A stretch of 55,381 bases of DNA from a virus: the IMG/VR virus record IMGVR_UViG_3300000302_000006, positions 1 to 55,381 of that record. One strand, given 5' to 3'. Of this stretch, positions 1-55,381 are shown one piece after another. A program made the translations under genes and the position numbers. Below the pieces are notes generated by a model that did no database searches, had not been told where the DNA came from, and was given only the letters and a program-made list of their open reading frames with translations. How positions within the stretch are numbered: position 1 is the first letter of the stretch; the number at the start of each line of letters is the position of its first letter.

Positions 1-54
1 GAGGACAAAGCCCTTTCAAGGCTTAAATGCACGGTTCAAATCCGGCGGGAGTCA
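1..54. repeat. Terminal direct repeat, identical to 55328..55381; assembly overlap of a circular or circularly permuted genome
   Basis: Read directly: the 54 nt gaggacaaag...gcgggagtca occur at both ends. It is the 3' two-thirds of the tRNA at 55309..55381. Confidence 0.9.
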
Positions 55-243
55 TTTTTCCACCAAACATGATATGCAACCTACTAGCAGAGTCATGTAA
101 AAAACTTTTCCAGAGAGATAAGACCATTGACCGTGAGGAGTAGTAGTCGGTGATTCTGGAAGATTCCCGGAAGTATATATGAAACGCAGACACCTTTATG
201 GTCGTATGAAAGAGCTGCAAGGTGGTTTTTCATGGGAATGTAA

Positions 244-315
244 TGTGGTATCGCCAAGTGGTAAGGCACAGGACTTTGAATTCTGTATTCGTTGGTTCAA
301 ATCCAACTACCACAG
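244..315 (+). tRNA. tRNA-Gln (anticodon TTG)
   Basis: Hand-folded cloverleaf. Acceptor TGTGGTA/TACCACA, D-arm GCC-AAGTGGTAA-GGC, anticodon stem CAGGA/TTCTG with loop CTTTGAA, T-arm GTTGG-TTCAAAT-CCAAC. Resembles Firmicute tRNA-Gln. Confidence 0.85.
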
Positions 316-434
316 TTGCAGAGTTTTAGTTGCGGAGTTCTCTGCGAAAATCAGGTGCGTATTCGGAAACTGTCGCACAAAGAACCGTAACAGATGAGCG
401 TTGCCGCCTTTCTTAAATGTAACGCTCATGCTAA

Positions 435-507
435 GCCGACATAGCTCAATAGGGAGAGCAGTTACCTTGTAAGCAACAGGTTACAGGTTCGACTCCGGTT
501 GTCGGCT
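435..507 (+). tRNA. tRNA-Thr (anticodon TGT)
   Basis: Acceptor GCCGACA/TGTCGGC, D-arm GCTC-AATAGGGA-GAGC, anticodon loop CTTGTAA, T-arm ACAGG-TTCGACT-CCGGT. There is one mismatch in the anticodon stem and one in the T stem. Confidence 0.75.
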
Positions 508-524
508 TTATGAGGTGAGAAATT

Positions 525-743
525 ATGATTGTAAACATGGGTGAGAATACATATAAAATGTCAAGAAATCAGTTCAATACTCTTTTGGAAACGGCAAAAA
601 AGTGCATGCCTTTTGGAGTTTACGCCATTGAGAAAAAGAAAGTGGCGATTATGCTGAATGAAAGACCGAAAGACAAAGATGATTTATTGAAACAGATAGA
701 AGAGTATAAATCGAAAGGATTTAAAGTTTATTATAATGGGTGA
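525..743 (+). CDS. hypothetical protein (72 aa)
   Basis: ORF with GAGGTG Shine-Dalgarno upstream. No recognisable motif. Confidence 0.5.
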   Translation: MIVNMGENTYKMSRNQFNTLLETAKKCMPFGVYAIEKKKVAIMLNERPKDKDDLLKQIEEYKSKGFKVYYNG

Positions 744-954
744 GAGAATGAGTATAGCAGACGTAATACGCAGTATTGAGCGTGAAATGTATATAAATTC
801 AGTTAAGAAAGGAAACAGCGATAATGGCGACAGAGAGGGAAATCGAGAGGAAAATCATAGAAAACGCCGGACAAATGGCGCGGATTCTTGTGAAAGGGAA
901 AGACTGCGAGATAAGAAAATCAGCAAGCGGAGTCAGCATAGCGGAAGTGAGTAA
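736..954 (+). CDS. hypothetical ORF; the C-terminal two-thirds is low-complexity R/E/N and may be spurious
   Basis: ORF-track entry. It overlaps a more protein-like alternative frame (824..973). Confidence 0.3.
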   Translation: MGERMSIADVIRSIEREMYINSVKKGNSDNGDREGNREENHRKRRTNGADSCERERLRDKKISKRSQHSGSE

Positions 955-973
955 AAAGGTGGTATTACGGTAA
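824..973 (+). CDS. small hypothetical protein (49 aa, MATEREIERKIIENAGQMARILVKGKDCEIRK...)
   Basis: My own translation of the alternative frame. The composition is more protein-like than the overlapping 736..954 frame, but the SD is weak. Confidence 0.35.
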   Translation: MATEREIERKIIENAGQMARILVKGKDCEIRKSASGVSIAEVSKKVVLR

Positions 974-1330
974 ATGGAATGCAAGTATAGCATAAATCCA
1001 AATATCGAACATGGACTTTGCTGTAAGTGTGCAAAGTTTTTCCGGGATTTAAGTGGAATTATAGTATGCCATGATGGGCATACAGTGATTACAGAATCGC
1101 ATCTGATTTCTGTGGAAAACTGCGAGCATTTTATTCCAATAGCTGGGGTTTCTGTTTATGAAAATATGAGTGATTCACAAAGAGAAAGATATAAAATCTC
1201 GTTAAGAGACACATGGAATCAGTGGGAGTCATTAGGGAAAATAATTCAAGGAAGCGGAATTGAAAACTGCGAGCAATTTATAGAAGAATCCATTAAAATA
1301 ATTAAAAGTATGGATATAAATTCAATATAA
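974..1330 (+). CDS. hypothetical Cys-containing protein (118 aa)
   Basis: ORF only. Confidence 0.5.
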   Translation: MECKYSINPNIEHGLCCKCAKFFRDLSGIIVCHDGHTVITESHLISVENCEHFIPIAGVSVYENMSDSQRERYKISLRDTWNQWESLGKIIQGSGIENCEQFIEESIKIIKSMDINSI

Positions 1331-1422
1331 ATCTTAAGGCATATTCGATATGGAGGATATGCAACAAGTCAAGAGAGCGACTTCTTTTTTAGGTTACAGA
1401 AACAGGAGGTCGTTCTTTTTCT

Positions 1423-3192
1423 ATGTCAAGTCAATATCTTCAGGATAAAGTTTCCGAATATGAAAATTACATAGCGAGAAAAGGCGTTGATGAGTCTGTG
1501 ATTGATGCTATGGCAGATGCGGTTAAATGGGCGATTTACAAAGAAAATGAAATAGAATATGGGCTTAAAGTTTCTGCAAGAGCAAAAGAACTAATTGAGA
1601 GCTTCGTTTTGACTAATTCAGGTGGAACTTTGGACGATTTAGAAGTATACGCCGCAGAAAACGATACGGAATACAAGATTGTGAATGATTATTATGCAAT
1701 TTTACAGTGCGAATCTCCGTATTTAGTCGATAGCTTTTTTAGATACATAGAAGCAGACGAGAAAGACCCGTATAAACGATTTTATTTTCCGAGAAGAAAA
1801 GTTTTAAAGCCTGTTGTGTCTGCGTATCAAGAAATTTATGATGGAAAACTTGATTTTTTATCAGTTTCGCAGCCTAAAAGAACTGGAAAAACCACCGGGG
1901 GATTAAAACTTGCTCAAATGATGGGAGGGCGTGATCCTGACGGAAGTATTTTTGCAGTCGGAAAGGGAGAAGGACTCGTAAAACGATTCTACGGCGGGCT
2001 TTTGCAATCGTTTGAAAATGAAAGTACATATCAAAGGTTTCTTTCTGTATTTCCAGAAGCAAAAAAAATCGGAGAAAAAGACTACAAAAGTGCAGAGAAC
2101 TTATCAATAGATCTGAAAAGAAAAAATATTTTTCCGACATATACTTGTCGTCCGATTGACGGCGCGATTGTTGGATGTACAGAAGCAAATGTGCTTGTTT
2201 ACATTGATGACTGTGTAAAAAATCACGAAGAGGCAAGGAACAGGGATAGACTAGAGTTTCTTTGCGAAAAAGTGACAGATGATGTTCTCGGAAGAAGATT
2301 AGAGGGAACGCCGATTATTATACAGGGTACAAAATATAGTCTTTACGACCCGATTACAGCACTTCAAGCAAAAGCGGACGAACTGGGATGGCGTTGGAAA
2401 GAAGTTGCTATTCCCGCTCTCGACCCCATTTCTGATGAAAGCAACTGGGAAATTTACAGAAAAGATAAAAAAGGTCTCAGGAAAATCTTTACGACTGATT
2501 ACTACAGAAAAGAGAGAATGCTTGTATCTGAGGAAACATGGGCGGCAGAGTTTCAGCAAGAGCCTTATGAAGCAAAAGGCAGAATGTTTCCAGAAAAAGA
2601 ACTTAATTATTTTGAAGAGCTTCCTGTTGACCGAGAACCAGATGCAATTATGGCAGCTTGCGACAGCGCGGATAAGGGAGAAGATAGCTGTTCAATGCCG
2701 GTTGGATATGTGTATGGAAACGAAGTTTACATTGTTGATGTTGTTTTTGACAACGCAGGAGTACAGTTTACCAAACCTGAATGTGCAAATATGTTGATAA
2801 AACACAATGTAAAAACGGTTACGTTTGAGAGTAATAGCGCAGGAGAGTATTTTGGACGAGATGTAATGGATATTGTAAAAACACAGGGCGGAAGATGTAG
2901 TGCAAGATATAAATTCAACTGTGCGAACAAAATTACAAGAATGGAAAATGCAAGGGATAATATTATCAGGGACTATTATTTCAGAGATTTCAAAAAAATG
3001 GACAGAAACAGTCAGTATTACAAGTTTATGAAAGAACTGACTACCATGACACGAACTGGAAAAGTAAAACATGATGATGCGCCGGATTCCATTTCTTTGT
3101 TTGAAAATGAAATGCGAACAGGCACTGTTGCAAGAGTAGAAGCCGTACGAAACCCATTTAGAAGCCATAACGCAGGATATTATGGGAGGTAA
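1423..3192 (+). CDS. terL: terminase large subunit
   Basis: 589 aa. Walker A-like SQPKRTGKTT, Walker B-like VLVYIDD, C-terminal acidic nuclease-type region. Lies upstream of the portal gene. Confidence 0.9.
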   Translation: MSSQYLQDKVSEYENYIARKGVDESVIDAMADAVKWAIYKENEIEYGLKVSARAKELIESFVLTNSGGTLDDLEVYAAENDTEYKIVNDYYAILQCESPYLVDSFFRYIEADEKDPYKRFYFPRRKVLKPVVSAYQEIYDGKLDFLSVSQPKRTGKTTGGLKLAQMMGGRDPDGSIFAVGKGEGLVKRFYGGLLQSFENESTYQRFLSVFPEAKKIGEKDYKSAENLSIDLKRKNIFPTYTCRPIDGAIVGCTEANVLVYIDDCVKNHEEARNRDRLEFLCEKVTDDVLGRRLEGTPIIIQGTKYSLYDPITALQAKADELGWRWKEVAIPALDPISDESNWEIYRKDKKGLRKIFTTDYYRKERMLVSEETWAAEFQQEPYEAKGRMFPEKELNYFEELPVDREPDAIMAACDSADKGEDSCSMPVGYVYGNEVYIVDVVFDNAGVQFTKPECANMLIKHNVKTVTFESNSAGEYFGRDVMDIVKTQGGRCSARYKFNCANKITRMENARDNIIRDYYFRDFKKMDRNSQYYKFMKELTTMTRTGKVKHDDAPDSISLFENEMRTGTVARVEAVRNPFRSHNAGYYGR

Positions 3193-3195
3193 TAC

Positions 3196-3609
3196 ATGAA
3201 AGCAAAGCAATATTTACTTCAAATTGATTATTACGATAAAAGGATTACAAATAAACTTTCTGAGCTTGCGCAATGGAGAACACTTGCATCTAGCACAGGA
3301 TCGCAGACTGACGGAGAACGAGTTCAGACAAGCCCAAAAGATAGACTGTCAACGGTCGTGAGTAAAATTGTTGATATTGAACGAGAAATTGATTTTCTAA
3401 TAGATGAGTATACAGAAAAAAAGCAGGAAATCATAAGAACAATAGAAAGCATTGACAATACCAATTATTACGATTTGCTTTTCAAGGTTTACATAGAGCA
3501 TAAATTTTTACATGAAGCTGCTGCTGAAATGAATTATTCTTATACCAGAGTTCGTCATATGCATAAAGAAGCACTCAATTCTGTTGATAAAATTATAAAT
3601 AGCACATAA
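3196..3609 (+). CDS. sigma-region-4-like / DUF1492-ArpU-type phage transcriptional regulator
   Basis: 137 aa. N-terminal coiled segment plus a C-terminal HTH-like EAAAEMNYSYTRVRHMHKEAL, the pattern typical of Gram-positive phage late regulators. Confidence 0.55.
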   Translation: MKAKQYLLQIDYYDKRITNKLSELAQWRTLASSTGSQTDGERVQTSPKDRLSTVVSKIVDIEREIDFLIDEYTEKKQEIIRTIESIDNTNYYDLLFKVYIEHKFLHEAAAEMNYSYTRVRHMHKEALNSVDKIINST

Positions 3610-3636
3610 TAGCACACTTTAGCACAACATAGCACA
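3600..3636 (+). repeat. Four TAGCACA boxes at exact 10-bp spacing (3600, 3610, 3620, 3630)
   Basis: Read directly: aTAGCACAtaaTAGCACActtTAGCACAacaTAGCACAta, overlapping the stop codon of 3196..3609. Confidence 0.8.
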
Positions 3637-3722
3637 TAAAAAATATGATAGTATTAGAATTGGAAACAGAGACAACAAGTTACTTTTTTCATAATTTACA
3701 TCCTTTCATTAAGTACGGAGAG

Positions 3723-3751
3723 AGCATCGTTTAAATAAACGGTGCTTTTTT
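3723..3751 (+). terminator. rho-independent terminator
   Basis: 10-bp stem AGCATCGTTT/AAACGGTGCT, 4-nt loop, followed by T5. Confidence 0.7.
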
Positions 3752-3770
3752 CGTGCAGAAAAGAGATAAC

Positions 3771-3971
3771 ATGAACGAATATATTTCAAAAACAATATAC
3801 TGCCCGAAGTGCGGTCGGAAATGCGGCACTTATGATGGCAGATCAACAATTGATAAGGTATGCAGATGTAAGAAATGCAATAAACGCATTGTATATCATA
3901 TTGCAACTGGAGAAGTAGAGAGAAAAGACATTCCGAAGAGAAATTGTAGTTCTGGAATGATATTTGTGTAA
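3771..3971 (+). CDS. zinc-ribbon protein (Mu Com-like CxxC...CxxC)
   Basis: YCPKCGRKCG...CRCKKCNKRIVYH. 66 aa, immediately upstream of the portal gene. Confidence 0.55.
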   Translation: MNEYISKTIYCPKCGRKCGTYDGRSTIDKVCRCKKCNKRIVYHIATGEVERKDIPKRNCSSGMIFV

Positions 3972-3985
3972 AAGGCGGGTAAGCA

Positions 3986-5461
3986 ATGAACGATAAAAGC
4001 CTGCAAGACCTTGTTAAAGGCAGATACGGACGAAAAATTGCATATGCAGACGTTGAGACGATTACTTCTGAAAATGTTTTAGAGGTTGTGTCGGAAAATA
4101 TAGGAATTTTTAACTTTAACAGAGGAATCACCAAGTATCTGTGGGACTACAAAAAAGGCGATCAGCCGGTACTTTACCGGACAAAGGTTGAAAGAGACGA
4201 CATTATCAATAAAGTGGTAGAAAACCATGCTTACGAAATTGTTCAGTTTAATGTAGCGCAGACTTACGGCGAACCGATTCAGTATGTAAGCACACAAGAC
4301 AGCGAAGAAGTAAACGATTCTGTTGATACGTTTAATGATTATATGAAAAGAGCCTTTAAGCATCAAAGGAATGTAGCACAAGGCGAATGGAAATCTGCTA
4401 CTGGAACATCATTTCTTGCGGTACAAAAGACGGGAAATAAAGACAAGCCGTTCAGAATTGTAGTTCCTACACCCATGAATACGTTCGCTATCTATTCTTC
4501 TTACACGGGAGAGCACATACTTTCTGTTCAGGAATTGAAAGACACAGACGGACACCAATATTATCTCTGCTTTTCTGAAAACATGGAATTTAAAATCAAA
4601 AACGGGAAAGTAGTAGACCATAAACCACACGGATTTGGCGGAATCCCTATCGTAGAGATACCGAATAATCAGGATCGGTTGTCTGATATAGAAATTGTCA
4701 TTACTCTGCTTGATAGTATAAACACTATGCAAAGCAACCGCATGGACGGCGTTGAACAGTTCGTCCAGGCTTGGATCAAGTTTGTGAATTGCGAAGTTGA
4801 CGAAGAGCAGTTCCAGAAAATGAAAATGCTCGGTGCGCTTGTAGTTAAATCAAATAACGGTTCAGATAATAAAGCTGATGTAGATGTAATGACAAACGAA
4901 CTTGACCAGACTCAGTGTCAGGTCGCAAAAGATGATATCTGGGATAATGCACTGAGCATCTTGGCGATCCCGTCTAAACAGGGAAATACCGGAGGAGATA
5001 CGCAGGGAGCGGTAGAGCTTCGTAATGGATGGGATTTCTCTAAAAACAGGGCAAAATTAAAAGACGCTTATGTTATTGAGGCGGAAGAAAAATTAGCAGA
5101 TGTGGCATTGAATATTCTTCGAATAGAGGGACAATCGCTGAATATTACATCAAATGATTTTGAGGTAAATATTCCGCACAGCCCACAGGATAACATGACC
5201 GTAAAGGCGAATGTATTTTTACTTTTGGTGCAAGCCGGCATTCATCCGTTGATTGCAATTAAGACTTGTGGACTTTGGAATGATGCGGAAAAGGTATTCC
5301 TCATGTCAAAGCCGTATCTTGATGCAAAATATAAGACGATAGATGAAATGATTTCTGAAATTCCTAATTCAGAGGAACAGATAAAGAAAGCAGAAGAAAT
5401 CAAAAATAATCTTGAAAAACAGGATAACGAGAAACAGGGAAAAAAGACAGTTACCGAGTAA
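3986..5461 (+). CDS. portal protein (SPP1 gp6-like size and position)
   Basis: 491 aa. Position between terL and scaffold; acidic C-terminus. Confidence 0.8.
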   Translation: MNDKSLQDLVKGRYGRKIAYADVETITSENVLEVVSENIGIFNFNRGITKYLWDYKKGDQPVLYRTKVERDDIINKVVENHAYEIVQFNVAQTYGEPIQYVSTQDSEEVNDSVDTFNDYMKRAFKHQRNVAQGEWKSATGTSFLAVQKTGNKDKPFRIVVPTPMNTFAIYSSYTGEHILSVQELKDTDGHQYYLCFSENMEFKIKNGKVVDHKPHGFGGIPIVEIPNNQDRLSDIEIVITLLDSINTMQSNRMDGVEQFVQAWIKFVNCEVDEEQFQKMKMLGALVVKSNNGSDNKADVDVMTNELDQTQCQVAKDDIWDNALSILAIPSKQGNTGGDTQGAVELRNGWDFSKNRAKLKDAYVIEAEEKLADVALNILRIEGQSLNITSNDFEVNIPHSPQDNMTVKANVFLLLVQAGIHPLIAIKTCGLWNDAEKVFLMSKPYLDAKYKTIDEMISEIPNSEEQIKKAEEIKNNLEKQDNEKQGKKTVTE

Positions 5462-5568
5462 ATCGGCGGCTGTCTTTTTCTATATAGCACCTATGCGTTA
5501 AATAGGAAAAGTTTAATCCATGCTGAGAGAACAGTGTTAAAAAATGTAGATTTTTGGAGGTAATCAAA

Positions 5569-6147
5569 ATGACAAGAGAAGAAGCAAAACAGAATCTTAT
5601 TGCGCTCGGAATCGCAGAGCCGACAGATGAACAGGTTACAGGTTATTTAAATCAGTTCCATAATCAGCCGAAACCGAATCCGACACCAGCTCCTACACCA
5701 ACGCCGACACCGGCACCGGCTCCTACGCCACAACCGAATCCGACTCCCGAACCGACACCGGGAAGCGGAGAGGATATCGAAGCACTGAGAAATCAGATTG
5801 CAGAGCTTCAGCGTGAAAACGTTCAGAAAGATATTCGGGCATACGCGGCAGAAAAAGGACTGACAGGCGAACAGGCGGAGAAAGTGCTTGCTGGATTTAA
5901 GGATGATCTTGAATCGGCAAAAGCGGCAATTGATTCAATGTCAGAGATTATCTCAGCTAGAGAAACATCCGCTGCGCAGGCAAAAGAAAAAGAAATTCTT
6001 GATAAAAGCACGAATCCGGGCGGAGGTTCCGGCGGTTCAGGCGGCGGAGGAGACGATAAGCCGGAAGATGTGAAAAATGCAGAGCAAATCTCATTTGGAA
6101 GCAAAGCGGCAAATCAGTCTGAAAAAGATTATTACGTTATGAAATAA
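5569..6147 (+). CDS. scaffolding protein with Pro/Thr-rich linker
   Basis: GGAGG SD 8 nt upstream. Helical, acidic protein with PKPNPTPAPTPTPTPAPAPTPQPNPTPEPTP and a poly-Gly/Ser tract. Lies before the capsid gene. Confidence 0.7.
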   Translation: MTREEAKQNLIALGIAEPTDEQVTGYLNQFHNQPKPNPTPAPTPTPTPAPAPTPQPNPTPEPTPGSGEDIEALRNQIAELQRENVQKDIRAYAAEKGLTGEQAEKVLAGFKDDLESAKAAIDSMSEIISARETSAAQAKEKEILDKSTNPGGGSGGSGGGGDDKPEDVKNAEQISFGSKAANQSEKDYYVMK

Positions 6148-6160
6148 GGAGGTAAACACA

Positions 6161-6511
6161 ATGGGAAAACCGATTATCCATGAATACGGACAGGAAAAAG
6201 GAATTTTAAAATTTTTCCCGTATCAGGGCGCGGCTTGCGTTGTTCCGCAGAGTATGCAGTCCAGTGCTGATGCAAACGGATACAAGATCGTTCCTGCTGG
6301 TACGCCGTTTCCGTCAAATGATGCAAATTGCCTTGGATATCTGCTCCATTCAGTAGATGTAACTCAGGGAGATGCGCCGGGAACTTATGTTTTTGACGGA
6401 ACAATTGACTGGGAAAAGGTAAAGACCCTTTCACCTACGATTGCTGACGCGGCAAGAAAAGCGACTCCGAGAGTCACATTTTACGGAGCACCTGCAATAG
6501 CGGGGGAATAG
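6161..6511 (+). CDS. head decoration / head fibre-type protein (short form)
   Basis: 116 aa between scaffold and major capsid genes, with a strong SD. Confidence 0.6.
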   Translation: MGKPIIHEYGQEKGILKFFPYQGAACVVPQSMQSSADANGYKIVPAGTPFPSNDANCLGYLLHSVDVTQGDAPGTYVFDGTIDWEKVKTLSPTIADAARKATPRVTFYGAPAIAGE

Positions 6512-6882
6512 TATCTCCTGACATAGAAATACCGGCGGCAGGTCAGGAGTTATACGGTAAGACCGTTGGAGAGATGGTCGAGGACGGTATGAAAGTCCTT
6601 GAAGATGGGACTGTAAAAGGGACATTTAAGCATGTCACTGGATATACGGGTTTTAATGCGTCTGAACCGGATGAGCAAGAAGGATACTTTTTCCCGTTTT
6701 CGCTCAAGAACTCCGGTACAACAATGACATTTAAGAAAAACGGATCACCTGTGAAAGAAGGAATCGCATATGAAAAAGATAATGTTTTCCGGGTGACATC
6801 TTCAGACACATTTACAGTTTCAGTTGATAATGAGGATGTAATTACATTCAAATTCAATCAGGCAAATTTTAACGAAGAGTAA
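6448..6882 (+). CDS. -1 frame extension encoding an Ig-like domain, probably fused to 6161..6511 by ribosomal frameshifting
   Basis: The -1 frame is open from 6448. It has no ATG/GTG/TTG before 6574, and that ATG has no usable SD spacing. The translation (GTVKGTFKHVTGYTGFN...) looks like a phage Ig-like domain. Confidence 0.55.
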   Translation, partial: RGKKSDSESHILRSTCNSGGIVSPDIEIPAAGQELYGKTVGEMVEDGMKVLEDGTVKGTFKHVTGYTGFNASEPDEQEGYFFPFSLKNSGTTMTFKKNGSPVKEGIAYEKDNVFRVTSSDTFTVSVDNEDVITFKFNQANFNEE

Positions 6883-6900
6883 TAAAGGAGGTAAAGCACA

Positions 6901-7989
6901 ATGGCATTACCATTAAGAGATGCATTTACGGCAAGAAGTCTCGGAGTAATGTGGGACAACTATCAGGCTTCGCTTGGACTTCCGCCGTATCTTGGTCGGT
7001 CGAAGTTTGGAACACGAAAGCAGGACAGTCTTGATCTGAGATTCATTAAAGGGAAAAACGGGCTTCCGGTGTCACTGAAAGCATCCAATTTTGACGCACA
7101 GGCAGAATTAAGAGATGTTGGCGGATTTTCCGACATTCAGAATCAGATGCCGTTCTTCCGTGAAAGCTACATGGTTACCGAAAAAGAAGAACAGGAGTAC
7201 GCAAACTATCAGGCAGCGGAAAATTCCAGTATGGCAAATCAGGTTCTTAGAGAAATTGCTAAAAAGCCTATGATCCTGATTCAGGGGGCAACGGTTGTAC
7301 CGGAGCGTCATATCTGGCAGTTGCTTGCGCCGTCTGATGGAGTCCCGAAAGTAACCGTTAAAATTGGAGACAAGTCTTATACAGTTGATTACACCGCAGA
7401 CGCAGGCGTAGAGCACAAGAAAGATCACTTCATTGAGATTACAACATCAAATGATAAGTGGAGCGCATCAGCGACCGCTACTCCGCTTGATGATCTGATT
7501 GAAGCGAGAAGAGAGTTTGCGAAGAAAACAGGGTATTCACTTACCAGATTTTCTATGAATACAGAGACGTTTGAGTTGATTCTCAAAGCGGAAGATACCA
7601 AAAAGCAGGTTCTTGGAATCACAGCATATACAGGCGGAATCAGGCTGAGACAGGAAGATGTTCTGACTTATCTTCGTGGATATGGAATTGAGATTGAAGT
7701 GTACGACAAGATGTACATTGATGAAGACGGAGATACTCAGTATTTCATTCCGACAAATATTGTATCCGCTCAGTCAGCGGGCGTATATCTTGGAGATTAT
7801 GTATTCGGAAGAACACCGGAAGAGAGAAGCGGAAGTACAACAGACGGGAATCTGTCTATTGTAGAAACCGGTATTGCCGTGTATACATATCAGACAAATC
7901 ATCCGATCAACACACACTGCGTAGTTTCCATGATTGGACTTCCAACATTTGAGGGAATGGATAGTGTCGTTGTTATGAAAGTGGCATAA
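6901..7989 (+). CDS. major capsid protein (protein E-like family)
   Basis: 362 aa with a strong SD, downstream of the scaffold gene. N-terminal pattern resembles the major capsid protein E family. Confidence 0.85.
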   Translation: MALPLRDAFTARSLGVMWDNYQASLGLPPYLGRSKFGTRKQDSLDLRFIKGKNGLPVSLKASNFDAQAELRDVGGFSDIQNQMPFFRESYMVTEKEEQEYANYQAAENSSMANQVLREIAKKPMILIQGATVVPERHIWQLLAPSDGVPKVTVKIGDKSYTVDYTADAGVEHKKDHFIEITTSNDKWSASATATPLDDLIEARREFAKKTGYSLTRFSMNTETFELILKAEDTKKQVLGITAYTGGIRLRQEDVLTYLRGYGIEIEVYDKMYIDEDGDTQYFIPTNIVSAQSAGVYLGDYVFGRTPEERSGSTTDGNLSIVETGIAVYTYQTNHPINTHCVVSMIGLPTFEGMDSVVVMKVA

Positions 7990-8002
7990 GGAGAGGTTTT
8001 GT

Positions 8003-8251
8003 ATGATTGCTACACACTTCACAAAAGTAAATGGAAAATGGTACAGAGCGGGGCAGGAAATCCCCGCTCTTTCTAACGAAACAGAAAACCCGGAGTCGGA
8101 GATTACGAAAAATCAGTATACTCGTACGGACATTAGTCGTATGCCAGTAGACGAACTTCGTAAACTGGCAGGAGAAACCGGAATTTCTGGCGCAGAAAGC
8201 ATGACTGGAGCTGATATCAAGAAAGCTCTGATTGATGCACTTAGCTTATAA
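8003..8251 (+). CDS. small head-associated protein with Rho-N/HeH-like motif
   Basis: MPVDELRKLAGETGISGAESMTGADIKKALI resembles SAP/HeH motifs. Confidence 0.5.
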   Translation: MIATHFTKVNGKWYRAGQEIPALSNETENPESEITKNQYTRTDISRMPVDELRKLAGETGISGAESMTGADIKKALIDALSL

Positions 8252-8262
8252 GGAGAATGAGA

Positions 8263-8628
8263 ATGTCAAATACGATTCTTGAACAGGTAAAAATCAGATT
8301 AAGACAATTTCATATTGAAAATCCTGAGACCGAGGATGAACAGATTGTGTTTGACAAACCGGAAGAAAATCCGATTCTGGAACAGTTGATTTCTCAGGCT
8401 ACGCAGGATGTAGTTGAATGTCGAAACTATCCTGAAAGTTATACAGTGAAGAAAATAGAAGATGATCTCAAAAAATACGATAGTGTAATCGTAAACCTTG
8501 TTCTGTATGACTACAACAAAGAGGGTGGAGAGTTTCAGGAATCATCATCTGAGAATGGAACGTCTCGGAGTTGGATTGACAGAGAGAAGCTTATGGCGGA
8601 TGTTATTCCGCTTGTGAAAGTGCTTTAA
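8263..8628 (+). CDS. head-tail connector (gp6-like)
   Basis: Position and size. AAGGAG SD 6 nt before the ATG at 8263. Confidence 0.55.
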   Translation: MSNTILEQVKIRLRQFHIENPETEDEQIVFDKPEENPILEQLISQATQDVVECRNYPESYTVKKIEDDLKKYDSVIVNLVLYDYNKEGGEFQESSSENGTSRSWIDREKLMADVIPLVKVL

Positions 8629-8660
8629 GAAGATTGTGCGTGCTTTTAAGTGCAGGGCAT

Positions 8661-9026
8661 ATGGCAGTAGAGGCGGAGGGTAGCCATATAAAAACAAATA
8701 TGGAGGTACGGGAATTGGATGCACCAATTACACGCGGTGAGTATGAAGAGTTTACGAAACGTATGCATGACGAACACAAACGACTTCATTACCGAATTAA
8801 CGACATTGAAAAAACGGTGGATAGAATCCAAGACTTGGCTCAATCAGTAGAACGCCTTGCCGTATCTATGGAAAACATGGCAGAAGAGCAAAAAGATCAG
8901 GGAAAACGCCTTAAAACTCTTGAGGGTAAAGATGGAGCCATGTGGAGAAAAGTTAGTGGATATGTAATCACAACAGTTGTGGGAGCTGTAGTGATGTTTG
9001 TTTTAATGCAGCTTGGTATTAGATAG
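8661..9026 (+). CDS. XhlA-like coiled-coil protein with C-terminal TM segment (start uncertain: 8634, 8661 or 8700)
   Basis: Coiled-coil region followed by WRKVSGYVITTVVGAVVMFVLMQLGI, directly upstream of the holin and amidase as in the PBSX xhlA-xhlB-xlyA cassette. Confidence 0.6.
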   Translation: MAVEAEGSHIKTNMEVRELDAPITRGEYEEFTKRMHDEHKRLHYRINDIEKTVDRIQDLAQSVERLAVSMENMAEEQKDQGKRLKTLEGKDGAMWRKVSGYVITTVVGAVVMFVLMQLGIR

Positions 9027-9037
9027 GAGGGATTATA

Positions 9038-9271
9038 TTGAAAAATAAAGAATATTGGATTTTATGGGCGAAAGCGGCAGGAGTAAGAGCAGTAAAGACA
9101 GTAGCGCAGACGTTTGTTGCTACTATCGGAACAGCGGCGGTTTTGCAGGATGTGAACTGGATTATGGTTTTATCTGCGTCTCTCCTTTCGGGAGTAATTT
9201 CAATCGGTACAAGCGTTTCCGGATTGCCGGAAGTACAGACACCGGAAATTGAAGATATGAATAAAAAGTGA
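9038..9271 (+). CDS. holin (phi LC3 / XhlB-like family)
   Basis: 77 aa with two or three TM segments. KTVAQTFVATIGTAAV pattern. TTG start with AGGAGGG SD. Confidence 0.8.
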   Translation: MKNKEYWILWAKAAGVRAVKTVAQTFVATIGTAAVLQDVNWIMVLSASLLSGVISIGTSVSGLPEVQTPEIEDMNKK

Positions 9272-9298
9272 CAGCAGAAATAGGAGGTGTATTAAATT

Positions 9299-10216
9299 AT
9301 GGGAACTTATAATGTACACGCCGGACATAATAAGATTGTTCCAGGAGCATCGAAGTATCTGGACGAAGTTACGGAAAACAGGAAAGTTAAGAACAAGGTA
9401 ATTGAGCTGCTGAAATCGGCCGGAAATACCGTATATGACTGCACGGATGACTCCGGGAAGACATCCGGTGCGAATCTGGCAAATATTGTCGCTAAGTGCA
9501 ATAAGCACACGGTTGATTTGGACATTAGTATCCATCTGAACGCGGGCGGCGGTACTGGCACAGAGGTATGGTATTATTCCGGAAGTTCTACAGGGAAATC
9601 AAAAGCAGCGGCTGTCAGCAAGAAAGTAGCGGATGCACTGGGGCTGCGGAACCGCGGGGCGAAGTCTACTACGAGCCTGTATGTGCTCAAACATACTGTT
9701 GCACCGGCTATCCTTGTAGAATGCTGCTTCGTGGACTCAAAGACAGATCAGGGGAATTGGGACGTTGATAAATGTGCGAAAGCAATCGTTGAAGCAGTGA
9801 CAGGGAAATCAGTAACCATCGGAACAAATTCCGGATCCTCAAAACCGGCCACGAGTACATCAAATACTTCATCTGCATCATCCAATGATATTAGCGTAGA
9901 TGGATGGTGGGGAGTTAAGACCACAAAACGTTTACAGCAGATTTTCGGAACTCCGGTTGACGGAATTGTATCAAATCAGGATTCATCCCAGAAAAAATAT
10001 CTGTTGAGGGCTGATTCTGGATCTTGGGATTTCGCAGGAACAGGAAATGGTTCCAATCTAATCGGAGCTATGCAGAAATACGTTGGAGTAACCGATGATG
10101 GATTTATGGGTCCAAAAACTGTTAAAGCATGGCAGAAAAAACTCGGAGTTACAGCCGATGGATATATGGGTGAAAATACAGTAAAGGCACTTCAGAAATG
10201 GATCAATAATAAGTAG
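9299..10216 (+). CDS. N-acetylmuramoyl-L-alanine amidase endolysin with three PG_binding_1-type repeats
   Basis: Amidase_3-type motifs (HAGHN, DISIHLNAGGGTGTEVWY, ECCFVDS). C-terminal repeats DGWWGVKTTKRLQQ, DGFMGPKTVKAWQ, DGYMGENTVKALQ. Confidence 0.9.
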   Translation: MGTYNVHAGHNKIVPGASKYLDEVTENRKVKNKVIELLKSAGNTVYDCTDDSGKTSGANLANIVAKCNKHTVDLDISIHLNAGGGTGTEVWYYSGSSTGKSKAAAVSKKVADALGLRNRGAKSTTSLYVLKHTVAPAILVECCFVDSKTDQGNWDVDKCAKAIVEAVTGKSVTIGTNSGSSKPATSTSNTSSASSNDISVDGWWGVKTTKRLQQIFGTPVDGIVSNQDSSQKKYLLRADSGSWDFAGTGNGSNLIGAMQKYVGVTDDGFMGPKTVKAWQKKLGVTADGYMGENTVKALQKWINNK

Positions 10217-10659
10217 TGGACATTATGCGACTTCTCAGAAAAAATATGCAACCGATGAAATACTCGTTGCAAGACGGACGAGTACCGATTTATGAGCGTG
10301 ACGAAAACGGAGATATTGTCTACATAGAAGTTGACGGGCAGAAAATTCCAGTTGAAACAGGAGAGTATGAGACTGGATATTCTTCCCCTGTTGATTTCAT
10401 GGGAAATATTTCTATGTCCGGCGGTGAAGCTGAGGCAAAAGAGTTCGGAATGGATATCGGAGACTTTGATGCGGTAATTGTTCTGGAAAAGGACGCTATA
10501 CCTATCTCTGAGACTTCTATAATCTGGCATACAAGCCCGGTAAAGTATAAGGACGAACAAAATACCATAGTAGACTCAAAGTCGGCAGATTACGCTGTAA
10601 AACGTGTCTCGCCGAGTTTGAATTTTACCAAGGTATTGCTTCAGAGAATTGTAAAGTAG
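10216..10659 (+). CDS. neck/head-tail joining protein (unknown family)
   Basis: Position only. Confidence 0.5.
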   Translation: MDIMRLLRKNMQPMKYSLQDGRVPIYERDENGDIVYIEVDGQKIPVETGEYETGYSSPVDFMGNISMSGGEAEAKEFGMDIGDFDAVIVLEKDAIPISETSIIWHTSPVKYKDEQNTIVDSKSADYAVKRVSPSLNFTKVLLQRIVK

Positions 10660-10666
10660 GTAGAAC

Positions 10667-11026
10667 ATGAATAGTAGAACAATAAACATTTTAGGAACTG
10701 AATATACAATAAATTTTGTTGATAAGTTCCCTGATCATATGAGCGAATTTGAAGATAGCGCAGACGGATTATTCAACGGATTGAATCGGGAGATTTTTAT
10801 TCATACAAGAAATTCTCAACAGGATTTGACGGAATCTGGGAAGAAACAGGGCGTTAAAAGGTCTTTAAGGCATGAAATAATCCATGCTTTTTTATTTGAA
10901 AGTGGTCTTGGCTCTAACAGTTTAAATCATTATTCTGCATGGGCTGAAAATGAAGAAATGGTTGATTGGTTTGCTATTCAGTTACCGAAAATATTTAAGG
11001 TGTTTCAGGAACTGGACATTTTGTAG
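10667..11026 (+). CDS. HExxH metallopeptidase-like protein (ImmA/IrrE, M78-like)
   Basis: SLRHEIIHAFLFESGL motif. 119 aa. Confidence 0.55.
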   Translation: MNSRTINILGTEYTINFVDKFPDHMSEFEDSADGLFNGLNREIFIHTRNSQQDLTESGKKQGVKRSLRHEIIHAFLFESGLGSNSLNHYSAWAENEEMVDWFAIQLPKIFKVFQELDIL

Positions 11027-11034
11027 GTATTATC

Positions 11035-11580
11035 ATGGCGAAAAAAGTATTCAAACTCAATCCGTTATCGTCAAGTAGCATAACCTCATTGCAAAAGCAG
11101 CTACGGGAATACCGGGATTCGCTTGATAAGAAGTGTGAACGCTTTGTACGCGAACTGGCAGAAAGCGGAATATCAGTAGCAAAAGTAAATACCGGAAATT
11201 TCGGAAAGTATCTGGCATTTACCGTACAGTCGAGCCGGACAGCGGACGGATATAAAGCTGTTTTACTGGCGACAAATACTGGAATCATACATAGCGAGTG
11301 GAGAACAAAGGACGGTGTAAAAACCGCTGATGTATCCCCATTGTTGGTGTGTGAGTTCGGTTCCGGTCTGAGAGCGAAAAATCCCATGAACGTTCCGGGA
11401 GTCGGTACGGGCACATTTCCGGGAGGTACGCATGGCGCTGATCCTGAAGGTTGGTGGTACATGGATTTAGATGGTGTATGGCATCACTCTTACGGTATGA
11501 CGCCTAAAATGCCAATGTATCATGCAAGTCTGGCGATTATGTCAAATGTTCAGAAGGTAGCAAAGGAGGTATTTGGATAA
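11035..11580 (+). CDS. HK97 gp10-like neck/tail component
   Basis: Position and weak pattern similarity. Confidence 0.45.
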   Translation: MAKKVFKLNPLSSSSITSLQKQLREYRDSLDKKCERFVRELAESGISVAKVNTGNFGKYLAFTVQSSRTADGYKAVLLATNTGIIHSEWRTKDGVKTADVSPLLVCEFGSGLRAKNPMNVPGVGTGTFPGGTHGADPEGWWYMDLDGVWHHSYGMTPKMPMYHASLAIMSNVQKVAKEVFG

Positions 11581-11976
11581 ATGCTTGATATGTTAGAATC
11601 GCAGGTTTTAACACGGATAAAGTACAGTTTTCCCCAAAAACTCAAAGACAAATATCCGAACCTCACTTTTACCAACTCTGACCGGAACGAGGACGACCCG
11701 AAATTTCCGACTGTGTATGTTCACGAAATGCCGAGCTCGGAAACCGGAGAAGACATGGAGGGCGACGAAATCAATGCTGTGTTATCTGCTTTTCAGATTG
11801 AAGTTACGACGAATACGAGCCAGTCCGAGGCAAAGACGGTTCTGGATGAAGTCGTCAAAATTATGAAAAAAATGCGGTATAAAGTGATCGCACTGCCGGA
11901 ATTTCAGAACCCGACAAGTACATACAGAAGTGTGGCACGTTTTCGGCGCACAATCGCCGAAGATGATGTTTTATAG
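11581..11976 (+). CDS. tail terminator / tail completion protein
   Basis: Position immediately upstream of the major tail gene. Confidence 0.5.
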   Translation: MLDMLESQVLTRIKYSFPQKLKDKYPNLTFTNSDRNEDDPKFPTVYVHEMPSSETGEDMEGDEINAVLSAFQIEVTTNTSQSEAKTVLDEVVKIMKKMRYKVIALPEFQNPTSTYRSVARFRRTIAEDDVL

Positions 11977-12034
11977 AAACTTATTAACCGGAGCCGAAAG
12001 GCTCTATTTTTTATGTGAGAAAGGAGATGGAGAG

Positions 12035-12532
12035 ATGGCTTCAACCAGTTATTTGGCTAGAGTAATCTTCAAAGATCATACAGGTGAAGGGGATACAACT
12101 GATTTTGCCGGAACATACAAATTGCTCGTAAAGGCAAAATCAATTCCGGCTCCTGTGTCAGCACCGAACACGGTGGAATCTACTACTCTTGAAGATGATG
12201 CGCAAACGTATGAAATGGGTATCAAGACATCTGATTCCAAAGAAGTTACAGGAAACCTCGAAAAAGAATATCTTGACAATATCGATAAACTTGGAATGAA
12301 GAAACTGGATATTATCCAGTTATACGGAACTCAAGGAATCGGTGAAGTAGCGAAGTATGCTTATGTCGGACAGGCTACAGCAACACCGTCTGATGTTGGA
12401 GGCGTAGATGAAATCCTCGAAATGGCTGTAACAATCATTCCGAATACGGCAGCTAAGAAAGTTACAGACGATTACACCGTGGCAGATAACGGAGACGGAA
12501 CGTTTACGGTGACAGCAGCGTCGGGGGGTTGA
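12035..12532 (+). CDS. major tail (tube) protein
   Basis: AAGGAG SD 8 nt upstream. 165 aa, upstream of the G/GT chaperone pair and the tape measure gene. Confidence 0.7.
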   Translation: MASTSYLARVIFKDHTGEGDTTDFAGTYKLLVKAKSIPAPVSAPNTVESTTLEDDAQTYEMGIKTSDSKEVTGNLEKEYLDNIDKLGMKKLDIIQLYGTQGIGEVAKYAYVGQATATPSDVGGVDEILEMAVTIIPNTAAKKVTDDYTVADNGDGTFTVTAASGG

Positions 12533-12535
12533 TGA

Positions 12536-12570
12536 GCCTTTCCGATAATAAAACGGCATCCCGGAAAGGC
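12536..12570 (+). terminator. 9-bp GC-rich hairpin after the major tail gene (attenuator or RNA-stability element; no T-tract)
   Basis: GCCTTTCCG ... CGGAAAGGC. Confidence 0.35.
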
Positions 12571-12677
12571 GTAAAACGTTCATATGCCGAACCGAAACTT
12601 GAAGAAACTTATATTAACTGAGAATGAGCGGGGCGGTCTACGGACTGCCCCCTCCAATTTATATGGAGGGTATGACT

Positions 12678-13175
12678 ATGAAAACAATTCAGATTGCAGG
12701 AAATGAGTACACACTGGAATTTTCTTTTGTGGCGGCAGAACATAAATCAATCGTTCAGAAGATGTTCAATGCGCTTTCCGGCGGATACATTTTTAAGCAC
12801 GCTCAGATTAATCAGGACGGAGAACAGAATAATTCTGCCGAAGCAATGATTGACGGAACAGCGGAGCTGGTATCAGAAATTCCGCATATCTGCAAAGATG
12901 CTTTTTATGCCGGACTTCTGGAACATAATCCGGTGTCAATGGAAGAATCCGCAAATCTGATGAAAACATATATGAAAGAAAACAAGCTGTCATTCAACAA
13001 ACTGTATCGTGAGATTCAGACAATTATGGAGGATGACGGTTTTTTCGATTTGACGGGAATCAAGGAAATGCTCGAAGAGATGAACAAGACAGTAGAGGGC
13101 GAAACGGAAGAAACACCGAAGAAAGCTCCGAAGGTTCCGCAGGATCACCAGAAGAAATCAACTTCCACGAAATAA
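12678..13175 (+). CDS. tail assembly chaperone (gpG-like)
   Basis: Position before the tape measure gene, acidic C-terminus, contains the slip site. Confidence 0.75.
   Translation: MKTIQIAGNEYTLEFSFVAAEHKSIVQKMFNALSGGYIFKHAQINQDGEQNNSAEAMIDGTAELVSEIPHICKDAFYAGLLEHNPVSMEESANLMKTYMKENKLSFNKLYREIQTIMEDDGFFDLTGIKEMLEEMNKTVEGETEETPKKAPKVPQDHQKKSTSTK
13040..13046 (+). promoter_or_regulatory. -1 programmed frameshift slippery heptamer T_TTT_TTC
   Basis: In the zero frame it reads GGT TTT TTC. The -1 frame opens at 13037 and runs to 13561. Confidence 0.8.
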
Positions 13176-13561
13176 TCTGGAATGAATATCTTCCGGGAGC
13201 TTTGACAATAGGCGTATCTTACGAAACATTTTTACACCTGACACCGAGAAGGCTCGATCCGTTCAGAAAAGCATATAACAACCGAAAACGAGAAAAAGAC
13301 GAGAATCACTGGCTTATGGGTCAGTACAATATTCAGGCTTTTCGTGTTGTTATGGATGAAGTTATGTGCGGATTATCAGGCAAAGGAAGAAAGCCAAAAA
13401 CGAAGTACTTTGAAGAGCCTAAATTGTGGAAGTTCTTAGATGAATCAGAGCTTACGGATGAAGAGCGGGAGAAAAGAGCTATGGAAAGAGAAATTCTTGC
13501 TATGGAACAATGGATTGCGAACGATAAGGCAAGAGGTCTCCCAGAAACAAAAATCAAGTAA
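13040..13561 (+). CDS. gpT-like part of the G-T frameshift fusion chaperone
   Basis: -1 frame ORF with no independent SD. EIIWNEYLPGALTIGVSYETFLHLTPRRL is typical of T domains. Confidence 0.7.
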   Translation, partial: FFRFDGNQGNARRDEQDSRGRNGRNTEESSEGSAGSPEEINFHEIIWNEYLPGALTIGVSYETFLHLTPRRLDPFRKAYNNRKREKDENHWLMGQYNIQAFRVVMDEVMCGLSGKGRKPKTKYFEEPKLWKFLDESELTDEEREKRAMEREILAMEQWIANDKARGLPETKIK

Positions 13562-13612
13562 GGACGGTAGCGTGTCACAGCCTACCGTCTTATTTTTTAA
13601 GGAGTGTGAGAG

Positions 13613-16600
13613 ATGGGAATTGAAGTAGATAGCTTAGAAATACCGCTTAAAACACATTCACAAACTGCGATAAAGTCTATCGACACACTTATAGATAGAC
13701 TTGGCGTTCTCAACACATCTCTTACAAAGGTTAACGGTAGTGGTCTTACTGGCGTTGCAAATGGTGTGAACAAACTCAGTAATGCCATGCAGGGCATGAA
13801 GAGTGTAGGAACTGCTGATTTTACAAGACTTGCGACCAATATTACAAAAATAGCAAGTCTTGACTCAAAAAACATAAACAGAGCCGCCTCTGCGATTGGA
13901 CAGATTTCAAAATCTTTGGGTTCACTGAAATCTGTGTCTGTTTCAGGAACATCAAAGCAGGTCGCAGAACTGGCAAACGGAATTGCAAAGCTGGGATATA
14001 AAAGCTCCACAAAGGCTATTGAGAATATACCGAAACTTGCTACGGCTATGAAAGACCTTATGACGAGCTTATCAAAAGCTCCGAGAGTAAGTCGAAATCT
14101 CATAGATATGACAAATGCTCTGGCCAAACTGGCTCGCACAGGCGCGTCATCCGGTAAGGCGGCTACATCACTTTCACGTAGCCTTGATACATATACAAAA
14201 TCAACAAGTAAGGCGAGTTCAGGAACAAAAGGTCTTGCTTCTGCTTTGGGGAAAATGTATGCATCGTACTGGCTGTTATTCCGAGCATTTCAAAAAATTG
14301 GACAGTCAATCACTTTAGCGTCTGATTTAGTTGAAGTACAGAACGTTGTAAACACTGTATTTGGCGATATGACGGCGAAAGTTGAACAGTACGCCGATAG
14401 GTCGATTGAACAATTTGGAATGTCAGAATTGGCGTTTAAGCAGTATGCAAGCCGTTTTCAGGCTATGGGTTCCGCTATGGGAATCGACAGCGGACTTATC
14501 GGACAGGCGAACAGCTTTTTGAATAAGAGTACAAACGGATATGTCGCACTGTCTGATTCGATGGCGGATGTTTCCCTGACATTAACACAGCTTACAGCAG
14601 ACATGGCTTCATTCTACAACGTGGAGCAGTCGGCAGTAGCGGAAGACTTAGCGGCAATCTTTACAGGCGAGACACGTCCACTTAGAACGTATGGTCTTGA
14701 TTTAACACAAGCCACACTTGCTGAATGGGCGATGAAAGAAGGACTTGATGCAGATATTCAGTCCATGTCTCAGGCTGAAAAGACTATGCTTCGCTACCAG
14801 TATGTTCTCGCGAATACAACCGCAGCACAGGGAGACTTTGCTCGTACAGCAAATACCTGGGCGAATCAGGTCAGAATCCTTCAGGAGCAAATTAAGAAGT
14901 GGGCTAGTGTAATCGGTACAGGCGTTATCGCCGCATTTAAGCCGTTTTTACAAACCCTTAACACGGTAATGGGTAAAGTCATTGACTTTACTGAAAATGT
15001 GCTTAATGCTCTCGGAAATATCTTTGGGTGGAAATTTGAGATTTCTGGTGGTGGAATTACAGACGACCTTGCGGATAGTATGGGAGATACTGCTGTTGAT
15101 ACAGGAAATGCGGCAGGAAGCGCAGGGGATTTATCTGACAATCTTGGTGATGCGGCCGCAAATGCTAAAAAGCTGTACTCTACAGTTCTCGGGATTGATG
15201 AACTGAACATCAACAATCCAAACACGGGAAGTACAGGGAGCGGTTCTGGAGGTAGCGGAGGAACCGGGGGTTCTGGTTCTGGTGGAGCTGGAACCGGAAG
15301 TTCTGATAGCGGATTGACTACTACAATCAGCAGAAATGACGCTATTTTAAAAGCGTATGAAAGCAGCATCGATAGCTTGTATGAGCTTGGAGAGTATATC
15401 GGAGATACACTGACTAAAACTCTGAATAGTATTGACTGGAATAAAGTATATCAGGGCGCAAAAGACTTTGGAAAAGGTCTCGCAGATTTCCTTAATGGAC
15501 TAATTTCACCTGAATTGTTCGGAGCAGTAGGAAGAACAATTGCCGGAGCACTTAATACAGCGATTTATGCCGCTCTTTCCTTTGGGGAAACATTCGATTT
15601 CTATGATTTTGGTGTTTCAATTGCGACAGGAATCAATGAGTTCTTCAGAACGTTTGACTTTGGGGCGTTGGCTCAGACTTTAAATGTATGGGTTGACGGA
15701 TTGATTGATACTATCGCAGGATTTATAAAGACAATATCATGGTCGGATATATTGAATGCGGCAGGAGATTTTCTTAGAACTCTTGAGCTTGATACTGTCG
15801 GTGTCATTATTGGGGCTTTTACGCTGAAAAACTCAATAAGCACCCTTTCGGGAATGTTTTCGAGTTTATTGTCAAATTTTTTGGCATTTAATAACATTTC
15901 GATAGGGAAAATATCTATCGGTCTTAGCTTTGCAGCCGCTACATTTGTACTTGCTGATTCTGAAGATAAACTTGCCAATATTATCGGGGCTCCCATCACA
16001 GCATTTTTATCTACATATACATTTACTGGAGATTTGAAAATATCTCTTGCGGTATCTGCATTTTTATCTCTTGCGGAAATTGATATAAATGTGAAGCAAA
16101 AAATGTGGAAGAAAATTTTTGAATCTTTATTTAAACTTGCAGGAGATGAAGAGAGCGCACAGAGAGCGGCGGAATTACCGGAGTTGTCTCTTACACAAAC
16201 CGTAAAAGTATTTTTTAATATGATTTCTGACCCAAAAGGTAGGGAATCGCTTTTAAATGCACCAAAAGACATTTTAGATACTGTAGCAAAAGCGTTTGAT
16301 AATTTGCTCAAACCCGTTACAAAAAATATCGGAAAATTTGTTTCGGATACACAAAAAAAGATTGGTAAAATACCTGAATTTTTCAAAGAATTACCAGAAA
16401 AAATAGGGTATTACCTTGGATTACTTGTCGGAAATTTTATTAAATTACCCGGACAAATTGGAAGCGCTATAGAATCTTTTGTCACAGAAACGCTTCCTAA
16501 CTGGGTTGCGAATATATGGAACTTTTTTACGCAGACAATTCCGCAGATCATTTCAAATGCTGTTGGATTTTTCGCTCAGTTGCCACAGAATATTTATGTT

Positions 16601-18415
16601 GCAATTAGTACATTTGTAACGGAAATTCTACCACAGTGGGGAGAAAATGTATTAGAGTTCTTTTCTGGGTTATTAGATGGAGTAATCGGATTTATACAAT
16701 CAATTCCAGAAAATATAAGCGAATTTTTCGGAGAAGCATCTGAAACAATAGGCGAAAAAGGACGAGGATTTTTAAGCGGATTTGTACAAGGAATATCTGA
16801 TTCATTAAATATTGATGTTGCTGGCGCAATTTCTAGGTTTGGAGAAAGCGCAAGTGATTTGTTCGGAAGCATATGGTCTGGTATACAAACTATTTTTTCA
16901 CCAATGGGTAGTTGGTTTGGAGATAGATTCGAGGACGTGAAAAACGCATTCCTCAATGCACCAGAATTTTTCAAAGAAAAATTTCAAGGAGCATACCAAA
17001 AAGTTACTGGGGCATTTCAGTCGATTGCAACATGGTTCCATGAAAAATGGGATAGCGTAAAAGGCGTATTTAAAGATGTACAGTCATTCTTTAAAGATGG
17101 ATTCCAAAAAGCGTATGATGCAGTAAAAAATATTTGGGGCGGACTCGGATCGTTTTTCAAGGGAGTTGCTGAAAATGCATTTAAACCAATAAAATCTCTC
17201 GTAAACGGTGTAATTAAAGGGATTAACTGGGTATTAGAAAAGGTTGGTTCTGGAACAAGAGTAAGTGAATGGGGTGGAATTAAATTTGCTAAAGGTTCTG
17301 ATGGAATACCACGGAATACACTTGGAATTGTCAACGATCAGCCGGGTTCAACCTATAAAGAGCTGATTGTTCCACCGTCAGGAAAACCGTTTATACCAGA
17401 GGGACGTAACGTTATGTTACCGCTTGAAAAAGGCACAAAGATTATGCCGGCAAAGCAGACAAAAGTGTTTATGTCCGGTATGCCACATTTCGCAGGTGGA
17501 ATCGGTGATTTCTTCGGTAATGCATGGGATGCAATCAAGAGTTTTAGTGGCAATGTGCTTGATTACCTGACGCATCCGGGAGATATTGTTAAAATAGCAA
17601 TTGACAAATTTGTTGGAATCTCAGATTTTGTTGAACCGTGGTTAAGTGTTGCCGGCGGAATGGTAAACAAGACATTTGATGCTATCGTAGACTTTGTAAC
17701 CGGAATTTTTGATACGGTAGTTCCGAAAGTAAATTACAGTCCATCCGCAGGGGTTGAACAATGGAGACAGCTTGCAGCTTATGCATTGAAACTGACAAAT
17801 CAGTATTCAGACGCAAACTTAAATCTGCTTCTGTACCAGATGCAGACAGAATCAGGTGGTAATCCGAACGCTATAAATAACTGGGATATAAATGCAAAAA
17901 ACGGTACACCGTCAAAAGGACTTATGCAGGTGATTGACCCGACATTTAAGGCATATGCAATGAAAGGGTACAATACGAATATCTATGATCCGCTTTCAAA
18001 CATGATTGCGGCGATAAGATATACTGTATCTCGTTATGGAAGTCTTGCGAACGGATGGAAAGGTCATGGATACGCAAGCGGTATCGGAAAGATTAATCTG
18101 TCAGATCTGATACCGGCTTATGAAGTTGGTGGTTTTCCAGAGGACGGGTTGTTCTTCGCTAATCACAATGAGCTTATAGGACAATTCTCAAACGGAAAAA
18201 CAGCAGTTGCGCCAAATCCAGATATTCAAAAAGGTATTGAAGAAGCGGCTTATCGTGGTTTTGTTCGTGCAAGTGCGGAAAATACCAGAGAAACATCTTT
18301 ACTCGAAGAGCTGATAGACGCAGTTCGCGAGGGAAAACAGATTGTTGTTGACGGCAGAGAACTTGTTTCGGCATACGACAGAAGAAAAAACCGTAACGGA
18401 TTTTCATTCACTTAA
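13613..18415 (+). CDS. tape measure protein with C-terminal lytic transglycosylase (SLT) domain
   Basis: 1600 aa, helical and repetitive. Gly/Ser tract near 15230-15300. SLT motif YQMQTESGGNPNAINN...GLMQVIDPTF at about 17.8-18.0 kb. Confidence 0.9.
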   Translation: MGIEVDSLEIPLKTHSQTAIKSIDTLIDRLGVLNTSLTKVNGSGLTGVANGVNKLSNAMQGMKSVGTADFTRLATNITKIASLDSKNINRAASAIGQISKSLGSLKSVSVSGTSKQVAELANGIAKLGYKSSTKAIENIPKLATAMKDLMTSLSKAPRVSRNLIDMTNALAKLARTGASSGKAATSLSRSLDTYTKSTSKASSGTKGLASALGKMYASYWLLFRAFQKIGQSITLASDLVEVQNVVNTVFGDMTAKVEQYADRSIEQFGMSELAFKQYASRFQAMGSAMGIDSGLIGQANSFLNKSTNGYVALSDSMADVSLTLTQLTADMASFYNVEQSAVAEDLAAIFTGETRPLRTYGLDLTQATLAEWAMKEGLDADIQSMSQAEKTMLRYQYVLANTTAAQGDFARTANTWANQVRILQEQIKKWASVIGTGVIAAFKPFLQTLNTVMGKVIDFTENVLNALGNIFGWKFEISGGGITDDLADSMGDTAVDTGNAAGSAGDLSDNLGDAAANAKKLYSTVLGIDELNINNPNTGSTGSGSGGSGGTGGSGSGGAGTGSSDSGLTTTISRNDAILKAYESSIDSLYELGEYIGDTLTKTLNSIDWNKVYQGAKDFGKGLADFLNGLISPELFGAVGRTIAGALNTAIYAALSFGETFDFYDFGVSIATGINEFFRTFDFGALAQTLNVWVDGLIDTIAGFIKTISWSDILNAAGDFLRTLELDTVGVIIGAFTLKNSISTLSGMFSSLLSNFLAFNNISIGKISIGLSFAAATFVLADSEDKLANIIGAPITAFLSTYTFTGDLKISLAVSAFLSLAEIDINVKQKMWKKIFESLFKLAGDEESAQRAAELPELSLTQTVKVFFNMISDPKGRESLLNAPKDILDTVAKAFDNLLKPVTKNIGKFVSDTQKKIGKIPEFFKELPEKIGYYLGLLVGNFIKLPGQIGSAIESFVTETLPNWVANIWNFFTQTIPQIISNAVGFFAQLPQNIYVAISTFVTEILPQWGENVLEFFSGLLDGVIGFIQSIPENISEFFGEASETIGEKGRGFLSGFVQGISDSLNIDVAGAISRFGESASDLFGSIWSGIQTIFSPMGSWFGDRFEDVKNAFLNAPEFFKEKFQGAYQKVTGAFQSIATWFHEKWDSVKGVFKDVQSFFKDGFQKAYDAVKNIWGGLGSFFKGVAENAFKPIKSLVNGVIKGINWVLEKVGSGTRVSEWGGIKFAKGSDGIPRNTLGIVNDQPGSTYKELIVPPSGKPFIPEGRNVMLPLEKGTKIMPAKQTKVFMSGMPHFAGGIGDFFGNAWDAIKSFSGNVLDYLTHPGDIVKIAIDKFVGISDFVEPWLSVAGGMVNKTFDAIVDFVTGIFDTVVPKVNYSPSAGVEQWRQLAAYALKLTNQYSDANLNLLLYQMQTESGGNPNAINNWDINAKNGTPSKGLMQVIDPTFKAYAMKGYNTNIYDPLSNMIAAIRYTVSRYGSLANGWKGHGYASGIGKINLSDLIPAYEVGGFPEDGLFFANHNELIGQFSNGKTAVAPNPDIQKGIEEAAYRGFVRASAENTRETSLLEELIDAVREGKQIVVDGRELVSAYDRRKNRNGFSFT

Positions 18416-18416
18416 A

Positions 18417-18445
18417 TTGTAAAAACTCCCGTAGTGTGGTAGAAT
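18417..18445 (+). promoter_or_regulatory. sigma-A-type promoter for the lipoprotein gene
   Basis: TTGTAA, 17-nt spacer, TGg-TAGAAT (extended -10). Confidence 0.6.
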
Positions 18446-18475
18446 TTATCTATCATACTATGGGAGGAATAAGTT

Positions 18476-19060
18476 ATGAGAAAGAGAATAGTATCAATTT
18501 TATTAGTATCTTTGTTATCCGTATCAATGGTAGCTTGCGGAGCAGAAAAGAAAACTGGCGAGCCAAATCAGGAGCAAAAAACGGAAGATATTAAAAGCGA
18601 TGATGAATTATCACAAAGCGAATGGATAGAGAAATATGGAGATGATTTAATGGAAGATGGATATGAAAAAGTTGATTCCATTAACATAGATTCAGGAGAT
18701 ACAAAACTAGAATATATTTCTAATGAAAAGTTTACAACTGAAAGTGGAGAAGAACTGCTTCTCGTCAACTTTAATTTTTCTAATGTATCTGCCGGATCAA
18801 CAACAGTAGATGCGCAATATAATTTTTCTGCGTTTCAAGACGGTATTGAGATAACAGTATATTCGTGGCTTAACGATGAAATAGAGGGAGACGTAAATAG
18901 AGGAAAAGAAATTCTTGACGGTGCGTCTATCAATATATCTGTAGGTATTGCACCGGATAACTGGGATAGCCCAATAAAATTACGTGTTGATGATGCAATG
19001 GCTTATGACGATTTGGATACTCCACATAACTTTCAGCAACAAGAGATACAATTAAATTAA
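18476..19060 (+). CDS. secreted lipoprotein (DUF4352/DUF5067-like), moron
   Basis: Lipobox signal MRKRIVSILLVSLLSVSMVAC|G. Has its own promoter and terminator inside the tail operon. Confidence 0.8.
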   Translation: MRKRIVSILLVSLLSVSMVACGAEKKTGEPNQEQKTEDIKSDDELSQSEWIEKYGDDLMEDGYEKVDSINIDSGDTKLEYISNEKFTTESGEELLLVNFNFSNVSAGSTTVDAQYNFSAFQDGIEITVYSWLNDEIEGDVNRGKEILDGASINISVGIAPDNWDSPIKLRVDDAMAYDDLDTPHNFQQQEIQLN

Positions 19061-19082
19061 TTAAATGATGGCATATATTTAT

Positions 19083-19111
19083 AGCACTTATCTTCGGATA
19101 GGTGCTTTTTT
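19083..19111 (+). terminator. rho-independent terminator
   Basis: Stem AGCACTTATC/GATAGGTGCT, loop TTCG, T6. Confidence 0.75.
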
Positions 19112-19113
19112 GA

Positions 19114-19151
19114 TGCAATTAATTGCAAATAAATGCAATTCGGATGCAATT
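19114..19151. promoter_or_regulatory. 14-bp perfect palindrome TGCAATTAATTGCA plus two further ATGCAATT copies
   Basis: Read directly at 19114-19127, 19133-19140 and 19144-19151. Confidence 0.6.
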
Positions 19152-19178
19152 AAACCATAAAAACAGGAGGTGGTGCGC

Positions 19179-19568
19179 ATGGCCCTATCGTCTTTTTTGA
19201 ACGTAAATGGGTATGACTTCCCGTGTCCGAGACGTGGATTTTCATGGACAATTTCTACAACGGTAAATGCGGGTCGAAATGCCAATAATGCAGTGATTGG
19301 TCAGAGAGTAGGGCGTGACTTGTACAAGCTCGACAATATGGAGTGGGTCGGGCTGTCTCCGGCAGTCAGAAAACGGATGCTTGATGCGGTAAAGCCGTTC
19401 TATGTACCTGTCACATTTGAGGATATGGCGAATCCCGGTCATGTGATCACTATTACCATGTATCCGGGGGACAGGACGGGGAAACCGCTTTTCGTTGACC
19501 GGCTGACACACATGGTTTTACAGGACGAAACATTGTCATTCAATCTGATAGACGCAGGACTGGAGTGA
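19179..19568 (+). CDS. distal tail protein (Dit)-like
   Basis: Position after the tape measure gene. ACAGGAGG SD 8 nt upstream. Confidence 0.5.
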   Translation: MALSSFLNVNGYDFPCPRRGFSWTISTTVNAGRNANNAVIGQRVGRDLYKLDNMEWVGLSPAVRKRMLDAVKPFYVPVTFEDMANPGHVITITMYPGDRTGKPLFVDRLTHMVLQDETLSFNLIDAGLE

Positions 19569-19572
19569 TACC

Positions 19573-21807
19573 ATGCAACTTGTAAGCAAAGAATACAAAG
19601 AAGCAATGAAGCTACCGTTCCGAAACAGGGCGTACATAAGAGTGTCTATCGGAGTTGTAAACTCAGATGCGCAGAATAATGCCGTTCTTGGTGAAGAAAC
19701 AGAGCTTACATACTATTCTGATGGGAAAAAGCCGTTTGACGGATATACGGTCACGAAACCATATGCTACGGCGGAACAAAATTTCTCAAAGGTAGACGGT
19801 TCAATGCACTTCCTGCCGAAAGAGACGGACGGATACAGCTTTTACAATAACGGAATTGTCACAAATGATATTCTCGGTTCGGTATATATCTCTTTCAGTG
19901 GATTGGTCGGTCTGGATATTAAAGGGCTGACAATAGACTTTGGTGAATGTTATCCGACACAGTTTACCATACAGTCGGATTCGGGCACAAAAAGCTATGA
20001 GAATGACAAGCAGTTGTTTACTACAGAGGACTCTTTTGACGGAAGTTCTTACTTTATTATTACGCCTATTACAATGCTTGGCGGTCAAGACAGAATGAGA
20101 ATCTATCAAATGACGTTTGGCATTGCAAATACATTTTCAAATGATAAGGTTATCAACTGCTCTCTGAAAGACTATGTATCGCCTATTTCAGAGACGATAC
20201 CGAGCATGGATGTAAGTCTTACGATTGATAATCAAGATTTATATTATAGCCCAGACAACCCAGAGAGCGCTATTGCATACATGGAAATCGGACAGGAAGT
20301 AAAGGTATCGTTCGGATATGACGTGACAGGAAATGGCGATATTGAATGGCTGCCTGAGACTACATCATATCTGAATACATGGTCTGCGGACGATGTACAG
20401 GCAAAGTTCACAGCAACAGACAGATTCTATCAGTTGACAGATACTTATTACAAAGGGCTGTACAGGGAATCTGGAATTACTCTGTACGACTTGGCTCTGG
20501 ATGTTTTAAATGATGCAGGGATAGAGGATGAAAGAGAGTTTTATCTCGACCCTTATTTAAAGCGCATTAGAGTTTATAATCCACTTCCGGCGGTGAAACA
20601 CTCAGAAGCATTGCAGATTATAGCAAACGCCGGACGATGCGCTTTGTACGAGGACAGGGCAAATAAGATTCACTTGAAAGCATCATTCGTTCCTGATATG
20701 GAAGTATCGGTAAATAATAAGACGGATTACAGCAGCATTGAAAACCTGCTTAAAGACAACAAGAAAGACGCTTATGCGATTGCAAGTAATGACTTTTCCC
20801 TTGTGGACGGAAGTCTTTTCTTTATGCCAAAAGACGGAGGTTATAAGGAAACCGGATATGTCAGCAACAGTATAGCGGATGCAGACGGGAACTTTACCGA
20901 GAATCCAATCATTACAGTCACACTTGAAAGTGGGTTTACAGCGTTTGGAATGATAATGAATTTTCGGAATGTTGCGCCACAGGAATTTGTGATACGAACA
21001 TATTATTTAAACGTTCTTCAAGATACATACACCGTTCAAAATCCAGACACGGAATACATCACGGATCAACAGTTTAATGATTTTGACAAAATGGAAATCG
21101 AGTTCACAAAAGGACATCCAAACGCCAGAATCACGATAGACAATATTTTGATCGGTGATGTTACTGATTATCGCCTGTCACAGACAAGAGATTTGAATAC
21201 CAATCCGATTGGAACACGGCAGGAAAAAGTCAAGATGATATCCGTTAAGAAGACAAATTACCGCGAGTCACAAGAGGGATTCAAGGAGCTGATTACCGAG
21301 AAAGTTACGCTGACAGAAGAAATGCAACATACAGTGTATTTCTCTATTGCCTCATACGGATTTCAAGCGTCTGTTAAGGATAATAGCAACATTGGGGTGC
21401 AGATTGTTGCATCGAGCAACTACTTTGTTGCAGTTAAGTTCACAAACGCAACTTCTGGAACAGAAATTGAACTCGTTATTGAGGGATATGAATATGTGGC
21501 AGACGAATCTTATTATCGGGTGACACACAATCCCAACGGTCAGGAAATTGAATGGAGTAATCCCCTGATAAGCACGGACGAACAGGCAAGAGACTTAGAA
21601 GAGTGGATTGCAACCTATTACTTGGGCGATGTAGACTATGAGATTTCATGGCGTGGAGACCCGAGAGTAGAGGCAAACGACTTGTTTTATCTTGAATTAA
21701 AAAATCGAGAAGATGCGCTTATCCGGTCTTATCAAAATGCGCTGAGTTTTAATGGTGCATGGTCAGGCAGCATGAAAGCGAGAAAGGTGGTCATGTCATG
21801 GCAATAA
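19573..21807 (+). CDS. tail-associated protein (Tal-like / baseplate hub)
   Basis: 744 aa. Position after Dit. Confidence 0.6.
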   Translation: MQLVSKEYKEAMKLPFRNRAYIRVSIGVVNSDAQNNAVLGEETELTYYSDGKKPFDGYTVTKPYATAEQNFSKVDGSMHFLPKETDGYSFYNNGIVTNDILGSVYISFSGLVGLDIKGLTIDFGECYPTQFTIQSDSGTKSYENDKQLFTTEDSFDGSSYFIITPITMLGGQDRMRIYQMTFGIANTFSNDKVINCSLKDYVSPISETIPSMDVSLTIDNQDLYYSPDNPESAIAYMEIGQEVKVSFGYDVTGNGDIEWLPETTSYLNTWSADDVQAKFTATDRFYQLTDTYYKGLYRESGITLYDLALDVLNDAGIEDEREFYLDPYLKRIRVYNPLPAVKHSEALQIIANAGRCALYEDRANKIHLKASFVPDMEVSVNNKTDYSSIENLLKDNKKDAYAIASNDFSLVDGSLFFMPKDGGYKETGYVSNSIADADGNFTENPIITVTLESGFTAFGMIMNFRNVAPQEFVIRTYYLNVLQDTYTVQNPDTEYITDQQFNDFDKMEIEFTKGHPNARITIDNILIGDVTDYRLSQTRDLNTNPIGTRQEKVKMISVKKTNYRESQEGFKELITEKVTLTEEMQHTVYFSIASYGFQASVKDNSNIGVQIVASSNYFVAVKFTNATSGTEIELVIEGYEYVADESYYRVTHNPNGQEIEWSNPLISTDEQARDLEEWIATYYLGDVDYEISWRGDPRVEANDLFYLELKNREDALIRSYQNALSFNGAWSGSMKARKVVMSWQ

Positions 21808-22226
21808 CGGTAGAGTGGATTGAGCCGAAAACAGATTGGAGTCCAGACCCCGAAAAAAACAAATTCAACATTGAGGACTATAATCGGATAAAGAATAACT
21901 TGACATATCTCCATGAATATGCAAACGAACTGTATGTTCCTTTTGAAACCGAAGACATGGGAGACAATGCAACTTATTCGATATTTTGGGACGTGGACAA
22001 GTTTAATGCTTTTGAGCGGAATCTTGACGAGATTAATCGGCGTATTTATACGCAGGATTTTGGAGCATCTCAGACGTTTTATCCAAATGGCGTATTTATA
22101 CAGGCGGATGAGCTGAATCGAATCGAAAGCGCAATGCTGTCTATGAAAGACATTCTTGACAGGCAAAAAGCAGGAATCAGGAGATTACCGTTCAGACTCG
22201 GTCAGTATAAATCAATCAGGATTTAA
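21798..22226 (+). CDS. tail fibre-module protein
   Basis: Position. Overlapping start. Confidence 0.5.
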   Translation: MAITVEWIEPKTDWSPDPEKNKFNIEDYNRIKNNLTYLHEYANELYVPFETEDMGDNATYSIFWDVDKFNAFERNLDEINRRIYTQDFGASQTFYPNGVFIQADELNRIESAMLSMKDILDRQKAGIRRLPFRLGQYKSIRI

Positions 22227-22237
22227 GGAGAATTGCC

Positions 22238-22549
22238 ATGCGTACATTAGTTTTTGAAGCAGATGGTCAGAAATTAAAGAAATCATCGTCATGCGACTTT
22301 TCAGGCGTTGCAAAAGGTTCAAAGGGGTATCTTGAAGCACAGTTTGCTTTGTCTAAAGATTGGAATGATTGTCTGATCGCAGCATCATTCTTTCGTTGGG
22401 GAAAAGAATATGCGCAACCTGTTATTAATGGAAAATGTACAATTCCTCCTGCGGCACTTGTAGGAAATGAATTTTATGTTCAGCTTACTGGACTTAAAAA
22501 CGGTCAAAAGATACCAACAAATAAAGTCAGAGTAGAACAGGAGGGGTAA
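22238..22549 (+). CDS. hypothetical tail-module protein
   Basis: ORF plus SD. Confidence 0.5.
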   Translation: MRTLVFEADGQKLKKSSSCDFSGVAKGSKGYLEAQFALSKDWNDCLIAASFFRWGKEYAQPVINGKCTIPPAALVGNEFYVQLTGLKNGQKIPTNKVRVEQEG

Positions 22550-22550
22550 C

Positions 22551-24815
22551 ATGACAGCGGATGAAGTATTACAGCAGATGCAGGCGTTACAGTCTGATAA
22601 TCGAGCATACTGTGTTATTGACCCTGATACAAGAGAAATATCAATACCTTCAAAATATCAGCGCTTAGGTGTTGAAAGTGATGAAAAATCAGAACGCATC
22701 TGGTTTCAGTGCCCGAGAATTGTAGGAGATAACATTGATCTGTCTGAATTACAGTTAAGAGTAAACTATCAAAACGCAAATAACCAAAAAGATCAATACA
22801 TTGTAACAGATGTGCAAGTTGATGGAGACAATATTGTGTTCTCGTGGCAGTTGTACCGTAAGGTCACAGCATATCAAGGAAGCGTGTCGTTTATCGTTTG
22901 TGCTGTTAGAGTGTCAGGAGAAATAATCCAAAATGAATGGAACACAACATTAGCCACATCACAGGTATTACAAGGACTAGAAGTAGAAAACCCTGAAATT
23001 ACAGAGGAAGAATCAGATGTAATCGCACAATTATTACAGATTGTGACCAACACATCCGAACAGGCTGTAAGTGATGTGAACACAGCAAAAACAGGGGCAA
23101 TTAGCGCAATTACAGAACAACAGACGGACAGTGTTGGAGCTGTGCAAAGTGCACAACTATCAGCAGTATCATCGGTAGAAAGCGCTGGGGAATTGATAAA
23201 AGAGAGTTTACCTTCGGATTATGTTGAATTGTCAGACAATGTGGATGAAATGGATAGAACCAAAGCACCAGCTATCATAGAAAATGCATCCGGTGAATCT
23301 ATCAAACTATCAGACAGCGCAAATACACCGCTATCAGATACACACCTGTATGGAAAGAGTGACCAAGAGACAACGACAGGGGCGAATCTGTTTGATATTT
23401 CTGTAGGTTTTGGCGCTGAAAAATCAATGGAATTGGAAGCAGAGTCAGGTAAAAAGCTATACATCATGGTTAGCGATACAAGCGGATCAAGACAAGTTAA
23501 TTATCGACTTGTATATACTGATGATAGTGTATATGATGCGGCCATAATTAATGCAAATGATGTGAATGGAACACACAAAACGATTGTTACGTTGGAGAAA
23601 GACATTAAGGCGATCTCGATATATATAGTTAGCGCCCCGGATCTCGTGGACAGAACGATAGATAAGGCAATGGTAAGTATATCAGATGTCGAAATTCCTT
23701 ATGAACCATATACCGGCGGAGAAGCCTCACCATCTCCTGATTATCCACAGCAGATTACGATACCGGGAATCGAAGGTAGTATAGGCATAGAGGTTGCGGG
23801 CGAAAATCTCTTTGACGCAGGCAAGGTGAAATCATCATCAGCTACTGTGATCGTGGAAAACGATGGAAAAATCATCCGGGCATCTGGAAAAACGGCATGG
23901 GCACAATCTGGCGCGGTAATTGTAAATGTTAATCCGGGAGAAGAGTTCACCGCAAGCATAGACGAGATACAGACAACTGGAAGCTCTATCATTGCAATTC
24001 AGTATAGTTCTAATAATGAATCAATTGGTTCTTTAACTAATAGCAACAGGGCAAAAACATTTACCGTAAAAAATGGGGAAACAAGCATCAGAATTATATT
24101 TGTCGCAAATGCAAAATCAGATGAACAAAGTAGTGATGTTAATGCGGTATTTGTTGGATTTATGCTAAGTAGGGGCGGTTCGGCTCTTCCTTTTGAACCA
24201 TACGCCGGGAGGCAGTTCTGTCAATTATTAACTCCAAACGGTTTTCCTGGAATTCCAGTTACGTCTGGGGGAAACTACACTGATTCAGACGGACAGCAAT
24301 GGATTTGTGATGAAGTTGATTATGCGCGTGGGAAATATGTGCAGAGGGTGCAAATACTAGATAGTGACGATTTGCAAATAAGTACTTATAGTAGCAGCTA
24401 TATTATCCAAGACAAGACATCGTCCAACGTCAAAGTTCCAGAACCTAAGTATGACGCTATGATTTGCAATATATGTAATCGATGGTCAGAATCATGGGAT
24501 AATAATTATGTCCATATGTTCTTGCAAAAAAAAGGGCAAAAAATAGTAATCATTGGAAAATGGACAGATTCACAAGAAGCCAAAGCTGTACTTGATAAGG
24601 GTGTTACTGTTGTATATCCAATAGAAACTCCCATCGAAACCGACCTCACCACCGAGCAACTAACCGCCCTGAAACAGCTCCGCACCTACCAGACCGTAAC
24701 AAACATTACAACAGACTCAGAGCCGCAGATTGGTATGGAAGTAGAGTACACGGCGGATACAAAGACGTGGATTGAGAATAAAATACAAGAAATACAAAAA
24801 ATATTTTTGAATTAA
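22551..24815 (+). CDS. receptor-binding / baseplate upper protein (BppU-N, DUF2479-like N-terminus)
   Basis: 754 aa. The N-terminal 150 aa pattern (SERIWFQCPR...GDNIVFSWQL...GSVSFIV) resembles BppU_N. Confidence 0.65.
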   Translation: MTADEVLQQMQALQSDNRAYCVIDPDTREISIPSKYQRLGVESDEKSERIWFQCPRIVGDNIDLSELQLRVNYQNANNQKDQYIVTDVQVDGDNIVFSWQLYRKVTAYQGSVSFIVCAVRVSGEIIQNEWNTTLATSQVLQGLEVENPEITEEESDVIAQLLQIVTNTSEQAVSDVNTAKTGAISAITEQQTDSVGAVQSAQLSAVSSVESAGELIKESLPSDYVELSDNVDEMDRTKAPAIIENASGESIKLSDSANTPLSDTHLYGKSDQETTTGANLFDISVGFGAEKSMELEAESGKKLYIMVSDTSGSRQVNYRLVYTDDSVYDAAIINANDVNGTHKTIVTLEKDIKAISIYIVSAPDLVDRTIDKAMVSISDVEIPYEPYTGGEASPSPDYPQQITIPGIEGSIGIEVAGENLFDAGKVKSSSATVIVENDGKIIRASGKTAWAQSGAVIVNVNPGEEFTASIDEIQTTGSSIIAIQYSSNNESIGSLTNSNRAKTFTVKNGETSIRIIFVANAKSDEQSSDVNAVFVGFMLSRGGSALPFEPYAGRQFCQLLTPNGFPGIPVTSGGNYTDSDGQQWICDEVDYARGKYVQRVQILDSDDLQISTYSSSYIIQDKTSSNVKVPEPKYDAMICNICNRWSESWDNNYVHMFLQKKGQKIVIIGKWTDSQEAKAVLDKGVTVVYPIETPIETDLTTEQLTALKQLRTYQTVTNITTDSEPQIGMEVEYTADTKTWIENKIQEIQKIFLN

Positions 24816-24850
24816 AGAATGGATCAAAACTGGAAATAAGGAGACGTGAC

Positions 24851-25483
24851 ATGGCAAAGCAGATTTTACCAACAAATTTTTTAGATGATATTCTTGCGCA
24901 GTCAATGAGGGGGAAAAGAAAATTCACCATTACAGATAATGGTGACGGCACATATGAAATTGAAGATGTAACAGATTACACGCAGACCGGTTCTGATTTT
25001 GGAGCCGGTCAAATTAATGCCACAAATAAAGCCGTGAATGAGTCTTGCGATAAGGCAGATGTGATAGATGATTATGATGATCTTGTGGCAAACAAAGCTC
25101 CGGGCAAAATAGCAGGTGCATTAGCGGTTGCTGGGTTAATTGGTAAATTAAATGTGTATGAAACCAGTAATAATGGTGGATGGACGGTAGTTAAACATCT
25201 CAATGGATGGACTGAATTGCATATAACAGCGATGATTCCTCGGGCAAGCACCGAACCGCATTCACAGGCTCTCAACTTTCCCGATGGGATTCAGCTCCGA
25301 AACGCCCAGACATTCATCACGCCAGCCCGGAATGGCTGGAATGTCGCAAATTACTATCATAACAACGATAGTCAAGACTCTATGACAACACCGATTAATC
25401 ACACCAATTTGGTCTTTTCGGCAAAAACAACCCAGTCTCTTACCTATTATTTTGAAGTGATTGTCTGCGGATTTGAAGTGTAA
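24851..25483 (+). CDS. tail fibre-associated protein
   Basis: Position. Confidence 0.45.
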   Translation: MAKQILPTNFLDDILAQSMRGKRKFTITDNGDGTYEIEDVTDYTQTGSDFGAGQINATNKAVNESCDKADVIDDYDDLVANKAPGKIAGALAVAGLIGKLNVYETSNNGGWTVVKHLNGWTELHITAMIPRASTEPHSQALNFPDGIQLRNAQTFITPARNGWNVANYYHNNDSQDSMTTPINHTNLVFSAKTTQSLTYYFEVIVCGFEV

Positions 25484-25510
25484 AAATCATAAAAACAATA
25501 GGAGAAAAGT

Positions 25511-26221
25511 ATGGCATATTTAAAGTTTTTAAATTCACAACAAGTATATAAATGCAAAGTAATTCCACAAAATAATATTGTTACACTGAAATTTGATTCA
25601 GAAATGGAAGTTTCGGCCGCAGGATTTGACCTGTATCATGATGAGACGTGCGAAACTGACATTGGAATCGGATTCTATCATGCGTTCACTACGATATACC
25701 GCAACGACGCTACAACAGCCGAATATAATGGTTATCAGCTTTCAAAAGACGGTAGTGTGTATGTTGAGCCGGAGCCGCCTGAGCCATATGAGCCAACGCT
25801 TGAAGAGTTGAAAGCACAAAAAATCTTGGAAATGGAAGACGTAAAAAGTCAAATAATCGAAAATGGAATTGACGTAACGCTTCTTGACGAAACTAAAAAG
25901 CACTTTCCGCTTGACAATAAGAGCTTGCTTTATATGATGGGTCTTCAATCTATGGTAGCGGAAGGACAAGAACAAATTCCGTGGCACACAGATGATGAAA
26001 ATGAACCTTGTGAGTTTTACAGTAATTATGACATGAAAACAATTATGTCAACAGCACTTTCGTTTATTATGTATAACGAAACAAGAATTCGTGATCTCAC
26101 ACGATACATTAACTCGCTGACGGATAAAGAAAGTGTTCAAGCGATTACATATAATACCGAGATACCAGAGGAATTTCAATCGGAAGTTTTACAAACAATG
26201 TCAATGGGGATGCAAAAATGA
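25511..26221 (+). CDS. tail fibre-associated protein
   Basis: Position. Confidence 0.45.
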   Translation: MAYLKFLNSQQVYKCKVIPQNNIVTLKFDSEMEVSAAGFDLYHDETCETDIGIGFYHAFTTIYRNDATTAEYNGYQLSKDGSVYVEPEPPEPYEPTLEELKAQKILEMEDVKSQIIENGIDVTLLDETKKHFPLDNKSLLYMMGLQSMVAEGQEQIPWHTDDENEPCEFYSNYDMKTIMSTALSFIMYNETRIRDLTRYINSLTDKESVQAITYNTEIPEEFQSEVLQTMSMGMQK

Positions 26222-26631
26222 AAAACTTTATAAAATATGCAATATTACTTATAATTGGAGGCGCAGCGTATTATTTCATAGAAATTTTGGCGCGCGGCTT
26301 CTCCCACTGGACGATGTTTTTGGTCGGTGGTATATGTTTTATTCTTGTTGGAATTATCAATGAGATAACGCCAAAAATGCCGTTAATAAGGCAAATGCTT
26401 TTAAGTGCGGTAATTATTACAGCCGTGGAGTTTATTTCTGGTTGCATCCTGAATATCTGGCTCGGATTATCCATTTGGGATTACACGGACGAAATCGGAA
26501 ATATTTTCGGTCAGATTTGCCCCAAACATACAGTGTATTGGTTTCTGTTATCTGCGGTAGCCATATTCCTTGATGACTTTATACGTTATAAGTTTTTTGG
26601 CGAAGAAAAGCCACATTATAAGATTGTGTAG
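26218..26631 (+). CDS. polytopic membrane protein (PF06541 'putative ABC-transporter type IV'-like)
   Basis: Four predicted TM segments. Pattern YYFIEILARG...SIWDYTD...GQICPKHTVYWFLLS. Confidence 0.6.
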   Translation: MKNFIKYAILLIIGGAAYYFIEILARGFSHWTMFLVGGICFILVGIINEITPKMPLIRQMLLSAVIITAVEFISGCILNIWLGLSIWDYTDEIGNIFGQICPKHTVYWFLLSAVAIFLDDFIRYKFFGEEKPHYKIV

Positions 26632-26657
26632 GAGGGTGAATCCCTCTTACACTTTTT
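26626..26657. terminator. bidirectional terminator between convergent genes
   Basis: 11-bp stem GTGTAGGAGGG/CCCTCTTACAC followed by T5. Confidence 0.65.
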
Positions 26658-26940
26658 GAAGAACAAATTTTAGTTTCCCGTTTGTGAGATTAAACTTTCT
26701 CATTTCTCTTTCCAATAATTCATTATCATCAATGTCAAATATATCAACATAAGAGATGTGAGTATTTTCACAAATTTTGATAAAAGTAGATAAATTAATA
26801 TCAGAAACTTTTTCGTTAACTATGTTGTACATACCATGATATGAAATATTGCATATCATAGATAGCTGTATAATGCTCCAATTGTTTTGATTCATTTTTT
26901 TCACTAATTCATTACTCAGACGTGACAGATATTTAACCAT
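26647..26940 (-). CDS. XRE-type HTH regulator
   Basis: WSIIQLSMICNISYHGMYNIVNEK HTH pattern. AAGGGGGA SD. Confidence 0.6.
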   Translation of the reverse strand: MVKYLSRLSNELVKKMNQNNWSIIQLSMICNISYHGMYNIVNEKVSDINLSTFIKICENTHISYVDIFDIDDNELLEREMRKFNLTNGKLKFVLQKV

Positions 26941-27150
26941 ATTATCCCCCTTATGTAAAAACACAGAAAAACTTTTACCTTGAATGAAAAGTGATAGCGG
27001 TAAAGTAAAATCGTCCTCAAAAAGAGGGCACTTCAAGTTCTGGTGTGGGGGATGTTTCATTTTGTTGCGTTCCCCACAAATAAGATTTTATCTGATTTTC
27101 CAGAAATATACAGTCGAAACTTGTCGAGAGTTTAAATTTGTGGAGGAATT

Positions 27151-27303
27151 ATGGGAAATAGTCAGGAAGTAAAGCCGCTGAGACCGAAAGAGTATTACCG
27201 GGACAGGATCGTGAAGATTGTTTCGGAGATTCAGAGCGAAGATATTTTGCAGTACATATATATTATCGTGACGGATGTATCACAGGAGGTTTCTAATGAG
27301 TAA
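27151..27303 (+). CDS. small protein (50 aa), paralog of 49151..49297
   Basis: My own translation. Shared YR..I...V..I...D.LQYI.IIV.D motif. GGAGGA SD. Confidence 0.5.
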   Translation: MGNSQEVKPLRPKEYYRDRIVKIVSEIQSEDILQYIYIIVTDVSQEVSNE

Positions 27304-27586
27304 CAAAAAGAAAATGATTTACGACACAAGCAAGAGCGGATTTGAAAAAATAGGAATTAAATTAACGGACGAACAGTTTGACGATTTGTGCGCCATAAAT
27401 TACAGAATTATTGGAAATGACAAGTATACATCAGTTCTCAGTATTTTGTGCGTATTAAAGACACTTGGGCTCATACCAGAAGAAATGCAGTGCGAACCAT
27501 ATGACGGAGAGCCAGAGTATAAAAACACAGATCATGGAAAAGAATATCAAAGAAAATTCGGATTTATTTCTCATATAGAAGAATAG
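27296..27586 (+). CDS. hypothetical protein (96 aa)
   Basis: ORF plus AGGAGG SD. Confidence 0.5.
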   Translation: MSNKKKMIYDTSKSGFEKIGIKLTDEQFDDLCAINYRIIGNDKYTSVLSILCVLKTLGLIPEEMQCEPYDGEPEYKNTDHGKEYQRKFGFISHIEE

Positions 27587-27587
27587 C

Positions 27588-27785
27588 CTACAATTCGTAG
27601 GCTTTCTTCAATGGAGTGAAACCCTCGTTTGTGCTATCAATATATTTATTCAGTCGAAGAGACTTTGTATATTTGATTATTTCCTCATCATCAAGACCAC
27701 TTTTTTCAACTAAGACTCTATAAGGGCAATAGCCTTCTTCATTTACGTTTTCCATAATAATTTTTAATATATCCATATTTGTCAT
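27588..27785 (-). CDS. small winged-helix-like protein
   Basis: ORF co-transcribed with the repressor. Confidence 0.45.
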   Translation of the reverse strand: MTNMDILKIIMENVNEEGYCPYRVLVEKSGLDDEEIIKYTKSLRLNKYIDSTNEGFTPLKKAYEL

Positions 27786-27788
27786 AGT

Positions 27789-28130
27789 TTAACCCTCACT
27801 TAATAGATTTATCAATTCAATAACGTGCTTTTTCTTCTTGTCGGACAGATCAAAGTATTTCTCCAATGCCTGAGTTAGTCCGGCATCATTTCTTATCTTT
27901 GCGACAAGGTGAGCAGATTCAGCACCATATTTGTCAAACTCAGGTTCTTTTCCTGTTGTTAAATATTCCAACGACACACCGAAATAATCAGCAATCTTTT
28001 GCAAGGTTTTTGTGTTTGGATTTATTTTGTCTAATTTAGATATATAGCCTTTTGCGAGACCAATTTCGATTTCAGCAAGGTTCATTGAAATACCTTTTAT
28101 CTTACACAGTTCTTTTACTCTTTCTTTCAT
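27789..28130 (-). CDS. CI-like XRE-family repressor
   Basis: N-terminal HTH (ISMNLAEIEIGLAKGYISKLD...LQKIADYFGVSLEYL). Divergent from the cro-like gene. Confidence 0.8.
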   Translation of the reverse strand: MKERVKELCKIKGISMNLAEIEIGLAKGYISKLDKINPNTKTLQKIADYFGVSLEYLTTGKEPEFDKYGAESAHLVAKIRNDAGLTQALEKYFDLSDKKKKHVIELINLLSEG

Positions 28131-28147
28131 TATTAATACACCTTACC

Positions 28148-28342
28148 TTCTGAATAAAATGCAAAAATAACACTTGACATTCTGAATATAATGCGTATAA
28201 TAATATTAAAGGTTCTGAAAGAAATGCAAAATTATAGCGTTATATTAAATGCCTGAATAGTATTTATTAATTTATTGGTGGTGCTTTAAATTATAGAATA
28301 TATTCAGAATTTAGTCAATATAATTTAGTCAAGTTTTCAGAA
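28148..28342. promoter_or_regulatory. genetic-switch region: five TTCTGAA half-sites and a rightward promoter
   Basis: The rightward promoter is TTGACA 28174-79 and TATAAT 28196-28201. TTCTGAA lies at 28148, 28180 and 28213 (+) and at 28303 and 28336 (inverted). Two copies are extended as TTCTGAAnAnAAATGCAAAA. Confidence 0.65.
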
Positions 28343-28367
28343 CCTCCGACAAGAAAGGAGGTTTTTT

Positions 28368-28550
28368 ATGCTTTACGACAAGATTAAAAGCATAGCGCAC
28401 GAAAAGGGGATACCAATTTACAAGATTGAAGATGAGTGCGACCTTGCTCGTGGAAGTGTGGGAAAGTGGAACACCGTATGTCCGTCCGGCGAAAAAGTAA
28501 AGCGAGTCGCGGATTATCTTGGTGTAACGGCAGATGAGTTGCTGGGGTAG
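28368..28550 (+). CDS. Cro-like HTH protein
   Basis: 60 aa XRE HTH. First gene of the rightward operon. Confidence 0.75.
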   Translation: MLYDKIKSIAHEKGIPIYKIEDECDLARGSVGKWNTVCPSGEKVKRVADYLGVTADELLG

Positions 28551-28562
28551 AAAGGAGAACGG

Positions 28563-29339
28563 ATGAACGAATTACAGATTTTTGTTTCAAAAGAGTTCGG
28601 AGAGATTCGGACAGTAACTATTGACAATGAACCGTGGTTTGTTGGAAAGGATGTAGCAACTGCACTCGGGTACAAAAATACGAGACAGGCAATTTTAACA
28701 AACGTCATGGATGAAGATAAGGGAGTCCATTCCGTGGACACCCCCTCTGGAAAGCAGGAAATGACGGTAATCAACGAGTCCGGCTTATACGCTCTCATCT
28801 TCGGTAGCAAACTCGATTCAGCAAAGCGGTTTAAGCACTGGGTAACAAGTGAAGTTCTGCCGAGTATACGGAAACACGGAATGTATGCAGTGGATGAGCT
28901 TGTAAATAATCCAGAACTACTTATTAAAGTAGCGACCGAATTGAAAGAAGAACGTGAGAAGAACAGGGAGCTTGAGAATACCGTACATGAAATGAATAAA
29001 ACAATCGGCGAGCTTACACCGAAAGCAAATTATGTAGATGTTATTCTCAAAAGTAAATCCACGGTTCTTGTGACTCAGATAGCGCAGGATTACGGGATGT
29101 CAGCAAAGGCATTTAATAAGCTGCTCAAAGATTTGCACATTCAGCATAAAGTAGGACAGCAGTGGATTTTATATCGACCGTATCTTGGAAACGATTATGT
29201 TCACAGCAAAACCATTGACATCATACGTTCGGACGGAAGACCTGATGTGAAGATGCAGACTGAATGGACACAAAAAGGAAGGCTGTTTCTTTATGAAACG
29301 CTTAAAGAACATGACATTTATCCATTGATAGAAAGGTGA
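28563..29339 (+). CDS. antirepressor (BRO-N + KilAC/ANT domains)
   Basis: [34 protein letters not shown] (BRO-N). C-terminal ANT-like [25 protein letters not shown]. Confidence 0.85.
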
Positions 29340-29345
29340 CTAAAT

Positions 29346-29549
29346 ATGAAGAAAAGAGAAGCGATGGCAGTATTTAATTCAAGAATTGTCAACGGACAGG
29401 TGAACATGGAGTTCCTACACGACAAAAAGGAATTGAAAAAAGAAATACGAAGATTGTCCGACATTGACGAGGGGTTTGAGGATGCGGTGTTTGAGCTTGG
29501 GGTTTCAGTGTTGGCAAAGAAATTTTTGAAAGAAATGAGGTGTGATTAA
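29346..29549 (+). CDS. hypothetical
   Basis: ORF. Confidence 0.45.
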   Translation: MKKREAMAVFNSRIVNGQVNMEFLHDKKELKKEIRRLSDIDEGFEDAVFELGVSVLAKKFLKEMRCD

Positions 29550-29551
29550 GA

Positions 29552-29665
29552 ATGTATATACCTGAATTTTGGTGCGGAGTGATCGCAACCGTGTTAGCAG
29601 AAGTTATAGCACTTACATTGGCGGTCGCAATCAGTACATGGAAAAACGGAAAGGGAAAGAAATGA
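29552..29665 (+). CDS. 37-aa single-TM peptide
   Basis: My own translation MYIPEFWCGVIATVLAEVIALTLAVAISTWKNGKGKK. ATGA overlap with the next gene. Confidence 0.35.
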   Translation: MYIPEFWCGVIATVLAEVIALTLAVAISTWKNGKGKK

Positions 29666-29862
29666 AGAGACCGAGAAGACTGACTCGTAGTCAGAAAGAG
29701 TACTTGTCTGCGCATTACATGAAGCCCGAGGACTGGATGCTTGTGGAAGAGACTGGATTTTACTTGAAAATCATCAACAAGCAGACCGGAAAAGTCAGGA
29801 GTGTGGACAAGTTTAAGAGAGCGAAGAAAGGAATAAGAAGAAATGACAAAGCAGGAAATTGA
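29662..29862 (+). CDS. hypothetical basic protein
   Basis: ORF, coupled start. Confidence 0.45.
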   Translation: MKRPRRLTRSQKEYLSAHYMKPEDWMLVEETGFYLKIINKQTGKVRSVDKFKRAKKGIRRNDKAGN

Positions 29863-30028
29863 CGTACTGAGATTTGATCGTGCGCTAATTTTTCCGGTGG
29901 CAGAAACAAAGCCGAAGAGAAAGAAAAAGCATGGTATGAGCTTTGAGCGCAAAGTAATTATTGGACAGTGGTTTGTGATCGGCGTTCTGGCTGTGATGAA
30001 CTACATATTGCAGGTCGGACCGATTTGA
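29843..30028 (+). CDS. hypothetical, C-terminal TM
   Basis: ORF. Confidence 0.4.
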   Translation: MTKQEIDVLRFDRALIFPVAETKPKRKKKHGMSFERKVIIGQWFVIGVLAVMNYILQVGPI

Positions 30029-30032
30029 AAGG

Positions 30033-30752
30033 ATGAAATACATGGGAATTACATATAAGGAATATGCGTGGTTGATTGAACCAGATAACATAAAATCTAT
30101 ATATATTGGCGGAGTTTGCGGGTGTCCAAATTCTTATAGAATAAGTGACTGTACCTTCGATTCATGCGATGGGGATTTCGGTGAAGAAGAATGCTCTAAA
30201 TGCTGGAATCAGAAAATTTCATATCCTGTGATCGCGGAGGCGGTCAGAGACGGATACGCAGGATTTGACTATAAAAAAGGCGAAAGGTTCAAAGTCGCGT
30301 CATGTGAAATCGAGGGTGATGTTGAGATTTATCATTCAGAATCATATGACGGCAAATTTTATATCGAACGTAATTTGGATGATTTTAAATTCTACATTGA
30401 TAAGGAGGAAAAGAAAGTGCAGAAAGAATTTACAAAGGCAGACTTAAAAGACGGAATGATGTGTGAAATGGCAGACGGTGAAAAGATGCTGTGGTTTAAT
30501 GGTGCAATGCGAGGGACTGACACTTGGTGTTCTGGAACCCAGAATGATTTAACCGGATGTATAGCAATGATCTTGGATATTGTTAAAGTTGTCTATCCTG
30601 ATTTTGATAGGTACGGCTCTATTTCACATGCGTTAAACGGTGATTTTAAGGAGGTTATCTGGGAACGCAAGCAGGAGAGGGAAATCAGTTCAGATGAGGC
30701 ATTTGCAGTCCTGAAGGAGCATTACGGATGTGACGTAAAGATTAAGGAGTGA
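30033..30752 (+). CDS. hypothetical Cys-rich protein
   Basis: ORF. Confidence 0.5.
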   Translation: MKYMGITYKEYAWLIEPDNIKSIYIGGVCGCPNSYRISDCTFDSCDGDFGEEECSKCWNQKISYPVIAEAVRDGYAGFDYKKGERFKVASCEIEGDVEIYHSESYDGKFYIERNLDDFKFYIDKEEKKVQKEFTKADLKDGMMCEMADGEKMLWFNGAMRGTDTWCSGTQNDLTGCIAMILDIVKVVYPDFDRYGSISHALNGDFKEVIWERKQEREISSDEAFAVLKEHYGCDVKIKE

Positions 30753-30757
30753 TTACT

Positions 30758-31141
30758 ATGTCAGCTATTTACTACAAGACACACATGGAAGAAATGCCGA
30801 AGAACTGTGTTGAGTGTGAATCAAGAATGTACTGCCACTTGCCCCGGGATATTGGAACGACTGAGGGCAAACCCGAGTACAGCAAGAAACGCCACAAGAA
30901 CTGCCCGCTTATCGAGGACAAGAATCCGGTCAAGATTATGAACGAGGACGAGTTTACAGCGTATCTGGCAGAAGTTAAACATAATCTTGCCTACATGGAA
31001 CCGGGAGACGGAAAACTAATCACGCTTATTGGAGTTGTAGAAAGTGGTAGGCATTGGACGCCGGAACTTGCTTTCACAGGTTCGCAGCTTGTCCGCATAT
31101 TTGCTCTTGGATTCGCAGAAGAATCAAAAGAACGCCCATAA
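30758..31141 (+). CDS. hypothetical Cys-containing protein
   Basis: AAGGAG SD 8 nt upstream. Confidence 0.5.
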   Translation: MSAIYYKTHMEEMPKNCVECESRMYCHLPRDIGTTEGKPEYSKKRHKNCPLIEDKNPVKIMNEDEFTAYLAEVKHNLAYMEPGDGKLITLIGVVESGRHWTPELAFTGSQLVRIFALGFAEESKERP

Positions 31142-31214
31142 AGGAGTCGGCAAACTCGGGCGTTCTGGTATAAAACCGATTTTATTATAACACAATGAAA
31201 GGAAATTATGAAAT

Positions 31215-33278
31215 ATGAAGATTCAGCTCTTAAAAATGCATATCCAGAATTTTAAAGGATGCAAGGACAGAGAGATTGCTTTTGGTGATAGAACAGACAT
31301 CAAAGGCGCAAATGCCACAGGCAAGACCACGGTATTTGATGCGTTCACATGGTTGCTGTTCGGAAAAGATTCTCTCGGCAGTGCGAAGTTTGATATTCGA
31401 CCTCTGGATGCTGACGGAAACATGATTAATAATCTTGAGATCAGCGTTGAAGCGTTAATCCGTGTGGATGATGAAGAATATACGCTGAAAAAGACGCAGA
31501 AACAGGTATGGCGCAAGAAGCGTGGCACTGACACGACAGAATTTAATGGCAATGTCAATGAGTTCGAGATTAACGGCTATCCGAAGTCGGAAAAGGAATT
31601 TAAGGCATTTATCGCTGGAATTATTGACGAGAATATCTTCAATCTTGTGACGAATCCGAACGCTTTCAACGCTCTGCCGTGGAAAGAACAACGTGAAATT
31701 CTGATGAAGTTTGTCGGCGTTATGTCTGATGCAGAAATCGCTCTTACATATGGAGACAAGTACATCCTGTTAATACCGGAGCTGAAAATCGCAAGCACGG
31801 ACGACATCTTAAAGAAGTATACAAAGGCGAAGAACACGCTGAACAAGCAAATGACAGAGATACCGGCTCGTATTGATGAATTGTCAAAGCAGATTGTTTC
31901 TGTTGATTTAGGCGCGCTGGAAGTACAGAAAGCGGCGAAACAGGCAGAATTAAAGCGTATAGAAGATTCTCTTTCCGGCGGAGCAGGTTCGCTAGAAAAA
32001 ATCAATGAGTACAGGCAGCGTGTGATTGAAGAGAAATTTAAGTTGAGTGAATTGCAGAATAATGCGAACGCTGAACTTGACGAAAAACGTAGGACAGCAA
32101 GACAGGCGGTCAATGATGCGGACGATAAGGTTACAAAAACCGAAAGAGAGATTCTGGATGCTGAGTATCTGAAAGAAGATTACATCAAGGCGAGAGATCA
32201 TGCTGAAGCTGATAAAACACGATATGCGGAAGAATATACCGAGTGGAAAAACAAAAGATTTTCAGAGTTTGTTCCGCTTGAAGAATATTCTGAACCGTTA
32301 CCGCTTACGGATAAAGATTTGACTTGTCCAACTTGTGGACAGGCATTACCTGAAGAAGTGCGGAAACAGCGTATTTCAGACCATGAGAAGCGTTGCAAAC
32401 AGTTACGCGCAGAATATGAGGAACGTAAGATTAAGCATGAAGCGGATTATGACAACGCGAAAGCACGTTTTGAAAGAGACAGAAAAGAGAAACTTTCAGA
32501 AATATTAAAGATAGGACATAAGCTGAAATCTGATGTTGAATCATACCAGAAACAGATTGATGAGCAGGAAAAGGAAATCTCTGCTTTAAAATTACGGCTT
32601 GAATGTGAAAAAGCTGACCTGTCTAAAGCGAAGAAAGACCTTGATGCTATTCCGTCTTATGCTGACATTTCCGACAATGCTGACTACATAAAGACACAAG
32701 AAATCATTCAAAGTCTTGAAGCTCAGATTGAAGAATTGAGGAAAGAAACACCTGACAATACAGAAGCAGAAGCGAGAAGGGATATTCTCCGTAACGAAAT
32801 ATCTGATATTGAAGCGCAGATCAAGGCTGCGGACAACACAAAAGTCAAAGAGCGTATCGAAGAACTGGAAGAAGAGCAGAAGTCAATCGGGCAGAAGATT
32901 GCAGAGCAGGAGCAGATGATTGACCTGACCGAGAGTTTTATCCGGGCGAAAATGAACATGATTTCAGAGAAAATCAATGAAAAGTTCAAGGTTGTTCGAT
33001 TCTCGCTGTTTGAAAATCAGATCAACGGCGGATTAAAAGAAACCTGCGAATGTACCGTGAACGGCGTTCCGTATTCTTCGCTGAATAACGGACACCGGAT
33101 TATTGCCGGACTTGACATTATCCGTTCGTTGTCTGAATTGTACGGCGTGAGCGCTCCTGTATTTACGGATAATTCAGAGTCAATCAGTACAGGGAACTTC
33201 CCGGATATGGACACGCAGATTATTCACCTTATTGTAACTGACGATAAGGAATTGACCGTAGAAAGCGAGGACAAATAA
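31215..33278 (+). CDS. Rad50/SbcC-like AAA ATPase with coiled coil and CxxC zinc hook
   Basis: Walker A GANATGKTT, long coiled coil, LTCPTCGQALPEE hook, C-terminal signature/Walker B region. Confidence 0.85.
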   Translation: MKIQLLKMHIQNFKGCKDREIAFGDRTDIKGANATGKTTVFDAFTWLLFGKDSLGSAKFDIRPLDADGNMINNLEISVEALIRVDDEEYTLKKTQKQVWRKKRGTDTTEFNGNVNEFEINGYPKSEKEFKAFIAGIIDENIFNLVTNPNAFNALPWKEQREILMKFVGVMSDAEIALTYGDKYILLIPELKIASTDDILKKYTKAKNTLNKQMTEIPARIDELSKQIVSVDLGALEVQKAAKQAELKRIEDSLSGGAGSLEKINEYRQRVIEEKFKLSELQNNANAELDEKRRTARQAVNDADDKVTKTEREILDAEYLKEDYIKARDHAEADKTRYAEEYTEWKNKRFSEFVPLEEYSEPLPLTDKDLTCPTCGQALPEEVRKQRISDHEKRCKQLRAEYEERKIKHEADYDNAKARFERDRKEKLSEILKIGHKLKSDVESYQKQIDEQEKEISALKLRLECEKADLSKAKKDLDAIPSYADISDNADYIKTQEIIQSLEAQIEELRKETPDNTEAEARRDILRNEISDIEAQIKAADNTKVKERIEELEEEQKSIGQKIAEQEQMIDLTESFIRAKMNMISEKINEKFKVVRFSLFENQINGGLKETCECTVNGVPYSSLNNGHRIIAGLDIIRSLSELYGVSAPVFTDNSESISTGNFPDMDTQIIHLIVTDDKELTVESEDK

Positions 33279-33578
33279 ATGATTAAGGTTGATGGAGGAA
33301 ACATAGAAATTTCAGGAAACGGATTACGGGTAACAACAGAATTTTCAATGCTTGTACATCTGTTGTTGAAACTGGAAGTAGATTCAGGAATACCGGAAGA
33401 TATTGCGAAAAAGATGCTCAGGCAGGACTTTGAGACCGGTTTAAAAACCGAAAAAGAAATCAAAAAAGAAGCAGATAAAATCAGGAGCGAAATCCACGTG
33501 AATGCGCCGGAAGTTTCAAAAGCGATTACGGATTTACTCGATTCAATTTTCGGAGGTAAGCCCAATGCTGATAATTAA
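33279..33578 (+). CDS. hypothetical
   Basis: ORF. Confidence 0.45.
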   Translation: MIKVDGGNIEISGNGLRVTTEFSMLVHLLLKLEVDSGIPEDIAKKMLRQDFETGLKTEKEIKKEADKIRSEIHVNAPEVSKAITDLLDSIFGGKPNADN

Positions 33579-33774
33579 AGCAAGATACCTGAAAAACGGA
33601 GAGATAATCGGCAGGGAATATGCTTTTTGCACTGACATTCTGGTAAAACCCGGAGATACCGTGGAGGTCGGAAAAGCACAGGCAGTTGTCACAAAAGTGA
33701 ATATTCCCGAGGAAGATATACTTCCGTTTCGGGATAAGCTGAAAAAGATTGATAGAAAGGTGGAAACAGAATAA
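33565..33774 (+). CDS. hypothetical
   Basis: ORF plus GGAGG SD. Confidence 0.45.
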   Translation: MLIIKARYLKNGEIIGREYAFCTDILVKPGDTVEVGKAQAVVTKVNIPEEDILPFRDKLKKIDRKVETE

Positions 33775-34010
33775 TGACAGTATATGAACTGATTCAGGAA
33801 TTATGCCAATATGATGCAGATGCAGAGGTCTCTGTAAATGTAAAAGTAAATCGTTATCGTACAGATGCGAGAGTTATGGAAGATGCAGAAAACGGAGATT
33901 ATGTCGATTCGGAAGTCGAATTTGAGGAAACTGCAGATGATTTTGCAGTTGAAGAAGAAAGAAGTATTAGAGGGAAAACATCAGCAGTAATCACTGTGGA
34001 ATTAGAGTAA
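33774..34010 (+). CDS. strongly acidic 78-aa protein
   Basis: About 22 Asp/Glu versus 7 Lys/Arg by my count. Confidence 0.5.
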   Translation: MTVYELIQELCQYDADAEVSVNVKVNRYRTDARVMEDAENGDYVDSEVEFEETADDFAVEEERSIRGKTSAVITVELE

Positions 34011-34024
34011 TGGAGGACGAATAA

Positions 34025-35095
34025 ATGGCAGAAGAAAAGAAAGAGGTAGCTCAGAAACAGGAATTTACCACAGCTCTGAGTAACTGGACAAATACAATCA
34101 CAGGGCTTGTTACCCGTGACTTTGAACAGTGCGGAGTTGAGTTTGACGAATACTCAAAGAGATGCGCCATGTCCGCAATGAGCAGTATTTATCAACTTGT
34201 GCAGAACACGGATAAGGCTGAAATGAGCGACTTGAACACGTCAAACCTGAGAGAGATTGTCGAACAGTGCGCAAGCCTTAAATTAAATGCTAACGCCGTT
34301 CCGAGAGAGGTTTACTTCCAGTTGAGAAGTAAGCAGATAAACGGCGAATGGAAAAAGGTTGTCGAAATGGGAATCGAGGGAGATGGCAATGATGCAATGC
34401 TCCGGCAGTTTGGAAATGAGGTGGCAAAAGTACATCCCTGTTGGATTGTAAAAGAGGGGGACGAGTTTATTCGTCCGAAGCGTGTCGGTATGGAGATTAC
34501 GCCGCCGTCATGGGAGCAGAAAGGACTTTCGGAAAAGGTTGTCGCTGTTGTATATCCGGTTCAGCTTACGAATGGTTCAATCGAATACCTGATTGCTGAG
34601 CGTGAAAGTGTCAAAACAAACCTGATCGCTCACATCCGAAACAATATGATGAATGAGACATTTGGATTTGTTACAGGAACAAAAACTGATAAATACGGCA
34701 AAAAGGTCGATAGAACAAGGTATGATGCTACGGCAGAAGAAAAAGCGAAAATCAAGGCAAAGAAAGAAGAAATCCTGTCAGCGGTTCGTGAATGCGAGAC
34801 TCTTGACGATATGCTGAAATGCCCGTCCGCACAGCCGTATATTTCCGCTGCATGGCTCGATACGCCGGAGCAGATGATTACCAGAAAACTCCGCAACAAT
34901 GCAATCAAGAAATTCCCGAAAGACATGAACAGCATGGCGAATCATTCTCTTTTACAGCTTGACGAGGGATACAAAGCATCACGGGAGGAAATCACCGAGC
35001 ATGAGAACTCAGAACCGTTTGAGGTTGATGAGGGCAAAGTTGTTGATTCTGAGGCGGTAGAAGTTGAGCCGGATTTTGTAAAGGAGAGTGAGTGA
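34025..35095 (+). CDS. single-strand annealing protein (RecT-like)
   Basis: Context between the ATPase, nuclease and SSB genes, plus a RecT-like central pattern. Not verified. Confidence 0.55.
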   Translation: MAEEKKEVAQKQEFTTALSNWTNTITGLVTRDFEQCGVEFDEYSKRCAMSAMSSIYQLVQNTDKAEMSDLNTSNLREIVEQCASLKLNANAVPREVYFQLRSKQINGEWKKVVEMGIEGDGNDAMLRQFGNEVAKVHPCWIVKEGDEFIRPKRVGMEITPPSWEQKGLSEKVVAVVYPVQLTNGSIEYLIAERESVKTNLIAHIRNNMMNETFGFVTGTKTDKYGKKVDRTRYDATAEEKAKIKAKKEEILSAVRECETLDDMLKCPSAQPYISAAWLDTPEQMITRKLRNNAIKKFPKDMNSMANHSLLQLDEGYKASREEITEHENSEPFEVDEGKVVDSEAVEVEPDFVKESE

Positions 35096-35400
35096 TTGTG
35101 AAAAGATTGTATGCAGTGACAATGCAGAATGGAGACAAGTTTGGAGTACCGGCAGAAGTTATTGCCGATAACTACGCCAAGTATTATGAGAGTCTCGGAG
35201 AGGACTACAAAGAGAATTTCGATACAATGCTTCATTGGTTTGATACAAATGACTATGAATTTGCTGACTGGGCGAAAAATAATATGGATTGGTCAGATGT
35301 CGAGGATAAAGCGATACTTATCAAACACAATCCGCCGCAGCCTGATTTTGAGGACGGATGGGTGAACGGAGAGTATCAGTATTTGACAGAGGAAGAATGA
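35092..35400 (+). CDS. acidic hypothetical protein
   Basis: ORF. Confidence 0.45.
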   Translation: MIVKRLYAVTMQNGDKFGVPAEVIADNYAKYYESLGEDYKENFDTMLHWFDTNDYEFADWAKNNMDWSDVEDKAILIKHNPPQPDFEDGWVNGEYQYLTEEE

Positions 35401-35401
35401 C

Positions 35402-36136
35402 ATGAAACTCAAAGTAATAAACTCCGGTTCTTCCGGTAACGGATATGCTCTTATTTCAGGGGCGGGAGAAATCCTGCTTCTGGAATGCGGAGTAAAAGGA
35501 ATCGAAATGAAACGGGCGATAGATTTTCGGATCGGGAATGTGATTGGATGCTTGCTTACCCATATCCACCTGGATCACTCAGGCAGAATAAAGGACTATC
35601 TCAACTCCGGCATTAAGGTTTACACAAGTGACGAAGTGGCGAGTGACATCCTGACCGTGACAGGAGAGAAAACCGTTCCATTACCACGGATGCATAAGAA
35701 GAAACTCGGAAGCTTTACAGTGATACCGTTTTCCGTTCCGCACAATGGTACAGAGTGTGACGGGTGGCTGATAACTCACGAAAAATTAGGTCGCTTGCTA
35801 TTTATTACAGATGCGGAGTATTGCCCGTATGACTTCTCAAAAATGGGAATCACTCATGCCATGATTGAGTGCAACTACTCTGAGGACTACATAGAGAATG
35901 ATGCTGAAAACCTGTCGCACGTTCTCCGGGGACATATGGAATTACAAACGTGTAAACGGCTCATACAGACGATTGAAAGCCCTGAGCTAAGAAGTGTAGG
36001 CTTGATACATTTGAGCGGTCAGAACAGCGATTCAGAGCGTTTCAGGCAGGAAATAAAAGAAGCCGTTGACTGTGACGTGAATGTATGGGTGGCAGATAAA
36101 GGATTTGAGACTGAATTGAGTCTTGAACCATTTTAG
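35402..36136 (+). CDS. metallo-beta-lactamase-fold nuclease/hydrolase
   Basis: HIHLDHSG (HxHxDH) motif. Confidence 0.8.
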   Translation: MKLKVINSGSSGNGYALISGAGEILLLECGVKGIEMKRAIDFRIGNVIGCLLTHIHLDHSGRIKDYLNSGIKVYTSDEVASDILTVTGEKTVPLPRMHKKKLGSFTVIPFSVPHNGTECDGWLITHEKLGRLLFITDAEYCPYDFSKMGITHAMIECNYSEDYIENDAENLSHVLRGHMELQTCKRLIQTIESPELRSVGLIHLSGQNSDSERFRQEIKEAVDCDVNVWVADKGFETELSLEPF

Positions 36137-36148
36137 GAGAATAATAAA

Positions 36149-36376
36149 ATGCAAGATTTTTTATTGAATGCTATACAGAATGTAAAAAAACAACCCTCAG
36201 TAACTTATATTCCAATAGAAGAATTTGACGGAATCGAAGAACTGACAGAGTTTGTTGAGACATCTGAAAAGAACGGAGTTGTAGCATATCTTCACCATGA
36301 AACAAGTGATTCTCATCAAGGTGTAGTTGTTCAAATATTTAACAGAATGCGCATTGCTGTGGGGGTGACGAAATGA
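36149..36376 (+). CDS. hypothetical
   Basis: ORF. Confidence 0.45.
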   Translation: MQDFLLNAIQNVKKQPSVTYIPIEEFDGIEELTEFVETSEKNGVVAYLHHETSDSHQGVVVQIFNRMRIAVGVTK

Positions 36377-36591
36377 AAATCAGAACAAAATACGCTGAAC
36401 TTGTCGGGTATGTGACATTTAAAGGCGAGCGGTTTAATGAATGGCGTTGTCCTGATGAAGACTGCGGTATGCACGTTCTTGAAGAATACAGCTTTTGTCC
36501 GTATTGCGGTAGAAAGTTGAAGTTTAAAGAACCCGAAAAATGTGACATGATTTCAATTTCAGTATCAGACAAAGCAAAGGAGATATTATGA
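36373..36591 (+). CDS. zinc-ribbon protein
   Basis: CPDEDCG...CPYCG. Confidence 0.5.
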   Translation: MKIRTKYAELVGYVTFKGERFNEWRCPDEDCGMHVLEEYSFCPYCGRKLKFKEPEKCDMISISVSDKAKEIL

Positions 36592-36815
36592 AGCGAAAAA
36601 TAGCAATTGAGATAGAGAAAGAAATCGAAGAGTATTGGCTTCTCAGAGGAATTTATGATGATGGAGTACAGGAAAAAGTTATCTCTGAAAAGGAATTTGA
36701 CAGGCATCCAACAATAGGGGAAATTGCTGATTTTCTGGAAGAAAGCAAAGCGACATTTGTATCCATTGAGCACAACTATCGGTTTTCCTCATCCAGAATC
36801 AGAATTGACGTTTGA
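36588..36815 (+). CDS. hypothetical
   Basis: ORF. Confidence 0.45.
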   Translation: MKRKIAIEIEKEIEEYWLLRGIYDDGVQEKVISEKEFDRHPTIGEIADFLEESKATFVSIEHNYRFSSSRIRIDV

Positions 36816-36839
36816 ATAATCGTAAAGGAGTGATGACTT

Positions 36840-37280
36840 ATCAATAAAGCAATATTAGTCGGACGACTCACAAGAGACCCCGAAGTTAGATATTCACAGG
36901 GTGATAAACCTACAGCAGTAGCAAATTACACGCTTGCGGTAAACAGAAAGTTTTCCAGAGACGGAGAGCCTACGGCAGACTTCATTCCGTGCGTAGCGTT
37001 TGGAAAACTGGCAGAGTTCGCAGAAAAATATTTCCGTCAGGGGTTGCGCGTTTCCGTTTCCGGTCATATTCAGACAAGTAATTACACCAATAAGGACGGC
37101 GTGAAAGTTTACACAACGCAGGTCATAATCGAGGAACAGGAGTTTGCGGAAAGCAGAGCGGAGCAGAAACAGAACAATAATGTACAGGCAGGTCCGTCTC
37201 CATATGGTCCGACACCGGATTCTGCGGATGGATTTTTAAATATTCCGGATGGAATTGATGATGAAGTTCCGTTTGCGTAG
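36840..37280 (+). CDS. ssb: single-stranded DNA-binding protein; no canonical start codon (apparent ATC start)
   Basis: The translation from 36840 reads (I/M)NKAILVGRLTRDPEVRY...DDEVPFA, a full OB fold plus an acidic tip. Two in-frame TGA codons lie at 36831-36836. The first ATG/GTG/TTG is only at 37044. Confidence 0.8.
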   Translation: MNKAILVGRLTRDPEVRYSQGDKPTAVANYTLAVNRKFSRDGEPTADFIPCVAFGKLAEFAEKYFRQGLRVSVSGHIQTSNYTNKDGVKVYTTQVIIEEQEFAESRAEQKQNNNVQAGPSPYGPTPDSADGFLNIPDGIDDEVPFA

Positions 37281-37283
37281 GAG

Positions 37284-37886
37284 GTGTTCGAGTTGAATCA
37301 ACGACAGAATATCGCCAGAGCAAAGGCAATCGAGCGAGAAAACAAGAATCGCCTGCTTGAAGTTAATCCCGATCTGGACGAGGACAGCGGAATCTACTTT
37401 CTGACAAGAATTGACGAGAACGGTATTAAGTACGCTTATGTGGGACAGGCAAAACACATATTGACGAGACTTGCACAGCACCTTGTTGGTTTCCAGCATA
37501 TTGACCTTTCGATAAGAAAACATGGGTTTTATGCGGATGATAATCCGCATGGTTACAAAATCGGTTTCCAAAAGTTTAAAGAAAGCGTGCTTGACCAGAA
37601 AGAACAGCAATATATCAAAACATATGCAAATTACGGTTATCAGCTCCGAAACAAGACGGCAGGCGGTCAGTGCGAGGGAAAGACTCAAATTGACGAATAC
37701 AGACCGCAGAAAGGCTACCGTGACGGAATCAAGCAGGGGAAGAAAAGTCTTGCCCGGGAGTTATCGCACATCATTGACACGCATTTGACCGTAGAGCTTA
37801 GACCGGAAAAGGCGAATAACAAAGTATCCCAGAAAGCATTTGAGAAGTTCAAGGGATTGTTAGATGAAAGGAGTTATGAAGAATGA
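37284..37886 (+). CDS. GIY-YIG nuclease (free-standing homing-endonuclease-like)
   Basis: SGIYFLTRIDENGIKYAYVGQAKHILTRLAQH. Confidence 0.75.
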   Translation: MFELNQRQNIARAKAIERENKNRLLEVNPDLDEDSGIYFLTRIDENGIKYAYVGQAKHILTRLAQHLVGFQHIDLSIRKHGFYADDNPHGYKIGFQKFKESVLDQKEQQYIKTYANYGYQLRNKTAGGQCEGKTQIDEYRPQKGYRDGIKQGKKSLARELSHIIDTHLTVELRPEKANNKVSQKAFEKFKGLLDERSYEE

Positions 37887-38143
37887 CGGCGGAAGAGGCG
37901 ATCCAGTTAATCAGATTATACGTCGGAAATTGGTATAAGCCGGAAATTATTCAGGAGGCAATAGATGTGGCGGTTAAAGCACTCGAAAAGGAGATACCAA
38001 AATTGCCAGAAAGATATATTAAACCCGGTGTTTGCGTATGTCCGAATTGTCATGGGATTATAGAGGCTCATACATCAAAAACATTTTGTGCTTATTGCGG
38101 ACAATCAATAACATACAGTGAATCCGAATCAGCGGACGAATGA
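37883..38143 (+). CDS. zinc-ribbon protein
   Basis: CVCPNCHG...CAYCGQ. Confidence 0.5.
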   Translation: MTAEEAIQLIRLYVGNWYKPEIIQEAIDVAVKALEKEIPKLPERYIKPGVCVCPNCHGIIEAHTSKTFCAYCGQSITYSESESADE

Positions 38144-38187
38144 CGATTTTATACCAGAACTTGAAGTAACGAATCTATGGAGGAAAG

Positions 38188-38718
38188 ATGAATGGTAGCA
38201 ACTACATAAAAATCAACCGCAGCATACTTGACTGGGAGTGGTATCTGGACAACAACACGAAAGTCCTGTTCCTGCACATGATGTTGAAAGCAAATTGGAA
38301 AAAAGGAAAGTTTAAAGGCGTTGACATTGAACGTGGCTCGTTCGCATCTTCATACCAGAGTCTTTCCTCTGAAACAGGCCTTTCGGTACAGAACATCAGA
38401 ACGAGCATTAGAAAGCTAAAATCAACAGGAGAAATAACAGTCACGAAGTACAGCAAATTCACTGTATTTACGGTAAATAATTACTGTGAATATCAAAAGT
38501 CCAACAAGGCACCTAACGCCGAACTAACAGGCGATCAACAGGCAACTAACAGTCAAGCAGCAACAATAGAAGAAGATAAGAAAGAAAGAAGTAAAGAAAT
38601 ATATAGTAAACGCTCTAAAGGAAAAGTCAGAGATAACAACAACTTTGAGCGTAGGAACTATGATATGGGCGAACTGGAAAGACAGTTAATGGAGGGACAA
38701 AACAATGAGCAAATTTGA
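38188..38718 (+). CDS. replication initiation / replisome organiser (winged-helix, DnaD-like)
   Basis: N-terminal pattern [14 protein letters not shown]...[34 protein letters not shown]. Confidence 0.6.
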
Positions 38719-39565
38719 AGTAGGAGATCTGATAAAAGGACTGCCAGAATCAAATAAAATATACGGAATTACAAATGAAGATATGACAAAAGGCGTGGTT
38801 CAGAAAGTCACAGCATACGAAATCGTTGTGAAGGTTCTTGAGCATAAGACGGGAAATTATGGAACGTTTGAAGTAGATCCCGATGTATTTGAAAAAATCG
38901 GACACCTCGAATCATTCGACAGAGAGAAATTCCTTGAATTGATGAAGAAAAGCAAGGCGAAGGCGGCAGAGTACCTGAGACGTGCCAACCTGAGCGGTGC
39001 CGACCTGAGCGATGCCAACCTGAGCGGTGCCGACCTGAGCGGTGCCAACCTGAGCGGTGCCAACCTGAGCGGTGCCGACCTGAGCGGTGCCGACCTGAGA
39101 CGTGCCAACCTGAGCGATGCCGACCTGAGCGGTGCCAACCTGAGCGATGCCGACCTGAGACGTGCCGACCTGAGCGATGCCGACCTGAGCGGTGCCAACC
39201 TGAGACGTACCGACCTGAGCGTATCTCAGGGATTGTTGGATGCGATCAACTACATGGAAGCACATTTTGAGCGGACGGATGAGGGATACATAGTATACAA
39301 ATCATTCAACGAAAATTACCATGCGCCGGAGACGTGGAAGATTGAACCAGGAGAGGTCATTGAAGAAACAGTTAATTGCGATAGAACAACAGGATGCGGA
39401 TGTGGAATCAATGTTGCACCGCTTGAATGGGTCCGTAGAACTGGATTTAATCAGCCGTACAAGCTTCTGATCCGTTGGGAGTGGCTGCCGGGTGTAGTCG
39501 TACCGTATAACACGGATGGAAAGATCAGATGCAGCAAGGCTCAGATACTGGAGGCGGTGGAATAA
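38705..39565 (+). CDS. pentapeptide-repeat protein with N- and C-terminal globular domains
   Basis: 16 consecutive A(N/D)LS(G/D)-type pentapeptides. Confidence 0.85.
38984..39223 (+). repeat. 16 tandem copies of a 15-bp unit (GCCRACCTGAGCGRT) encoding the pentapeptide repeats
   Basis: Read directly. The units are near-identical at nucleotide level. Confidence 0.9.
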
Positions 39566-39696
39566 TGGCACAGGATATGAAATACAGCAGTTCCGGCAGG
39601 ATGAAAATTTCTGCCGGATACAAGCCGGGGAACATGGCGGCGTTCATGTACGGTAGTACGAAGCGGAAGAGAAAGAAGAGGGTGAAAGGAAAATGA
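39565..39696 (+). CDS. 43-aa basic peptide
   Basis: My own translation. TAATG and ATGA overlaps on both sides. Confidence 0.3.
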   Translation: MAQDMKYSSSGRMKISAGYKPGNMAAFMYGSTKRKRKKRVKGK

Positions 39697-39917
39697 CCAA
39701 TAATGAATATCTGAACAATACAACAGGAGAGTCCGACAGTTCGGAAATAGCCTCGGTGAAGATGTTGCTTGCCAATATTGATGAGGATGTAGAAAGAGGA
39801 AGATATGAAATGAACCGCGGCACATATTTGAAGCGGTATAGAGCGCAGAAAGAATGGCTTGACAGTGAAGCTGATGTCAAACCGAGAGAGGACGGAGATA
39901 ACAATGACAAAAATTAA
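39693..39917 (+). CDS. hypothetical
   Basis: ORF. Confidence 0.45.
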   Translation: MTNNEYLNNTTGESDSSEIASVKMLLANIDEDVERGRYEMNRGTYLKRYRAQKEWLDSEADVKPREDGDNNDKN

Positions 39918-40200
39918 CCTGAAAAACGGCTATTACATCGAGATTGATACACTGAGCTACACGCTCCGTCAGAAATACACTGGCAAAACAAAGTCAGGTG
40001 AAGAAAAAGAGGCATATCGTACTTTCGGATATTACGGAACTGTAGAGAAAGCTATTAAGAGATACATAGAACTCTCTCAGCTTGACGTTCTGGACGGCGA
40101 AAGGCTAACGCTTGAAGAATACGTTGACTCAATCCAGAAAATCAATGCAATAGCCTTACAGGGCATACAAGAAGAGTTGAGGAGGTTTCCGGTGAAATGA
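39904..40200 (+). CDS. hypothetical
   Basis: ORF. Confidence 0.5.
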   Translation: MTKINLKNGYYIEIDTLSYTLRQKYTGKTKSGEEKEAYRTFGYYGTVEKAIKRYIELSQLDVLDGERLTLEEYVDSIQKINAIALQGIQEELRRFPVK

Positions 40201-40315
40201 CAACAGAACAGAAAATCCAGTACATACTGAACAGGCAGATTGAGAGAATAAAAAACGAGTAGAAAGGAGCCAGCCTCCGGCCGGGGCAAGGGTATACCGG
40301 GTTTCTTTGAAAAAT

Positions 40316-41243
40316 ATGATAACGCATTTAAGTTTATTTTCTGGTATAGGCGGACTTGATCTTGCTGCCGAATGGGCAGGAATACAGACAATAGGACAAT
40401 GCGAATGGGCGGAATATCCAGCGAAAGTGCTAGAAAAACACTGGCCGGATGTTCCGCGCTGGAAAGATATTAGAACATTGACAGGAGAAAGTTTTTATGA
40501 GCGAACAGGTAGAAGGACAGTTGACATTATTTCAGGCGGGTTTCCCTGTCAGCCCTTCTCCGTTGCCGGGAAGCAGCGAGGCAAGGAAGATGACCGCTAC
40601 CTCTGGCCGGAAATGGTTAGGGTTATCAAAGAACTCCGGCCAACTTGGGTTGTTGGAGAAAACGTTGCTGGAATCGTTAGAATGGCACTCCCCGATATTC
40701 TATCTGAGCTGGAAGCCTGTGGGTATCGGACAAGGACATTTCTTATTCCAGCTTGTGCTGTCGGAGCCAGACACAGGAGATACAGAGTCGCGATTGTGGG
40801 CTACTCCGAACACAATGGATCATCTCCCGCAGCGGTCGCCAGAGGCACTCAAAAGACAGGCGGAGGGAAGCAGGAAGGGAAGAAAAAGGCCGGCGAATTT
40901 GCGGGAACAGGTGAACCCAGAAACAGTCAGGATGTGGGAAGAACCGAAGATGTGGAAAACTCCGGTTGCTGCGGATTCGGCAAACAGAGAAATGTATGTG
41001 AACAGCCGGGGAGAACCGAATCTGAGCGGACAGGTGAAACTCTGGCCAACACCGCAGGCGAGAGACTGGAAGGGACCACAGGGACAAAGCTACAAGGGAA
41101 ACGCCACGGATTTACCGCAAGCGATAAAGATGTATCCGACACCGGCAACAGGAGCCGGGATGATATGCCCAGTTTGCGGAAACCTGGTACAGCTGTGGCA
41201 GAAACATTGTGAAGAATGCGGACAGAAGTTAAGGGAGGATTGA
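40316..41243 (+). CDS. DNA (cytosine-5) methyltransferase encoded in two overlapping frames (+1 switch needed near 40790-40815), C-terminal zinc ribbon
   Basis: Frame A carries motif I FSGIGG, motif IV GFPCQPFS, motif VI GENV and motif VIII RHRRYR. Frame B carries LWATP, WKTP, LWPTPQARDWKG, GNAT and CPVCG...CEECG. Confidence 0.75.
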
Positions 41244-41245
41244 CG

Positions 41246-41623
41246 ATGAGAGAAATATTATACCGCGCAAAACGGATAGATAACGGTGAGTGGGTAGAGG
41301 GATATGTATTTTCAACATTAGATCATACATATATAGCTTATGCAGGACAGTTTGATGATGACTTATTTTTTGGTTCGAGTAATATCTTCGTTAAAGTTGA
41401 TCCAGAAACCATTTGCCAGTACACCGGGCTGAAAGACTGGAACGGCAAGATGATATGGGAGAACGATATTATTGATACGCCATATCAACGTTTTGCCGTT
41501 ACATATTCTGATGGCATTTGGGGAGATAAAGACGGAGTGCCAATGAGAGAATCAATTTTCGGAGAGGGCGGCACTGTTGTCGGAAATATCTTCGACAACC
41601 CGGAAGTGCTGAAAGGAGAATGA
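41246..41623 (+). CDS. YopX-family protein
   Basis: ILYRAKRIDNGEWVEGY...QYTGLKDWNGKMIWENDII...VVGNIFDNPE. Confidence 0.85.
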   Translation: MREILYRAKRIDNGEWVEGYVFSTLDHTYIAYAGQFDDDLFFGSSNIFVKVDPETICQYTGLKDWNGKMIWENDIIDTPYQRFAVTYSDGIWGDKDGVPMRESIFGEGGTVVGNIFDNPEVLKGE

Positions 41624-42213
41624 GGATGCAGGAATTAGAACAGATTCTGGAAGAGATAGAGGCTCATGCAATAGAATTTGAAGTGTTTGGGACATCGGAT
41701 GATTATATAAGCGTTGGCTGGGTAAATGATATCATCCGCAGGCATATGAAAAACGAGGAAGATATACTAAAGTTTTACTACTGCGAATCCGAGGATGATT
41801 ATTATATCGGGCAGAGAGTACAGAATATGTATTATGCAAGATACGCAGACGGAGGTTTTACATGGTTTATGTCTCGGCATCTTCCTTGGGGGAAACGCGT
41901 AACTGCTCCAGAGACGGCTTGGAAAGAATATACATATCCAACCGAACCGAAAGAGATCCCATTTATGGAATGGTTAAAGGGATTCGTCCGCAAGCACATG
42001 AATGGCGGATGGATCCCTGTGAGTATCCGGATGCCAGAAAAAGCAGGAACATATATTATCAATGTTTTAGACGGGAAAAGGGACATAGTAACATTTGCGA
42101 AATGGCAGAACAGATATAAGCGCTTTGATATGACGGGAGCGAGAGCACATTGGAGAATCATTGCATGGCGCCCTTTTCCAGAGTCGTATAAGCCGGAAAG
42201 GAGCGAGAAATGA
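41620..42213 (+). CDS. DUF551-like protein
   Basis: C-terminal GWIPVSIRMPEK...WRIIAWRPFPE. Confidence 0.65.
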   Translation: MRMQELEQILEEIEAHAIEFEVFGTSDDYISVGWVNDIIRRHMKNEEDILKFYYCESEDDYYIGQRVQNMYYARYADGGFTWFMSRHLPWGKRVTAPETAWKEYTYPTEPKEIPFMEWLKGFVRKHMNGGWIPVSIRMPEKAGTYIINVLDGKRDIVTFAKWQNRYKRFDMTGARAHWRIIAWRPFPESYKPERSEK

Positions 42214-42509
42214 TATTTATCATAAAAAACATGAAGTATGACACGGACAAAATGGAGAAAGTGGCAGACGTAAAGAAGTGGTACAGAGTAGACGATATTT
42301 TTTCGCGCGCTCTATACGGAAATCAAGAAGTAGGAAAGTATTATAAATGCGAGTTGTGGAGGTCAAAGAAAGGAAACTGGCTTCTGACGTGTGAATATGA
42401 TTACAAAATAAGGGGAGAATCGATAAGTGAGAGCGAAGCAAAAGAGCTTTTATTGAGGTATGCCCCGGATGAGTACGAAAAATTGTTTGAAGAGATACCA
42501 GAAGCATAG
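42210..42509 (+). CDS. hypothetical
   Basis: ORF. Confidence 0.5.
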   Translation: MIFIIKNMKYDTDKMEKVADVKKWYRVDDIFSRALYGNQEVGKYYKCELWRSKKGNWLLTCEYDYKIRGESISESEAKELLLRYAPDEYEKLFEEIPEA

Positions 42510-42580
42510 AAAAGAGCGAGGGAGAATGAGTAAACAAAGAGATGATTTTTGCAAGAACTTGTGAAAGAAGAGGGAATCGA

Positions 42581-42898
42581 ATGAGCAAAGTACAAATCGA
42601 AATTCCGGATGATAGATGGTTCCGTGGAGAATGGCAGTTTAAACCACAAGACAAGCAGTTGTGCGTAATTATTCCAAAAGAATGTATTACTGAAATCGGA
42701 ATGTATGATGAAAAGTACAATAGATTTTTGCGTGTAAACACAACATCAGTGGCAAGAGAATTTTTTGGAAATACAAAGCATTACTCCGCATGGATTCACA
42801 TGGCAGATATTGACCGTTGGAAACCTCTTAGACTTCCGGCGAATGTGGGAGAAAGTGTTCTGGAGGAGATTGAAAATTTGATTTATAAACGCAAATAA
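42581..42898 (+). CDS. hypothetical
   Basis: ORF. Confidence 0.5.
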   Translation: MSKVQIEIPDDRWFRGEWQFKPQDKQLCVIIPKECITEIGMYDEKYNRFLRVNTTSVAREFFGNTKHYSAWIHMADIDRWKPLRLPANVGESVLEEIENLIYKRK

Positions 42899-42919
42899 AA
42901 CCAGAAAGGAAACAGGCTT

Positions 42920-43135
42920 ATGAGATTAGGCAAGTATTTGTCCGAATTGACTAAGCCAGAACTTGAAGAATTAAAAGACCTTTTGAATCTTTCGGATGAT
43001 GAAATGGTGATATTTGAAAAGCTGTCGAATGGGAAAAGTATTGAAGAAATTTCAGACAAGTTGAAAATGTCATCAAGGACAGTTCAAAGACGAATTACAA
43101 ATATTAAAAACAAACTAGAAAGGGTGATTGAATGA
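42920..43135 (+). CDS. sigma-70 region-4 / LuxR-type HTH regulator
   Basis: LSDDEMVIFEKLSNGKSIEEISDKLKMSSRTVQRRITNIKNKL. Confidence 0.65.
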   Translation: MRLGKYLSELTKPELEELKDLLNLSDDEMVIFEKLSNGKSIEEISDKLKMSSRTVQRRITNIKNKLERVIE

Positions 43136-43329
43136 CACAAAGTGTTCCAATATGGGAAAAAGTGACGCTGACAATCGAAGAAGCAAGCGAATATTCCAAC
43201 ATTGGCGAAAAATCAATCCGAGAAGCGTTGAAAAATCCGTCATGCCCTTTTGCTTTTTCTGTTGGCAGGAAGTCATTAATCAAACGTAAAGAATTTGATA
43301 ATTATATATCAAAGCATAGCGAACTGTGA
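43132..43329 (+). CDS. xis: excisionase (MerR-like HTH_17)
   Basis: LTIEEASEYSNIGEKSIREAL... Adjacent to int. Confidence 0.7.
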   Translation: MTQSVPIWEKVTLTIEEASEYSNIGEKSIREALKNPSCPFAFSVGRKSLIKRKEFDNYISKHSEL

Positions 43330-43380
43330 TTGAATTATAAGCCTTGTATGATATAATTGGCATACGAGGCTTTTCTTTTT
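43330..43380 (+). promoter_or_regulatory. 12-bp-stem terminator whose loop contains an extended -10 promoter (putative Pint)
   Basis: Stem 43339-50/43361-72 followed by a T-rich tract. TTGAAT 43330-35, TG 43349-50, TATAAT 43352-57. Confidence 0.55.
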
Positions 43381-43393
43381 AAGGAGTATCATT

Positions 43394-44584
43394 ATGGGAA
43401 AGGATTTGAAAGGAAAAGAACTTGGTGTAGGATTATCACAAAGAAAGGATGGTGTTTATCAGGCGAGATATATCGATAGATGGGGGAAAAGAAAAACCAT
43501 CTATGGTAAAAGTATAAGGGAATTGCGTAAAGAATTGTCGATAGCAATTTCCGAAAATGAAACATTCACAAGTGTTAGAGAAAAAGTAACACTGGACGAG
43601 TGGTTCAAACAATGGATGGAAGTATACAAAGAAAAAAGCATAAGACCAAATACAAAAAGAGAATATACATACATATATGAGAAGAATATCTCTCCGTATA
43701 TTGGCGGAAGATACTTAAATTCACTTGTAAAAACAGATGTGCAGCGGTTGATCGACACGGCGTATGATTTGGGGTATCAGTATGAACGCCAGAACAAAAT
43801 AAAAATAGTATTACGAGATATGCTACAAAGAGCTTTTGAAGATCATCTGGTATCTGGAAATCCTGTCAGCGGAATAAAGCTGAGATCAGACAAGACCATA
43901 AAGGCAAAGGCATTGGCTCTTGAAGAACAAAATGTATTTTTTGAATATTGCCGGAACACGTTTTATGACAATCTCTTTAATGTGGCAGTAAATACAGGAT
44001 TACGACCGGGAGAGCTATTTGCTCTTCAATTATCGGATATAGACATGGAGAATGGCTACATAGATGTAAATAAGACGCTTGTATATCAAAAGTATTTGAC
44101 AGATACTCGCAAGACATTTCACATGGAACCGCCAAAAACAAAGCAGAGTTACAGGAAAGTTCCAATCAACAGCGTGTGCCGAATATATCTGGAAAGACAG
44201 TTTGAATTAAAGAAAATTATATCAGAGAAACGGCCAAAGCAGCAAAACAATTATTTGTTTGTCACAAAATTTAATACGCCTTTAAATTCTGTTATTTACT
44301 CAGATGCGATCAAGTCGGTTATTCGTCAAATAAACCTTATGAGATCAAAGGAGAATCAGTTTCCGGTATTCAGCGGTCATACGTTTAGGCATACGTTTGC
44401 GACAAGGTGCTTTGAAAATGGTATAGAGCCGAAAGTGGTTCAGTCATATTTAGGTCATGCCAGTTTGAAAATGACAATGGATTTGTACACTCATGTTACG
44501 GATGCTAAATCATCCTATGATATTGAAAAAATCGTGCCAGACTTCAATGATAATTTGATTGATTTCAGGTCAAAAATATCATAA
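43394..44584 (+). CDS. int: tyrosine integrase
   Basis: 396 aa. SGHTFRHTFATRCF...LGHASLKMTMDLYTHV (R-H-R-Y catalytic pattern). Confidence 0.9.
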   Translation: MGKDLKGKELGVGLSQRKDGVYQARYIDRWGKRKTIYGKSIRELRKELSIAISENETFTSVREKVTLDEWFKQWMEVYKEKSIRPNTKREYTYIYEKNISPYIGGRYLNSLVKTDVQRLIDTAYDLGYQYERQNKIKIVLRDMLQRAFEDHLVSGNPVSGIKLRSDKTIKAKALALEEQNVFFEYCRNTFYDNLFNVAVNTGLRPGELFALQLSDIDMENGYIDVNKTLVYQKYLTDTRKTFHMEPPKTKQSYRKVPINSVCRIYLERQFELKKIISEKRPKQQNNYLFVTKFNTPLNSVIYSDAIKSVIRQINLMRSKENQFPVFSGHTFRHTFATRCFENGIEPKVVQSYLGHASLKMTMDLYTHVTDAKSSYDIEKIVPDFNDNLIDFRSKIS

Positions 44585-44587
44585 AAT

Positions 44588-44884
44588 TGGTGTAGTAATG
44601 GTGTAGTAGATCAATAAAAATGGTGTAAAAGTAACGTATTTACGGCGTTTGTAGCGTGTTTTATATTGAAACTGGCTGAATTATTATGTATATCAGGCAA
44701 CGCCGTATGACCTTTATAAAGTAGATAAATAAACGCTGAAAAACCTTGAAAATACGCCATTTCAAGAGTTTATGATATTATTTCTCAAAAACATATACTC
44801 GGCATAAACTGGCATATTTTGGCATAAATTGGTGTAAAAATGGTGTAGTAAATGGTGTAGTAAGTTATTTTAAATGGTGTAGTA
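44588..44884 (+). repeat. attP region: seven same-orientation TGGTGTA(G/A)(T/A)A arm-type repeats flanking about 200 bp
   Basis: Three copies on the left at 44588, 44599 and 44621. Four copies on the right at 44830, 44841, 44853 and 44875. Confidence 0.7.
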
Positions 44885-44925
44885 AAATTTATATAGAAAA
44901 GCCTCGTATTTTAGGGCGGTAAGCT

Positions 44926-44958
44926 GTCATTAACATGGCGGTTTTACCGTCTTTTTTT
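44926..44958 (+). terminator. hairpin plus T7 terminator
   Basis: GCGGTAA ... TTACCGT followed by CTTTTTTT. Confidence 0.5.
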
Positions 44959-44992
44959 GTGCAAAAATTTAAGCATAAGGAGGTAGATTCCT

Positions 44993-45160
44993 ATGTTTAC
45001 GGACGAGTTCTTAGAGAAAATTTTTTCTCACCCGGAAATGCAGAAAATTCCAATTGGATGCCAGTCAACGGCAGTCCATGTGTTTCAAGAAGTCTTAGAG
45101 GAAATAAAGGAGGAAAATCCTTATGCAAACATATCAACCATATTATCCGCAAATGAATAA
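44993..45160 (+). CDS. cassette protein 1 (55 aa)
   Basis: My own translation. AAGGAGG SD. Confidence 0.5.
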   Translation: MFTDEFLEKIFSHPEMQKIPIGCQSTAVHVFQEVLEEIKEENPYANISTILSANE

Positions 45161-45650
45161 TTACAATCAACAGTATAATCCGCAACAGCCGTATATGGAA
45201 CGGTTATCAGGATTACAGCAGTTTCAGCAGAGTCTTCAGGCACAGCAACCGCAACAGTCGCAACAGCCACAACAGCAGTTTCAGCAAATACCTGTCGGAA
45301 TCAGCGGACGAATCGTTCCAAACGCAGAAAGTATAGCAGCGAATGACGTTCCTATGGACGGATCAGTGGCTTTCTTTCCTATGCAGGATATGTCACAGAT
45401 ACTTGCAAAATCGTGGAACGCTGACGGAACGATTAAAACGGTTGTTTATAAGCCTTTCGTTGAAACCCCGAGCAATTTATCAAAAGCAAACGAAAAATTA
45501 AATGTGGGGCTTTCTGATGATGTTACACAGGCTTTTATGCAGAGGTTTGATGATATTGCAAATCGCATATCAAATTTAGAACAGTCGTTGTCTAAGCCTT
45601 CAACTAGGACAACAGTTTCTAAAACGAAAAAGGAGGCAGGAGAGGCATGA
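45123..45650 (+). CDS. cassette protein 2, Gln/Tyr/Pro-rich N-terminus
   Basis: 23 Gln in the first 55 residues, followed by a globular C-terminal half. Confidence 0.65.
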   Translation: MQTYQPYYPQMNNYNQQYNPQQPYMERLSGLQQFQQSLQAQQPQQSQQPQQQFQQIPVGISGRIVPNAESIAANDVPMDGSVAFFPMQDMSQILAKSWNADGTIKTVVYKPFVETPSNLSKANEKLNVGLSDDVTQAFMQRFDDIANRISNLEQSLSKPSTRTTVSKTKKEAGEA

Positions 45651-45889
45651 ATCCACTCTTGAATATAATTCAGGCGTTTCAAAATCCGCAGGCGCTTATT
45701 CAAAACATGATGAATAATCAGCAGATTATGAACAGCCCGATTGGAAATGCAGTAAATGCCGCAAGTAAAGGAGATCAGAAAACACTTGAAGAAATTGCAC
45801 GAAATATGTGCAAAGAAAAGGGCATTAATCCTGATGATGCCTTCAATCAGGTAAAACAGATGATGAATGGGAATATGCCAAAACAATAA
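45647..45889 (+). CDS. cassette protein 3 (80 aa, Asn/Gln/Met-rich)
   Basis: ATGA-coupled ORF. Confidence 0.55.
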   Translation: MNPLLNIIQAFQNPQALIQNMMNNQQIMNSPIGNAVNAASKGDQKTLEEIARNMCKEKGINPDDAFNQVKQMMNGNMPKQ

Positions 45890-45964
45890 TTGAACATATT
45901 GAGGTTGAGCGCTCAATAAAAACCGGTTCCTCTTTATGGATATAAAATTAAGGAGGACACCAAT

Positions 45965-46753
45965 ATGTTTAATTCAAATGATTGTTTTACTATGCCGGTT
46001 ATGCCCGCATATTCTGGTGGATATGGCAACGCTAACGGCATGTGGGGAGACGGCGGCTGGATTTGGCTGATCGTGATTCTTGGACTCTTTGGAGGCTGGG
46101 GAGGCTTTGGCGGATTCGGCAGAGGCTATGGGAATTATGCAAATTCACCGGATTTTCAGGGATATGCTACCAGAGCTGATATCAATGAGGGATTTGCTTT
46201 CAACGGCTTACAGCGTGACGTAGATGCAATTCAGCATGGTATCTGTGACAGCACTTATGCACTGAATAACACGATCAACAGCGGTTTCCACAGCACAGAC
46301 ATGGCTCTTTGCAATGGGTTTAACGGAGTTCAGACGCAGATTTCCAATCTCGGATATCAGCTTCAGGACTGCTGCTGCCAGACGCAGCGCGCTATTGATG
46401 GCGTAAACTATAACATGGCAACAAACACATCTGCGCTCCAGAACACGATGAACAACAACGCTCGTGATATCATCGACAATCAGAACGCAGGCACAAGAGC
46501 AATCCTTGACTTCTTAACTCAGGACAAGATTTCTTCTCTTACAGCAGAAAATCAGGCTCTTAAGTTCCAGGCAAGTCAGACAGCTCAGAACGCATTTATT
46601 ACAGCAAATCAGGAGGCACAGACAGCAGAACTTATCCGCAGACTCGGTGCAGACTGCCCGCAGCCGGCATATGTTGTTCAGCCACCGACTCCTGTAAACT
46701 TCCCGACAAATTGCTGCGGAACATTTTCGGGATATAACGGCTGTGGTTGCTAA
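45965..46753 (+). CDS. cassette protein 4: Gly/Trp-rich TM anchor, Cys clusters, Asn/Gln-rich coiled region
   Basis: WIWLIVILGLFGGWGGFGGFG, QDCCCQTQ, C-terminal NCCGTFSGYNGCGC. AGGAGG SD. Confidence 0.7.
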   Translation: MFNSNDCFTMPVMPAYSGGYGNANGMWGDGGWIWLIVILGLFGGWGGFGGFGRGYGNYANSPDFQGYATRADINEGFAFNGLQRDVDAIQHGICDSTYALNNTINSGFHSTDMALCNGFNGVQTQISNLGYQLQDCCCQTQRAIDGVNYNMATNTSALQNTMNNNARDIIDNQNAGTRAILDFLTQDKISSLTAENQALKFQASQTAQNAFITANQEAQTAELIRRLGADCPQPAYVVQPPTPVNFPTNCCGTFSGYNGCGC

Positions 46754-46968
46754 TGATTAACAATCCGAATTTCTATAATCAACTTACCTTGCTCGATACA
46801 TTTTTGCAAATTATGACTATGGTCATGGTCTCAGAAGATGCGACAAACAATGACCTGATGTCTGAATTGCAGAAACAAGATCGGGATTATCTTGAAAAGA
46901 TTATTGAAAACCAAAATCAAATATTGAGTATGTTATCCGAATTAAAGGATATGTCTGCTACTGATTAG
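46753..46968 (+). CDS. cassette protein 5 (71 aa)
   Basis: TAATG-coupled ORF. Confidence 0.5.
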   Translation: MINNPNFYNQLTLLDTFLQIMTMVMVSEDATNNDLMSELQKQDRDYLEKIIENQNQILSMLSELKDMSATD

Positions 46969-47040
46969 CAGTCTTACAAAACTGAGGGCAGACTTTTGTA
47001 TAAGGTTTGCCCTTTATATTTAAAGATGGAGGATATTAAA

Positions 47041-47460
47041 ATGGCAGAATTTACATCAATTTTTATTCAGCAGGTAGAATCCCGTCAGAACGCGCTTCTT
47101 ACCGAGGACACTGTGAGAAGCCGGTGCGTAAATCACCGAAGCGGTTCAGGACTTGTTTGTGTGGCAAATAGCGGAACAGACTGTAACCCGGCAAGATATA
47201 GAGTATACGCAAAAGCAAATATCGCAATCCCGACAGGCGGAACGGTCGGCCCGATTTCTCTTGCACTTGCCCTGAATGGAGAAGTTCTCCAGAGCTCCCT
47301 TGCAACAGTAACTCCGGCCGCAGTAGAAGATTTCTTTAATGTTTCTTTTGAGGAAATTATCTGTGCCGGAAAATGCCCTGTAAACCTTGCAGTCGTGAAC
47401 CCTAACGCTCAGACGATTGAAGTCGAAAACTTAACGCTCATTGTCGAGCGCGAGTGCTAG
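47041..47460 (+). CDS. cassette protein 6: 139-aa beta-rich, six-Cys protein (C1q/TNF-like jelly-roll suspected)
   Basis: GGAGGA SD. Pattern YRVYAKANIAIP..GPISLALALNGEVL...NLTLIVERE. Confidence 0.65.
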   Translation: MAEFTSIFIQQVESRQNALLTEDTVRSRCVNHRSGSGLVCVANSGTDCNPARYRVYAKANIAIPTGGTVGPISLALALNGEVLQSSLATVTPAAVEDFFNVSFEEIICAGKCPVNLAVVNPNAQTIEVENLTLIVEREC

Positions 47461-47473
47461 GAGGTGAACGGTT

Positions 47474-48193
47474 ATGCATATTAAACATATCAGATGTATC
47501 GAAGAGAAACTGGCAGAAGCGATCAAGTGCGAGTTTGAAAAAGGTATTGACAAAGTTAATACATCGGAAATGGGTAAGGCAACAGATATGCTGAAAGATG
47601 CAGCAGAGGCAGAGTATTACGCACGGATCGCTAAAGCTATGGAAGAGGCAGAAAAAGAAGACGAAGAATCTCAGAAGTATATGCTGAAACAGCTCAAAGA
47701 AGAGTACGGCGAAGATGACGGCAGACGGTATTATGACAACTACCGTTACATGAGGACGGGCAGATTCGCACCAAAAGGACGCGGAACCTATATGCCGCGC
47801 CGTGGTTACGAAACACCGATTGAATACCACATGACACCGGAAATGTACCGTGAGCATGACCCTGAGTATTACCGGGACATGGACCGGGATATGGGGCGTA
47901 TGTACTATACGGAAACCGGAATGCGCGGAAATATGGGAAATTCCAGTCGGACCGGAAACGGCGGTATGCGTGACGGCAGAGAGGGCAGAAGCGGCGCAAG
48001 TAGACGTTCTTATATCGAAACAAAAGAAATGCATCCTGATAACAGTCAGGAAAGCAAGCAGATGAAAATGAAAGAGCTTGAAAAGTATATGGGAGAGTTG
48101 TCTGGAGACATTACTGAAATGATCGCCGGAGCAAGCAATGAGGAAAAAACCATGCTGAAAGCAAAGCTTCAGACTTTAATGCAGAAAATCTAA
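47474..48193 (+). CDS. cassette protein 7: helical ends with Tyr/Arg/Met/Asp/Gly-rich core
   Basis: RRYYDNYRYMRTGR...EYYRDMDRDMGRMYY. AGGAGG SD. Confidence 0.65.
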   Translation: MHIKHIRCIEEKLAEAIKCEFEKGIDKVNTSEMGKATDMLKDAAEAEYYARIAKAMEEAEKEDEESQKYMLKQLKEEYGEDDGRRYYDNYRYMRTGRFAPKGRGTYMPRRGYETPIEYHMTPEMYREHDPEYYRDMDRDMGRMYYTETGMRGNMGNSSRTGNGGMRDGREGRSGASRRSYIETKEMHPDNSQESKQMKMKELEKYMGELSGDITEMIAGASNEEKTMLKAKLQTLMQKI

Positions 48194-48228
48194 AAACCGT
48201 TACAATTTGTAACAGTTTCACATGATTT

Positions 48229-48251
48229 AGGGGCTGTTTCAGCCCCTTTTT
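48229..48251 (+). terminator. rho-independent terminator
   Basis: AGGGGCTG-TTT-CAGCCCCT followed by T5. Confidence 0.8.
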
Positions 48252-48266
48252 ATTTGAGGTGGAAGA

Positions 48267-48593
48267 ATGTTTCAAGTAAACGGATTAAATTGGCGTATAA
48301 GCCTTGTAGAGCCTCACAGCCATATGCTGAGACGGTCGGACAGGAGTTATACAGTCGGAATGTGTGATAGAACAGAACAAACAATTTATGTTTCTTCTGC
48401 ATTACAAGGAGAATTTTTAAGAAAGGTTCTTATACACGAAGTTTGTCATTCGGCAATGATGAGTTATGGAATCATAATGAGTATAGAACAAGAAGAGCTA
48501 TTCTGTGATTTAATTGCAACATACGGTGATGAAATATTTGAAATCGCAGACAGAGTATTTGCGGCATTAAATCAAAATAGGATAGTGGCATAA
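48267..48593 (+). CDS. HExxH metallopeptidase-like protein (ImmA/IrrE, M78-like)
   Basis: VLIHEVCHSAMMSYG. Confidence 0.6.
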   Translation: MFQVNGLNWRISLVEPHSHMLRRSDRSYTVGMCDRTEQTIYVSSALQGEFLRKVLIHEVCHSAMMSYGIIMSIEQEELFCDLIATYGDEIFEIADRVFAALNQNRIVA

Positions 48594-48594
48594 G

Positions 48595-48623
48595 TAGGGC
48601 GGAGAAAAATCTGCCCTATTTTT
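48595..48623 (+). terminator. rho-independent terminator
   Basis: TAGGGCGG ... CTGCCCTA followed by T5. Confidence 0.7.
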
Positions 48624-48693
48624 ATTTGGAGTATTGACTTATTGTGCGCACTATAATATAATTGATGTGCGAACGGGAAGTGAGGTGATGAAT

Positions 48694-48867
48694 ATGTCGC
48701 CAAGGACTGGAAGACCAAAGTCTGACAATCCAATGAACGAAAGAATGTTTATTCGTGTCACAAAAGAAGAAAAAGAAGAAATTATGCAATTTTCCAAGGA
48801 CAGTGGATATACACTTCTTGAGTTAATTAAAATTGGGATTGAAAAGGTAAAAAGTCTAAAAAAATAG
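48694..48867 (+). CDS. ribbon-helix-helix protein (CopG/MobC-like)
   Basis: RTGRPKSDNPMNERMFIRVTKEEKEEIMQFSKDSGYTLLELIKIGI. Confidence 0.6.
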   Translation: MSPRTGRPKSDNPMNERMFIRVTKEEKEEIMQFSKDSGYTLLELIKIGIEKVKSLKK

Positions 48868-48990
48868 AGTGTTGCTACCCTAGACAAGTACGACAACACT
48901 CTAAATGACACGCCAAAGGCGGTACACAAATATTATAGCACTGTGTACCTCCTTTTGGCAAACGATTTGTTTAAATTTAGGAGGTTCAAT

Positions 48991-49158
48991 ATGAACAAAG
49001 AAGAATTATTAAATGGAAGAACGGATATTACCGCATATCAGATGGCGATTATTCGCATGGTTTTGAGTATACGCAACGGACTTTCCATATATCGTATATT
49101 TCATTATGTATTTGTGAAATACAGGAAGGGAACGAAAGGCGGTGATGTAAATGAATAA
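48991..49158 (+). CDS. hypothetical (55 aa)
   Basis: TAGGAGG SD. Confidence 0.45.
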   Translation: MNKEELLNGRTDITAYQMAIIRMVLSIRNGLSIYRIFHYVFVKYRKGTKGGDVNE

Positions 49159-49297
49159 GCATACAGATGAACATAAGGATTATCGTGAAGAAATCCTTGA
49201 TATGGTAAACCAGATTGACCGCACAGATGTTTTGCAATATATCAGCATTATTGTAGAAGACATCTTCAAAGAGATTGGAGGTGTTGTTTGTGAATGA
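49151..49297 (+). CDS. small protein (48 aa), paralog of 27151..27303
   Basis: My own translation. Shared motif YREEILDMVNQIDRTDVLQYISIIVEDI. Confidence 0.5.
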   Translation: MNKHTDEHKDYREEILDMVNQIDRTDVLQYISIIVEDIFKEIGGVVCE

Positions 49298-49331
49298 CGT
49301 TGTAACATATCCGGATTTTTCCGGTAAAAGG

Positions 49332-49356
49332 CAGCCGGGGAAGTGCGCCCCGGCTG
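49332..49356. terminator. GC-rich bidirectional hairpin between convergent genes
   Basis: CAGCCGGGG ... CCCCGGCTG. Confidence 0.6.
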
Positions 49357-49376
49357 TCATCCTCTGCGGCGGTTAA

Positions 49377-49712
49377 TTATGCTATTTTTGTATCTGTCCA
49401 GAGATTTAAAAGAGTTCTAAAGCGGTTCAGTTCGTCAACCGTGAAACCGTCGTTGATATGGAAAATTGCGTGATCTCCGAACTTTTCGTTGATGTCCTGA
49501 ACGTGATTATAAAACTCTTCAAATCTTTCTAATTCGTCAACATTCAGGATATAACGTTTTACTTCCGGGTTTCTGATTATGTAGTTGTCCTCTGCCTGTA
49601 CCGGGCTACTGAATAATGCTTCAACGTTTACTTTGCTTTTTCTGTCGTCCTGTGTACTCCTGTCAATCATGGTTACAACTGCCCATTTTAAAAATTTTGT
49701 ATAATCTTTCAT
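49377..49712 (-). CDS. hypothetical protein (111 aa)
   Basis: AGGAGGG SD 7 nt upstream. No motif recognised. Confidence 0.55.
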   Translation of the reverse strand: MKDYTKFLKWAVVTMIDRSTQDDRKSKVNVEALFSSPVQAEDNYIIRNPEVKRYILNVDELERFEEFYNHVQDINEKFGDHAIFHINDGFTVDELNRFRTLLNLWTDTKIA

Positions 49713-49743
49713 TTCGTTTCCCTCCTGTTCTTTTGTTGATATT

Positions 49744-49772
49744 ATCATAGCATAGTTTAATAATATTGTCAA
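49744..49772 (-). promoter_or_regulatory. consensus promoter (TTGACA-17-TATGAT) with GCATAGTTTAATAA box in the spacer
   Basis: -35 at 49767-72 and -10 at 49744-49 on the minus strand. Box at 49750-63. Confidence 0.7.
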
Positions 49773-49846
49773 TAGCATAGTTTAATAATTTAAAAATATT
49801 TTCATTTCATTATTGTATAGGAATAAAAGCAAAACACGGAAAGCTG

Positions 49847-49875
49847 TTGACGCATAGTTTAATAAATGCTATACT
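49847..49875 (+). promoter_or_regulatory. consensus promoter (TTGACG-17-TATACT) with GCATAGTTTAATAA box in the spacer
   Basis: Box at 49852-65. Confidence 0.7.
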
Positions 49876-49903
49876 TATATAAAATAACAAGGGAGGTTTG
49901 AAA

Positions 49904-50098
49904 ATGGCTTTTAAAGATAAAGGGAAGGAACTGTCATATATTGCACAATATCAGAAAGATAATTATGATCGCATTACAGTAATGGCTCCGAAGGGAACAA
50001 AAGACGAGATTAAGAAAGCGGCAGAGCTTAAGGGGATGAAAATTTCCGGGTTTGTTCTGGATGCAGTGCAGAAAGAATTGGAAAGAATGAAAGAATAG
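49904..50098 (+). CDS. ribbon-helix-helix (Arc/CopG-like) protein
   Basis: ITVMAPKGTKDEIKKAAELKGMKISGFVLDAVQKELERM. GGGAGG SD. Confidence 0.65.
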   Translation: MAFKDKGKELSYIAQYQKDNYDRITVMAPKGTKDEIKKAAELKGMKISGFVLDAVQKELERMKE

Positions 50099-50112
50099 TT
50101 TAATAAAAACTA

Positions 50113-50141
50113 TTGACGCATAGTTTAATAAGTGCTACAAT
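50113..50141 (+). promoter_or_regulatory. consensus promoter (TTGACG-17-TACAAT) with GCATAGTTTAATAA box in the spacer
   Basis: Box at 50118-31. A partial fifth box lies at 50095-50106. Confidence 0.7.
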
Positions 50142-50166
50142 ATAATCACAGAAAGGTGGTTATATT

Positions 50167-50748
50167 ATGCGTAAGACCGCGAAACAAATTTTTTCAATTC
50201 CTAAAATTCAGAAAGTAGGAATTTATGCGATAAGGAATAAGAAAACTAACAAATATTATATTGGTTCTAGCGTTAATGTTTATAGCAGAATGCTTACACA
50301 TGCCAGAAATATAATTCGTTTCGGTGGAATTAATGAGACTATGGCTAAAGATATAAACGGGAAAAGAGATTTTAAAAATATTGAGTTTATTGTATTAAAA
50401 ACCTTCGAAGATGGAACTATAACAGACAAACAATTAAGGGAAGAAGAGTCAGAAATGTTTAAAAAATATGATTCCATGAATAACGGTTATAATATACAAT
50501 ACACTCATGGAAATGGTAAATTTAACCCAGACGAAAAACTATTCTGCAAGCCTATAACGAATAAATCTAAGGAACAAAATTTTGATGAATTTGTCTTAAG
50601 ACTCCCAGAAGGATCAAAGGAAATTATGGATCAACTTCATGTTGTAAATTATAATGCTTTTATTTACGACATTGTGATTAAAGAATTAAACAGAATTCAG
50701 ACACTAAGAGTAATAGCAGAACAGGCAGAGAACAACCCCGGCGAATAA
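50167..50748 (+). CDS. GIY-YIG nuclease fused to a C-terminal RHH-like domain
   Basis: VGIYAIRNKKTNKYYIGSSVNVYSRMLTH. The C-terminal FVLRLPEGSKEIMDQL...IVIKELNRI aligns by eye to the upstream RHH protein. Confidence 0.7.
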   Translation: MRKTAKQIFSIPKIQKVGIYAIRNKKTNKYYIGSSVNVYSRMLTHARNIIRFGGINETMAKDINGKRDFKNIEFIVLKTFEDGTITDKQLREEESEMFKKYDSMNNGYNIQYTHGNGKFNPDEKLFCKPITNKSKEQNFDEFVLRLPEGSKEIMDQLHVVNYNAFIYDIVIKELNRIQTLRVIAEQAENNPGE

Positions 50749-50762
50749 CCGGGGATTTTTTA
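50736..50762 (+). terminator. rho-independent terminator
   Basis: CCCCGG-7nt-CCGGGG followed by a T-tract. The stop codon lies in the loop. Confidence 0.75.
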
Positions 50763-50770
50763 TTGACAAT

Positions 50771-51015
50771 TAACAGGCAAATAACAGGCACATTAACAAA
50801 GTAACAATGTCCGATAAACCGCGTAAATACGCCACTTTCCAGGTATTTACGAATTAATCTAACACACCGCTAACAAGCAACCTAACAAGGTAACTAACAT
50901 AGTAATCAACAGGGTAAAAATTGACAGAAAAGCCCGTAAATACGCGGTTTTTGATGGTTGCAATCAGTACAGCTAACAGGGTAATTAACACAGTTTCTAA
51001 CACTCAACTAACAGG
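50771..51015 (+). repeat. array of at least 12 same-orientation TAACA(G/A/C) boxes in three clusters with 11-12 bp phasing
   Basis: Box starts at 50771, 50782, 50794, 50802, 50860, 50871, 50883, 50895 (plus CAACA at 50907), 50974, 50986, 50998 and 51009. Confidence 0.85.
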
Positions 51016-51106
51016 CTCTATTAATATATATTATATATAATATAGTCTATTAAAAGAAGAAGAAGGAAAGAATATATAATCTATTCGTTACACTCATAGA
51101 TTATAT

Positions 51107-51140
51107 TACGCGCGTGCGCGCGTGTATGTCTGTGCGTGTA
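51107..51140. repeat. alternating purine-pyrimidine (CG/TG) tract, Z-DNA-prone, next to a very AT-rich block (51020-51105)
   Basis: tacgcgcgtgcgcgcgtgtatgt (23 nt of perfect alternation) plus tgtgcgtgta. Confidence 0.8.
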
Positions 51141-51162
51141 ATTTTTATTTACAATTTTTTTA

Positions 51163-51191
51163 TTGACAGATAATCAAATCAGGTGTATTGT
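51163..51191 (+). promoter_or_regulatory. candidate late promoter
   Basis: TTGACA, 17 nt, TATTGT, with TG immediately upstream. The -10 is weak. Confidence 0.4.
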
Positions 51192-51254
51192 ATAGCCAGA
51201 TAAGTTAATACGATTAAATCCGCCCAGATCCCGGCGGTGTGAAAAGAGACTCGG

Positions 51255-51288
51255 GAGGTCTACACAATTATGTGTGGGCCTCTTTTTT
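51255..51288 (+). terminator. strong rho-independent terminator in the terS leader
   Basis: 12-bp stem GAGGTCTACACA/TGTGTGGGCCTC, loop ATTA, T6. Confidence 0.8.
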
Positions 51289-51312
51289 ATTACAGACAAG
51301 GAGGTGCAGACC

Positions 51313-51951
51313 GTGGCAGAGGTTGAAAAGATAGAAGCGGATCAGGTCGAAGTATTTGATAACAAGATCGATGAAGCTCTGGCTATGTTCTGCGAATACC
51401 AGGGAATAAAGGATATTAGGAGAGAGAGTCAAAGTGTTTGGAATGCTGCATTGATGTATATTAGACGTTATGTATTTCCTACACCTGATGTACTTAAAAG
51501 AGATAAGCCTTTAGATGGATATAGTAATAATAATTATAATAATCAATACAGTAATCTTAATAATACTAACTGTAACAGTTATGATACAGATTTGGTAAAT
51601 AGTGTATGTGATTATTATATATACATTTGCAATTTATACGATAAAGGAGTAACTATAACAGGGTTTTGTAAATTAACAGGGATAAGTGAAACAGTAATAT
51701 ATGAGTGGGGACATGATGACAGAAAACTAAGTCAATCCAGTTCGGAGATTTACAAAAAATTATCAAGAGAATATGAGAATAGTGCCGAATCTAAGCTGTG
51801 GGGTAATAAAAATCCGGTTGCAGTCATGGCGATTCTAAACAAGCGATTTGGCTGGAATCTCCCCGGAGTCAGCAAGGAGCAAGCGATAAAAGCCCCGATC
51901 ACATCAGACAAACTGCCGGATTTAACGCAGCAGATTGAGAAGAAAGATTGA
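51313..51951 (+). CDS. terS: terminase small subunit (gp3-packaging-type)
   Basis: GTG start 8 nt after AAGGAGG. ITGFCKLTGISETVIYEW...NPVAVMAILNKRFGW matches the HTH plus '..IF.LKN.FGW' TerS pattern. Asn/Tyr-rich linker. Confidence 0.65.
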   Translation: MAEVEKIEADQVEVFDNKIDEALAMFCEYQGIKDIRRESQSVWNAALMYIRRYVFPTPDVLKRDKPLDGYSNNNYNNQYSNLNNTNCNSYDTDLVNSVCDYYIYICNLYDKGVTITGFCKLTGISETVIYEWGHDDRKLSQSSSEIYKKLSREYENSAESKLWGNKNPVAVMAILNKRFGWNLPGVSKEQAIKAPITSDKLPDLTQQIEKKD

Positions 51952-52184
51952 TGTATTTTAATTCATATAGCCCATAATACAAGATATAGTATTATAGACA
52001 ATGGAAACACGACATATTGATTTAATCTATACAGAAAATAAGTGCTTGTCGTATAGATTGAATATTTAATATATTGTCAGATAATTAATGGCATTGACGG
52101 GGTAGGGGTCTGAGAGAATCGCCACACGAGCCTAACTTAGTCCCCCGAATATTCTCAAAAATAAAAAGGGAGGTTCCGTAGGAG

Positions 52185-52370
52185 ATGAACCTATTACGAG
52201 TTAAATCTACGTTCGGGATATTGATTCGCAAAACAAGAAGAATGTATCTCTTTCAGTTCTCTTTAAAAGAACCGTGGCTAACACCTAAGTGCGACAGACA
52301 TTACGGGCACAACAAAGACATTGTTTTGTATGGGTGGTTGTTTTGCTACTTCGGTTACACGGATTTATAA
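52185..52370 (+). CDS. hypothetical (61 aa)
   Basis: ORF with GGGAGG upstream. Uncertain. Confidence 0.35.
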   Translation: MNLLRVKSTFGILIRKTRRMYLFQFSLKEPWLTPKCDRHYGHNKDIVLYGWLFCYFGYTDL

Positions 52371-52396
52371 AAAGCCCATTTTGCATGGAGGATGAC

Positions 52397-52585
52397 ATGA
52401 TTGATAGCGGAGTATCCACAGAGAAATTAGGAAAAGCCATTTCGGAGCATATGAGACATATGTCTCCAATATTGAAGCAGGATATAGAGCTTGTGAAAAT
52501 GAACCCAAATCTATCATTTATCCAAAAGCTAATTATCACCAGAAAAATGAAACGTATAAGGCGAAAAATGAATAGGAATTGTTGA
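52397..52585 (+). CDS. hypothetical basic protein (62 aa)
   Basis: GGAGGA SD. Confidence 0.45.
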   Translation: MIDSGVSTEKLGKAISEHMRHMSPILKQDIELVKMNPNLSFIQKLIITRKMKRIRRKMNRNC

Positions 52586-52651
52586 TTATAGGGCATAGCG
52601 GTTTCTAAAAATTCCGAAAAAATAAAAAGGCTCTTCACGGGAGGTATCGCA

Positions 52652-53329
52652 ATGAATTTATTCTTTGATACAGAATTTACAGGACTTCACCAAAATACAA
52701 CTCTAATCAGTATCGGGATTGTGTCTGAGGATAACAAAAAGTTTTATGCGGAATTTGCTGATTTTGACATAGATCAATGTAATAACTGGATTAAGGAAAA
52801 TGTTCTGCGCAACTTATATCTTCCAAAACTTTCAGGAAAAGATACACTTAGAGAAACATGGGATGAAATAGACCGATGGAAAAAGAATGGATATTTAGTT
52901 GTGGATGGATGTACAGTGGCAAACAAGTGGTTTGGAAATGTTTATCCGACATGTAAGACAAATGGTAATGTAAAAGAAGTTGTTGGAGATAAGTCATGGG
53001 TAAATGCTTGTTTGCAAGATTGGCTCTCAGAATTTGACACCATTCAGTTTGTATCAGATGTTTGCCATTACGATTTCATTCTTCTGATTAACTTGATTAC
53101 ATACGGCGGAACGGCAATTGATTTACCTGAAACAATTTCGGCAGTGTGCCATGATATTAATCAGGATATTGCGAATCACTTCCGTGTATGTGATGCAAAA
53201 GCATTTGATATGAGTCGCGAACAGATTATGAATGATTTGTGCGGTTCTGAAAATGTTGTAACTGGTAATAAGCACAATAGTTTGTATGATGCGGAGGTTA
53301 TCAAAGCGATATGGGAGCAGATTCATTAA
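52652..53329 (+). CDS. DEDDh 3'-5' exonuclease (DnaQ/KapD-like)
   Basis: Exo I FFDTEFTG and Exo III HNSLYDAEV motifs. Confidence 0.75.
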   Translation: MNLFFDTEFTGLHQNTTLISIGIVSEDNKKFYAEFADFDIDQCNNWIKENVLRNLYLPKLSGKDTLRETWDEIDRWKKNGYLVVDGCTVANKWFGNVYPTCKTNGNVKEVVGDKSWVNACLQDWLSEFDTIQFVSDVCHYDFILLINLITYGGTAIDLPETISAVCHDINQDIANHFRVCDAKAFDMSREQIMNDLCGSENVVTGNKHNSLYDAEVIKAIWEQIH

Positions 53330-53347
53330 AAAGTAGGAGAAATCGTT

Positions 53348-53614
53348 ATGACCGCAGATGAATACAAGGAAATGACCGAAAAAACAAAGAAATTTGAAGA
53401 GTTGAGCGATTCGTTACAGGCTTTAAAAAACAGAAAGTCATTCTGTGAAAATGGCATAGACAAGATAATCACTTCACCCGGAACATCTGGAAATGAAATA
53501 TGTTTAGATTATTCATGTTACGGTGATGGCTTTCAGGAACTTGTCACACAGAAAGTCATTGAAGCATTTGATGAGCAGATCAGCCGGATTGAGAAGCAGA
53601 TGGAGGAATTATGA
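53348..53614 (+). CDS. hypothetical
   Basis: ORF. Confidence 0.5.
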   Translation: MTADEYKEMTEKTKKFEELSDSLQALKNRKSFCENGIDKIITSPGTSGNEICLDYSCYGDGFQELVTQKVIEAFDEQISRIEKQMEEL

Positions 53615-53632
53615 ATAGTGGGAGGAAAAGGA

Positions 53633-53866
53633 ATGAAGAAAAAAACATGGTATAAAATCAAAATTGTTTTGCTGTTAATTTTGTGGTGTTTCTGCACTGA
53701 TTTTATGAAAACATCAGTCAATTTTTTTGTTTCAGAACCTAGCTTAACAAGATTTGCATGTGCAGTACCGCTTGTATACGCAAGTTTCAAATGCATATTA
53801 GAGATTGTAAGAAACGCATCGCTTATAAAGATTCTTGATTATTCGGAGGAAAAGAAAGATGCTTAG
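53633..53866 (+). CDS. small membrane protein
   Basis: N-terminal TM segment IKIVLLLILWCFC. GGGAGG SD. Confidence 0.5.
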   Translation: MKKKTWYKIKIVLLLILWCFCTDFMKTSVNFFVSEPSLTRFACAVPLVYASFKCILEIVRNASLIKILDYSEEKKDA

Positions 53867-54092
53867 CTTCAACTTAAACTCAAAAGAATCTGCGGAAAAA
53901 CTGATTCGCCTTTGCGAAAAGTATCATGACAGCATGGAAGTTGATATTGTTCACGGACGGCAGACAGTAGACGGATGTAGCATCATGGGAGTAATTTCGC
54001 TTCTCGGTAATTTCGTAACTGTCAGACCGAATTGTGAAGATGAAAAGCTGATTCAGAAGTTTTCGGATGAATTGGAGAGGATAAAATGTTAG
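53859..54092 (+). CDS. HPr/Crh-like domain protein lacking the His15 site
   Basis: By-eye alignment to HPr: VDGCSIMGVISL versus [11 protein letters not shown] (Ser46 region conserved). The N-terminal GIHARPA equivalent is absent. Confidence 0.6.
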   Translation: MLSFNLNSKESAEKLIRLCEKYHDSMEVDIVHGRQTVDGCSIMGVISLLGNFVTVRPNCEDEKLIQKFSDELERIKC

Positions 54093-54466
54093 CAAATGTA
54101 AAGATTGAACAGGATAAGCGAGACAATATAACACATAAAGTAATTGTAAACGGAAGGGAAATTCAAAGAGTCAATCATATTGATTTTAACTTTGGTGTTT
54201 CTGAAGTTCCGCGAGTGAATGTTGGAATTGTCGGAGGGTTCGATTTTGAAGGAATGGCAGATATACACTTTGATTATTCACCCTATACCGTAAAAGAGTC
54301 CTGCGAAATTCTCAGAGACGAACTTCTGAAGCATGGCGATCTATATAGAGCGTTTTCATCAAGCATATATAGTGCATTACATGACCTTAAAGAATGCAGT
54401 TGGGTTGATGAAGTCGCTGATATTATATTAGACAGACTTATAGGAGGTGAACAGACGTGTACATAG
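54086..54466 (+). CDS. hypothetical
   Basis: ORF. Confidence 0.5.
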   Translation: MLANVKIEQDKRDNITHKVIVNGREIQRVNHIDFNFGVSEVPRVNVGIVGGFDFEGMADIHFDYSPYTVKESCEILRDELLKHGDLYRAFSSSIYSALHDLKECSWVDEVADIILDRLIGGEQTCT

Positions 54467-54735
54467 CATTTACGGAAGAACAGGCGCAGGAAATCAGAAG
54501 CCACGGAATTAGCGTTGTGCGATTTAAATGGATGATAAAAAACAGTATTAGCATAATTCAGTGGTACGGGATGCAACTTGGAAAAGCAATTCAGAAGTTT
54601 GCTGATGTTTTAAGTGATGCGCTCAGTAAGATTAAATCTGTGATTGACGAAATTCGTGATATTACAAGATGCAAAAAGAAATACGAATTTGTAAAGTATC
54701 TCAGCAAGTGTGGATGTTGTAATCGTCCAATATAG
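54457..54735 (+). CDS. hypothetical
   Basis: ORF. Confidence 0.45.
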   Translation: MYIAFTEEQAQEIRSHGISVVRFKWMIKNSISIIQWYGMQLGKAIQKFADVLSDALSKIKSVIDEIRDITRCKKKYEFVKYLSKCGCCNRPI

Positions 54736-54782
54736 ACAGCAGCACGGCATACATGGCTTGCGAGATGTAATATTTAAAATTA

Positions 54783-54890
54783 TGTGCGGTGGTGTAATTG
54801 GGAGCACGTTAGTCTATCGCGGTTCGATTCCGTTTTATGACTGTTGGGAGCATGACGTAAAAGGCGCAGGTTCGACTCCTGTCCGCACAA
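54783..54890 (+). ncRNA. aberrant 108-nt tRNA-like element with two T-arm motifs
   Basis: 7-bp acceptor pairing TGTGCGG/CCGCACA, D-arm GTGT-AATTGGGA-GCAC, terminal T-arm GCAGG-TTCGACT-CCTGT. An internal second D-loop/T-arm-like unit is present (TTGGGAGCA ... GGTTCGATTCC). No anticodon arm could be assigned. Confidence 0.4.
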
Positions 54891-54943
54891 TTCCGTGATA
54901 GTTGCAGTCACGGGCCAATGACTTTTTCCTCCTGAAATGGGTT

Positions 54944-55026
54944 CCGGCGTAGGTTTCAATGGATGAAACGCTTATCCGTACTTGATACGGGGTCAGAAAT
55001 GACAGGTTCGATTCCTGTACGCCGGA
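54944..55026 (+). tRNA. atypical 83-nt tRNA-like gene (anticodon ambiguous: UUG or UGA register)
   Basis: Acceptor CCGGCGT/ACGCCGG, D-arm GTTTC-AATGGAT-GAAAC, hairpin TCCGTA-CTTGA-TACGGG, 10-nt variable region, T-arm ACAGG-TTCGATT-CCTGT. There is an extra 5-nt linker before the anticodon hairpin. Confidence 0.5.
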
Positions 55027-55308
55027 ATTGGAATAAAAGTGTGATATCGTTTGAGCTCAATATACACATTTTTGTTTCAATAAAAAACCGTAGTAATAAT
55101 GTTTGGTAAATATGGAAGAGAGCAGTTTTATAGGCAATCCAAACAGCCTGAAACATGGTATTCCATGCCAGTTTTTCGCGGTATTTCTGGAAAATGCTGA
55201 AAAATGCAAAGAACCCTCCGATTCTGGATAACAGCAGAGGTAAAACAAACCAGATAGTGTCACGCATGGCACGATAAATACGAGTGCTAACCGTCAGATG
55301 GCGGTTAT

Positions 55309-55381
55309 GGCTCCCTCGTCTAAAGGTGAGGACAAAGCCCTTTCAAGGCTTAAATGCACGGTTCAAATCCGGCGGGAGTCA
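55309..55381 (+). tRNA. tRNA-Glu (anticodon TTC), spans the circular junction
   Basis: Acceptor GGCTCCC/GGGAGTC (one G-U), D region TCGTCTAAAGGTGAGGACA similar to bacterial tRNA-Glu, anticodon stem AAGCC/GGCTT with loop CTTTCAA. The T-arm needs a bulged A (GC-A-CGG TTCAAAT CCGGC). Confidence 0.75.
55328..55381. repeat. Terminal direct repeat, identical to 1..54
   Basis: Read directly. Confidence 0.9.

Follow-up and report, generated by a model that had tools for sequence, protein, structure and literature searches.

Seven genes beside a viral attachment site are one copy of a widespread, mobile accessory module that encodes a predicted fibrous protein and a TNF/C1q-like jelly roll

Introduction

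The virus record IMGVR_UViG_3300000302_000006, of which a stretch of 55,381 nucleotides was analysed (the window), carries seven co-oriented genes between attP and a strong terminator (p1 to p7), and the composition of their products is extreme. The question raised by this locus is what these proteins form, and at which stage of the viral life cycle. The original prediction was that a prophage employs them to alter the surface or the spore of its host.

Results

Gene content and borders of the cassette

All seven plus-strand reading frames were found where they had been predicted (Table 1). A GGAGG-type ribosome-binding site precedes six of them, p1 and p2 overlap by 38 nt, p2 and p3 by 4 nt, and the ATG of p5 overlaps the stop codon of p4. 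The peculiarities of composition noted earlier (the Gln of p2, the motifs of p4 and p7 and the Cys of p6) were all recovered from the translations. Compared to the 46 other proteins of the window, the z-scores amounted to +8.5 for Gln in p2, to +6.2, +6.1 and +5.2 for Asn, Gln and Met in p3, and to +5.1 and +4.6 for Met in p5 and p7, respectively. The cassette genes are not chance reading frames, since p2, p4 and p6 each have hundreds to thousands of homologues and the gene order is kept over some 70 loci.

Searches of Pfam, PHROG and PADLOC agreed with the initial impression that p1 to p7 match no characterised virion, lysis, replication or defence family, and PADLOC returned no match for any other member of the module described below. 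Sequence similarity to the GerQ, CotG, CotY/ExsY and BclA families was absent in Pfam and the PDB. By eye, no signal peptide was seen on p2, p3, p6 or p7. An enzymatic domain is recognisable in no module member, except for an optional small protease-like protein.

Table 1. Coordinates of the cassette and its flanking features in the window.
Feature	Position	Strand	Description
sig	42920-43135	+	71-aa stand-alone GerE/LuxR-type (sigma region-4-like) HTH regulator
Excisionase	43132-43329	+	phrog_16129, 3e-20; context gene between regulator and module
Tyrosine integrase	43394-44584	+	Phage_integrase, 2e-28; Tn916-type N-terminus; context gene
attP region	44584-44881	.	Arm-type direct repeats (AATGGTGTAGTA...) at 44584-44627 and 44826-44881
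Hairpin + T7	44937-44958	+	Immediately upstream of p1
p1	44993-45160	+	55-aa acidic helical protein; ORF and RBS
p2	45123-45650	+	Core member; phrog_21718, 7.5e-7
p3	45647-45889	+	80-aa Met/Asn/Gln-rich helical protein, repeated NP..Q.M motifs
p4	45965-46753	+	Hallmark of the module; phrog_16490, 2.6e-90
p5	46753-46968	+	71-aa Met/Leu/Asn-rich helical protein, start/stop-coupled to p4
Internal hairpin	46984-47014	+	Between p4/p5 and p6
p6	47041-47460	+	Stand-alone TNF/C1q-like jelly roll, 6 Cys; phrog_20016, 2e-62
p7	47474-48193	+	Helices at both termini, with an Arg/Gly/Tyr/Met/Asp low-complexity core between them
Terminator-like hairpin	48229-48256	+	Strong, intrinsic type; after p7; 8-bp stem, 6 GC
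p8	48267-48593	+	108-aa HExxH protein, SprT-like or PolyVal-type metallopeptidase-like

The predicted attP-type arm repeats are present between the integrase gene and the cassette, as are the bracketing hairpin with its T-run, located at 44937-44951, and the downstream terminator, located at 48229-48247. Ten terminator-like sites were observed in the region versus 3.4 expected, and a search upstream of p1 identified no promoter. The functional unit exceeds the seven genes: it includes that of the GerE-type regulator (Pfam GerE, E=9e-9, 35 bits, above the cut-off; phrog_36, transcriptional regulator) and probably p8. The regulator is the usual upstream partner of the module, but in the window a xis-int-attP block has been inserted between it and p1; in Dulem virus 39 a serine recombinase occupies the xis/integrase slot. 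In 36 of 65 loci the distance from the end of a homologous small HTH gene to the downstream p2 is below 1 kb, irrespective of where the module is located. Both module borders show an enrichment of terminator-like hairpins, with 21 of 65 loci having one within 460 nt upstream (about 5% expected), and an equivalent of the internal hairpin with a T-run lies directly 5' of p6 or its substitute p6b in more than 20 loci.

The proteins of the module

The family of p4 comprises 2,596 clusters at 50% identity and at least 8000 at 90% identity. The protein has a Gly/Asn-rich N-terminus, followed by a conserved, Trp-flanked hydrophobic core (mean KD 2.4 over 13 residues), a helical stalk of about 150 residues (73-115 and 124-228 in the AF2 secondary structure) that carries a CCC motif invariant across homologues, a Pro-rich linker and a terminal Cys cluster; the motifs WIWLIVILGLFGGWGGFGGFG, QDCCCQTQ and NCCGTFSGYNGCGC are located at residues 32, 134 and 249. 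The core is short and has no flanking Lys or Arg, and is therefore perhaps not a transmembrane anchor. The periodicity of the helix is 3.64 and not 3.5, i.e. there is no heptad signal, and it is coherent over 155 residues. The protein is nearly devoid of Lys and Glu. Residues 81-161 gave a weak match to apolipophorin-III (E=0.008), a similarity too weak to be regarded as homology. Confidence in the AF2 model of p4 is low overall (pLDDT 55).

For p6, the guess of a stand-alone jelly roll of the C1q/TNF type, as in the BclA C-terminus, was borne out by the AF2 model (pLDDT 91, pTM 0.84), for which Foldseek gave the C-terminal domain of F-BclA as best match (1.7e-7, TM 0.75), followed by ExsFA, BxpB and the BclA C-terminal domain, and then by TNF/C1q; the structure was also searched against BFVD. 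The p6 family holds more than 5000 clusters. In 24 other loci its place is taken by p6b, a Cys-rich beta protein for which hhalign found no relation to p6 and which, judged by sequence, is apparently unrelated. Cys makes up 4% of p4, 4% of p6 and about 7% of p6b.

The Pro/Tyr/Gln-rich, prion-like N-terminus of p2 (23 Gln in the first 55 residues) is followed by a conserved core of about 55 aa that is globular, then by a helix and a tail rich in Lys. The protein was present in 65 of 72 sources, its subtype comprises 876 clusters, every one annotated as 'hypothetical', and a profile of its alignment (A4) found no Pfam or PDB relative. The architecture of p7, with RRYYDNYRYMRTGR at residue 84 and EYYRDMDRDMGRMYY at 131, is conserved in the gene that follows p6, and relatives match phrog_28802; p7 occurs in 47 loci and is replaced in 16 by p7b, which combines a low-complexity region with DUF7841 (1.6e-34). 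The smaller proteins are less general. Homologues of p1, which had no family match in Pfam or PHROG, are limited to the closest relatives of the window (9 loci), p3 is present in 35 loci and p5 is optional (12 loci, C. perfringens phages among them). The sole PDB match of p3 (alignment A10) was 'Gogy' (7bqq), presumably a de novo designed protein. Finally, p8 (Pfam SprT-like, 1.4e-4, under the cut-off; DUF6782, 1e-3) is a frequent last gene of the module variant with p1 and lies 3' of p7 in loci L001, L004, L067 and L069; elsewhere this slot is filled by phrog_3754 or another small family.

Distribution and genomic context

What the window carries in these seven genes is its copy of a viral accessory module that is dispensable and moves horizontally. 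The order of the module reads: GerE-type regulator, small Cys/His protein, p2, (p3), p4, (p5), p6 or p6b, p7 or p7b, small protease-like gene. The co-occurrence of the cassette families in other viral genomes that had been asked after was indeed found, in about 70 loci. The families involved (PHROGs 21718, 16490, 20016, 28802 and 3754, and Pfam DUF7841) have no known function.

The module recurs in thousands of gut viruses of Gram-positive bacteria, of Bacteroides and, apparently, of archaea. The hosts, many of them Clostridia, further include Bacilli, Bacteroidota and Methanomassiliicoccales, and the carriers are both sipho- and podoviruses. It is carried by C. perfringens phages, and the module or its p4-centred core by the Butyrivibrio virus Ceridwen (only lytic growth seen, no integrase), by a cultured Bacteroides uniformis phage, by viruses assigned to Methanomassiliicoccales and by many Crassvirales of Bacteroidota, in which it lies directly 3' of the holin gene. 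The crAss-like phages are, as far as is known, virulent, and the host of Ceridwen is not known to form spores.

The position of the module varies between the prophage edge, a site after endolysin/holin and the interior of the head genes. The proposed moron-type position holds for three integrated relatives, at three different insertion sites, where the cassette is the first prophage unit beside host genes. In the Suoliviridae the module is situated among virion genes, directly 3' of the holin gene and an i-spanin-type (LysB-like) gene, and 7 loci have, upstream of the module, a gene for a small membrane protein resembling XhlA (a weak match, E=0.13). At least 8 loci, and also Dulem virus 35, have the module between minor head protein and major capsid protein, and locus L068 has it between capsid and connector genes. 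Other copies are found in early or recombination regions, remote from structural genes, and at accessory islands adjoining antirepressor genes. Among phages whose terminases are related, its occurrence is patchy.

Discussion

We tentatively propose, as a possible reading, that the module specifies an accessory stalk-and-knob assembly that does not depend on the type of host envelope, is produced in the course of productive infection and has its effect on or at a membrane, around the time of lysis or egress. The fibrous p4 would be the abundant product, with the hairpin 3' of its gene probably dampening expression of the downstream genes, and would consist of a Gly/Trp-flanked hydrophobic segment, a helical stalk with a repeat of the 11-residue type bearing the CCC, and a flexible Pro/Cys-rich tip. 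Either p6 or p6b would serve as a small beta-rich, Cys-rich cap, p6 of the window being a TNF-like knob of the ExsFA/BclA type that is presumably trimeric. The prion-like region and small domain of p2, and the low-complexity region of p7, may make these proteins multivalent partners, and the Met-rich helices of p3 and p5 may shield the hydrophobic segment of p4. All would be made in the cytoplasm, and the layer, held to the lipid membrane via p4, would act regardless of the type of host wall. The copy at a prophage edge might be expressed in lysogens as well; lysogenic conversion would not be the general role.

Several observations argue for such a membrane-held layer: the regulator, the border terminators and the hairpin after p4, the conserved order, the varied position and patchy presence, the conserved hydrophobic core, the periodicity of p4 with its apolipophorin-III match, the proximity to holin, i-spanin and XhlA-like genes, and the lack of visible signal peptides. 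The breadth of hosts and carriers points to a target that every cell has, such as the lipid membrane, and away from reliance on one virion type. Against it count the shortness of the p4 core, its missing charges and the low pLDDT, the richness in Cys, the placement among virion genes, the lack of an identified promoter and of any experimental datum on a family member in the literature, and the fact that TNF/C1q-like domains in phages almost always belong to the external parts of virion fibres.

The latter point leads to the main rival, a virion appendage, which we regard as possible, if doubtful. Trimers of p4 would form the stalk of a fibre or BclA-like 'hair' with p6 or p6b as distal knob, attached to capsid, neck or tail by the hydrophobic plug, with p2, p3, p5 and p7 as adaptors or assembly chaperones and the Cys clusters cross-linking once the virion is released. 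Its function would face the surroundings in the gut (adhesion to mucus or particles, or stability), which would account for the sharing of the module by unrelated viruses from the same habitat. The fibrous p4, the knob-like fold of p6, the labels 'viral fiber' or 'spike' given to crAss homologues by GenBank annotators, the positions among head and other virion genes and a hydrophobic segment without the charges typical of a membrane anchor all fit, as do Cys-rich proteins without a visible signal peptide, and the high Cys content is explained more easily by a structure that works outside the cell. An appendage is difficult to reconcile with a regulator and border terminators that persist even inside late operons, with copies at prophage edges and far from structural genes, and with carriers whose capsids and tails are unrelated, so that a generic attachment site would be needed. 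Moreover, prion-like and Arg/Tyr low-complexity proteins are unusual for virions, and no module protein has a structural annotation in PHROG or Pfam. Superinfection exclusion or anti-phage defence, in which a p4-based membrane layer blocks DNA entry or the assembly of competitors to the benefit of lysogens and infected cells alike, seems improbable. It accords with the positions at prophage edges and beside antirepressor genes, the regulator, the patchy distribution and the possible membrane segment. However, PADLOC came out negative, an effector-type enzymatic domain is absent, the fixed position next to the holin across a whole crAss-like family is atypical of a defence island, and the exclusion systems known to us are single small membrane proteins or lipoproteins. 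Least probable is a prophage-expressed conversion cassette for a cross-linked spore coat, exosporium or surface layer, with the GerE-type regulator possibly controlling its expression in the mother cell. The prophage edge at three integration sites, the structural neighbours of p6, the GerE architecture, the Gln-, Tyr- and Cys-rich compositions and the many clostridial hosts speak for it, but a sequence relation to coat or exosporium families is absent, many phages have the module inside lytic-cycle operons, and the lack of a visible signal peptide makes assembly of p6 on the exterior of a living cell unlikely. As a general explanation it fails on Ceridwen, the Crassvirales, the Bacteroides phage and the archaeal viruses, and is thus largely refuted by host range.

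Among the closest known systems is the exosporium nap of Bacillus (BclA/F-BclA with the anchor ExsFA/BxpB). The jelly-roll fold of p6 is the same (TM 0.72-0.75), p6 stands alone as ExsFA/BxpB does, it is paired in the module with a long stalk protein and Cys-, Gln- and Tyr-rich partners, and the absence of visible signal peptides implies synthesis in the cytoplasm, as for coat proteins. Yet identity is merely 7-13% without a Pfam relationship, the stalk is alpha-helical and not collagen-like, p6 can be swapped for p6b with no detectable homology between the two, and the module is virus-encoded, with non-spore-forming Bacteroidota and archaea among its hosts. Phage fibres and needles with a TNF-like knob (the phi812 central spike knob, 9eul, and the short tail fibre of cyanophage A-1(L), 8ke9) likewise combine a helical stalk and a knob and were among the structural matches of p6, and the tail-needle knob of Sf6 is a further example with a distal TNF-like knob. 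In the module, however, stalk and knob are on separate polypeptides, the module has no fixed place in the tail or head gene order, and it brings a dedicated regulator, partners of low complexity and an N-terminal segment that is hydrophobic. With the spanins (Rz or P2 LysB-type i-spanin plus Pro-rich o-spanin) p4 shares the N-terminal hydrophobic segment, long helices, Cys and a Pro-rich end, and the Suoliviridae position fits; but no lipobox partner was seen by eye, the flanks of p4 lack a positive-inside signal, the hosts of most carriers are monoderm and have no need of a spanin, and crAss genomes already carry a LysB-like protein adjoining the module. Exchangeable apolipoproteins, perilipins and other 11-mer binders of lipid surfaces resemble p4 in hydrophobic periodicity, but amphipathic helices of class A carry many charges, while p4, nearly free of Lys and Glu, adds Cys clusters and a hydrophobic core segment. 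Morons and lysogenic-conversion cassettes, finally, share the prophage edge, the border terminators, the dispensability and the mobility between genome positions, but the module has 6 to 9 genes and a dedicated regulator, and is also kept in virulent phages and within late operons. In view of its distribution, the module is a common viral device and not the spore-coat system of the original prediction.

Organization and composition of the cassette

All seven plus-strand genes of the cassette (p1-p7) were found where the original prediction had placed them, together with a hairpin plus T7 ahead of p1, a strong terminator after p7 and the attP region, which is bracketed by arm-type direct repeats and adjoins the cassette. 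The genes of an excisionase and a tyrosine integrase lie upstream. Ribosome-binding sites of the GGAGG type precede six of the seven genes, p1 overlaps p2, p2 overlaps p3, and p5 starts on the stop codon of p4. No convincing promoter was found between the hairpin at 44937 and p1. The unusual compositions reported for the proteins proved equally accurate, including the 23 Gln in residues 1-55 of p2, three motifs in p4, six Cys in p6 and two motifs in p7. Compared with the 46 other proteins of the window the bias is extreme, with a z-score of +8.5 for Gln in p2 and of more than +5 for each of Asn, Gln and Met in p3; p5 and p7 are likewise rich in Met. Long antisense ORFs over p2-p3 and p7 were set aside by judgement as by-products of the biased composition. 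Downstream of the module, ahead of the packaging genes, lie a homing endonuclease gene and an RNase H-like gene.

Coordinates of the cassette and of associated features in the window and in related module loci
Feature	Sequence	Position	Strand	Remark
Second ORF found with p8 profile	window	10664-11026		head-tail region
sig gene	window	42920-43135		GerE-type regulator
sig to integrase	window	42920-44584		tyrosine recombinase, xis, attP
sig to integrase	L001 (Dulem virus 39)	6121-7861		465-aa serine recombinase
Hairpin plus T7	window	44926-44958		ahead of p1
p1	window	44993-45160	+	
p2	window	45123-45650	+	
p3	window	45647-45889	+	
p4	window	45965-46753	+	
p5	window	46753-46968	+	
p6	window	47041-47460	+	
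p7	window	47474-48193	+	
Antisense ORF	window	45446-45916	-	156 aa, over p2-p3
Antisense ORF	window	47438-48034	-	198 aa, over p7
Hairpin after p4/p5	window	46984-47014		
Hairpin after p4/p5	L010	10839		
Hairpin after p4/p5	L025	4142		
Hairpin after p4/p5	L038	10748		
Terminator	window	48229-48251		after p7
p8	window	48267-48593		108 aa, HExxH
Terminator-like hairpin	window	48592-48621		after p8
p8 to repressor-like gene	window	48267-48867		77-aa repressor-like gene, phrog_876
Homing endonuclease	window	50167-50748		GIY-YIG type, phrog_7168 (2e-11)
RNase H-like gene	window	52652-53329		phrog_2259 (3e-42)
Antirepressor	L061	10267-10986		
Antirepressor	L062	3655-4362		
Antirepressor	L063	4319-5011		
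Antirepressor	L067	11647-12363		
Antirepressor	L068	7031-7786		
Antirepressor	L077	2655-3539		
XhlA-like protein	L002	6271-6552		
XhlA-like protein	L006	8269-8592		
XhlA-like protein	L020	5292-5585		
XhlA-like protein	four more loci			

A conserved module with a fixed gene order

From reference genomes, annotated phages and metagenomic contigs 57 loci were assembled, and their six-frame ORFs were searched with iterated profiles. When co-occurrence was checked over 72 sources, p2, p4, p6, p7 and their partners were found to recur together in the fixed order [sig]-[chd]-p2-(p3)-p4-(p5)-p6/p6b-p7/p7b-[d2c/chd/p8], in which p6b and p7b replace p6 and p7 in other loci. The unit is thus larger than the seven genes initially recognized. 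In these sources p4 is found 72 times, p2 65, p7 47, p6 43, chd 39, p3 35, p6b 24, d2c 21, p7b 16, p5 12, and p1 and p8 nine times each; of these, p1, p5 and p8 are optional and typically seen in the close relatives of the window. The families are large: p4 has at least 8000 clusters at 90% identity and, by an exhaustive profile search, 2,596 at 50%, and p6 has more than 5000 clusters.

The impression that p1-p7 resemble no recognised family held. Scans of p1-p8 against Pfam, NCBIfam, PHROGs and PADLOC returned no functional family. The p2, p4 and p6 proteins fall in PHROGs 21718, 16490 and 20016, none of which has a named member; all PHROGs of the module carry the label 'unknown function'. 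Among the PADLOC-DB 2.0 defence models no component matched, the only hits being two weak ones at chance level (p3, 0.02; p8, 0.002). Sequence and profile searches of the PDB with p2, p6, p6b, p7b and phrog_3754 found nothing, and the sole match of p3, 'Gogy' (7bqq), presumably a de novo designed protein, is uninformative.

Of the flanking members, the d2c proteins are helical and about 108 aa long. The chd family (phrog_3754; about 125 aa), which is absent from the window, occurs at either end of the module and has invariant residues D18, C19, R22 and G95 and nearly invariant H96 and D107, without a match in Pfam or the PDB. These residues were compared with the Cys-His(-Asp) triad of papain-like/C39-like cysteine peptidases, of which chd may be a relative. 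The p8 protein is SprT-like below the Pfam cut-off. Its slot is elsewhere taken by the Cys-His-Asp protein of phrog_3754, and in Bacteroides phage C3_41T2LP a 'PolyVal metallopeptidase' ends the module, so that the small protease-like gene at this end looks like a case of non-orthologous replacement. Iteration of the p8 profile brought in a further ORF, from the head-tail part of the window, which may reflect profile drift or a second small HExxH-like protein.

Structural features of the module proteins

The conjecture that p6 is a stand-alone jelly roll of the TNF/C1q type, as in the C-terminal domain (CTD) of BclA, was borne out by AlphaFold and Foldseek. The AF2 model is confident (pLDDT 91, pTM 0.84) and its best PDB match is the F-BclA CTD (9h38; E=1.7e-7, TM 0.75). 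Further top matches are ExsFA (7r1m), BxpB (8d02) and BclA (1wck), with TM values of about 0.7-0.75 among the best, followed by members of the TNF and C1q families and some phage fibre knobs; in BFVD, near-identical folds are found in uncharacterised gut phage proteins. The similarity does not extend to the sequence: no homology to the BclA CTD or ExsFA-BxpB was detected, Pfam gave no match at E<1 beyond noise, phmmer and profile searches of the PDB returned nothing relevant, and identity in the structural alignments is 7-13%. No relation between p6 and p6b was found by hhalign. The Bacillus exosporium nap, in which BclA or F-BclA sits on ExsFA/BxpB, is the closest structural analogue in the fold of one component, but the module has no collagen stalk, does not belong to the sequence family and is not confined to spore formers. 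Moreover, no match of p1-p7 to the GerQ, CotG or CotY/ExsY families was found in Pfam or NCBIfam. The literature searched on phage-encoded exosporium/BclA proteins, on the cultured carriers and on the family accessions held neither functional nor proteomic results.

The AF2 model of p4 (pLDDT 55, pTM 0.21) is too poor for a fold search, and only the secondary structure was used. Here both ends are predicted to be disordered, the Gly-rich N-terminus, which includes a hydrophobic helix of 12 residues, and the Pro/Cys tail, and residues 73-115 and 124-228 between them to form helices (pLDDT 75-83). Kept across the family are the hydrophobic core with its flanking Trp, the CCC motif, a linker (PTPVNFPTNCCG, VPNPNCCYG or VPAPYPY) and a terminal GCGCGC-type cluster. 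Hydrophobicity along the stalk has a period of 3.64, and power at 3.5 is absent, which rejects a strict heptad coiled coil and points to an 11-residue-type repeat; the only PDB match in sequence and profile searches, a weak one to apolipophorin-III, agrees with this. As the flanks of the hydrophobic core carry almost no Lys or Arg (K+R about 0.5 on both), a classical membrane anchor is not established, and a positive-inside analysis is uninformative with both sides uncharged. In spanins, positive-inside flanks of the N-terminal TMD and a lipobox-bearing partner lipoprotein are defining, and neither was seen in the module; inspection by eye showed no lipobox-bearing small ORF among its members. 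The hosts of the carriers are mostly monoderm. In general, the module shares single features with TNF-knobbed phage fibres, with spanins and with amphipathic helices of the apolipoprotein type, but the full set of traits that defines each of these was not found in it.

In p2 the Pro/Tyr/Gln-rich N-terminus, with its Sup35-like QQYNPQ motifs, leads into a core of about 55 aa that is conserved, followed by a helix and a tail rich in Lys; 58 family members scanned singly against Pfam gave only scattered coiled-coil noise. The p7 and p7b proteins share an Arg/Tyr/Gly/Ser/Asp low-complexity region beside differing helical domains, and p7b has the Pfam domain DUF7841. Neither DUF7841 nor the PHROG accessions were mentioned in the literature searched.

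Genomic position and associated regulator

The moron position proposed for the cassette is supported by the location of attP between the integrase gene and p1 and by three integrated relatives (L064, L067 and L069), where, at three different insertion sites, the module is the first prophage unit beside host genes. When the attP region of the window was aligned with the prophage junctions of L064 and L069, no common att core emerged, since the integration modules differ between these phages. The prophage-edge position is not universal. Dulem virus 35 and at least eight loci have the module between their minor head and major capsid proteins; elsewhere it lies between capsid and connector genes, with an antirepressor, in L068, after holin and endolysin in bajarodcaudo virus 5 and at least five further loci, and between antirepressor and recombination genes in Clostridium perfringens phages. 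Terminator-like hairpins are enriched at the borders, upstream in 21 of 65 loci (5% expected) and downstream in 9 of 63 (3% expected), and p4 is present in some and absent from other phages with related terminases. Considering the variable positions, the border hairpins and the patchy presence, the module is a mobile, dispensable unit that often has its own regulator. Another hairpin directly follows p4/p5, before p6/p6b, in more than 20 loci; its recurrence suggests that p4 is made in excess over p6 and p7.

Antirepressor genes (Bro-N/ANT/KilA) adjoin the module in six otherwise unrelated phages. In seven loci a small membrane protein (about 95 aa) that weakly resembles the lysis-associated XhlA (E=0.13) is encoded just upstream.

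The regulator gene sig encodes a small helix-turn-helix protein of the GerE/sigma-region-4 type; in 36 of the 65 loci the end of the gene is within 1 kb upstream of p2. In the window it is a stand-alone protein of about 70 aa that passes as a GerE/LuxR-type member (Pfam GerE, 35.2 bits against a cut-off of 23.5), whereas homologues elsewhere score as GerE or Sigma70_r4, mostly under the cut-offs. Since sig accompanies the module whether this lies among head genes, among lysis genes or at a prophage edge, a role simply as general late activator of the phage was rejected. The excisionase, integrase and attP block separates sig from p1 in the window, and in Dulem virus 39 a serine recombinase gene occupies the same place, which suggests that the slot has been captured independently by different integration modules.

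Distribution over hosts

The carriers extend far beyond phages of spore formers. Butyrivibrio virus Ceridwen, for which only lytic growth has been seen and which has no integrase, carries sig, chd, p2, p4, p6, p7 and d2c; its host is not known to form spores. In the Crassvirales cr109_1 and cr4_1 an unmistakable p4 (HMM E=7e-54), carrying the segment GGWWWIWIILIFFCWGG, the motif NCCCTTQRSIDGVN and an NCGC cluster at its C-terminus, directly follows a holin and a LysB/FtsL-like gene. Its neighbour is a DUF7841 protein (1e-47) that ends in an Arg/Tyr tail, and cr4_1 also has a weak p6b match (2.6e-7) there; the p4 block is also kept in other Suoliviridae. Several annotated genes of cr109_1 and cr4_1 (L070 and L071), the p4 homologue included, contain in-frame stop codons under table 11, which would fit stop-codon recoding in this group of Crassvirales. 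A search started from the crAss protein found p4 in 44 phage records, among them those of Intestiviridae, of the Bacteroides uniformis phage C3_41T2LP, which is in culture, of csAssE-Sib, a phage of 151 kb, and of two viruses assigned to Methanomassiliicoccales. The wider module of Crassvirales, the Bacteroides phage and archaeal viruses has p6b in place of p6. In these distant loci the protein after p4 is small and beta-rich; it bears Cys in C3_41T2LP and csAssE-Sib, whereas that of the Intestiviridae phage cr271_1 does not. In those of bacterial viruses the next protein, of about 165-190 aa, has a beta domain and a C-terminal coiled coil, and weakly matches the p2 HMM in C3_41T2LP and cr1_1 only.

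Given this host range, a function tied to endospores, Gram-positive envelopes or lysogeny cannot explain the distribution. Of the original interpretation, the position, the p6 fold and the absence of known families stand, whereas the building of a spore layer and lysogenic conversion as a general role do not. In temperate phages the module behaves like a moron, yet it is also conserved in virulent phages.

Possible function of the module

As a unit the module is conserved, mobile and dispensable and usually has its own regulator gene; its proteins are non-enzymatic, p6 is TNF-like, and p4 is fibrous with a hydrophobic segment and Cys clusters. We tentatively favour a cell-level assembly, attached to a lipid membrane and acting around lysis or egress, as a possible function. 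The distribution follows neither host type nor virion type, the regulator and border hairpins are retained even inside late operons, the module adjoins the holin throughout a crAss family, and p4 combines its conserved hydrophobic segment with an apolipoprotein-like helix periodicity, all of which argue for such an assembly. In it p4 and p6 would form a stalk and knob, p2 and p7 may serve as multivalent low-complexity partners, and p3 and p5 could shield the hydrophobic segment of p4. The main rival, a virion appendage, is nearly as probable: it would account for the TNF-like fold of the knob, the fibre-like shape of the stalk, the abundance of Cys, the weak membrane-anchor signature of p4 and the location among head or virion genes in some genomes. 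In other genomes the module lies elsewhere.

Compared with the membrane-attached assembly and the virion appendage, superinfection exclusion appears unlikely, and the spore or envelope conversion originally proposed is highly improbable with hosts that reach beyond spore formers. The rest of the probability we leave to functions we have not thought of and to a virus-encoded material-forming system, specific for the gut habitat and working regardless of host type, for which the chances seem slim. In such a system a layer or gel would be nucleated by p4 stalks with p6 as their cap. Within it p2, through its Tyr/Gln prion-like region, and p7, through its Arg/Tyr/Gly region, might join in a condensate-like manner via Tyr-Arg contacts, and the many cysteines would provide a disulfide lock once the layer is outside the reducing cell or the anoxic gut. 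The product could be a protective or adhesive matrix, spore-coat-like or occlusion-body-like, around virions or lysis debris; if so, it would aid transmission between animal hosts.

Significance

The module fits no described kind of phage system, although it would belong to a known kind after all if it proved to be a virion fibre. If it is what it appears to be, one of the commonest multi-gene units of the gut virome is without a known function. The unit is common to phages of Clostridia and crAss-like phages and, apparently, to viruses of archaea. Its components are of kinds unusual in viruses, namely a knob like that of BclA/ExsF, a helical stalk that is not built of heptads and has an invariant CCC motif, a prion-like region resembling that of Sup35 and an Arg/Tyr low-complexity protein. 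Butyrivibrio virus Ceridwen, the C. perfringens phages CPD1 and XP41-N3 and Bacteroides phage C3_41T2LP are cultured carriers and make the module directly testable. Phage genome annotation would gain a new functional category once the role is worked out, whether as a coat on the membrane at lysis, a nap on the virion or a protective matrix, and a strikingly habitat-linked sharing of genes across viruses of different host domains would be explained.

Follow-up and report, generated by a model that had tools for sequence, protein, structure and literature searches.

What is the function of a short region in which a gene for a small ribbon-helix-helix (RHH) protein is followed by a gene for a GIY-YIG nuclease with an RHH-like C-terminus, and in which three promoters contain the same 14-bp box? 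The region lies in the viral DNA IMGVR_UViG_3300000302_000006, and the whole analysed stretch of 55,381 bp is called here the window. The explanation that we favour, and consider reasonably probable, is a joint one: the region is a portable autorepressed hub, and the nuclease is a free-standing homing-type endonuclease occupying the accessory slot gated by the hub's repressor.

Operators and promoters

The box GCATAGTTTAATAA occurs in four exact copies, starting at positions 49750, 49775, 49852 and 50118 of the plus strand, and in one copy with a single mismatch, GAATAGTTTAATAA (50093–50106), all inside 380 bp. No other copy with at most two mismatches is present in the 55,381-bp window, and the composition-based expectation for the exact box is 0.0013 copies per window. 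The plus strand carries all five boxes regardless of the promoter direction. Boxes that are asymmetric and have a single orientation are unusual, though not unknown, among RHH operators.

Three copies are situated inside the 17-nt spacers of near-consensus promoters, all of which have a TG-extended −10 box according to the promoter scan. The leftward promoter, P_left (49744..49772, minus strand; TTGACA-17-TATGAT, 11/12 matches), contains the exact operator O1 (49750..49763, plus strand). The exact operator O2 (49775..49788, plus strand) follows at a distance of 25 bp, immediately upstream of the P_left −35 box, and this pair is found in the hubs of the same type too. The regulator's own promoter, P_reg (49847..49875, plus strand; TTGACG-17-TATACT, 10/12), contains the exact operator O3 (49852..49865, plus strand), an arrangement that suggests autoregulation. 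The mismatched operator O4 (50093..50106, plus strand; 13/14) overlaps the stop codon of the regulator gene and lies upstream of the −35 box of P_cargo (50113..50141, plus strand; TTGACG-17-TACAAT, 10/12), whose spacer contains the exact operator O5 (50118..50131, plus strand). The two pairs, 49750/49775 and 50093/50118, have the same spacing of 25 bp. The rightward unit ends at an intrinsic terminator (50736..50761, plus strand), formed by CCCCGG-loop-CCGGGG and a T-run, with the stop codon in the loop. The first-pass annotation had described three promoters with 17-nt spacers and a box in each, four full boxes including the one at 49775–49788, and a partial fifth box at the regulator stop codon. 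The promoter scan returns these promoters as described, and the coordinates of all the boxes are correct.

The regulator

The regulator gene (49904..50098, plus strand) encodes a 64-aa protein. It matches Pfam TacA1 (E 2.9e-4) with 21.2 bits at a cut-off of 21, and the PHROG of Arc-like repressors. Since a sequence search of PDB yielded no significant match, the fold was tested by modelling. The AF2 model (mean pLDDT 67.7) features a strand (residues 21–29) and two helices (32–42 and 47–63), and its top 45 PDB neighbours are nearly all RHH proteins, with TM up to 0.77 over the target and E of at least 0.5. It consists of an N-terminal helix and the RHH core, with no additional C-terminal domain. 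Thus Pfam, PHROG, the beta-alpha-alpha model and the PDB neighbours agree with the original assignment of this protein to the RHH fold. The motif YDRITVM.P is unchanged across 27 homologs (70–97% identity). In the databases, the regulator is labelled only as 'DUF1778 family' or 'hypothetical protein'.

Covariation of the box and the regulator

The comparison set comprised about 250 related loci. The window and loci L005, L009 and L012 have a common regulator beta-strand, YDRITVMAP, an identical box and an identical layout; the nucleases of L009 and L012 show 46–47% identity over the catalytic part and have a non-RHH C-terminus. Loci L001 and L015 have a common HTH regulator and the box ACACGAnAATAGAC, and the C-termini of their nucleases differ. 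Other regulators come with other boxes in the same layout of five to six sites, namely ATAACGCACATATAA in L010, ATTAAGCACTAAT in L013 and TTAGGCACAAATAA in L014 and L018. The beta-strands are paired with the boxes as follows: RITVMA with GCATAGTTTAATAA, RLNIVF with ATAACGCACATATAA, RINVIL with ATTAAGCACTAAT and RVNCQL with TTAGGCACAAATAA. The operators of the L109-type hubs are TGCAATACATAA / ATTGCAAT. The position of O4 is retained in L009, L012, L010, L013, L014, L097 and L100, with whichever box the locus has.

For the 69 loci selected by pattern, conservation of the two operator pairs is partly circular, hence only the unselected fifth box was used as evidence. In the loci picked via the two pairs, the box at the O3 position is present between TTGAC and TATAAT with 0–1 mismatch in 53 cases out of 53, and none of 2000 random 330-nt sequences came as close.

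Because the box tracks the regulator while the nuclease C-terminus varies, it is most likely the operator of the small regulator, changing with the latter, be it RHH or HTH, and ignoring the nuclease C-terminus. This fits the initial proposal of an operator in the promoter spacer, as the box is conserved in relatives with the same regulator and replaced where the regulator differs. [quoted passage not shown]

The hub as a portable cassette

The hub (49747..50156, 410 bp, not assigned to a strand) comprises five operators, three promoters and the regulator gene. It is the only part of the interval 49000–52000 that aligns with loci L179 and L219 (77–79% identity), the homology reaching no further than the outer edge of P_left on one side and the −10/RBS of P_cargo on the other. 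The hub layout recurs in 69 IMG/VR contigs. At 90% identity, the regulator falls into more than 140 clusters, and 311 contigs carry one and the same homolog. The blastn search with the interval 49300–51300 yielded no match in 50,697 phage records, hence there is no annotated close relative among them.

The cargo varies between hubs on both sides, and the regulator is followed by zero to five variable small genes in 64 of the 80 terS-anchored loci. The leftward cargo gene (49377..49712, minus strand), under P_left, is an open reading frame with an RBS, encoding a 111-aa protein with no match in Pfam, NCBIfam or PADLOC. Its homologs are found in the same position in L013, L014 and L101, and other hubs have different leftward genes. 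P_cargo is present also in nuclease-free phages, where it drives other genes; in L097 and L100, both without the nuclease, the operator pair and a TTGAC promoter are situated right behind the regulator stop codon. The cargo of the L255 hub includes a homolog of the anti-CRISPR protein AcrIC5 (E 4e-20), encoded behind the same regulator type as that of the window; no known anti-defence gene was found in the window itself. The window has a canonical CI-like repressor and an Ant gene at 27.8–29.3 kb, away from the hub, which is therefore a second regulatory node.

The regulator gene is inside the unit that it would control, with O3 over its own core promoter, and the same operator is present at the neighbouring promoters, O1/O2 at P_left and O4/O5 at P_cargo, with variable cargo. 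Judging by the sequence, the regulator probably shuts off three strong promoters via five sites. In the mechanism that we propose, the 64-aa protein, produced from its own promoter, would bind all five copies of the 14-bp operator, so that O1, O3 and O5 occupy the −35/−10 spacers, and O2 and O4 flank a −35 box at 25 bp. Upon entry of the DNA into a regulator-free cell, all three sigma-A promoters would fire. As the regulator builds up, RNA polymerase would be occluded, and the leftward cargo, the regulator and the rightward cargo would be switched off. The outcome would be a brief pulse of expression on entry, followed by a low autoregulated level.

Related regulatory systems

Repression of this kind has been demonstrated experimentally for Arc at the Pant promoter of phage P22, where the Arc operator sits between the −35 and −10 boxes. 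It has also been demonstrated for the Aca repressors of anti-CRISPR operons and for Reg576 (PMC13551039, PMC6294495). By analogy, the hub is an autorepressed hub of the Aca/Reg576/Arc type in its logic, and such systems are already known.

The Aca repressors, such as the RHH-type Aca14, are small DNA-binding proteins encoded with the genes they control, and the Aca14 operators lie over core promoter elements of both its own and a neighbouring operon (PMC13551039, 2026). The hub regulator is similarly co-encoded with variable cargo (the AcrIC5 homolog in L255) and has operators over core promoters. However, the likeness is in layout and logic: the regulator gene is the first, not the last one; the hub has 14-bp boxes in the same orientation, five in all, in −35/−10 spacers (O1, O3 and O5), while Aca14 has an inverted repeat over the −10 box; and the cargo in the window is a nuclease and a protein without a Pfam, NCBIfam or PADLOC match rather than a known Acr.

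Reg576 of the Bacillus plasmid p576 is an autoregulated RHH repressor of several sigma-A promoters with repeated short motifs, and as a result 'establishment' genes are expressed transiently once the DNA has entered (PMC6294495). The hub, too, features an autoregulatory RHH protein, several sigma-A promoters and repeated motifs at or in them. However, Reg576 resides on a conjugative plasmid, and its motifs are 7-bp TTATCCC sequences in pairs, most of them upstream of the −35 box, whereas the hub is a compact 410-bp bidirectional cassette; the likeness seen is one of logic. In the immI region of P22 (arc-ant, mnt; the 'ant moron'), the gene for an Arc-type RHH protein is the first one, followed by an effector, with a divergent promoter opposite, and the region is within a hypervariable insertion near morphogenetic genes (PMC2629481). 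The order of the regulator, the effector and the divergent promoter is the same in the hub. However, P22 has two repressors, an antisense RNA and an antirepressor as the effector, whereas the hub has one regulator, three promoters and interchangeable cargo.

The nuclease

The rightward cargo gene (50167..50748, plus strand) encodes a 193-aa GIY-YIG nuclease with a C-terminal RHH domain. It matches Pfam GIY-YIG (PF01541, E 2e-7), TIGR01453 of group I intron endonucleases (E 6e-11), PADLOC 'HEase' and homing-endonuclease PHROGs; the family includes P0001–P0029 and dozens of clusters at 50% identity. The mean pLDDT of the AF2 model is 87.8. The catalytic domain occupies residues 17–109 (50215..50493, plus strand; block-mean pLDDT 82–97), and Foldseek places it closest to 1LN0, the catalytic domain of I-TevI (rmsd 1.9 Å; TM 0.88 over the target); I-TevI is also matched in the profile search of PDB (E 3.6e-8). 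When properly aligned with I-TevI, the protein retains the catalytic residues: Y20, Y31, R41, H45, E94 and N109 correspond to Y6, Y17, R27, H31, E75 and N90. All of these but H45 are unchanged in sets of 15 and 26 family members; position 45, a His in the window, is replaced by Gln in a few relatives.

The catalytic domain is followed by a flexible linker, residues about 110–137, with pLDDT below 50 at 133–137, and then by the folded C-terminal domain (CTD), residues 138–189 (50578..50733, plus strand). The latter has an extended segment and helices 150–156 and 162–189; as the strand cannot pair in a monomer model, the ribbon is not visible. In PDB, the CTD profile finds AmrZ with E 0.056 and Arc with E 0.013, and among 18 CTDs of the family, five match RHH_5, three Arc and two RHH_1. 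The similarity between the CTD and the 64-aa regulator, initially noticed by eye, is confirmed by BLASTP (30% identity over 44 residues, E = 1e-5) and by phrog_31631, matched by both proteins. The suggested GIY-YIG–RHH fusion thus agrees with Pfam, AF2, Foldseek and the CTD profile, and the structure prediction gives an RHH-like CTD, with helices after an extended segment. By its sequence, the C-terminus is an Arc/AmrZ-like RHH domain from the pool of the hub regulators of other phages.

RHH domains are obligate dimers, and the nuclease probably binds its predicted target as a dimer; I-TevI works as a monomer, hence its cleavage mechanism is not simply transferable. To our knowledge, RHH has not been described as the DNA-binding domain of a characterised GIY-YIG homing endonuclease, and a search of the literature for a GIY-YIG and ribbon-helix-helix fusion in phage found none. 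The protein would be a free-standing endonuclease of the I-TevI/Seg type with the usual DNA-binding module replaced by RHH. It resembles I-TevI and T4 Seg in the catalytic fold and residues, in the two-domain build, where a linker connects the catalytic part to a distinct DNA-binding module at the C-terminus, in the intergenic position between conserved genes, in the sporadic occurrence and, presumably, in the tight control of expression (PMC2988022). The differences are the RHH domain, implying a dimer, in place of a zinc finger with a minor-groove helix and HTH, or of NUMOD modules, and the presumed control by a separate repressor, while I-TevI is controlled by the enzyme itself; homing and cleavage are predictions here.

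Nothing indicates that the nuclease and the regulator recognise related DNA: their beta-strands differ, EFVLRL and RITVMA respectively, and the box is identical in L009 and L012, where the nuclease has no RHH CTD. Further, P0018 and P0005 are about 96% identical over residues 1–139 and differ by a swapped RHH domain, and their control regions, including the promoter before the nuclease gene, are essentially identical. The same observations bear on the possibility that the RHH C-terminus is a built-in regulatory module that represses its own or neighbouring promoters and is not used for targeting. I-TevI combines its endonuclease activity with repression of its own promoter (PMC2988022), the RHH of AcrIF25 was suggested to be a built-in regulator (PMC13551039), and the CTD comes from the same RHH pool as the hub regulators. 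However, the control regions of P0018 and P0005 stay alike with different RHH domains, the box tracks the upstream regulator rather than the CTD, and the ATTGCAAT site of L001 and L007, which resembled a candidate self-operator, is unaltered in L250 despite its swapped CTD, making a regulatory role of the domain improbable. L001 and L007 have one ATTGCAATAT palindrome each, at about −449/−415, similar to the operators of the L109/L113/L008-type RHH regulators. This palindrome was rejected as a self-operator of the CTD, since L250 with the swapped CTD has the same site.

Distribution of the nuclease

The nuclease is present in one and absent from 79 of the 80 terS-anchored relatives. The 46 same-operator loci were chosen by the operator pattern and are not an unbiased sample; at least 24 of them have a GIY-YIG gene directly behind P_cargo, and 22 have no nuclease. 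These GIY-YIG genes belong to at least six lineages, mutually only about 30% identical, and most nucleases in the first slot of the hub have a non-RHH C-terminus. Nucleases with the RHH CTD are found behind HTH regulators in seven lineages out of eight, the window being the exception. Some copies have decayed: the one in L018 is broken into three pieces, the one in L017 is split by an IS4/5 transposase, and those in L190 and L192 are truncated. The GC content of the nuclease gene is 28–29%, compared with 34–39% in most neighbouring intervals. Such sporadic presence at a fixed intergenic site, together with the decayed copies, is that of a homing-type gene, and the nuclease is optional cargo. 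No clean pair of filled and empty alleles with the same flanks was found for the nuclease lineage of the window, and no target site was identified.

Most likely, the nuclease is a selfish element, an endonuclease of homing or marker exclusion, now resident in the first slot behind the hub, where its transcription would be tightly controlled. In related phages without the gene it would cut a site, and repair would copy it in.

A point against this reading is that GIY-YIG genes in about half of the same-operator hubs are a high frequency for a purely selfish element. This could mean that the nuclease gives the phage an advantage.

The distribution also bears on an obligate pair, that is, a toxin-antitoxin-like unit with a repressor-guarded toxin or a nuclease with a dedicated immunity factor, both suggested in the first-pass annotation. 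A small RHH gene followed by a nuclease gene, with an autoregulated promoter, does resemble type II toxin-antitoxin operons, the regulator weakly matches the TacA antitoxin family, and it would gate the promoter of a potentially harmful nuclease. However, the same regulator drives unrelated cargo in the 22 nuclease-free loci of the 46 and an anti-CRISPR in L255, and of the 64 terS-anchored loci with a regulator, 63 lack the nuclease. Conversely, the nuclease family is situated behind HTH regulators in most lineages. The regulator, at 64 aa, has no extra C-terminal domain, and PADLOC produced no defence match beyond the homing-endonuclease models and weak UzuA/PDC-S14 matches to the GIY-YIG motif. 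Both the toxin-antitoxin and the immunity-factor readings were rejected on this distribution, as the two genes do not faithfully co-occur, and we consider an obligate pair very unlikely. What remains likely of the second suggestion is the homing-type endonuclease, by its I-TevI fold and distribution, while the dedicated immunity factor does not.

A role in packaging, with the nuclease acting with terS/terL on the downstream repeat array in the manner of the HNH proteins of cos phages, seems hardly credible. The nuclease gene in the window is indeed 525 bp upstream of a terS-like gene, and the DNA between them contains 12 TAACA repeats, densely arrayed within 261 bp. This adjacency is not conserved: the nuclease is found in only one of the 80 phages with a related terS-like gene, and most same-operator hubs have no terS-like match within the fetched DNA. 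The TAACA array is present only in the window and L005, while in L094 the terS-like gene is preceded by different iterons and L001 has none, and a large terminase of 589 aa is encoded at another place in the window. The array was also rejected as the nuclease target, given that other loci of RHH-CTD nucleases lack it.

Possible targeting of rival operators

The Odn protein of phage ICP1 (Gp88) is a homing-type nuclease of the GIY-YIG superfamily with a captured N-terminal origin-binding domain, RepA_N, of a satellite, and it was shown to cut the origin of this satellite (PMC8263062). The window nuclease likewise combines a homing-type GIY-YIG nuclease with a domain homologous to a DNA-binding protein of other elements, here a C-terminal RHH domain related to the regulators of other phages. 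By this precedent, the captured domain might aim cutting at the operator arrays of competitors during co-infection or superinfection of a lysogen, excluding them or converting their hub by homing into it. The target array would be conserved, multi-copy, indispensable and located beside the nuclease's own insertion slot, and an RHH swap, as between P0018 and P0005, would retarget the enzyme to another operator type. The resident genome would be spared because its own regulator and operators differ, the regulator being HTH in seven of the eight lineages and a divergent RHH in the window, where the CTD beta-strand differs from that of the resident regulator.

Within the family, the CTDs and the hub regulators are interspersed by similarity. 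The P0005 CTD is closest to the L109 regulator (71%), and the CTDs of P0024, P0030 and P0038 likewise have regulators as their nearest relatives. P0002 and P0024 have the beta-strand YDRISVTLPKGTKE, the same as the L109 regulator, and P0024 and P0005 have the C-terminal ...PF tail of the latter. Thus homology of the DNA-binding domain to a protein of other elements holds for the family, with the CTDs at most 71% identical to hub regulators of other phages. However, the avoidance pattern is weak (one-sided Fisher p = 0.059), and the set was found through the nuclease itself. In the fetched loci, there is no regulator with the reading head EFVLRL of the window CTD, whose best regulator match is 37%, none being closer than about 40% in the local tblastn search. 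Moreover, common RHH ancestry is no proof of common targets, and the C-terminus of most nucleases in the slot is non-RHH. We regard targeting of rival operators as a tentative alternative, on the unlikely side, and retain the homing-type endonuclease in a repressor-gated slot as the preferred explanation.

Implications

As a compact search handle, the hub can point to accessory-gene slots across a large set of phages and prophages from metagenomes. Since one cargo is a known anti-CRISPR, the many small acidic uncharacterised proteins encoded at the hub flanks are good anti-defence candidates. Pairing each regulator beta-strand with its operators could help to work out an RHH recognition code. 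The nuclease adds an RHH, hence probably dimeric, design to the known GIY-YIG homing endonucleases, with domain swaps visible between near-identical nucleases. If the RHH domain is indeed aimed at rival operators, this would be a second, independent case of a captured DNA-binding domain after Odn, in this instance between phages.

Boxes and promoters of the hub

The hub (49747-50156) comprises the gene of a 64-aa RHH regulator (49904..50098, plus strand), three promoters and five operator boxes. The 14-bp box GCATAGTTTAATAA is found in exact copies at 49750, 49775, 49852 and 50118 and with one mismatch at 50093, all on the plus strand; the 55 kb of the window contain no further sites at up to two mismatches, and the composition-based expectation is 0.0013 exact copies per window. 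Every coordinate of the first-pass annotation proved right on re-check, and a promoter scan recovers the three promoters as described there: P_left on the minus strand (49772-49744), and P_reg (the regulator's own, 49847-49875) and P_cargo (50113-50141) on the plus strand. In all three the spacer is 17 nt long and the -10 is TG-extended, with a single box starting at or adjoining the -35. The box spacing is that of two pairs, 25 bp apart within each pair. The rightward cargo gene, encoding a 193-aa GIY-YIG nuclease (50167..50748, plus strand), is closed by a strong intrinsic terminator at 50736-50761.

This wiring of promoters and boxes is real but ordinary in principle. The logic of the hub resembles that of three experimentally documented systems: the Aca repressors of anti-CRISPR operons, among them Aca14, which is of the RHH type and regulates a neighbouring operon as well as its own (PMC13551039); Reg576 of plasmid p576, a self-regulating RHH protein that makes the expression of establishment genes from four promoters transient (PMC6294495); and the Arc-ant 'moron' of P22 (PMC2629481). 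The hub belongs to an already known type of regulatory system.

The regulator and its operator

The 64-aa protein reaches the cut-off of the Pfam family TacA1 (RHH) and matches an Arc-like repressor PHROG. Its AF2 model has the beta-alpha-alpha order, and RHH proteins (AtaR, Arc, AmrZ, TacA, CopG) fill nearly all of the top 45 PDB neighbours, at E-values that are weak for so short a chain. The reading head is unchanged in 27 homologs of 70-97% identity.

Relatives of the locus were gathered in four ways: via the nuclease, the terS-like gene, the operator pattern and the regulator. Each locus compared carries a repeated box of its own, about 12-14 bp long, and the layout does not vary: roughly -418/-393, -316 to -340 and -75/-50, counted from where the first rightward cargo gene starts. 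The promoter copies start directly after TTGAC. The window and loci L005, L009 and L012 share the regulator beta-strand YDRITVMAP and an identical box, that is, the box is conserved in relatives with the same regulator; yet the nuclease C-terminus in L009 and L012 is helical and non-RHH. In the second natural swap, one HTH regulator and the box ACACGAnAATAGAC are common to L001 and L015, while the nuclease C-terminus is RHH in L001 and a helical domain in L015. Other beta-strands pair with other boxes: RLNIVF with ATAACGCACATATAA, RINVIL with ATTAAGCACTAAT and RVNCQL with TTAGGCACAAATAA. The fifth box, which lies in the promoter of the regulator itself, played no part in the choice of loci; 53 of 53 hubs carry it with one mismatch at most, a result equalled by none of 2000 random sequences. 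Because of the two swaps, the regulator-box pairing, the fifth-box conservation and the invariant reading head, the box is assigned to the small regulator as its predicted operator.

A portable hub with interchangeable cargo

Between the window and either of two related loci, L179 and L219, DNA homology is restricted to 49747-50156 (77-79% identity), with its ends at the outer edge of P_left and at the -10/RBS of P_cargo. In the nuclease-less loci L097 and L100, the operator pair and promoter are retained just past the regulator stop codon. Of the 80 loci collected through the terS-like gene, 64 show a recognisable regulator, either RHH or HTH; behind it come 0-5 small genes from a wide range of families, with acidic proteins common among their products. 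In other phages, HicB/Arc-like fusion proteins stand behind a regulator of the window's type. The third gene downstream of the L255 regulator, which is 72% identical to that of the window, encodes a 67-aa homolog of the anti-CRISPR AcrIC5 (L255 4176-4379; Pfam E 3.8e-20, 72 bits against a cut-off of 27). The hub is a portable unit with interchangeable cargo.

The leftward cargo protein (49377-49712, minus strand, 111 aa, beginning MKDYTKFLKWAVVTMIDRSTQDD) has no family match; L013, L014 and L101 encode it too, likewise as their first leftward gene. Just upstream of the hub are a SprT/ImmA-like metallopeptidase gene (48267-48593) and a second small RHH gene (48694-48867), NikA/MobC-like and assigned to a 'transcriptional repressor' PHROG. 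Proteins of 229-263 aa with repeated Cys motifs are seen in the regulator-to-terS slot of L126 (3192-3881, AP2 domain confirmed at E 3.5e-9), L103 (1032-1730) and L219 (2445-3236), and may represent another kind of mobile DNA-binding or endonuclease-like gene. RHH fusions recur in the cargo slot, as the cargo proteins L096 780-1397 and L252 3340-3789 also start with an RHH domain of the same subfamily (MTVNLPLGTRAMI..., with HicB/Arc matches), joined to unrelated C-terminal domains.

The canonical lysogeny module is separate. A CI-like repressor (27789-28130, minus strand) faces an Ant-type antirepressor (28563-29339, plus strand), SbcC-like and RecT-like recombination genes come next, and the integrase gene lies at 43.4 kb (43394-44584). 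Since the canonical repressor and antirepressor sit at 27.8-29.3 kb, the hub is a second, independent node. Most likely, all three promoters would fire in a burst as naked DNA arrives in the cell and would be shut off as the regulator accumulates.

The TAACA array and the terS-like gene

Downstream of the nuclease gene, at 50771-51013, twelve TAACA motifs fall within 261 bp, compared with 70 in the whole window. The motifs fall into three clusters, each of four at 8-12 bp spacing (mostly 11-12), parted by the inverted pair AAACCGCGTAAATACG / CGTAAATACGCGGTTT (inverted repeats 50816-50831 and 50935-50950). Apart from the window, the array is found only in L005, its 99% relative; L094 has other iterons, ATCAGTTGCTTATA in three copies, upstream of its terS-like gene. 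It resembles an array of protein-binding sites particular to this lineage (pac/terS or origin) and has no tie to the nuclease. An AT-only run of TATATAT repeats (51019-51044) lies between it and the terS-like gene, followed by an alternating tract of CGCGCGTG repeated twice (51109-51124).

The listed GTG start of the terS-like ORF (51274-51951) falls inside a hairpin resembling a terminator (51253-51284); translation probably begins further on, at an in-frame GTG (51313) that has AAGGAGG in front of it (51298-51304). An HTH signal and a Pfam GP3_package match below the cut-off (E 7e-5) weakly suggest the terS assignment. If the window is read as circular, TerL would be about 5 kb beyond this gene.

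The nuclease as optional cargo

The GIY-YIG domain is confidently modelled (mean pLDDT 87.8), and the structure that comes closest is 1LN0, the catalytic domain of I-TevI (TM 0.88 over the target, rmsd 1.9 A). The catalytic residues are in place: in the family profile Y20, Y31, R41, H45, E94 and N109 align with Y6, Y17, R27, H31, E75 and N90 of I-TevI, and all except H45 are unchanged across 26 homologs. Homing-endonuclease models are the best matches in family-library searches. In the model, the C-terminus is a flexible linker followed by an extended segment and two helices. A profile of 18 nuclease C-termini matches Arc and AmrZ in PDB, with DKFVVRLPEGMREQI of AmrZ close to DEFVLRLPEGSKEI of the window domain, and the alignment with the stand-alone RHH protein, made by eye in the first-pass annotation, is borne out at E 1e-5, phrog_31631 being common to both. 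Profile searches yield 447 GIY-YIG-containing matches at E <= 1e-10, the best 150 of which include dozens that also span the RHH region; GIY-YIG-RHH nucleases are a diverse, unnamed metagenomic family. The nuclease joins a catalytic GIY-YIG domain of I-TevI type to an RHH module for DNA binding, and the literature search found no description of this combination.

The nuclease is optional cargo. It is found in just one of the 80 terS-anchored loci, and a GIY-YIG gene directly follows P_cargo in at least 24 of the 46 evaluable hubs of the window's operator type. These genes belong to at least six lineages with mutual identity of about 30%, all Pfam-confirmed. The nuclease gene is split by an IS4/5-family element (DUF4096 and DDE_Tnp_1) in L017 (2548-3971), broken into three ORFs in L018 (3778-4322) and truncated in L190 and L192; at 28-29%, its GC content is below the 34-39% of most neighbouring windows. 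In L250, a second gene with a faint GIY-YIG match (4066-4641, 191 aa) is about 1 kb downstream of the first nuclease.

Some of the roles initially proposed are rejected. A toxin-antitoxin or immunity pair does not fit, as regulator and nuclease occur apart and in different partnerships. A packaging role is likewise rejected: nearly all terS relatives lack the nuclease, no terS-like gene was found in the retrieved DNA around most hubs of the window's operator type, and the TAACA array is lineage-specific. The free-standing seg and mob genes of T4-like phages are described as having a fixed slot, sporadic presence, lineage replacement, decay and modular retargeting (PMC2988022). Since the nuclease gene matches this description in all these respects, its fixed slot also being beside conserved DNA, we read its product as a putative free-standing homing or marker-exclusion endonuclease in a repressor-gated slot, which would cleave DNA and be mobile.

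Specificity of the nuclease RHH domain

The suggestion that nuclease and regulator recognise related DNA finds no support, as the box ignores the nuclease C-terminus and the beta-strands differ (EFVLRL in the nuclease, RITVMA in the resident regulator). Nor does the control region change where the C-terminus is swapped between nucleases; family members P0018 and P0005, from loci 88% identical, share about 96% identity over residues 1-139 and then have different RHH domains. For these three reasons, the domain is predicted not to be there for reading the resident operators. A built-in autoregulator was likewise rejected, as C-terminus and promoter show no covariation.

The P0005 domain is 71% identical to the regulator of L109, more than to any other nuclease domain; the YDRISVTLPKGTKE strand is common to P0002, P0024 and the L109 regulator, whose ...PF tail is also present in P0024 and P0005. 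Judging from these resemblances, the nuclease domains do come from the same pool as the hub regulators of other phages. In seven of the eight lineages of RHH-bearing nucleases the resident regulator is of the HTH type, the exception being the window, whose nuclease domain is an outlier. This suggests that the nucleases steer clear of resident regulators whose reading head resembles their own, but the statistics are weak (one-sided p = 0.059 on the unbiased set). The pattern and the kinship would allow the nuclease to be aimed at the operators of rival hubs, with Odn as a precedent for a nuclease aimed at a rival element (PMC8263062); given the same weak statistics, we consider such targeting rather unlikely, and retain the homing or marker-exclusion reading.

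The hub provides a handle on accessory and anti-defence genes. The series of covarying regulators and operators is one of the three main values of the locus, and a possible retargetable nuclease is another.

Follow-up and report, generated by a model that had tools for sequence, protein, structure and literature searches.

In bacteriophage SPP1 one replication origin, oriL, lies inside gene 38, and a second, intergenic origin, oriR, lies about 12–13 kb away on the circular map (PMC6316719, PMC3485210). Each of the two origins is made up of directly repeated sequences plus an AT-rich unwinding element, and both are bound by gp38; on oriR, gp38 has been proposed to stall the replication fork and thereby to bring about a switch to recombination-dependent sigma replication (PMC6316719, PMC3485210). 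In bacteriophage lambda the origin lies within gene O, where iterons followed by an AT-rich tract occupy the middle of the gene (PMC7466680). In this study, we analysed a direct-repeat array in front of a putative small terminase gene (terS) of an uncultured phage and compared it with a second array of the same design, which lies inside the gene of the phage's predicted replication initiator.

The window, i.e. the whole stretch of DNA analysed here (55,381 nucleotides, IMG/VR record IMGVR_UViG_3300000302_000006), is a contig that closes on itself, the 54 nt at its start being identical to the 54 nt at its end, and this overlap is compatible with a circularly permuted headful phage. Judged from its gene content of repressors, an anti-repressor and an integrase, the phage is temperate. 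The CI-like repressors are encoded on the minus strand near 26.6–28.1 kb, and an anti-repressor gene, Tn916-type excisionase and integrase genes and tRNA genes are also present, as is a recombination module comprising an SbcC-like ATPase, RecT and a metallo-hydrolase; a 78-residue open reading frame gives a weak, sub-threshold match to SSB. Strong Shine–Dalgarno sequences point to a Firmicutes host, and the occurrence of initiator homologues in the genomes of [Ruminococcus] lactaris, Lachnoclostridium and Kineothrix points to the Lachnospiraceae. Near-identical words to the contig come chiefly from chicken and bird gut metagenomes. A blastn search of 50100–52000 against 50,697 phage records returned no match. 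The coordinates of the features discussed below are collected in Table 1.

Table 1. Features of the window and in-gene boxes of initiator relatives
Feature	Position or locus	Strand	Remarks
Large terminase, T7-like	1423-3192		
Replication initiator (replisome-organiser, O-like, DnaD-like)	38188..38718	+	phrog_2514 at 1.9e-23, and O-like families
In-gene origin (candidate)	38423..38612	+	8 boxes at 38423 (CAACA), 38435 (TAACA), 38502, 38514, 38525, 38536, 38547 and 38561; gap with 9-mer; purine/AT block 38565-38612
GIY-YIG endonuclease gene	50167-50748		3' end is the bidirectional terminator hairpin
Bidirectional terminator hairpin	50736..50754	both	from terminator scan; closes the upstream GIY-YIG gene
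Iteron cluster 1	50771..50806	+	4 TAACA: 50771, 50782, 50794, 50802
Gap 1	50816..50851		CGTAAATAC at 50822-30 (+), inverted copy at 50843-51 (-)
Iteron cluster 2	50860..50911	+	5 boxes: 50860, 50871, 50883, 50895, 50907 (last CAACA)
Gap 2 motif CGTAAATACGCGGTTT	50935..50950	+	inverted partner of 50816-50831; includes CGTAAATAC at 50935
Iteron cluster 3	50974..51013	+	4 TAACA: 50974, 50986, 50998, 51009
Candidate DNA-unwinding element	51014..51106		93 bp; 79.6% A+T vs 59.5% for the contig
G+C-rich alternating purine-pyrimidine tract	51107..51140		23 nt (51107-51129) + 10 nt (51131-51140)
Sigma-70-type promoter (predicted)	51163..51191	+	TTGACA-17-TATTGT, towards terS
Leader, ~95 nt (predicted)	51197..51292	+	hairpin P1 51220-24/51233-37; terminator 51253-51284 + T run
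Putative small terminase subunit, P22 gp3-like	51313..51951	+	GP3_package 23.4 bits, below the 29.4 cut-off
Recognition helix SVMEIRTSLKHL, TVQSVRTSITKL, SVQSARTAINHL	several loci		in-gene box TAACA (and CAACA)
Recognition helix SVREVRTAISHL	L195		in-gene box CGACA
Recognition helix SVREVRTALKHL	L196, L197		in-gene box GACAA
Recognition helix TVDEIRTALKHL	L259		in-gene box TCCCA
Recognition helix SEQQIRTSLNRL	L271		in-gene box AACCA

The array occupies a 564-bp non-coding gap, with stop codons in all three forward frames, between the GIY-YIG endonuclease gene and the putative terS; ribbon-helix-helix proteins are also among its neighbours. It contains 13 (T/C)AACA boxes between 50771 and 51013, all on the plus strand and arranged in clusters of four, five and four, with spacings of 11, 12 and 8 bp in the first cluster, 11, 12, 12 and 12 bp in the second and 12, 12 and 11 bp in the third, and with 58 and 67 bp between clusters. 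The twelve TAACA boxes in three clusters phased at 11–12 bp that had been described in the initial annotation are thus borne out, a 13th box (CAACA, 50907) is added, and the reported lack of inverted copies extends from 46931 to 53516, over which no minus-strand TAACA occurs. With 70 TAACA on the plus strand of the contig, the probability of finding at least 12 within 243 bp by chance is 4e-16, and a phased three-box pattern, for which 0.01 occurrences are expected, was found twice in the contig, both times within the array. The boxes are thus same-orientation direct repeats phased with the helix, the arrangement that characterizes iterons. The gap motif CGTAAATAC previously noted at 50822 and 50935, together with the inverted repeat 50822–30/50843–51, is present; the contig holds six exact copies of this motif, four of which lie within the gaps of the two arrays.

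Directly downstream of the last cluster, where an iteron origin would carry its A+T-rich unwinding element, lies an A+T-rich block (51014–51106) that holds AT palindromes, a purine-rich stretch (51053–51078) and an inverted repeat that proves to be 11 nt long (51074–84 with 51096–106), compared with the 9 bp first annotated. The purine-rich stretch aligns with 38581–38605 of the in-gene element with a score of 31, against 18.9 ± 3.6 for shuffled sequences; 4 of 500 shuffles reach 31, a figure to be read with the low complexity of the sequence in mind. The block is followed by the alternating tract of 23 + 10 nt that had likewise been annotated, the first part of which (51107–51129) is the longest alternating purine–pyrimidine run in the contig and contains a near-palindrome, ACGCGCGTGCGCGCGT (51108–51123), with 7-bp arms around a central TG. 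Five relatives keep the tract; of its seven variable columns, six show transitions, which leave the alternation intact. The corresponding ratios are 33:31 in the array and 19:29 downstream, so that the excess in the tract is suggestive only (Fisher p = 0.057). The central dinucleotide of the near-palindrome varies among relatives (ACGCGCG-TG/TA/CG-CGCGCGT), giving a perfect palindrome in L275 and L280. Lying between unwinding block and promoter, the tract may possibly adopt a structure that responds to supercoiling.

A position weight matrix built from the 13 intergenic boxes finds a single further plus-strand cluster in the contig, at 38435–38547, inside the predicted initiator gene. The boxes there are spaced by 12 bp, then by a gap of 67 bp, and then by 12, 11, 11, 11 and 14 bp; CGTAAATAC recurs in the 67-bp gap on the minus strand (38464–72, reading GTATTTACG), and a purine/AT block follows. 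The two arrays lie 12.3 kb apart and share the same polarity, boxes first and AT block downstream. Both elements of an SPP1-type dual-origin layout are therefore present: a repeat-plus-AT element within the initiator gene (38423–38612) and a second, non-coding element of the same organization (50771–51106). The gene that hosts the first of these matches DnaD-like and O-like PHROG families and, weakly, Pfam HTH_36; no match was found in NCBIfam, and comparison with PDB sequences gave chance matches only. Its structural model shows a winged-helix N-terminal domain (about residues 11–105, with pLDDT 85–96 over residues 11–100), a disordered linker (residues 106–146, pLDDT below 50) and a short helical C-terminal tail. 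In a fold search it retrieved only generic winged-helix DNA-binding proteins (E of about 0.01). The in-gene boxes are encoded in the DNA for the end of the domain and for the linker. The window's initiator is a short form that is without the domain of about 100 residues found in a 272-residue relative; in L309 the N-terminal part is 93% identical and continues into a further domain of about 100 residues, and homology with the window's protein breaks right after the in-gene AT block. The gene behind it codes for a pentapeptide-repeat protein rather than a loader, and neither a helicase gene nor a loader gene was found in the phage.

Relatives of the initiator were recovered from at least 280 IMG/VR stretches, and the in-gene layout recurs in every distinct relative examined: one to three boxes, a gap of 53–68 bp, five to seven boxes at 11–12 bp and a purine/AT block. 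The box itself changes by lineage together with the recognition helix of the protein (Table 1). A scan of IMG/VR for the phased TAACA pattern recovered in-gene arrays and, in addition, an unrelated contig (L085) in which an initiator gene is directly preceded by two consensus DnaA boxes, two clusters totalling ten TAACA, and an AT block; the product of this gene is a 145-residue homologue of the N-terminal domain (27% identity, E = 1e-9) with the recognition helix STQNIRTCLELL. Since the L085 boxes, like those of the window's array, are non-coding, a repetitive peptide does not account for the repetition of the boxes. These observations support the assignment of the boxes, as far as sequence comparison can make it, to the initiator family and not to TerS. 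In relatives from the human gut that have TAACA-type initiators, terS is not preceded by a second array, so that this type of initiator does not require one. On contig 3300045988_068285, a TAACA-type in-gene origin (L099, L213) is accompanied by other sequences upstream of its terS (L080).

The initial annotation had called for a comparison of the region across related genomes, and in that comparison the repeats are conserved, with the box cores far above the spacers. Four relatives (L274, L275, L278 and L280), whose TerS proteins are 75–93% identical to that of the window, have retained the element in full, with the terminator hairpin at one end and terS at the other. In the alignment of the five phages, 1 of 52 columns is variable in the AACA cores, compared with 59 of 183 in the part of the array outside the boxes (Fisher p = 1e-6); for the full 5-mers the figure is 5 of 65 columns (Fisher p = 5e-5 versus non-box positions). 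Metagenome contigs that cover the region carry substitutions and indels in the spacers, and within the boxes only the first T changes, to C. Conservation of the three CGTAAATAC-type copies does not exceed that of the spacers, and these copies are treated as an accessory feature. That the array might be a decayed pseudogene copy of the initiator linker was considered and rejected, the box cores being far better conserved than the spacers. The gene upstream of the element differs among the five phages: it encodes the GIY-YIG endonuclease in the window, a ParE-like protein, among others, in L275, and unrelated small proteins in L274, L278 and L280. The terminator hairpin is the predicted left mosaic joint of the element, and the inversion of its loop in L275 indicates recombination at this joint. 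The co-occurrence of initiator and array is a statement about the window alone, the array being what was seen in the four other array-bearing phages. Searches for both on one locus in these phages, via a 71-residue GerE-like protein, via the initiator homologues P0122 and P0126 and via the DUF551-like P0242, found none and led to other elements or to short loci. A pattern specific to this type of array (type A, bare iterons) had no match in IMG/VR, and a four-box pattern run against GTDB genomes turned up no relative but 17 unrelated arrays, most of them in Prevotella.

More distant loci (L001, L281, L282 and L283; TerS identity 67–69%) carry a different cassette, B, at the same place. It includes a gene for a stand-alone winged-helix protein of 96–97 residues and has repeats of its own (ATATAAACATGTTATA; GGTGTAAAAAAATC). 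Among PHROGs the protein matches replication-initiator and O-like families, with E values as low as 6e-10, and in Pfam it matches HTH_36 and Phage_rep_O weakly and below threshold. A consensus DnaA box is present in the cassettes of L001, L281 and L282, and no exact DnaA box occurs anywhere in L283. Cassette B also has a purine/AT block, which is followed by promoter and leader. Both groups therefore have an origin-type cassette in the slot upstream of the late promoter.

We propose, with a probability of about 0.7, that the phage's own initiator binds the array, which would serve as a second, intergenic origin or as an initiator-docking array in the manner of SPP1 oriR. This agrees with the origin-like reading in the initial annotation, which gains support from the recurrence of boxes, phasing, gap motif and purine/AT block in a gene that the annotation had named as the putative initiator, from the lineage-dependent change of the box within the initiator family and from the L085 array, which adjoins a homologous initiator gene. 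Against the proposal speak the short form of the initiator together with the failure to find a helicase or loader gene, the lack of a second array in the human-gut relatives, and the joint inheritance of array and terS next to differing upstream genes. In the mechanism that we infer, the winged-helix N-terminal domain of the initiator would bind the (T/C)AACA(G/A)G boxes on one face of the helix at 11–12 bp intervals, and cooperative binding would wrap the DNA into an O-some-like complex. The resulting strain would be passed to the adjacent 93-bp, 80% A+T block, which would melt and allow the host replisome to load. Alternatively, in line with the proposal for SPP1 oriR, forks that arrive from the in-gene origin, 12.3 kb upstream, might be stalled by the tightly bound complex, and concatemer synthesis, dependent on RecT, might thereby be switched on immediately before the late promoter and terS. 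RecT, the SbcC-like ATPase, the metallo-hydrolase and the weak SSB-like fragment are what such a recombination-dependent mode would need.

The nearest rival keeps the initiator as the ligand and removes the replication: the array would titrate or handcuff the initiator, as P1 incA does, or would serve as a fork barrier only. The larger number of boxes than in the in-gene origin (13 versus 8) would suit such a function, as would the lack of the middle domain in the window's initiator, the bare DNA-binding domain without loader part in the cassette-B relatives and the barrier role that has been proposed for oriR in the SPP1 literature (PMC6316719, PMC3485210). Titration, however, would have no need of the complete AT-rich block, with its purine stretch like that of the in-gene origin, that follows the boxes, and three of the four cassette-B loci carry a DnaA box besides; we regard this explanation as unlikely. 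A broader scheme is more speculative still. In this group of Lachnospiraceae phages, the place in front of the late promoter and terS might be a conserved site for exchangeable origin-binding cassettes, type A offering bare iterons to a distant initiator and type B supplying its own O-like protein and repeats, with a DnaA box at three of the four loci. The bound complex might then act mainly as a programmed fork barrier and supercoil sensor that times the theta-to-sigma switch, and the GC tract, as Z-DNA or as a cruciform, might help to open the late promoter and so couple the state of replication to packaging-gene expression.

The initial annotation had considered a packaging site to fit equally well, with the boxes serving as a recognition array for TerS. 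In such a case the TerS ring would bind the boxes, as at SPP1 pacL/pacR beside gene 1, and the first packaging cut would be made here. The array does lie next to terS, its end being 300 bp upstream of the start codon, as expected of a pac site; its linkage to terS is kept in relatives with a differing upstream gene, which a pac site would show as well, and the 54-nt self-overlap would suit circularly permuted headful packaging. Beyond position, however, nothing was gained for this reading. No TAACA array was found upstream of terS in 80 IMG/VR loci of TerS relatives (44–67% identity), about 75 TerS relatives at 44–69% identity likewise lack such arrays, and the same boxes form the in-gene origin 12 kb away and the origins of homologous initiators in unrelated phages. 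Nor do differences in the TerS helix-turn-helix follow the type of array: it reads KGVTITGFCKLTGISETVIYEWG in the window, KGVTISGFCYLTGISQYTVYEWG in L280, which has the same array, and KGVTISGFSKLTGIGESTIHEWG in L281, which has the other cassette, so that L280 differs from the window at least as much as L281 does. The only family matched by the window's TerS is that of P22 gp3, and several of its homologues carry a PF16677 match; in this family pac lies inside the terS gene. Packaging recognition by this array seems highly doubtful, though a pac site may lie somewhere in or near the region.

The array might instead act on transcription, as an upstream activator or enhancer of the late promoter at 51163, in which case late transcription would be tied to replication through a transcription factor or through the initiator. 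In Firmicutes phages the late activators exert their effect just upstream of terS, and a near-consensus promoter, followed by a terminator-containing leader, lies 150 bp downstream of the end of the array. The promoter, however, matches the consensus at 10 of 12 positions (6/6 in the -35 and 4/6 in the -10 hexamer), and control is therefore likelier at the leader terminator; moreover, the boxes are identical to those of the in-gene origin, and the distance, with the AT block and the GC tract intervening, would be unusual for an activator site. Such a role is accordingly rated as very improbable. A promoter is found at the same place in L278 and L001 though its sequence differs. The leader, which folds with z = -3.75 and is followed by a ribosome-binding site and terS, is conserved in relatives down to 67% TerS identity. 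Hairpin P1 shows covariation at two of its five pairs (GC/CG/AU at one, CG/GC at the other), and the terminator stem also covaries. Second copies of the leader occur upstream of the Rha and Ant genes in L281 and L283. A search of Rfam with 49800–52700 (E ≤ 1) gave no match, and a covariance model of the leader found no copies beyond close relatives. The terminator's 5' arm contains CGGGAG, to which the loop of the predicted P1 hairpin (UUCCCG) is complementary. The leader looks like an antitermination-type control of the packaging operon and is a feature separate from the array.

A plasmid-type centromere with a winged-helix adaptor as its ligand can hardly be credited: the cluster geometry of the array is like that of parC and tubC, which are clusters of 11–12-bp direct repeats, and TubR and AspA are among the best, non-significant fold matches of the initiator N-terminal domain, but no ParA, ParM or TubZ, and hence no partition operon, was found among the open reading frames scanned, the phage has a Tn916-type integrase and excisionase, and the boxes sit in a canonical in-gene origin.

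With the array read as an oriR-type element, an uncultured 55-kb temperate phage of chicken-gut Lachnospiraceae gains a testable replication map consisting of an initiator, an in-gene origin and a second, intergenic array. The array fits ordinary phage biology, iteron origins and oriR-type arrays being already known, and it suggests that the dual-origin layout is not peculiar to SPP1. The pairs of recognition helix and box (TAACA, CGACA, GACAA, TCCCA and AACCA) form a data set for the evolution of protein–DNA specificity. For annotation, the lesson is that a repeat array beside terS is not a pac site by position alone.

Among known systems, the pac sites of SPP1 and P22 resemble the window's array in lying in or next to terS, but the window's boxes match those inside the initiator gene and show no covariation with the helix-turn-helix of TerS. 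The iteron plasmids (P1 incC/incA, pSC101 and RK2) have helix-phased direct repeats as initiator sites beside an AT-rich region, like the putative sites of the window, and extra arrays outside the origin; DnaA boxes occur in addition in L085 and in three of the four cassette-B relatives; the window's array, in contrast, contains no DnaA box within one mismatch, and the element belongs to an integrating phage. The origins of lambda and the Stx phages resemble the in-gene element, which lies between the DNA-binding N-terminal domain and the C-terminal part of a protein that matches O-like PHROGs. The lambda iterons, however, are 18–19-bp inverted repeats, whereas the boxes of the window are 5–7-bp direct repeats at 11–12 bp, and a second, intergenic copy such as that of the window is absent from lambda. 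In SPP1, oriR is placed among late morphogenesis genes, at the border of the late region or inside it, whereas the window's array lies next to terS, where it comprises 13 boxes in three clusters and a GC-rich alternating tract. The gene content of the window is also SPP1-like (RecT, a nuclease-like hydrolase and a weak SSB-like match), the initiator being placed by its PHROG and Pfam matches. As in SPP1, an in-gene and an intergenic element are combined, at a distance of 12.3 kb here and of about 12–13 kb in SPP1.

The segment between the terminator hairpin of the preceding gene and the terS promoter, which in the window holds the phased TAACA array, appears to be an interchangeable cassette of origin type that lies 5' of terS. 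Relatives with a different cassette (L001, L281, L282 and L283) carry in this slot a stand-alone gene for an O-like winged-helix protein. Their cassette also has a purine/AT block and repeats of its own. A consensus DnaA box is present at the slot in L001, L281 and L282; none was found at the slot of L283. The upstream joint of the array is a shared terminator hairpin, the loop of which is inverted in L275, a relative with the same array. The gene adjoining the array, which encodes a GIY-YIG homing-endonuclease-like protein, stands at this place only in the window phage; relatives have unrelated genes there.

TAACA arrays were also observed elsewhere. Several Prevotella MAGs among the GTDB genomes (L290-L306) contain phased, unrelated CTAACA arrays, in some cases at more than one locus per genome, and the array of the viral contig L138 is dense but irregular.

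The conserved leader preceding terS has a hairpin of 5 bp, two of which covary, and also holds an intrinsic terminator. The hairpin loop and the 5' arm of this terminator are complementary. The leader is a candidate RNA for antitermination or regulation; Rfam contains no family for it. In relatives, further copies are located upstream of Rha and Ant genes.

In the in-gene origin, a gap motif and a purine/AT block accompany eight phased boxes, and the stretch of the initiator that this origin encodes is a linker predicted to be disordered. Within the initiator family the sequence of the in-gene boxes is lineage-specific, and the recognition helix also varies between those lineages. The window initiator is a short form of 176 aa, which is common (clusters with 252, 105 and 15 member sequences). 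The relative in locus L309 has 272 aa, with an N-terminal part 93% identical to the window protein and an additional domain of ~100 aa; homology between the two stops exactly past the in-gene AT block, and both end in a similar C-terminal tail, NNNFE.R.Y.

Features of the window and of related loci
Feature	Location	Context
Initiator, short form	38188-38718
Initiator, long form	L309 10001-10819
In-gene origin	38423-38612	inside initiator gene
Pentapeptide-repeat protein, 286 aa	38705-39565	directly 3' of initiator gene; start overlaps its end
GerE-like 71-aa regulator, Tn916-type excisionase, integrase	42920-44584
Same module	L284 8123-9787	housekeeping genes on flanks
GIY-YIG gene	50167-50748	directly upstream of array
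Shared terminator hairpin	50736-50754	upstream joint of array
Cassette with O-like winged-helix gene (96-97 aa)	L001 1400-2130; L281 9096-9800; L283 9088-9700	same slot as array
terS leader, ~95 nt	51197-51296	between near-consensus promoter and terS
Further leader copies	L281 1190-1275; L283 1001-1086
tRNA-Gln, tRNA-Thr	244-508	between terS and terL
tRNA-Glu	55308-55382	across circle junction

The first 54 nt of the window (1-54) are identical to the last (55328-55381), and the contig is therefore a closed circle of ~55.3 kb. About a quarter of the listed IMG/VR contigs with the initiator family (at least 280 stretches) end within ~1-2 kb of the initiator gene (L201, L203, L205, L209, L213, L219, L224, L241, L250, L251, L253, L254, L264, L267 and others), as does the ENA contig behind locus L307. 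A share this large exceeds that from random cutting of a 55-kb circle, and could reflect genuine ends, repeats that break the assembly or a step in coverage at the origin.

The window integrase lies mid-genome, with the replication genes on one side and terS on the other. Its module recurs in a different chromosomal element, L284, where the GerE-like regulator is 100% identical to the window copy. Immediately after the initiator gene, the pentapeptide-repeat gene occupies the place expected of a helicase loader.
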